From positions 1,533,614-1,553,613 of the forward strand of contig NC_057757.1 of the NCBI RefSeq assembly GCF_004010195.1: a stretch of DNA of 20,000 nt. The letters are read 5' to 3'. This DNA is from Chiloscyllium plagiosum. Lineage: Eukaryota. The notes beneath the pieces were generated by a model. That model made no database searches. It was not told where the DNA came from and was given only the letters and a program-made list of their open reading frames with translations. The translations under genes were made by a program, and so were the position numbers. Position 1 is the first letter of the stretch. The number at the start of each line of letters is the position of its first letter. Shown here in pieces: positions 1 to 20,000 of this stretch.

Positions 1-553
1 GCAAATTGACAGTTCTGCTAAAGCTGCATAAAATGGCTTTTTATTTTACTAACTGCTAATTCTGCTATAACTGCATAAGTGACTAACCACAGTCTGTTTC
101 AATAGAGATTAGCAGATAATACTCCCTTTACGCACAGAAATAACTAGACTAGATAAGACATTACTGGCCACCTTCAGATGTAGGTGCAATGGCTAGGTTT
201 GTGAGATAAGGGTAGCCTGAGTATTGGAAAATAAAGTTGGTTCCCAGGAAATATCATTGGACTGAGTAACTGTCAAATAAAGCAGTATCATGTATTGATT
301 GATAATTGTTTGAATATACTGTGTGCTCATGGCTTGTATCCAAATGTCTTTGTGTTAAGCCATGTGTGCAGCTCCTCTGAGGAACACGGAAGTGCACAAC
401 CTCTGTGTTTCTGGACGCTCTATGCCCAGCCATATGAAGAAATAAAGAATGAAGTCTTAAAGACTCAGACTGATTGTGAGTGCTTATTGGCTGATCACAG
501 AACAGAGAAAAAGAGAGACACCCCCCGCCCCCCCATCAGGGTCCAGATCTTCA
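1..553 (+). repeat. 5' LTR (start lies about 137 bp upstream of the window; full length about 690 bp)
   Basis: Matches the 3' copy from 8369. Ends TCAGGGTCCAGATCTTCA, an imperfect inverted repeat of the 3' LTR start TGAGGATCTGAACCTGA (TG...CA termini). Candidate polyA signal AATAAA at 441-446. Confidence 0.9.
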
Positions 554-573
554 TCGCGTGCCATGAGTCAGAC
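554..573 (+). promoter_or_regulatory. Degenerate primer binding site, probably tRNA-His
   Basis: Directly after the LTR-terminal CA. 558-573 GTGCCATGAGTCAGAC matches 12/16 to GTGCCGTGACTCGGAT of the tRNA-His PBS (TGGTGCCGTGACTCGGAT); two mismatches are CpG-type transitions. Confidence 0.7.
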
Positions 574-752
574 TTGGTACGGATGGATTGTGGGCACCGG
601 TGTAAGACCCTTGAGTCCTCCACTATAGAGTGTAGAGGAATCAGCTGACCAGACATGAGTATATTCTCCATTTGGTTTTCCTCTCATTCAAGTCACGGTT
701 GACTCGACCCCTCACTGCTTATCATCTCAATCCAGCCTGAGAAGGATCGGTC

Positions 753-761
753 TTGGTAAGA
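753..761 (+). promoter_or_regulatory. Candidate major splice donor
   Basis: TTG|GTAAGA about 200 nt downstream of the LTR, in the position expected for a retroviral major splice donor. Confidence 0.45.
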
Positions 762-784
762 ATTCGTTCAGAAAAAATTAAAAA

Positions 785-1157
785 GGAGTCGGGAACTCAC
801 ATAAAGATCGGGGACCTACAGATTGGGGATCCGGAATAAAGTCAGGGACTCTAAAGATTAAAAAGGAGTTGGGGACTCCAGGGAGTCGGGGACTCCACTT
901 AAAAGGCTGGGGACCTATGGATCAGGGATCCAGAATAGAGGCATGGACTCTAAACATTATAAACGAGTTGGGGACTCCACTTACAGGTCGGGGACCTGCG
1001 GATCGGAGATGCGGAATAGAGTCAGGGACTCTAAAGATCATAAAGGAGTCTGGAACTCCAGGGAGTCAGGGACTCCACATAAAGTTCCGGGACCTGTGGA
1101 TCGGGGATCTGGAATAGAGTCGGGGACTCTAACATTAAATAAACAAGTTAGGGACCT
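785..1157 (+). repeat. Tandem array of about 19 short stem-GGG-stem hairpin units in the retroviral leader
   Basis: Units such as GGAGTC-GGG-GACTCC (882-896), CAGGTC-GGG-GACCTG (984-998), TGGATC-AGG-GATCCA (918-932) and TAGAGTC-GGG-GACTCTA (1115-1131), arranged in four 80-100 bp modules with a higher-order period of about 180 bp. Confidence 0.9.
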
Positions 1158-3044
1158 GAGTAAGGAAGTACAAATTAATCAGGGGCTCAAATTCGGTCAA
1201 ATTGGAGTTGTCTAAATTGATTTCCAAATTATTCTGTGAAAGACAAAACAAAGATGTTTCGCGATATATGTCAGTTTTAGAATGTTTTGCAGAAATCATT
1301 AGTCTTGTTCGTTGTTGGGTTGTTGATTAGTGAAAGTTTCAAGTCGAGATTATCTTCTCTGTTTGACTTGGCTTGTCTTGCTTTGCTGCTTTGTCTTGTT
1401 GTCTGCTATGGTTTTGTTCTAGTTGTTTTGGTGTTTGTTCTTTGTTTATGAAATATAGAGGATGGTTGCTACTTTTGTCGCGTTTAAAAAGAAAAGCCGG
1501 CCAGTGATACAATTCTCACACATTTTGTTAAGCAGCTATGTGCCACAGCCAGATTTAAGCTAAACTCCCTAATTTTGACAGTTCTGGAATGTGAGTGCCT
1601 CATTACCCTTAAAATGTTCATAAGTGTGTATGTGAGAGAGAGAGAGACAGAGGCCAAGACTCAGTGCTGATTCACTGCAGCTTGCAGAAAGTTTAACCCT
1701 TTGAGATTTGGTTTGAATGTACTTTTGCTTGTTGGTGATTGAATGTTTGTCTTTTGTTCCCTGGAGCTCGAGATCCGGGACTGTTTTGAATTTGATTTAC
1801 ATATTGGGAATTTAGCATGATTTCAAGGTTAAGGATCCATCAGTGATTATGAAATGAAATATTAGCCCCTGTTCTTTTTACAGGCCATGACTGCCCTACT
1901 GTCAATTTCTAACTAATCACTTTTATGCTACATCAACGCCAATCTTATTTAATTTCTAACCAGTTTAATATGGCGGAAGACAACATTATAATCTTTTTTA
2001 GAAAGTCTTCTCCTTCGATTCTGCATCATTTGACATCAGTATAAACTTGCTGTCAAATTCCCCATAATTTCATGCTACTACCAAAGATCATTTCCATCCC
2101 TCTCACCCCTACGTGTTGTACTAATGAAAGAATTGACTAAAGGAAGTAAAGCAGTAGTACTAAATCTGGGCCTCGGGTGCAGAATCATTCTGTTCCAGGA
2201 TGAGAGTAGGTCAATGCTCAACTTTAGTTATAATCTAAACCTAACATTGAGGAAAATCACTTCAGACTTCAACATTTGCATGAACCTTATTTCATTTAGT
2301 TAAATTTTGTAAAACTGAAAGTATAAAGATAGATCCAAAATATCCCATAACAACAGCATTGTTTTCAGAAAATGATACTAGAGATTTAATTTTTGTTTCA
2401 GACTCGTTTGTTTCCACTTAATTTTAAGGCTGTTGTGTCTCATTGGTGATTATGGTGTGCCAGTCGTAGCTTTATTTTATCTCAATTTTCCTCCCTCAAT
2501 GACAAATGAATTTTCAGTTCAACATTATGTTGTAGTAAATCATGTAACAAAATTAACATCTTATTGTTAATATCTGTGTCTTTGGATTCGGCGATTACTT
2601 GTGCATTAGAAGTTTTTTCTTACCATGTGAGTAGACAAGACCTTTGAGGCAGCTGCAGTTATTTCACGGCCGATAGCATTGTAAATGAGCAATGACTGGC
2701 CAGGACTGCTTAAGGAATCTAATCTGGGATCTACATTAAGGGACTAGAACAAGGTAATTATAATGGATTTCAGAGTTGAAAACTGTATACATTTTACATT
2801 TTAAATATTGAATACTGAATAAATGAATTTCCAATTTATACTGATAACTTGTAAAATGTCTTAGCCACTTGTTCAGTTTCCACCTCTGAATTACAGATAA
2901 TGATTATTTTATTTATTATTTTTTGATAATCAATTGTTTTGGCCCTGAATCACAAAATCAGAATTAATTGGCAGGATCGCTTGGCTTTATCCCTTTACAC
3001 ATTGTCAGTGACCTGTCTCATTGCCTCACAGTTAATTTGAAGTA

Positions 3045-4360
3045 TGGTTGCATTAATTCGTTGCTAACTAAAGAAAGGAAAGATACCTTACTGGCCAGAT
3101 GACGGTATTCTACATTTGATTGGGGGATAGAGGTATGTATAGCAGATGGAACTCCCAAACGCTGGGAGGTGTTCATAGCTGACTGTGAATGGGGAGATGA
3201 AAGAATAAAAGGGACATGAGAAACAGTATCAGGCCACTAAAGCTAAGGAAAATACAAACAGGGTTAAAGGGTTAAAGCAACAATGCTGTAAAATAAAGAA
3301 CATAGATTCTACTCGGAATCCCAAGCCTATGTCTGGCATACTGACCCTCTTTGAGGATGGGGATTTTATTCTTGGATATCTGCTAAGCCCCTGACATCTC
3401 CTGATTGTCCCCAGCACACACACACACACCCTCCCCTTTCCTTCTTTTGAAAATGAAGCATCCAGTCTTCGTAGCCGATATCATGGGGATGAGTGGCCTG
3501 CGCCATCCTAAACCAGGGCCCATCCTGGGAACCAGAGTAATGTTGATGAAGCATGCCCCTGACCGCAAGAACAAACCAGCCCAGTTTGCTCAATACGTCC
3601 AAAGGACGATACACATGTAAATGCAGTAAAATTCTGGGAGTAGCCTGAATGTGAATGGCTTGCGTTATAAAACTGAAATATGTAGCCATCTAGATTAGAT
3701 TAGATTAAATTACTTACAGTGTGGAAACAGGCCCTTCAGCCCAACAAGTCCACACCGACCTGCCGAAGCGCAACCCACCCAGACCCATTCCCCTACATTT
3801 ACTCCTTCACCTAACACTATGGGCAATTTAGCATGGCCAATTCACCCAACCTGCATCTGTCTGATGGAAGTGGTGTACAATTGAAAAAATAATCAAGAAG
3901 CTGAGTCATGTTTGTTTAACCCTGTGCTTTTGCAATGTTTTCCTCCTGGTGTCATTGACATGATCCAGACAAACCATATGAACTAGTCCAGGAATTTCCA
4001 GTCGCAAATGAGGTGAGCAGTGGTTTTCTATTGGGACGGCCAGTATCAGACTGAACCATGATACAAGTTACAGGTAAAACCGATTGTATCCAGCACCCTC
4101 GCGATCCCCAATATCATGTGTCAGCCCCAACGGGGTTGATTGGGACCAGCATACCCAGTGCTGGTGGAAACTACCTCAGATGCCCACCCAGCGACCTCTG
4201 CTGAGCAACCCTTTCCCGAGGGAACCCTGGAAATGGGGTCAGGCAGGCTTCAGAATTACACCTTTGTGACTGGAAACAAGACAGCAAAACCTTTCAGGGA
4301 CAAATGGCTGGCCCTTGCTTTAACTGTGGAAATATGGCCACTTGAGAGTGATGTGTCTTT
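3045..4360 (+). pseudogene. gag: gag remnant (MA fragment, CA C-terminal-like region, single NC zinc knuckle), interrupted by a SINE
   Basis: KKGKIPYWPDDG/TFD at about 3071-3120 resembles the gammaretroviral MA motif WPxDGTF. CFNCG(K)YGHLRVMC at 4316-4356 is CX2CX4HX4C after repairing a 1-nt deletion. Boundaries approximate. Confidence 0.75.
3690..3858 (-). mobile_element. 5'-truncated shark SINE (HE1/V-SINE-like) inserted in gag
   Basis: (TAGAT)n tail followed by CTTACAGTGTGGAAACAGGCCCTTCAGCCCAACAAGTCCACAC, the reverse complement of the 3' half of the SINE at 17340-17635. Confidence 0.9.
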
Positions 4361-4400
4361 AATGTTACCTTGGAGCTAATGTAGGGAATCGACATGCTTA

Positions 4401-4630
4401 CAAAAGGAATATCTGCTAATATACACTGACTCTTAGTTGTGCTTTTGATGTGACCCACCATTTTGGTGCCTTGTGGGAACATAGAGGATTTTTACCCTCC
4501 ACGAGGTGGCATTACAGTAATGTTGTTTTGTCCAACCTGTCAGTTATCAAGATGTTCGGCTCACACTGACACCACTGATAGTGTCCAAAGTAATGAGCAG
4601 ATGGATGCTGCTGCCAAGCAGGCAGCCTTA
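4401..4630 (+). pseudogene. pol: pol remnant: C-terminal part of RNase H
   Basis: Frameshifted KGISANI-TDS-CAFDVTHHFGALWEHRGFL (cf. NIYTDSRYAFGxxHxFGxLWxxRGFL) and CSAHT...NEQMDAAAKQAAL (cf. CxAHT...GNxxADxAAKxAA). Confidence 0.9.
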
Positions 4631-4699
4631 CACCCCAAAACGTCTGGTCCCATTGTGCCTCCAGCAAAACCTGAATAGAGACAATATGGGGACAGGTGT

Positions 4700-5330
4700 G
4701 CCAGACCTGGGTATGGTACAGAAATCACAGGGAAAGCCCCCTGCTGAAGAGCACAAACTATGGCCTCAAATAGGGTACTCCCTCGATACTCAAACCAAAA
4801 TGTGGGTGACTCCTGCTGGACATGTTTGTGTTTCTTCTTTGCTGCTGCCTATTTTGGTTGATTATGTACATTATTGTACACACTTGGGCAAGGAAGGAAT
4901 GGTTAATACTTTTACAAACTTGGTGGCATGCAGATTTTCAGAAAGCAGCTAGAAAAAGAGCTGCGGTGTGTTTAATTTTTAAGCAAACAAGACACATGCT
5001 GTAAAAGGTTGTTAACCACTTCCTTGCCTAGTGGGCCTTTTTTACTTGTCTACAGCTTGCTTTTAAAGAATTACCTCACATACATTGTTATGAATATTGG
5101 CTAATAATAGTAAATGTTTTTAGTAGATGAATCAAAATCACCCCAATGACTGATACTGCTGCCACTATAGTGGTGGACAGGTGAGAAGTATTTGCATCAG
5201 TAACCAGAATTAAATTGGAGCCTAGGTGGAAAGACCTGTTCCTAGTCCGGCTGGTCACCCGTGCAGCAGTCAAGACCAAGGGAAAGCTGCATAGACGCAT
5301 GGGATGCAGTGCAAGAGAACACCGCCCCAA
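4700..5330 (+). pseudogene. pol: pol remnant: integrase Zn-binding domain, start of the catalytic core, then C-terminal domain (most of the core deleted)
   Basis: VHYCTHLGKEGM...TWWHADFQKAARKRAAVCLI (HHCC region); PSGPF..LQLAFKELP..YEYWLIIVNVFSR*I (core start); jump at about 5175 to RIKLEPRWKDLFLVRLVTRAAVKTKGK...HGMQCKR (CTD). Confidence 0.9.
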
Positions 5331-5491
5331 GGAGAAAATCTATTGATTAATGCTTTGTTACCTGCAAAACCCACGACCACAGATGTCCCCAATTGACTGT
5401 TTTTGCAATTATTATATTGTTTTTAATTGTCCTCGGTATAACCTGGTGGCCTCTACTAAGAAAGAACTGCATTTTAATACTTTCCTTTCAG

Positions 5492-5660
5492 CTGCTCCCC
5501 TCCCTCGACAATGGTCCGGCTGTTGGACCTGGCTCATTCATTCTCATCAAGAATTGGACACACTGCAGCCTCCAACCTCGACGACAGGGGCTCTGCCAGG
5601 TTCTCCTCACCACCCCTACTGCTCTTAAGGTTGCTGGGCATCTCCATCATTGCAAGATCA
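5492..5660 (+). pseudogene. Second, divergent integrase C-terminal domain preceding env
   Basis: PGSFILIKNWTHCSLQPRRQGLCQVLLTTPTALKVAG-HLHHCK matches the gamma-type IN CTD pattern PGDxVLIKxW...LQPRWxGPYQVLLTTPTAxKV...WIHxxHxK. Preceded by the splice-acceptor-like CTTTCCTTTCAG (5480-5491). Confidence 0.85.
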
Positions 5661-6226
5661 TCGGACGAGCCCCTTGCAAGGGGAGAGATGATGAAGATCA
5701 AACTTAACCTGTTGTGTGGACTCATCATCATCGGCATTAATGCTCAAGAATGGACTATTTATCAGTGTGATCCTAAGCAACCAGAGACTGTATACCATTT
5801 GTGCCGAAAAGATGTCCTTGTGTGCCAAGAGACTGATTCCTTCGATGCATGAAACATTACCAAGAATAACCGTCGCAATGGTCAACTGCATCAAGAAGAT
5901 CGGACAGTTCATTTACAGGACAAGTCTCAATGGTCTTTACCCTGTCAAGGTGTTTTATACCAGTTTGATTTCAGTTGTGCTATGGGCAGCCCTGGTAAGC
6001 TTTGACCCGATCCAAATAGGTCTCAATCTGCACGCCACAAAAGAGAAAAGTGGAAATGTCGTCTTTCACTAACAATTTCTTTTTTTGAAGTCATAATAAA
6101 ATATTCAGCCAGGATGTTACGCCCTCTCAGCAGCAAAGGACTCTTTGACCCTTTCCCCCTTCCGAATCCTAATGACGGAGTATGGAATACTTCTAAGGCG
6201 TTTACCAGACATAATGTTTCCTTTGA

Positions 6227-6466
6227 GGAGAAAGTGAGGACTGCAGATGCTGGAGATCAGAGCTGAAAATGTGTTGCTGGAAAAGCGCAGCAGGTCAGGC
6301 AGCATCCATGGAACAGGAGAATCAACGTTTCGGGCATAAGCCCTTCTTTAGGAATCTTCAGGAAGCGCACAGATTCCTGAAAAAGGGCTTATGCCCGAAA
6401 TGTCGATTCTCCTGTTCCTTGGATGCTGCCTGACCTGCTGCGCTTTTCCAGCAACACATTTTCAGC
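6227..6466. mobile_element. Fold-back non-autonomous Penelope-derived element inserted in env
   Basis: Perfect 17-bp TSD CATAATGTTTCCTTTGA (6210-6226, 6467-6483); long internal inverted repeat; homologous to the terminus of the Penelope element at 11147-11280. Confidence 0.9.
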
Positions 6467-7172
6467 CATAATGTTTCCTTTGATTATTATTTATCCCCAC
6501 CTGCTGTCTGTTTGTGGACATCCTCTCATAAGTCCAGAGTAGCATATCCAAATTGTTACAACGGTACGGGATGGGAGTGCACTTACGTGAATGTGACTAA
6601 GACTATTCCATGTGCCTTGGTCAAAAGTAACAACCACTACTGCTCCCCTGTGGGGCCTCTCATCTCATGCATATGCCTACAGGAAGAGTGTGTCTCTGTT
6701 AGTGCAGATATTCAGGCTGTATGTGATATGGGTAACAGCACCGCCCACCTTCACTATGAGATCTCTAATGGCACTTCCATCTTCCCAGTTGTGGGATGGA
6801 AGGAACCAGTCTGGGACGATAACCTTACCTCTTACAAGAAGACCCATCTCTTTTTATTGAACATCTTTCACCCTAAGCGCCCAGGGCAACCATACTTTGT
6901 AGCCATGGACTACCTGTTCGTTTGGGGTAGTCACAAAGATAGGCCTGCTTCTTATTGGGAAGCCCCATCCATTATCTGTACTAAATCTGGTTATTGATTT
7001 TTCAGCCAAGGCAAAGTGACTAACTTCCTTGTTCTTAATGAAATAGGTACTCCCCGTGCTGTAGCTGAGGGATACTTCTATAGAACCATCTATAGAATCC
7101 ATCTACCATGCCCGCTGTCAAGGAAAGGCCGCAAGCATTCTCAAAAATCCATCCCACCCTGGCAATGTTTTT

Positions 7173-7449
7173 CTACCATCAGGAAGAAGGTACAGAAGCC
7201 TGAACACATGCACCAGCCAGTTTCGGAACAGTTTCTACCCTACTGTTAGAATACTGAATGGACTCTCAAACTTTTAACATTTGCCTGAACCTGTGTTTTT
7301 GTTTTTGCTGCTGTTTATCTTTTATTTACTTAGCTATGCTATTTAACTCTGTGATCTGCCTGTATTGCTCATAAGGCAAAGTTTTTCACTGTGCCTCGGT
7401 ACACGTGACAATAAATCCAATTCAATCCAATTCAGTTCAATTCAATTCA
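7173..7449 (+). mobile_element. 3' end of a Rex1/Babar-like LINE inserted in env
   Basis: Encodes LPSGRRYRSLNTCTSQFRNSFYPTVRILN*, typical of the Rex1-type ORF C-terminus; AATAAA then a (TTCAA)n tail; TTTTTC on both sides (7168-7173, 7450-7455). Confidence 0.8.
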
Positions 7450-8219
7450 TTTTTCCCGATTACTGTTCCCTGGTCCAACTACCTGGGAATGGGGTTGGGG
7501 TTTCCCTACCAAACGTTCAGTTTCACCTGAATTCTGCACATATTGGAGGGATGCTAAGGCTTTGGGCAACAGTAAAGCCCAGTCTGTGGGCTACACATTT
7601 CTTAGTGCTTTTTCCTTAGGAGGATCTGCAGGAATTATTAGCCACCCAAATTGAAATTATATTATTTGCGGTCTCACCCTCTTGGGCAACAAGACTGCCT
7701 CGGCCTTAGCAGGAGTTAAGGGTATGCTCTCAGAATTATGTCTATTTTCCGGTATGCTCTCGACTACCTACTCACCAAACAGGGTGGGGTTTGCGCCATA
7801 GTGAAGGGCAAATGTATGATGGGGGTTACCAGCCTCATCGAGAATATTAACAAGCATGTGGATAACATCCGCACCTTCGTCAGTTAAATGACAGAAGACT
7901 CTGGATGGGGAGATTGGGGTGTTGACTCATGGTACAACTGGTTGATAAATCTATGTATATTGGTATTATTTTAATTTGTCTCTTTGCTGGCATTGCTATA
8001 GTTAAATGTATTATTGTTAAGTTAATGAATTCTGTTGACAACATCAGTTCCCCCCAGAAAATGCTTCTTCTCTATCCAAGTGAAGGTGAGGAGGAGCAGT
8101 TGCCCACCCCTGCTTCCTCGGAGGAGGAGGAGGAGGAGGTATGGCAGGCTCTAGCATCCGTTCGATTGGACTAAACTAATCTATGCCCTCCCTCCTACGG
8201 TGTGATCATTGGAATGACC

Positions 8220-8231
8220 AAAAGGGGGAGA
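8220..8231 (+). promoter_or_regulatory. Polypurine tract
   Basis: AAAAGGGGGAGA immediately before the TG of the 3' LTR. Confidence 0.9.
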
Positions 8232-8681
8232 TGAGGATCTGAACCTGAATACTGGCTGAGGTAACTAGTTGTTGTCAAGAACAACCACTTAATAGATGCT
8301 CTTAATAACTTAGGTGGCAACAAGATGGCCTCTCGATGCAAATATCATGACAAAATGGCTTCGAGGCTGCAAATTGACAATTCTGCTAAAGCTGCATAAA
8401 TGGCTTTTAAGTTACTAACTGCTAATTCTGCTATAACTGCATAAGTGACTAACCACAGTCTGTTTCAATAGAGATTAGCAGATAATACTCCCTTTACGCA
8501 CAGAAATAACTAGACTAGATAAGACATTACTGGCCACCTTCAGATGTAGGTGCAATGGCTAGGTTTGTGAGATAAGGGTAGCCTGAGTATTGGAAAATAA
8601 AGTTGGTTCCCAGGAAATATCATTGGACTGAGTAACTGTCAAATAAAGCAGTATCATGTATTGATTGATGATTGATAATTG
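8232..8681 (+). repeat. 3' LTR, truncated (lacks the last about 245 bp)
   Basis: Starts TGAGGATCTG after the PPT; 8369-8681 aligns to 1-308, then homology stops abruptly at CR1 sequence. Confidence 0.92.
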
Positions 8682-9557
8682 CCTGTATCATATCTGCCTC
8701 CACCACCACCCATGAGAGTACGTTCCAGACTCCCACCACTCTCTGTAAAAAAACTTGGCCCTCACATTTTAGATTAGATTAGATTCCCTACAGTGTGGAA
8801 ACAGGCCCTTCAGCTCCACCAGTCCACACTGACCCTCCGAAGAGTTACCCATCCAGACTCATTTCCCTCTGACTAATTGATCTAACACTATGGGCAATTT
8901 AACGTGGCCAATTGACCTGATCTGCACATCTTTGGACTGTGGGAGGAAACCGGAACACCCAGAGGAAACCCACGCAGACACAGGGAGAATATGCAAACTC
9001 CACACAGTCACCCGAGGCTGGAATCAAACCTGGGACCCTGGTGTGTGAGGCAGCAGTGCTAACCACTGAGCCATTGTGCTGCCCCATCTCCTCTAAACTT
9101 TCCCTCTGTCACCTGAAATGCATGCTACTTAGCACAGTATTAGACATTTCAACTCTGGAAGAAATATTCTGAAAGTCAACCCTATCTATGCTTCTCTTAA
9201 TTTTGTCAGCTTCAATCAAGTTAGCCCTCATCATCTGCCTTTCCAGAGTTTTTCTAGCCCCTCCTGATAGCTCATACTCTCTAATCAAGGCAGCATCCTG
9301 CTAAATCACTTCTCCACCCACTGCAAAGCCTCCATATCCTTCCTGTGATATGGTAACCAGATTGAACGCAATACTCTTAAGTGTGAACGAACCAAAATCT
9401 TATAAAGCTGCAACATGAAATCCTGACTCAATTCAGTTGTGCTTGATTCCCCAACCAATAAAGGCAAGCAGTCCATACACCTTCTTTGCCATCCTTTCTA
9501 GTTGTGTGGCCACTTTCAGGCAGCTATGGACTTGAACCCCAATATCTCTCTGTACAT
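8682..9557 (-). mobile_element. Old CR1 LINE ORF2 3' fragment, split by a SINE
   Basis: Colinear similarity to the CR1 at about 17945-18440 (e.g. GCCTCCACCAC...TTCCA; CAATAAAGGCAAGCA...CCTTCTT). Confidence 0.8.
8770..9084 (-). mobile_element. Full-length tRNA-derived SINE (HE1/V-SINE-like)
   Basis: Minus strand: GGGCAGCACAATGGCTCAGTGGTTAGCAC (A box), GGTTTGATTCC (B box), V-domain-like GTGTGGAGTTTGCATATTCTCCC...GGTTTCCTCCCACAGTCCAAAGA, (AATCT)n tail. Confidence 0.92.
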
Positions 9558-9599
9558 TATATGTTGACATGAAAAGCTCACCTGAATGCATTTTGAGAA

Positions 9600-9893
9600 A
9601 TCTGTCCCTTTAAATCCTTAACACTATGACTATTCCAAATAAGTTGAGGCATTTGAAATCCCTAATAAAGTTGAGCTATTATACACCTCAGTGAATTATC
9701 AACATATTTACCTGTTGGGGACGTATAATTCACTCCTCTCCTCATTGGACCGAAGGGTCTATTTCTGTGCTGTATATCTCTATGACCCAACTGTCATAAC
9801 AGATATCTTAAGTAATAATATAACACCCGCTCCTCCTTTACTGTATCTTGCCAGAAGTTCCTACGATACAGAATGTAAGCTGGCAGCCAAGAA
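9600..9893 (-). mobile_element. Highly degraded CR1-like ORF2 endonuclease fragment
   Basis: Minus strand shows remnants resembling the D..KGGGV and GDFNxPxIxW regions of an APE-type endonuclease; weak, read by eye. Confidence 0.5.
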
Positions 9894-10529
9894 GGGAAAT
9901 GTAATGTTTCCTTCACGCTGCTAGAATTCAAGTCCAGGAGCAGGGCTGTGTTGCGACAGTTGTACAGAGCCTTGATGAAGTCGCATCAGGAGTATTGTAT
10001 GCAGTTTTGGTTTCCTTATCTGAGGAAAGTTGTTCTAGCTATCGAGGGAGAACAACAACGGACTGATTTCTGGGATGGCAGGACTCATGTATGAAGAGAG
10101 ACGAGATTGGTTCGCATTATAATTACACTGGTTCAGAAGAATAAGGGGGCATCTCAGAAACATATGAAGTTCTAACTGGGCAAGATGAGGTGAGCACAAG
10201 AATAATGTTCCTGATGACCAGAAATTCAAGAACCAGAGGTTACAATCTAAGGATATGGGATAGATCATTTAGGACAGAGATGAAGAGAAATCTCTCCATC
10301 CAAAGAGTGAAGAACCTGTGAAATTCTCTGCCACAAAAAACAGTTGAGGCCAAAATATTGAATATTTTAAAGGAGTTAGATATAGCTTTTAGTGCTGACG
10401 GGATCAAAAGTACAGGGAGAAGTGGAAACAGGATACTGAATTGGTTGATCAGTCATGATCATCTTGAATGGCAGAGCAGGCTTTGAGATCTGACTGGCCT
10501 ACTCTTGCTCCTAATTTCTATGTTTCTAT
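9894..10529 (+). mobile_element. CR1 LINE 3' fragment with 3' UTR and tail
   Basis: Remnants LYRALMKSHQEYCMQFWFPYLRK and FRTEMKRN...QRV; ends GGCCTACTCTTGCTCCTAATTTCTATGTTTCTAT (CR1-type octamer tail). Confidence 0.88.
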
Positions 10530-10724
10530 CCGATAGCTACTGGTATAAAGACAGCTATAGGTGGGCTTGTGACCATGTGGCATACTTTGCAGCTAAAACC
10601 ATGTGACTCAGCTTTTCAAGTTTAGGGGGGGTACCTTGATAAAAACATTTGGTGCCAGATGAAGGTATTGGACTTTGGACATACTGAGACCTAATTCTTA
10701 CCCATGCTGGCTACATTTTGTATA

Positions 10725-10893
10725 CAGTGAAACCTTGGTTATCCAAACACCAATTATCCGAATCTCTGATTATCCGAACAAGATCTCAATGCTTGGGTAA
10801 ACTGTGTTATCCAAACATTTGATTATATGAACATTCGATTATCCGAACAAAATACTCCCCGCCCGTGTCGTTCGGATAATTGAGGTTGCCCTG
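10725..10893. mobile_element. Tigger/pogo-like MITE (Tc1/mariner superfamily)
   Basis: TA on both sides (10723-10724, 10894-10895); imperfect TIRs CAGTGAAACCTTGGTTATCCAAAC / GTTCGGATAATTGAGGTTGCCCTG; internal TTATCCGAA-like repeats. Confidence 0.85.
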
Positions 10894-11146
10894 TACTCCT
10901 CTTCTGTAAATTACAACCACACTATGCTTGGTAGATGAGACCCAGTCCTGAGTTCTTAAATCCAGAGGAACACTAGCCTTGATTTGGTTTTGATTAAATT
11001 GTGGCACAGTGGGCCTTGGCCGGCAGGTCAGCTCCCCGATGACACAAGATTCCATCTGAGGAAGTGAGGATTCAAAAGAATACCAGCCCTTTCCTTTCCT
11101 GAGACCAGTTATGATAATATACAATGGTAAGGAGTATTTTGAAGCA

Positions 11147-12317
11147 GGCAAAAGTGAGGACTGCAGATGCTGGAAACCAGAGTTTAGATCAGAGTGGTGC
11201 TGGAAAAGCACAGCAGGTCAGGCGGCATCCGAGGAGCAGGAAAATCGATATTTCAGGCAAAAGCCCTTCATCAGGAATGGAAGCAGGGAGCCTCCAGGGT
11301 GGAGAGATAAAGGTGGGGGGAGAGGTAGCAAAGAGTGAATAGGGTGGGGATGGAGGTGATAGGTCAGAGAGGAGGGTGGAGCGGTTAGGTAGGAAGGGAG
11401 ATTGGCAGGTAGGACAGGTCATGAGGGCTGCTGAGCTGGAAGGTTGGAATTTGGGTAAGGTGGGGGGAGGGGAAATGGGGAAACTGGTGAAGTCCACATT
11501 GATGCCCTGGGGTTCCGAGGTGAACGATGAGGCGTTGTTCCTCCAGGTGTTGGGTGGTGAGGGAGTGGCAGTGAAGGAGGCCCAGGACCTGCATATCCTC
11601 GGTGGAGTGGGAGGGGGAGTTGAAATGTTGGGCCACGGTTGGTGGAGTTGATTGGTGCGGGTGTCCCGGAGATGTTCTCTGAAGCGCTCTGCGAGGAGGC
11701 GTCCAGTCTCCCCAATGTAGAGGAGACTGCATAGGGAGCAACGGATACAATAAATGACATTGGTGGATGTGCAGGTAAAACGTTGATGGATGTGGAAGGC
11801 TCCTTTGGGGCCTTGGATGGAGGTGAAGGAGGAGGTGTGGGCACAGGTTTTGCAATTCCTGCGGTGGTAGGGGACGGTGCCAGGACTGGAGGGTGGGTTG
11901 TTGGTGGGCGTGGACCTGACCAGGTAGTCACGGAGGGAATGGTCTTTGCGGAAAGTGGAAAAGGGATGGGGAGGGAAATATATCCCTGGTGGTGGGGTCT
12001 GTTTGGAGGTGGCGGAAATGTCAGCGGATGATGCGGTTAATGTGAAGGTTGGTAGGGTGGAAAGTGAGCACCAGGGGGGTTCTGTCCTTGCTATGGTTGG
12101 AGGGGTGGGGTTTGAGGGCAGAAGTGCGGGATGTGGATGAGATGCATTGGAGGGCATCTTTAACCATGTGGGAAAGGAAATTATGATCTCTAAAGAAGGG
12201 GGCCATCTGGTGCGTTCTGTGGTGGAACTGGTCCTCCTGGGAGCAGATACGGGGGAAGCGGAGGAATTGGGAATACGGGAGGTAGGTGGGAAGAGATGTA
12301 ATCCAGATAGCTGTGGC
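11147..12317 (-). mobile_element. 5'-truncated Penelope-like retroelement with GIY-YIG endonuclease remnant
   Basis: ORF 11189-12328(-) contains RRNCKTC...FTCTSTNVIYCIRCSLCSLLYIGETGRLLAERFREHL; next frame VAQHFNSPSHS...EEQRLIVHLGT; 10-bp TSD TTTTGAAGCA (11137-11146, 12318-12327). Confidence 0.93.
11245..11278 (-). ncRNA. Minimal hammerhead-ribozyme-like core in the Penelope terminal repeat (degenerate)
   Basis: Minus strand CUGAUGA-A-GGGC-UUUU-GCCU-GAAAU-AUC. Minimal type I hammerheads are known from Penelope pLTRs. Confidence 0.65.
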
Positions 12318-13464
12318 TTTTGAAGCAACCTAGTGAGCTACAAGCTGAATCAATATTACCTTATGCTCGTGATCTTCACTCCTGCGTATCCCTCTATATC
12401 GTTATAAATTATGTCCATCTTGAAAAGAGGAAACATGACAGAAGTTTGTGATTGTAAATGTACTTTTAATTTAATTAAAAGAACCGAGTTAACTAAGTTC
12501 AGCACAATCTCTCCATCGCCCCACCCCCTTCAATCTCTGCTCACATCTGCTATGTTGATGACATTGAAAGTTTGGAGACTGGCATTATGCCAAAGAACTG
12601 AAAGCAAAAAAATCTTAAGACCAATGTTCTGTAAAGGTGCTAGCCATGGCAATTGTGAATTAATTTCAAGTGCAAAATGGATTTGACCATTGGAGCGGAG
12701 TAAATTAGTTGTGGGATCACATTAGATTTGGCCTGATCTACATAACAGTTATCAAATAATTTTCTTTTCAAAAAATAACAGTGCATGAATCAAAAGCATG
12801 GATTGGATATTGCAACCATAGGTTTTCAGAAAGCTGGATAAGAGATTTTAACCAAGTTAGGATCAGTAATATTAAAGTAATCAGACCTGCATTAGTGGAG
12901 AAATGGCTAAAGAAAGATAAGTTGTTGGTTGTTGATTTGGAGTTTATAATCTATTTCCAGTAAGACATAAATGTGTATAATTGTAGTAAGTTAGTAGAAA
13001 ATCAGGAAAATGAATGAAAGCTGATTGCAAGAAGATTTAGAAAAGCTCATGGACAGGTGGATATTTACAAAAATGCCATTCAAGTGAGAGAAACATTGAA
13101 GTCATATATCTTGTTACAGGACATATTCAATAGAGATAAATACAAAATAGTAAGGACTGGGAGAACCTATACAGAAATGGCTGTAAAAACAGAAGTTCAA
13201 TGAGATTGTATATATTGGGGCAATTAATATGAAAGCAAAGTAGCAATGTTGAACTGCTGGAGTAAAATTTGCAATCCTGCGCACCAACCTGTTGTTTAAA
13301 GTCACTCTCAAAATTTTGGAACTCAGATGATGTGATGTCATTCAGTTCTGTTGTATACTTCTGATTTATTATTCTGACAGAAATATTGACAGAGATTTCA
13401 ACAGCATCTGTAAAACATCAAATAGAGTTTCATTAATCATTCCTCAGACAAAATCTTACCTCAA

Positions 13465-13600
13465 GAGAGGTGATAAGGGGAATTTTGTTTTCACACTGAG
13501 TTGTAATGATTTGGAATGCACTGGTGGATAGGAAGATGGAAATGGATTATATAGTTGCTTCAAGAATTGGATACATAGTTGAAGATGACATTTTTTTTGT
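13465..13600 (+). mobile_element. Degraded CR1 3' fragment
   Basis: TTTTCACACTGAGTTGTAATGATTTGGAATGCACTG...TTCAAGAATTGGATA resembles the FFTQRVVxxWNxL...FKxxLD region of the CR1 at 17862-18053. Confidence 0.55.
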
Positions 13601-13989
13601 AGATTTGCTGTAGGTAGGGATGTCAACCCTCTAGTTGCATGAAGGCTGAAATAATGGAAGAGAAAGATGATCTTAGCGAGTTGTGTGACAAATACAGTGC
13701 ACGTATAGACAATCACCTTGGGAAAGATTAGGACCTTACCATGAGTATCATTCAGCAGTAAGCAATAACATCTACTTGAAAATATGCTGCTTATAGTAAA
13801 AGTGACTGTGCATCCAACCCCCTGGAAGAGGAAAGAATTTGAAAAAGAACTGGGAGGTGGGAGAGGGCTGTGCGGCAGCCATATCACTGTGAAGCAGACT
13901 GGGAGAGCAGACAACAGTGGGATTCAGGACACAATGAAGGATAAAATTCTAAAAATAAATAAGATATTAAAAATATTTTTTCTAGTGTA

Positions 13990-14080
13990 CATGCCACTGC
14001 CATCCAGATGTGTTGAGTTTCTCCAGCACTTTGTATTTTTATTTCAGATCTGCAGCATCCATAATTCTTTGTTTTTTTTT
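13990..14080 (+). mobile_element. Degenerate Penelope-terminus-like fragment
   Basis: CTGCATCCAGATGTGTTGAGTTTCTCCAGCAC...AGATCTGCAGCATC resembles CTGCCTGACCTGCTGCGTTTTTCCAGCA...GATCTCCAGCATC at 18915-18972. Confidence 0.5.
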
Positions 14081-14084
14081 TCAA

Positions 14085-16153
14085 AGAAGCAAGCAGTCAG
14101 CCCAGAGTGCATCTCACTTAAGGACAGTTTTTCCATGTTGGAATATGGCGAGATTGGTAGATCCTTTGGGGAGTGCATTCAGAGCCCAAGGAGGGAGCAT
14201 ACAGAGAGGAAGAGCTTTGATAGTGGTAGGGCACAGGCAAGTAACTCTCGGTTCATGGATGTGATTCCAGAATGGTACTTTGCCTCCCAGGGTCAAGGAT
14301 GCCACTGAACAACAACAGGACGTTCTGAAGGGGGGCGGTGAATGGTCAGAGCTAAGGTTCACATTGGAACAAATAGCATAGTTCAACAGAGGGACGAGGT
14401 TCTGCAAAAAGCATTTAATAAATTAGATATCGGTTTGAAAGGCAGAACCTCAAAGGTTATAATCTCTGGATTATTCCAAGTGTCATATGGTACTGCATAA
14501 GTGGATAGAATGGATGAATTTGTGGCTGAACAGTTGGAACAGGAGGGAGGGTTAAAGATTCCTGGATTATTGAGTCTGTTTCTCGGCATGGTGGGACCTG
14601 TACCAGTCCGGTGGGTTGCACCTGAACTGCAAAGTTGCCAATATCCTCACTAGAGAGTTTGCTAGCGATGTTGGAGTGTGATACAATGGAGGTACAGTAG
14701 TGTGTGAGGCCTGACAGTTTGGCAGTAGAGTGTATGTAATCAAATTAAGACACAAGGGATCTTGGCAAGATTGGATGACATTTATTTTAATGCAACGAGT
14801 CTTGTGAGAAAGCCAGATGAGTTGACGATGTTGATTAACACATGGAGTTATGACATCATACCTCCACAGAGGCATGATTGAGGGAGGTACAAGGCTGGCA
14901 GCTCAATATTCTGGGTATAGAATGTTCAGGCGAGACCGGGAGGGGTGTGTAAGAGGAGAGGATTTTGCCATATTGATCAAGGAGTCAATTATTGCAGTAA
15001 GTAAGTATGATATCTTCTTAATTGTTTCTCAAAGGCTTCTCAATTGAGCCATATGAGTAGAACTTCAAAAGCAAAAAAGGGGTCACTCTCATTGCTGGAA
15101 TTATTAATGTTAATGTCCTTGTACTTTCCGCTTTAGCTTTCCACAGCAGCCTTGAATAAATCTTCTCTGGACCTGGGGACCTCTCCAGTTGTCAGCTCAC
15201 CAAAATCATTCATACTCCTCCCTCTCAATAGAAAGGTGTTCCAGTGTATCACCATCTTCTTACCTGATTTCTGTACCTACATCATTCTTCTCTATCATGT
15301 ATAAAGATGTAAAGTACTCTTTTGAAATCTCATCCAAGTCTATTGGCTACACATACAGATTGCCACTTAGGACTCTGCTCAGTCCTGTACTTTTCCTGAT
15401 TATCCACTTGCTCTTAATCTACTTAGAAATGCGTTTGGATTTTTTTTACTCAGTACTTCTCTAATTTCTTTAAGTTACCCCCTATACTTTCAATGTACAT
15501 CTGAGACATGGTTTTCTGAGCCCTAGGCATCCACCAAATCCTGTTTTTCCTTATCCAATCCTGTACATTTCATGATATGCACAGTTCTCTGTTTTGGCCC
15601 TACTCCAGAGAAGGGATGCTAGAGGACTGGAGGTCATCTTTTGTACTAATATTCAGGAAGAATTGTAAGGATAAACAAGGGAACTAAAGGCCAGGGTGCC
15701 TGACATGAGTGGTAGGGAAATTATTGGAAAATAGGCTGAGGGGCAATCTACACTTGGAGAAGCAAGGATTAATCATGGATAGTCAGCATGGCTTTGTCAG
15801 AGGAAAATCATATCTGACAGGTTTGATTGAGTTTGTTGTGGAGGTGACTAGATGTGTAGATGAGGGCAGTGTGGTGGATGTAGTCAACAAGGACTTTGGT
15901 ATAGCTACTGACAAGGTCTGACATGGGAGACTTGTCAAGAATGTAAGAGCCCCTGGAATCCAGGACATTTTGACAATTAGATCCAAAATGTGTTTAGTAG
16001 CAGGAGGTGGAGGGTAATAGTTGCAGGTTATTTTCTTGACTGCAAGCCTGTGTTCAATGGCATACCTCAGAGGTCAGTGCTGGGTCCTTTGCTTTTTATT
16101 GTCGACATGAATGATCCAGACATGAATGTATGTAAACTTGCTCGCTTAGCTGG
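14085..16153 (+). mobile_element. Degraded CR1 LINE: ORF1 (SGNH esterase-like), ORF2 endonuclease start, inverted linker segment, RT; runs into the gap. May extend 5' to about 13630
   Basis: DSRMVLCLPG...VHIGTN...RTSKVIISGL...GLHLN (ORF1 esterase); YFNATSL..DEL, GYRMFRRDR (EN); SQHGFVRGKS...GIPQRSVLGPLLFIVDMND (RT). Confidence 0.88.
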
Positions 16154-16653
16154 NNNNNNNNNNNNNNNNNNNNNNNNNNNNNNNNNNNNNNNNNNNNNNN
16201 NNNNNNNNNNNNNNNNNNNNNNNNNNNNNNNNNNNNNNNNNNNNNNNNNNNNNNNNNNNNNNNNNNNNNNNNNNNNNNNNNNNNNNNNNNNNNNNNNNNN
16301 NNNNNNNNNNNNNNNNNNNNNNNNNNNNNNNNNNNNNNNNNNNNNNNNNNNNNNNNNNNNNNNNNNNNNNNNNNNNNNNNNNNNNNNNNNNNNNNNNNNN
16401 NNNNNNNNNNNNNNNNNNNNNNNNNNNNNNNNNNNNNNNNNNNNNNNNNNNNNNNNNNNNNNNNNNNNNNNNNNNNNNNNNNNNNNNNNNNNNNNNNNNN
16501 NNNNNNNNNNNNNNNNNNNNNNNNNNNNNNNNNNNNNNNNNNNNNNNNNNNNNNNNNNNNNNNNNNNNNNNNNNNNNNNNNNNNNNNNNNNNNNNNNNNN
16601 NNNNNNNNNNNNNNNNNNNNNNNNNNNNNNNNNNNNNNNNNNNNNNNNNNNNN
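16154..16653. other. Assembly gap (500 N)
   Basis: Run of exactly 500 N. Confidence 1.
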
Positions 16654-17124
16654 GTACATTGTGGAACTAACAAACAACAAACTGGAACAACTGACCAGGT
16701 TCTCCCAGAGAGTGAGCAGGTGGACCTATTCCAAACTGAATCAACCTTTCCAGGCCGACTGCTTTATGCAGCATCCTTCATAACCATGCAATCTCCCATC
16801 ATCAGGTTTTGTTTTCATTATCAAGTGTCACAACATTATCAATTCTATCCAATTTCACCTGCATTACCCATTTTATCCTCCATCTCCACATTGTCTTCAA
16901 TTATTAAATTACATTTCCAATATCCATCCTATCCTACACTCAATGATCTTACCTATTCTGTTGAATTGTGTTATGGATGTTTGTTTCTATTATCCTTTTA
17001 GTCCACCATTATCTAATTTTGTCTCTATTTCCTTGTTTGAACTCCAAAATACAGAGTAGCCTCATTGCCAATTCTATCTAGTTTTGACCTAAATTATTGA
17101 GTTTGAACTTGATTATCCAGCTGT

Positions 17125-17215
17125 CATAGAAACATTGGAACATGAATAGGCTATTCAGCCCGTTAAGCCTGTTCTGTTATTTAATACGATCATGGATGAT
17201 TGGACACTTTAATGT
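17125..17215 (-). mobile_element. Short CR1-type 3' tail fragment
   Basis: CATAGAAACAT...TAGGCTATTCAGCCC...GATCATGGATGAT is similar to the reverse complement of the CR1 3' UTR at 10445-10529. Confidence 0.7.
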
Positions 17216-17339
17216 CTTCAATGTCCTTCAATAACCAGTTTGATTCAAATCTCCAAACTGCCCTGTATTCGCAAGCTCATCTCCCATTATTCATTTTGCT
17301 GCCCATTATCATTTACTGTCTCTACTACATACTCGATTA

Positions 17340-17635
17340 GGGCGGCATGGTGGCACAGTGGTTAGCACTGCTGCCTCACAGCGCCAGAGACCCCGGTTCA
17401 ATTCCTGCCTCAGGCAGCTGTCTGGGTGGCGTTTGCACATTGTCTGCGTGGGTTTGCTCCGGTTTCCTCCCACGGTCCAAAGATGTGCAGGTTAGGTGGA
17501 TTTGGCCATGCTAAACTGTCTGTAGTGTTAGGTGTAGAGGAATGGGTCTGGGTGGGTTGCTCTTCGGAGGGTAGGTGTGGACTTGTTGGGCCGAAGGGCC
17601 TGTTTCCACACTGTAAGTAATCTAATCTATAATCC
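17340..17635 (+). mobile_element. Full-length tRNA-derived SINE (HE1/V-SINE-like)
   Basis: GGGCGGCATGGTGGCACAGTGGTTAGCAC (A box), GGTTCAATTCC (B box), V-domain-like core, 3' end GGGCCGAAGGGCCTGTTTCCACACTGT plus TAATC repeats. Confidence 0.93.
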
Positions 17636-17795
17636 ACTTTTTCCTCCATTTTACAGCTTGACTTTAAGTATACAGTTTACTTCACTATCCATGGGGTTCT
17701 CCATTATCTACATTTCCTTCAATATGCAGTTTGCTGCCCATAATCCAGTTTTTCCTCATTCATGTATCTTGCCCATTATTATCCAGTTTTAGAGG

Positions 17796-20000
17796 CATAC
17801 AGTCATAGAGATGTGCAGCATGGACCAACTTGTCCATTCCAACCAGATATCCCAACCGAATCTAATCCCACCTGCAAGTACCTGGCCCATATCCCTCTGA
17901 ACCCTTCCTATTCATGTACTCATTAAGATGCCTTTTAAATGTTGCAACTGTACCAGCCTCCACCACTTCCTCTGGCAGCTCATTCCATACATGTACCACC
18001 CTCTGCGTGAAAAAGTTGCCCCTTAGGTCCCTTTTATATCTTTCCCCCCTCATCCTAAACCTCTAGTTCTGGACTCCCCAGCCCAGGGACAAGACTTTGT
18101 CTATTTATCCTGCCCATGCCCTTCATGATTTTATAAGCCTCTATAAGATCACCCCTCATCCACCGATGCTCCTGAGAAAACAGCCCCAGCCTGTTCAGCC
18201 TCTCCCTATAGCTCAAATCCTCCAACCCTGGTGACATCCTTGTAAATCTTTTCTGAACCCTTTCAGGTTTTACAATACATTTCCGATAGGAAGGAGACCA
18301 GATTTGCATGCAATATTCCAACCATGGCCTAACCAATGTCCTGTATAGCCGCAACATGACCTCCCAACTCTGATATTCAATACTCTGATCAATAAAGGAA
18401 AGCATACCAAACGCCTTCTTCACTATCCTATCTACCTGCCGCTTCTCAGCCCATTGGCCCATCTGGTCCAAATCCTGTTGTAATCTGAGGTAACCCTCTT
18501 CGCTGTCCACTACATCTCCAATTTTGGTGTCATCTGCAAACTTACTAAATATACCTCTTATGCTCGCATCCAAATCATTTATGTAAATGACAAAAAGTCG
18601 AAGACCCAGCACCGATCCTTGTGGCACTCCACTGGTCACAGGCCTCCAGTCTGAAAAACAACCCACCACCACCACCTTTGAGCCAGTTCTATATCAAATG
18701 GTGAGTTCTCCCTGTATTCCATGAGATCTAACCTTGCTAACCAGTCTCCCATGGGGAACCTTGTCAAACTCCTTACTGAACTGAAAATGTATTGCTGGAA
18801 AAGTGCAGCAGGTCAGGCAGCATCCGAGGAGCAGGAGAATTGACATTTCAGGCATGAGCCCTTCTTCAGGAAAGAGCTCATGCCCGAAACGTCGATTCTC
18901 CTACACCTTGGATGCTGCCTGACCTGCTGCGTTTTTCCAGCAACACATTTTCAGCTCTGATCTCCAGCATCTGCAGTCCTCACTTTCTTCTCGAAGAAAA
19001 CACCTTACTGAAGTCCATATAGATCACATATACCACTATGCCCTCATCAATCCTCTTTGTTACTTCTTCAAAAAATTTAATCAACTTTGTGAGACATGAT
19101 TTCCCACGCACAAAGCCATGTTAATCCCTAATCAGTCCTTGGCTTTCCAAATACATGTGCATCCTGTCCCTCAGGATTCCCTCCAACAACTTGCCCACCA
19201 CCGACATTAGGCTCACTGGTCTATAATCCCCTGGCTTGTCTTTACCACCCTTCTTAAACAGTGGTACACGTTTGCCAACCTCCAGTCTTCTGGTACCTCA
19301 TCTGTGACTATCGATGATACAAATATCTCAGTAAGAGGCCCAGCAATCACTTCTCTAGCTTCCCACAGAGTTCTTGGGTACACCTGATCAGGTCCTGGGG
19401 ATTTATCCACTCTTATGTGTTTCAAGACACCCAGCACTTCCTCCTCTGTAATATGGACATTTTTCAAGATGTCACCATCTATTTCCTTACATATCTTCCA
19501 TGTCCTTTTCCACAGTAAGCACTGATGCAAAATACTCGTTTAGCATCTCCCCCATCTCCTGCGGTTCCACACAAAGGCCGCCTTGCTGATCTTTGAGGGG
19601 CCCTATTCTCTGCCTAGTTACCCTTTTGACCTTAATGTATTTGTAAAAATCCTTTGTTTCTCCTTAACTCTATTTGCCAAAGCTATCTCATGTCCCCGTT
19701 TTGCCCTCCTGATTTCCCTCTTAAGTATACTCCTACTGCCTTTATACTCTTCTAAGGATTCACACCATCTATCCTGTCTATGCCTGACATATGCTTCCTT
19801 CTTTGTCTTAGCAAATTCTTAATTTCTTTCGTCATCCAGCATTCCCTCTACCTACCAGCCTTTCCTTTCACCATAACAGGAATATACTTTCTCTGGATTC
19901 TTGTTATCTCATTTCTGAAGGCTTCCCATTTTCCAGCCGTCCCTTTACCTGCGAACATCTGCCTCCAATCAGCTTTTGAAAGTTCTTGCCTAATACCATC
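17796..20000 (-). mobile_element. CR1 LINE ORF2 (RT and C-terminus) with internal deletions; continues beyond the window
   Basis: DKSPGPDQVYPRTLWE...VPEDWRLANV; TSGVPQGSVLG..LFVIYINDLD...KFADDTKIG; LYRTLVRPWLEYCMQIWSP; NFFTQRVVHVWNELPEEVV. Confidence 0.95.
18781..18997. mobile_element. Second fold-back Penelope-derived element, opposite orientation to 6227-6466, inserted in CR1
   Basis: 15-bp TSD with one mismatch (AAACTCCTTACTGAA 18766-18780; AAACACCTTACTGAA 18998-19012); internal inverted repeat; same family as 6227-6466. Confidence 0.9.

Follow-up and report, generated by a model that had tools for sequence, protein, structure and literature searches.

The window analysed here, 20,000 nt of Chiloscyllium plagiosum contig NC_057757.1 (positions 1,533,614-1,553,613, assembly GCF_004010195.1, forward strand; all positions below are counted within it), contains a provirus that is a dead copy of an old class I (gamma/epsilon-like) endogenous retrovirus (ERV) family in a cartilaginous-fish genome. 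Its features are as follows.

1..553, plus strand: 5′ LTR, starting about 135 nt before the window and matching the 3′ LTR
441-446, plus strand: AATAAA in the 5′ LTR
556..573, plus strand: degenerate primer binding site (PBS) for tRNA-His, located by alignment to the PBS of sister copies
754..760, plus strand: candidate major splice donor G/GTAAG, cut at 755/756, read from the sequence
785..1157, plus strand: array of 19 stem-C[GGG]G-stem units in four blocks of about 80-100 nt plus one unit, with A-rich linkers
1175..1189, plus strand: degenerate 20th unit (loop call at 1181), matching the last unit in most sister copies
1190..1353, plus strand: leader tail common to RT-bearing relatives, the similarity stopping about 50 nt before their gag ATG
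1400..3690, plus strand: internal region typical of the RT-less subfamily, without gag, PR or RT match
4864..5175, plus strand: broken integrase remnant (tblastn, 33% identity to P0002)
5560..8170, plus strand: broken env with SINE insertions, collinear with relatives
8220..8674, plus strand: polypurine tract (PPT, 8220-8231) and 3′ LTR truncated within U3 (LTR match)

This arrangement, with LTR, PBS and leader at one end and PPT and LTR at the other, is that of a class I ERV. In reverse complement, the sister-copy PBS matches the 3′ terminus of a tRNA-His gene from the genome (one of six loci scanned), and the env open reading frame of a sister copy gave a weak TLV_coat match (E 0.0012) lying under the curated cut-off. 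No match to gag, PR or RT was found in the window provirus, which holds only the integrase remnant and the broken env, in agreement with the first-pass annotation, which had described the genome as lacking RT; its relatives split into RT-bearing and RT-less groups. In the relatives that share the leader (the window copy itself being without RT), the RT is nearer to the MLV type than to other retroviral RTs: among solved structures the best match was MMLV RT (E 3e-35), with foamy virus RT at E 4e-21, and the nearest database proteins come from sharks and skates. The Gag of the relatives (seen in locus L086, about 2970-3100, oriented) has two CX2CX4HX4C (CCHC) knuckles in this class I family; gammaretroviruses usually have one. 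In a single-cell RNA run, poly(A) addition to transcripts of the LTR family falls at 456-463, the reads coming mostly from other copies. Presumed SINE insertions (within the provirus) and LINE/Penelope-like fragments (beyond its ends) lie at 3695-3855, 6226-6466, 7078-7450, 11140-12340 and 18055-19540, and an N gap is present near 16150-16650.

The ordered array that had been described at 785-1157 is present as such, with 19 units in the proposed order, in blocks of 4, 5, 4 and 5 followed by a single unit. The loops start at 791, 810, 825 and 844 in block 1, at 871, 888, 909, 924 and 943 in block 2, at 970, 990, 1005 and 1024 in block 3, at 1051, 1068, 1088, 1103 and 1122 in block 4, and at 1150 in the lone unit. 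The loop junction carries the expected trace of CpG-type decay, reading CG in 7 of 20 units, CA in 6 and TG in 4. The proposed period of about 180 bp holds as a layout (blocks with 1, 2, 1 and 2 GAGTC units) but not as a history, as alternate blocks are no more alike than neighbours; non-CpG divergence is 0.155 for blocks A-C, 0.146 for B-D, 0.111 for A-B and 0.118 for A-D, with all six pairs at 11-16%, values that rule out a recent 180-bp duplication. Regarding the formation of the hairpins, an unbroken stem of at least 5 bp around a G-rich triloop is present in 9/19 units (mean 0.73 and maximum 5 in 1000 dinucleotide shuffles) and the array has a folding z of -4.4, whereas in the modelled ensemble of the whole array most local stems are predicted not to be dominant. 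Mean predicted pairing is 0.29 across all units of the family and 0.50 for the 108 intact units.

An assembly artefact is excluded by an independent DNA run, in which one contig spans 718-1236 with four differences and no gaps. A second organism holds the pieces 708-884 and 1105-1236, and the array is genomic and probably older than the split from that organism. A coding role was also rejected: the reading frames across the array are interrupted by stops, with two open stretches of some 110-120 codons that derive from the repeat itself, and in the relatives the gag ATG comes only after the array.

The array begins at 785, about 30 nt downstream of the GGTAAG donor at 755/756, as the first-pass annotation had it, and the donor motif is exact in 26 of the 52 loci examined. 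The array thus occupies the interval between the candidate major donor and the start of gag, where packaging signals (psi) of retroviruses are found; about 200 nt separate the last unit from the start of gag in copies with RT, and in copies without RT the leader is retained until about 50 nt short of the gag ATG (eight RT-less copies and the window compared with one RT-bearing copy). A 3′-biased RNA run showed zero coverage over the array and listed no splice junction, an outcome that is uninformative on expression, and no RNA dataset was listed as containing the array.

A search with 480-1300, in which 40 of 245 candidates were scored, showed that all 39 matches outside the window share the leader at 74-87% identity. 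Among the copies fetched, those without RT are collinear with the window, and those with RT have LTR, leader and env in common with it. Units were called in 61 loci, of which 34 with both anchors were kept and 27 dropped; the caller has a background of 0.74 per 200 nt, so that counts may err by about one unit. The count is 20 in the window (19 plus the degenerate one) and 3-13 in the other 33 copies, usually about 7, with 4-12 in ten further copies with both anchors from 25 examined. Thus, the units occur across the family, and a locus-specific minisatellite is excluded for the units themselves and retained for their number: the figure of about 19 is not a feature of the family, and the large unit number is likely an accident of the window copy. 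All 18 RT-less copies with both anchors hold 3-9 units, a test of retention that is partly circular because these copies were found through leader similarity. The comparison of hairpin number in autonomous and deleted copies, which had been suggested as a check, gave a median of 7 units in RT-bearing copies (n=9) and 5.5 in RT-less copies (n=18; Mann-Whitney p=0.32), with six copies unassigned.

The RT-less internal region (window 1400-5400) was also seen in loci L092, L098 and L108, where the leader was not found, and the integrase has 33% identity to P0002 in the window, compared with 44-57% in RT-bearing relatives. Because of this occurrence without a detected leader and the low integrase identity, the RT-less element looks, on sequence grounds, like a recombinant.

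Other arrangements of the leader were also observed. Loci L165, L167, L169, L170 and L176 (near 6230-6500, oriented) form a deleted subfamily in which a leader with about one unit is fused straight to RT; these loci could be segmental duplicates. In L241 (6887-7730) and L242 (4665-5500; both oriented, contig C100664), a copy of the array and leader tail replaces part of env, with SU upstream and the TM end downstream, and arrays inside env are also present in L203, L205 and L207. The env-internal arrays have 24-34 called units (33-34 in the expanded copies L241 and L242, where about 20 two-hairpin repeats were counted by eye) and, because they sit inside env, would not be confined to unspliced RNA.

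The claim that the stems differ in sequence and stay complementary was borne out by 34 loci with 229 units between them, where mutual information was highest on the pairing diagonal, at 0.52 for pair 4, 0.43 for pair 5 and 0.93 for pair 6, and 12 distinct perfect stem types were found, 8 of them in at least two loci. When units were picked by the core motif only (221 units), 2.42 of the three outer pairs were Watson-Crick, compared with 1.23 ± 0.07 for shuffled arms. The units share ancestry, so that shuffle tests overstate their independence and do not give probabilities, and the weight of the covariation rests therefore on how many different double changes are seen. Cross-pairing between neighbouring units is lower than in shuffled order (1.56 vs 1.82 ± 0.07). 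Single mismatches at pairs 2-6 comprise 52 G-U and 62 A-C, and as G-U shows no excess over A-C, there is no sign of RNA-strand selection in the present-day decay.

Further variation was observed in a sister lineage placed by an RT tree, for which 14 of 20 loci were used (six being duplicate, truncated or already counted). Among its 120 units, the closing pair is U-A in 55 and C-G in 35, the commonest forms are U-GGG-A (30) and C-GAG-G (15), and the two unit types alternate. The loops overall are GGG/AGG or GAG, with GGG or GAG in the sister lineage. The stem-C[GGG]G-stem consensus therefore stands as a triloop hairpin and not in its details: GGG is not invariant and the closing pair changes, and since the sister lineage swaps both, what persists is the stem length and the G-R-G triloop. 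As judged from these alignments, the conserved unit has a stem of 6-7 bp capped by a G-R-G triloop. A conserved structure with exposed guanosines is accordingly indicated by covariation among units of shared ancestry, the predicted fold of the decayed window copy being mixed.

The expansion in the window copy can be dated relative to integration. Total divergence between the blocks is 15-18% and star-like, near twice the end branch of the window copy (0.096), a long but unexceptional tip in the tree built from 44 leader flanks (median 0.091); because of this correspondence, the four blocks were probably nearly identical around integration. The copies with 12, 13 and 20 units fall in different parts of the same tree. 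The LTR pair differs at 14 of 441 sites, compared with mostly 10-22% in other copies, and if this difference gave the true age, the blocks would be older than the integration (Fisher p 8e-8). However, positions 46-303 and 8412-8669 are identical over 258 nt, yet the first 135 nt hold 10 differences, and for this reason the LTR similarity is read as conversion. The young age suggested by a 3% LTR difference is doubted, as differences so uneven point to gene conversion or assembly homogenisation.

From its position, covariation, retention in RT-less copies and variable unit number, we infer that the array most likely binds Gag/nucleocapsid (NC) and acts in packaging. The reading that we favour, with confidence somewhat better than even, is that it is a family-wide set of covarying G-R-G hairpin motifs that probably served as Gag/NC-binding sites within the packaging signal, the 19-20 units of the window copy being likely a one-off expansion from the usual 7 or so. 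By analogy with established retroviral biology, unspliced RNA would keep the array, each stem would hold out the unpaired guanosines of its loop, and a helper Gag could bind several loops together through its CCHC knuckles. The divergences suggest that a single block of about 80-100 nt would have multiplied to four near the time of integration, through unequal crossing-over or through template switches of RT from one direct repeat to another, with neutral decay since. In the parts of the published reports available, several G sites or hairpins are described as acting together for NC in other retroviral leaders (PMC13736810, PMC7395439), and direct repeats as gaining and losing units through RT template switching (PMC5086612). 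The psi-like element proposed in the first-pass annotation thus keeps its family-wide presence, covariation, donor-to-gag position and retention in RT-less copies, but loses the role in trans that had been assigned to its amplification. The subfamily with about one unit, the env-internal arrays and the different repeat of a related lineage (described below) are awkward for packaging.

Moloney MLV and HIV-1 offer the closest comparisons. The core encapsidation signal of Moloney MLV (SL-A to SL-D) is likewise located in a class I leader between donor and gag and likewise consists of short conserved hairpins; as described in the portions consulted, it includes a GACG tetraloop pair and UCUG-UR-UCUG NC sites, with a covariation-defined motif common to related viruses (PMC5874298, PMC13736810). 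The shark array differs in having G-R-G triloops (GGG/AGG or GAG) and no MLV-type GACG tetraloop, in having 3-20 units and not a pair, and in lacking kissing-competent loops. HIV-1 psi (SL3 GGAG, many NC sites, a dimeric leader) also places a purine loop with exposed guanosines past the donor, and several G sites of its leader are described, in the parts available, as working jointly (PMC7395439, PMC13736810); its sites, however, lie in a unique fold, whereas the shark array repeats one hairpin type in tandem and in variable number. A search of 1-1600 against Rfam (E up to 5) returned two sub-threshold chance matches only. Coronaviruses, too, have a series of short hairpins that vary in the stem and not in the loop (the SL5 hexaloop repeats), but virus and protein are unrelated, and the likeness is one of analogy only.

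Host factors could also account for an array at this position. Proteins such as hnRNP F/H bind G-triplets, and G-runs near the donor might set the balance of spliced and unspliced RNA, or RNA export, through such binders, the stems serving to present the guanosines. The array begins 30 nt past the donor and contains 18 G-tracts, and its displacement into env would suit an element that is not needed to mark unspliced RNA. However, many loops of the sister lineage are GAG and not G-triplets, and G-run enhancers do not require covarying stems of 6-7 bp, which makes this explanation rather unlikely.

Dimerisation, the other function first suggested for the array, would take place if near-palindromic units converted to an intermolecular extended duplex, like SL-A/SL-B of MLV, or if loops were joined by G-quartets. 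The units are pseudo-palindromes, arms of the same type pair across units in the predicted fold, and MLV palindromes behave in this way according to the part of the report available (PMC5874298). As a kissing-loop signal, however, the array fails: the GGG/GAG loops are not self-complementary, so that no kissing step is expected, and the leader has only two CCC sites. An RNA G-quadruplex was rejected, as no canonical four-G-run pattern was found with loops of up to 12 nt and none appeared in the MFE structure with quadruplexes allowed. We consider dimerisation in either form unlikely.

A selectively neutral minisatellite whose palindromes are maintained through template-switch correction, or palindromic protein sites acting at the DNA level, would agree with a unit number that ranges from about 1 to 34 and is unrelated to RT status, with the absence of a G-U excess, and with the other post-donor repeats of related lineages. 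Against neutrality, pairs 1 and 3-6 show double changes from lineage to lineage, yet stem length, loop size and loop guanosines persist; a DNA-level protein site would preserve sequence rather than pairing. These explanations are very unlikely. That selection amplified the array to 19 units, letting an RT-less genome win packaging from its helper, is highly improbable: the longest leader arrays are mostly RT-less (window 20, L072 13, sister-lineage L248 14 and L250 11), but unit number does not differ with RT status (medians 7 vs 5.5), L129, with an RT match 4 kb downstream, has 12 units, scoring 40 of 1471 candidates against 1400-2400 turned up no copy above 88% identity, so that the expanded copy has no sibling among them, and block divergence dates the expansion to about integration. 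There is no sign that the extra units aided the spread of the window copy.

Returning to the favoured reading, a Gag/NC-binding part of the packaging signal, the array is a real structural motif, well supported by sequence comparison, and may plausibly act in packaging. The literature searched has little on how fish and shark class I retroviruses mark their genomes for packaging. The natural variation provides a ready-made structure scan, in which nearly every stem pair changes and the 6-7 bp stem and G-R-G triloop persist in two lineages, and the G-R-G hairpin may thus be taken as a precise candidate for a minimal Gag-binding unit. Natural arrays of 1 to more than 30 units also allow asking whether psi works by counting sites. 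A bolder and distinctly doubtful extension is that the clade builds psi as a copy-number-variable array of one interchangeable G-R-G hairpin, in which alternating stems would block mispairing of neighbours and the number of units (1 to more than 30, even in env) would tune Gag avidity and let defective genomes compete with the helper.

Tandem repeats of a few hundred bases occur in the 5′ leader of the epsilon/gamma-like fish retroviruses ZFERV and SSSV, and repeated leaders in fish class I retroviruses are therefore likely known already; to our knowledge, no covarying G-triloop motif is known for these repeats, and the covarying G-R-G unit is probably the new part. The openly accessible literature, including the available portions of PMC9967133, PMC8672886, PMC4977317, PMC8278194 and PMC12789967, gave no account of such an array, and a metagenome scan returned no leaders of relatives from other species.

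Within the genome, more distant RT families showed an exact core-motif cluster in none of 40 fetched loci, many of them being without a recognisable leader. Loci L180 and L221-L240 belong to a related lineage with the same PBS-donor leader and a different post-donor tandem array, with periods of 45-49 bp, A/U-rich and mostly without G-triloop hairpins. In a distant ERV family, represented by L197 (2029-2176 and 2739-2904, oriented), 34-bp CACGTG repeats and 58-bp hairpin repeats are located around the PBS.

What the first reader, a model, noticed from the sequence alone, without database searches (positions are those of the whole stretch)
5176..5707. Two different integrase C-terminal domains in tandem: footprint of env capture from another retrovirus
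Seen: CTD1 (KLEPRWKDLFLVRLVTRAAVKTKGK..HGMQCKR, about 5206-5318) is followed about 200 nt later by CTD2 (PGSFILIKNW..LQPRRQGLCQVLLTTPTALKVAG..HHCK, about 5527-5656). They share the motif but are too different to be a local duplication. CTD2 follows an acceptor-like CTTTCCTTTCAG and runs into the env ATG at 5688. Established: env splice acceptors typically lie in the 3' end of pol, and env swapping between lineages is documented. Inference: a recombinant that acquired an acceptor-IN tail-env cassette from a second lineage, with the breakpoint between about 5330 and 5490.
Basis: partly seen in the sequence, partly recalled or inferred. Interest (0 to 1): 0.7.

Follow-up and report, generated by a model that had tools for sequence, protein, structure and literature searches.

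The report
Retroviral patch beside native integrase end
A dead, heavily deleted retrovirus in a shark-like genome carries two different integrase end-domains because two retroviruses recombined there, most likely by a short foreign patch landing in the first virus, which is an ordinary kind of mosaic.

Summary
Two decayed integrase C-terminal domains (CTD1 ~5180-5318, CTD2 ~5522-5665) lie in tandem in a degraded class I provirus. They share 14 of 40 columns and are not each other's closest relatives. Contigs from the same organism and from a second one span the arrangement, so it is no assembly error.

The upstream integrase falls in a cartilaginous-fish clade. CTD2 places in that clade (weight 0.999) and carries its 'NW' signature (6 of 6 clade members, 0 of 20 others); CTD1 does not and sits on a long, unresolved branch. 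Related copies cover the integrase start and CTD2-env, but hardly CTD1's start or the spacer.

Best reading (0.55): CTD2 and env are native, and a ~260-nt foreign pol-end/env-start patch (CTD1, tail, signal-peptide-like stub) replaced the second half of the integrase core by double template switching. Env capture stays possible (0.3): CTD1's donor was not found, the nearest relatives lack CTDs, and my likelihood test proved poorly calibrated. The splice acceptor is unexceptional. Mosaics of this kind are described in human ERVs.

The parts
1..553 (+). 5' LTR, its start lying before the window; right end approximate
   Evidence: 1-308 matches 8369-8674 at 98.05% (4 mismatches, 2 gaps); right end inferred from a CA before a weak PBS-like stretch
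556..573 (+). weak primer-binding-site-like stretch (tRNA-His type)
   Evidence: 12 of 18 match to a recalled motif; equal scores at 182 and 8548, so weak
3891..4360 (+). decayed gag: capsid C-part and a zinc-knuckle-like stretch at about 4315-4360
   Evidence: weak tblastn to P0024 at 3891-4091, E=0.03; knuckle read from the translation
4441..4669 (+). RNase H remnant; protease and RT not detected upstream
   Evidence: tblastn 53% over 30 aa to P0006/P0024; no protease or RT hit from these full Pol queries at E<=0.5
4698..5175 (+). integrase N-terminal domain and first half of the core ('backbone'), with stops and frameshifts
   Evidence: tblastn; groups with P0003/P0005 at 97/95 inside a 10-row clade with P0029 and P0004 at 85/88
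5178..5318 (+). CTD1, decayed integrase C-terminal domain, probably foreign; left junction uncertain within about 5176-5200
   Evidence: Pfam MLVIN_C E=0.0012; placement unresolved, pendant branch 2.48; lacks the NW signature
5319..5396 (+). Pol tail following CTD1, ending in a stop at 5394-5396
   Evidence: open frame 5295-5393
5383..5440 (+). signal-peptide-like stub, read as the start of the env that went with CTD1; the ATG at 5383 is not in its frame
   Evidence: 5396-5440 is the most hydrophobic 15-mer in the three + frames of 600-8200 (mean 3.24); env identity is inference
5443..5521 (+). core-to-CTD linker remnant of the second integrase, frameshifted against CTD2
   Evidence: best of 7602 windows against five clade linkers (26.0; runner-up 25.6 at an unrelated place); 5 of 2000 shuffles reach the score
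5472..5491 (+). candidate env splice acceptor, AG ending at 5491
   Evidence: in the sequence; 12 of 173 AGs score as well or better; use not shown
5522..5707 (+). CTD2 and its tail, probably native to the upstream pol; stop 5705-5707 overlaps the env start
   Evidence: Pfam E=3.2e-6; 57% over 54 aa to P0004; placement weight 0.999 inside the clade
5688..8174 (+). broken env with a gamma-type-like transmembrane part; stops, frameshifts and two insertions (about 6206-6483 and about 7090-7450)
   Evidence: translation; weak Pfam TLV_coat E=0.052 and Ebola-like HR1-HR2 E=0.17; 6 stops in five stretches
8220..8674 (+). polypurine tract (8220-8231) and truncated 3' LTR

Best explanation
A defective class I provirus of family A (gag, RNase H, integrase, CTD2, env) carries a foreign patch of about 260 nt (about 5178-5440) from the pol-end/env-start of a second class I retrovirus B: CTD1, its tail and a signal-peptide-like stub. 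The patch stands in place of about 135-140 codons of A's integrase. Most likely mechanism: co-packaged A and B RNAs, with reverse transcriptase leaving A in the linker upstream of CTD2, copying a short out-of-register piece of B, and returning to A in the integrase core. A's env and its acceptor region were kept; integrase was destroyed, so the element needed a helper. Shown: two divergent CTDs, the missing core half, presence in two organisms. Inferred: which part is foreign, the stub's identity, the template-switch route.
For: Backbone places in or at the base of the cartilaginous-fish clade (weight 1.0, pendant 0.85), CTD2 inside it (0.999, pendant 0.80), CTD1 unresolved (0.64 inside, 0.16 stem, 0.20 outside; pendant 2.48). 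NW at the signature column: 6 of 6 clade CTDs and CTD2, 0 of 20 others, not CTD1. The closest complete integrase, P0029 (50% to the backbone), matches CTD2 at 24/40 and CTD1 at 17/40. In 55 of 55 pairs of 11 complete references CTD identity is at least backbone identity (mean +0.17); CTD1 falls below for the three nearest references (-0.08, -0.02, -0.02), CTD2 does not (+0.10, +0.26, +0.25). Contig depth at 80% likeness in X5: 15.6 at 5210 (equal to the locus's own contig), 57 in 5300-5487, against 118 at 4964, 166 at 5526 and 382-775 in flanking bins; X16 similar (43, 86, 111, 294); X13 has 0 in 5300-5487. The excess in that bin equals 32-52 nt of CTD2-side relatives, the length of the linker remnant. 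None of 18 native controls reached a CTD branch of 2.48 (maximum 1.75).
Against: No relative closer to CTD1 was found: it is further than CTD2 from all 26 references, which extra decay would also give. The backbone's nearest relatives P0003 and P0005 end before the CTD. Without the 8 junction-side columns CTD1's deficit shrinks to 0.00/+0.05/+0.05 against a control minimum of +0.034. The one-lineage likelihood test (CTD1 9.6, CTD2 4.7) is poorly calibrated: 3 of 18 native controls reach 9.6, 1 of 18 in the same direction, and 3 values are negative. CTD1's best placements include the backbone's best edge, and CTD2 prefers a sister subclade by 5.9 log units (AU 0.157). Contig depth is no copy number, bin 5112-5299 (732 in X5) mixes core and CTD1, 5210 is near a junction, and fast-evolving tails may fall under 80%. 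The element has another large deletion, so a simple deletion before CTD1 is cheap.
Confidence: 0.55

Rival explanations
1. Env capture: CTD1, tail and stub are native to the upstream pol; one out-of-register template switch at about 5430-5450 brought in linker, acceptor, CTD2 and env from a second virus of the same broad clade; a separate deletion removed half the integrase core.
For: CTD1-tail-stub looks like a natural pol end and env start. CTD1's best placements include the backbone's best edge. The element is deletion-prone. Pol-env incongruence is reported as frequent in fish and amphibian ERVs (10.1101/2021.11.23.469661) and 'env snatching' in human ERVs (PMC4724089).
Against: CTD2, not CTD1, has the clade signature and the expected identity. 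The backbone has many relatives in both organisms, yet few cover 5210 or 5300-5487.
Confidence: 0.3
2. The CTD1 patch is the remnant of a second provirus that inserted into the first in the genome and was then mostly deleted, not a product of reverse-transcriptase switching.
For: Secondary integration is a documented source of ERV mosaics (PMC4724089). The provirus holds several host insertions.
Against: Same orientation, no internal LTR and no duplicated target site near the patch in a self-comparison. Landing next to the homologous domain would be a coincidence.
Confidence: 0.07
3. An old duplication of the pol end within one virus lineage, carried by the whole family and later diverged.
For: Both domains are MLVIN_C-like and each is followed by a tail and a hydrophobic start.
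Against: CTD1-CTD2 identity (14/40) is below CTD2's to the clade (23-27/40) and no higher than CTD1's to several references (up to 17/40). Third positions are at chance level, 6/24. Most relatives do not cover the spacer.
Confidence: 0.06
4. Assembly chimera of two repeats.
For: The region is repetitive.
Against: Single contigs from three of four runs laid, in two organisms, span both domains.
Confidence: 0.02

Closest known systems
[quoted passage not shown]
   Same: Short foreign piece at the pol/env boundary in an otherwise uniform backbone; attributed to co-packaging and template switching; defective recombinants reintegrated with a helper.
   Different: Here the patch is out of register, so two CTDs remain and half the core is lost; the passages I saw do not describe a doubled CTD; the donor is unidentified; the host is a cartilaginous fish by its relatives.
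recKoRV of koala (PMC6112702, passages)
   Same: Two junctions, with the middle of one provirus replaced by another retroelement, disabling it; spread as a defective form.
   Different: recKoRV loses most coding sequence including env; here about 260 nt replace about 400-420 nt and env is kept; both parents of recKoRV are known.
Env capture ('env snatching') and anamniote ERVs with gamma-type Env (10.1101/2021.11.23.469661, parts 1-3 of 6; PMC10536682, passages)
   Same: Class I pol with a gamma-type-like env in a fish; recombination near the pol/env boundary.
   Different: Those cases rest on pol-env tree conflict, which I could not test; my data favour env being native here.
Class I integrases of skates and sharks (P0004 cluster with Leucoraja and Amblyraja members; P0045 Scyliorhinus; P0007 Heterodontus) and MLV integrase CTD (PF18697, 2m9u)
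   Same: Backbone 42-50% and CTD2 49-58% identical to the clade references with enough overlap; same domain family.
   Different: Those have one CTD after a whole core; the window's copy is broken and doubled.

Membership tests
MLV-type integrase CTD (PF18697) | Profile match at the curated cut-off (29.2 bits) | tested here: inconclusive
   CTD1 18.9 bits, CTD2 27.2 bits: significant E-values, both under the cut-off; top PDB hit 2m9u for both
Class I endogenous retrovirus | LTR-gag-pol-env-LTR order with polypurine tract | tested here: met
   LTR repeat, gag (weak), RNase H, integrase, env, PPT in order
Class I endogenous retrovirus | RT phylogeny | not testable with these tools
   No RT detected in the window; integrase used instead
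Env-capture recombinant | pol and env trees in conflict | not testable with these tools
   No env relatives found and no genomic context for the protein hits
Env-capture recombinant | Sequence 3' of the junction comes from another lineage than the upstream pol | tested here: not met
   CTD2 places in the backbone's clade and carries its signature; moderate strength, a sister lineage in the same clade is not excluded
Env-capture recombinant | Captured splice acceptor in use | tested here: inconclusive
   Motif present but unexceptional; no joint at 5491 among the 15 joints shown, 783 not shown, runs not on record as RNA
Internal-patch mosaic ERV (HERV9/HERVIP or recKoRV type) | Both flanks of the patch belong to one family | tested here: inconclusive
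   Same clade on protein placement and both flanks well covered by relatives, but no single copy joining them was seen
Internal-patch mosaic ERV (HERV9/HERVIP or recKoRV type) | Donor of the patch identified | tested here: not met
   No reference exceeds 40% to CTD1; atlas hits uninformative
Internal-patch mosaic ERV (HERV9/HERVIP or recKoRV type) | Same mosaic reintegrated at several sites | tested here: inconclusive
   Present in organisms A and C, 2 contigs at 5210 in X16; flanks not seen
Local tandem duplication | The two copies are each other's closest relatives | tested here: not met
   14/40 identity against 23-27/40 of CTD2 to the clade

The most novel reading that the evidence does not exclude
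The 260-nt patch is the main surviving trace of an unsampled class I retrovirus lineage, and the doubled-CTD, core-deleted mosaic replicated as a helper-dependent element: the organism C copy differs by about 4.9% while the LTRs here differ by about 1.3%, which fits separate integrations better than one inherited locus. Doubled integrase end-domains could then serve as a general marker for out-of-register template switches at the pol/env boundary.
Probability: 0.25. Interest if true: 0.45.

Novelty: new member of a known kind. Interest (0 to 1): 0.27.

Why it matters
It is a readable fossil of recombination between two fish retroviruses, with both junctions mappable to within tens of bases. 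It also warns that two tandem integrase end-domains do not by themselves show env capture: the direction must be tested, and here it probably runs the other way. It does not reveal a new mechanism or a working gene.

Tried and rejected
No whole genome is held for this window, so copies could not be compared directly. A protein search with CTD2 alone gave 2 hits among 40 candidates, both macaque. The env surface part gave 0 of 108 candidates and no usable atlas hit; the TM part had only weak PDB hits, E 0.65 and 1.4. Locus scans: viral contigs with CTD2 gave 2 chance phage hits, L001 and L002; with P0029 and with alignment A3, none; metagenomes gave 1 distant integrase, L003; genome contigs gave 0 loci. 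No RNA holder was listed; X1 might be RNA by its size, but it is recorded only as 'DNA?', so I claim nothing on expression or splicing. The atlas search with CTD1 gave unnamed clusters and a 24% SH3_Tf2-1 lead. The chi-square p-values of the one-lineage test (0.008-0.02) were set aside after calibration. The acceptor was rejected as independent evidence. An ATG at 5511 is in frame with the env ATG; I treat it as chance. Five of the six look-ups of earlier findings returned nothing. PMC3758190 held none of my six terms. No structure or complex prediction was run; it would not decide the direction.

Full report
Setting. The window holds a degraded provirus from before base 1 to about 8674. Bases 1-308 recur at 8369-8674 at 98.05%, with a polypurine tract at 8220-8231. 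Between them lie weak gag, RNase H, integrase and a broken env; no protease or RT was detected with full Pol queries. The nearest named relatives are from skates and sharks, so the host is inferred to be a cartilaginous fish. No genome is held.

Observation. Both CTDs are real. They hit Pfam MLVIN_C at E=0.0012 and 3.2e-6, under the cut-off, and MLV integrase is the top PDB hit of each. They share 14 of 40 aligned residues and 6 of 24 third codon positions. Single contigs in 3 of 4 runs laid span both: X1 and X5 (organism A, 4 differences each) and X16 (organism C, 34 differences and 20 gaps over 4962-5680).

The integrase core stops at about 5175 (residue 178 of P0004). CTD1 follows at once, then a tail to a stop at 5394-5396. 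The stretch 5396-5440 is the most hydrophobic 15-mer in the three + frames of 600-8200; I read it as the start of another env (inference). From about 5443 the sequence resembles the core-to-CTD linker of clade integrases: best of 7602 windows, though only narrowly (26.0 against 25.6 elsewhere), and 5 of 2000 shuffles reach it. So the second junction is at about 5430-5450, the candidate acceptor (AG at 5491) sits inside linker code, and about 260 nt stand where about 135-140 codons are missing. The acceptor is plausible but unexceptional: 12 of 173 AGs score as well or better. That env acceptors lie in the 3' end of pol is my own knowledge; 'splice acceptor' did not occur in the two papers searched for that phrase, nor 'splice' in two others.

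Which CTD is native: proteins. A sensitive search with the integrase gave 5 proteins and a profile search 37. I used 26 of the 61 protein ids fetched as references, leaving out those without a CTD and most near-duplicates. The backbone is 50% identical to P0029 and 42% to P0004, against 14-30% for references outside the clade with over 90 shared columns. With more N-terminal fragments it groups with P0003/P0005 (97/95) inside a 10-row clade with P0029 and P0004 (85/88). Placement on 49 edges puts the backbone in or at this clade (weight 1.0, pendant 0.85), CTD2 inside it (0.999, pendant 0.80), and leaves CTD1 unresolved on a 2.48 branch. All 6 clade CTDs and CTD2 have NW at one column; 0 of 20 others do, and CTD1 does not. 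In 55 of 55 pairs of 11 complete references, which are not independent, CTD identity is at least backbone identity; CTD1 breaks this for the three nearest references and CTD2 does not.

Results against this. CTD1 is further than CTD2 from all 26 references, so no donor was found and extra decay could mimic foreignness. P0003 and P0005 lack CTDs. Dropping the 8 junction-side columns reduces CTD1's deficit to 0.00, +0.05, +0.05 against a control minimum of +0.034. The one-lineage test gave 9.6 for CTD1 and 4.7 for CTD2, but 3 of 18 native controls reached 9.6, one in the same direction, and three values were negative; none had a CTD branch above 1.75. CTD1's best edges include the backbone's, and CTD2 prefers a sister subclade by 5.9 log units, AU 0.157.

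Which CTD is native: related copies. At 80% likeness, summed contig depth in X5 is 775 (4924-5111), 732 (5112-5299), 57 (5300-5487), 382 (5488-5675) and 694 (5676-5863); in X16 779, 562, 86, 787 and 1197; in X13 3.7, 6.4, 0, 8.0 and 24.4; X1 shows little beyond its own contig (51, 45, 36, 42, 44). At 5210 X5 has 15.6, the depth of the locus's own contig, against 166 at 5526. The excess in the spacer bin equals 32-52 nt of CTD2-side relatives, the length of the linker remnant. So the doubled form is rare while both flanks are common, as the patch reading predicts. Limits: depth is no copy number; bin 5112-5299 mixes core and CTD1; 5210 is near a junction; tails may fall below 80%; the leader 788-1163 is also thinly covered; most rows were not shown.

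Mechanism. Most likely (0.55) a double out-of-register template switch between co-packaged RNAs put virus B's pol end and env start into virus A's integrase, leaving A's CTD2 and env in place. Env capture plus a separate deletion is the main rival (0.3). The LTRs differ at 4 of about 306 sites while the organism C copy differs at 34 of about 700; if both were one inherited locus with unconverted LTRs this has probability 0.0008. Either the mosaic re-integrated or the LTRs were homogenised; I could not see flanks.

Comparison with print. [quoted passage not shown] PMC6112702 (passages) describes two-junction recKoRVs. 10.1101/2021.11.23.469661 (parts 1-3 of 6) reports frequent pol-env incongruence in fish and amphibian ERVs. 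PMC10536682 and PMC9967133 were seen as passages; PMC3758190 as a term search with no hits. I read no supplements; the lineage lists of the preprint and of PMC4724089 may bear on whether this family or a doubled CTD is already described. Eight searches (listings only) showed no paper on tandem integrase CTDs; 'second integrase' occurred in 0 of 15 listed papers and 'pol remnant' in 0 of 9. The library lacks most subscription journals.

Verdict. Interest 0.27.

Noticed in passing
window 772-1160: Four to five diverged copies (68-83%) of a unit spaced 81-99 nt in the proviral leader; thinly covered by related contigs.
   Followed up: no
window 1200-3400: About 2 kb between the leader repeats and the first gag-like signal has no retroviral protein hit yet is well covered by related contigs in all four runs, so it belongs to a repeated family; identity unknown.
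   Followed up: no
window about 4360-4441: A zinc-knuckle-like stretch runs almost directly into RNase H; protease and RT appear deleted.
   Followed up: partly
window 6206-6483: Insertion in env made of two inverted copies of a host repeat (96 nt, 95%, 13 nt apart), flanked by a 21-nt direct repeat; a similar inverted pair lies at 18778-18957.
   Followed up: no
window 5688-7090: The env surface part has no detected relative and holds an RHKR basic motif near 6030, well before the likely SU/TM boundary near 7510.
   Followed up: partly
window 1-308 / 8369-8674: LTRs 98% alike although the coding regions are heavily decayed; the 3' LTR is cut at 8674 and its rest was not found downstream.
   Followed up: partly
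window 11189-12337 (- strand) and 18055-19822 (- strand): Open frames that look like a GIY-YIG-type endonuclease end of a Penelope-like element and CR1-like LINE reverse-transcriptase pieces; labels recalled, not tested.
   Followed up: no
runs X1-X4: Four small contig sets (71-160 million letters) hold 86-95% of the words of 4500-6200; they are recorded as 'DNA?'. If they are RNA, this locus is transcribed; not established.
   Followed up: partly
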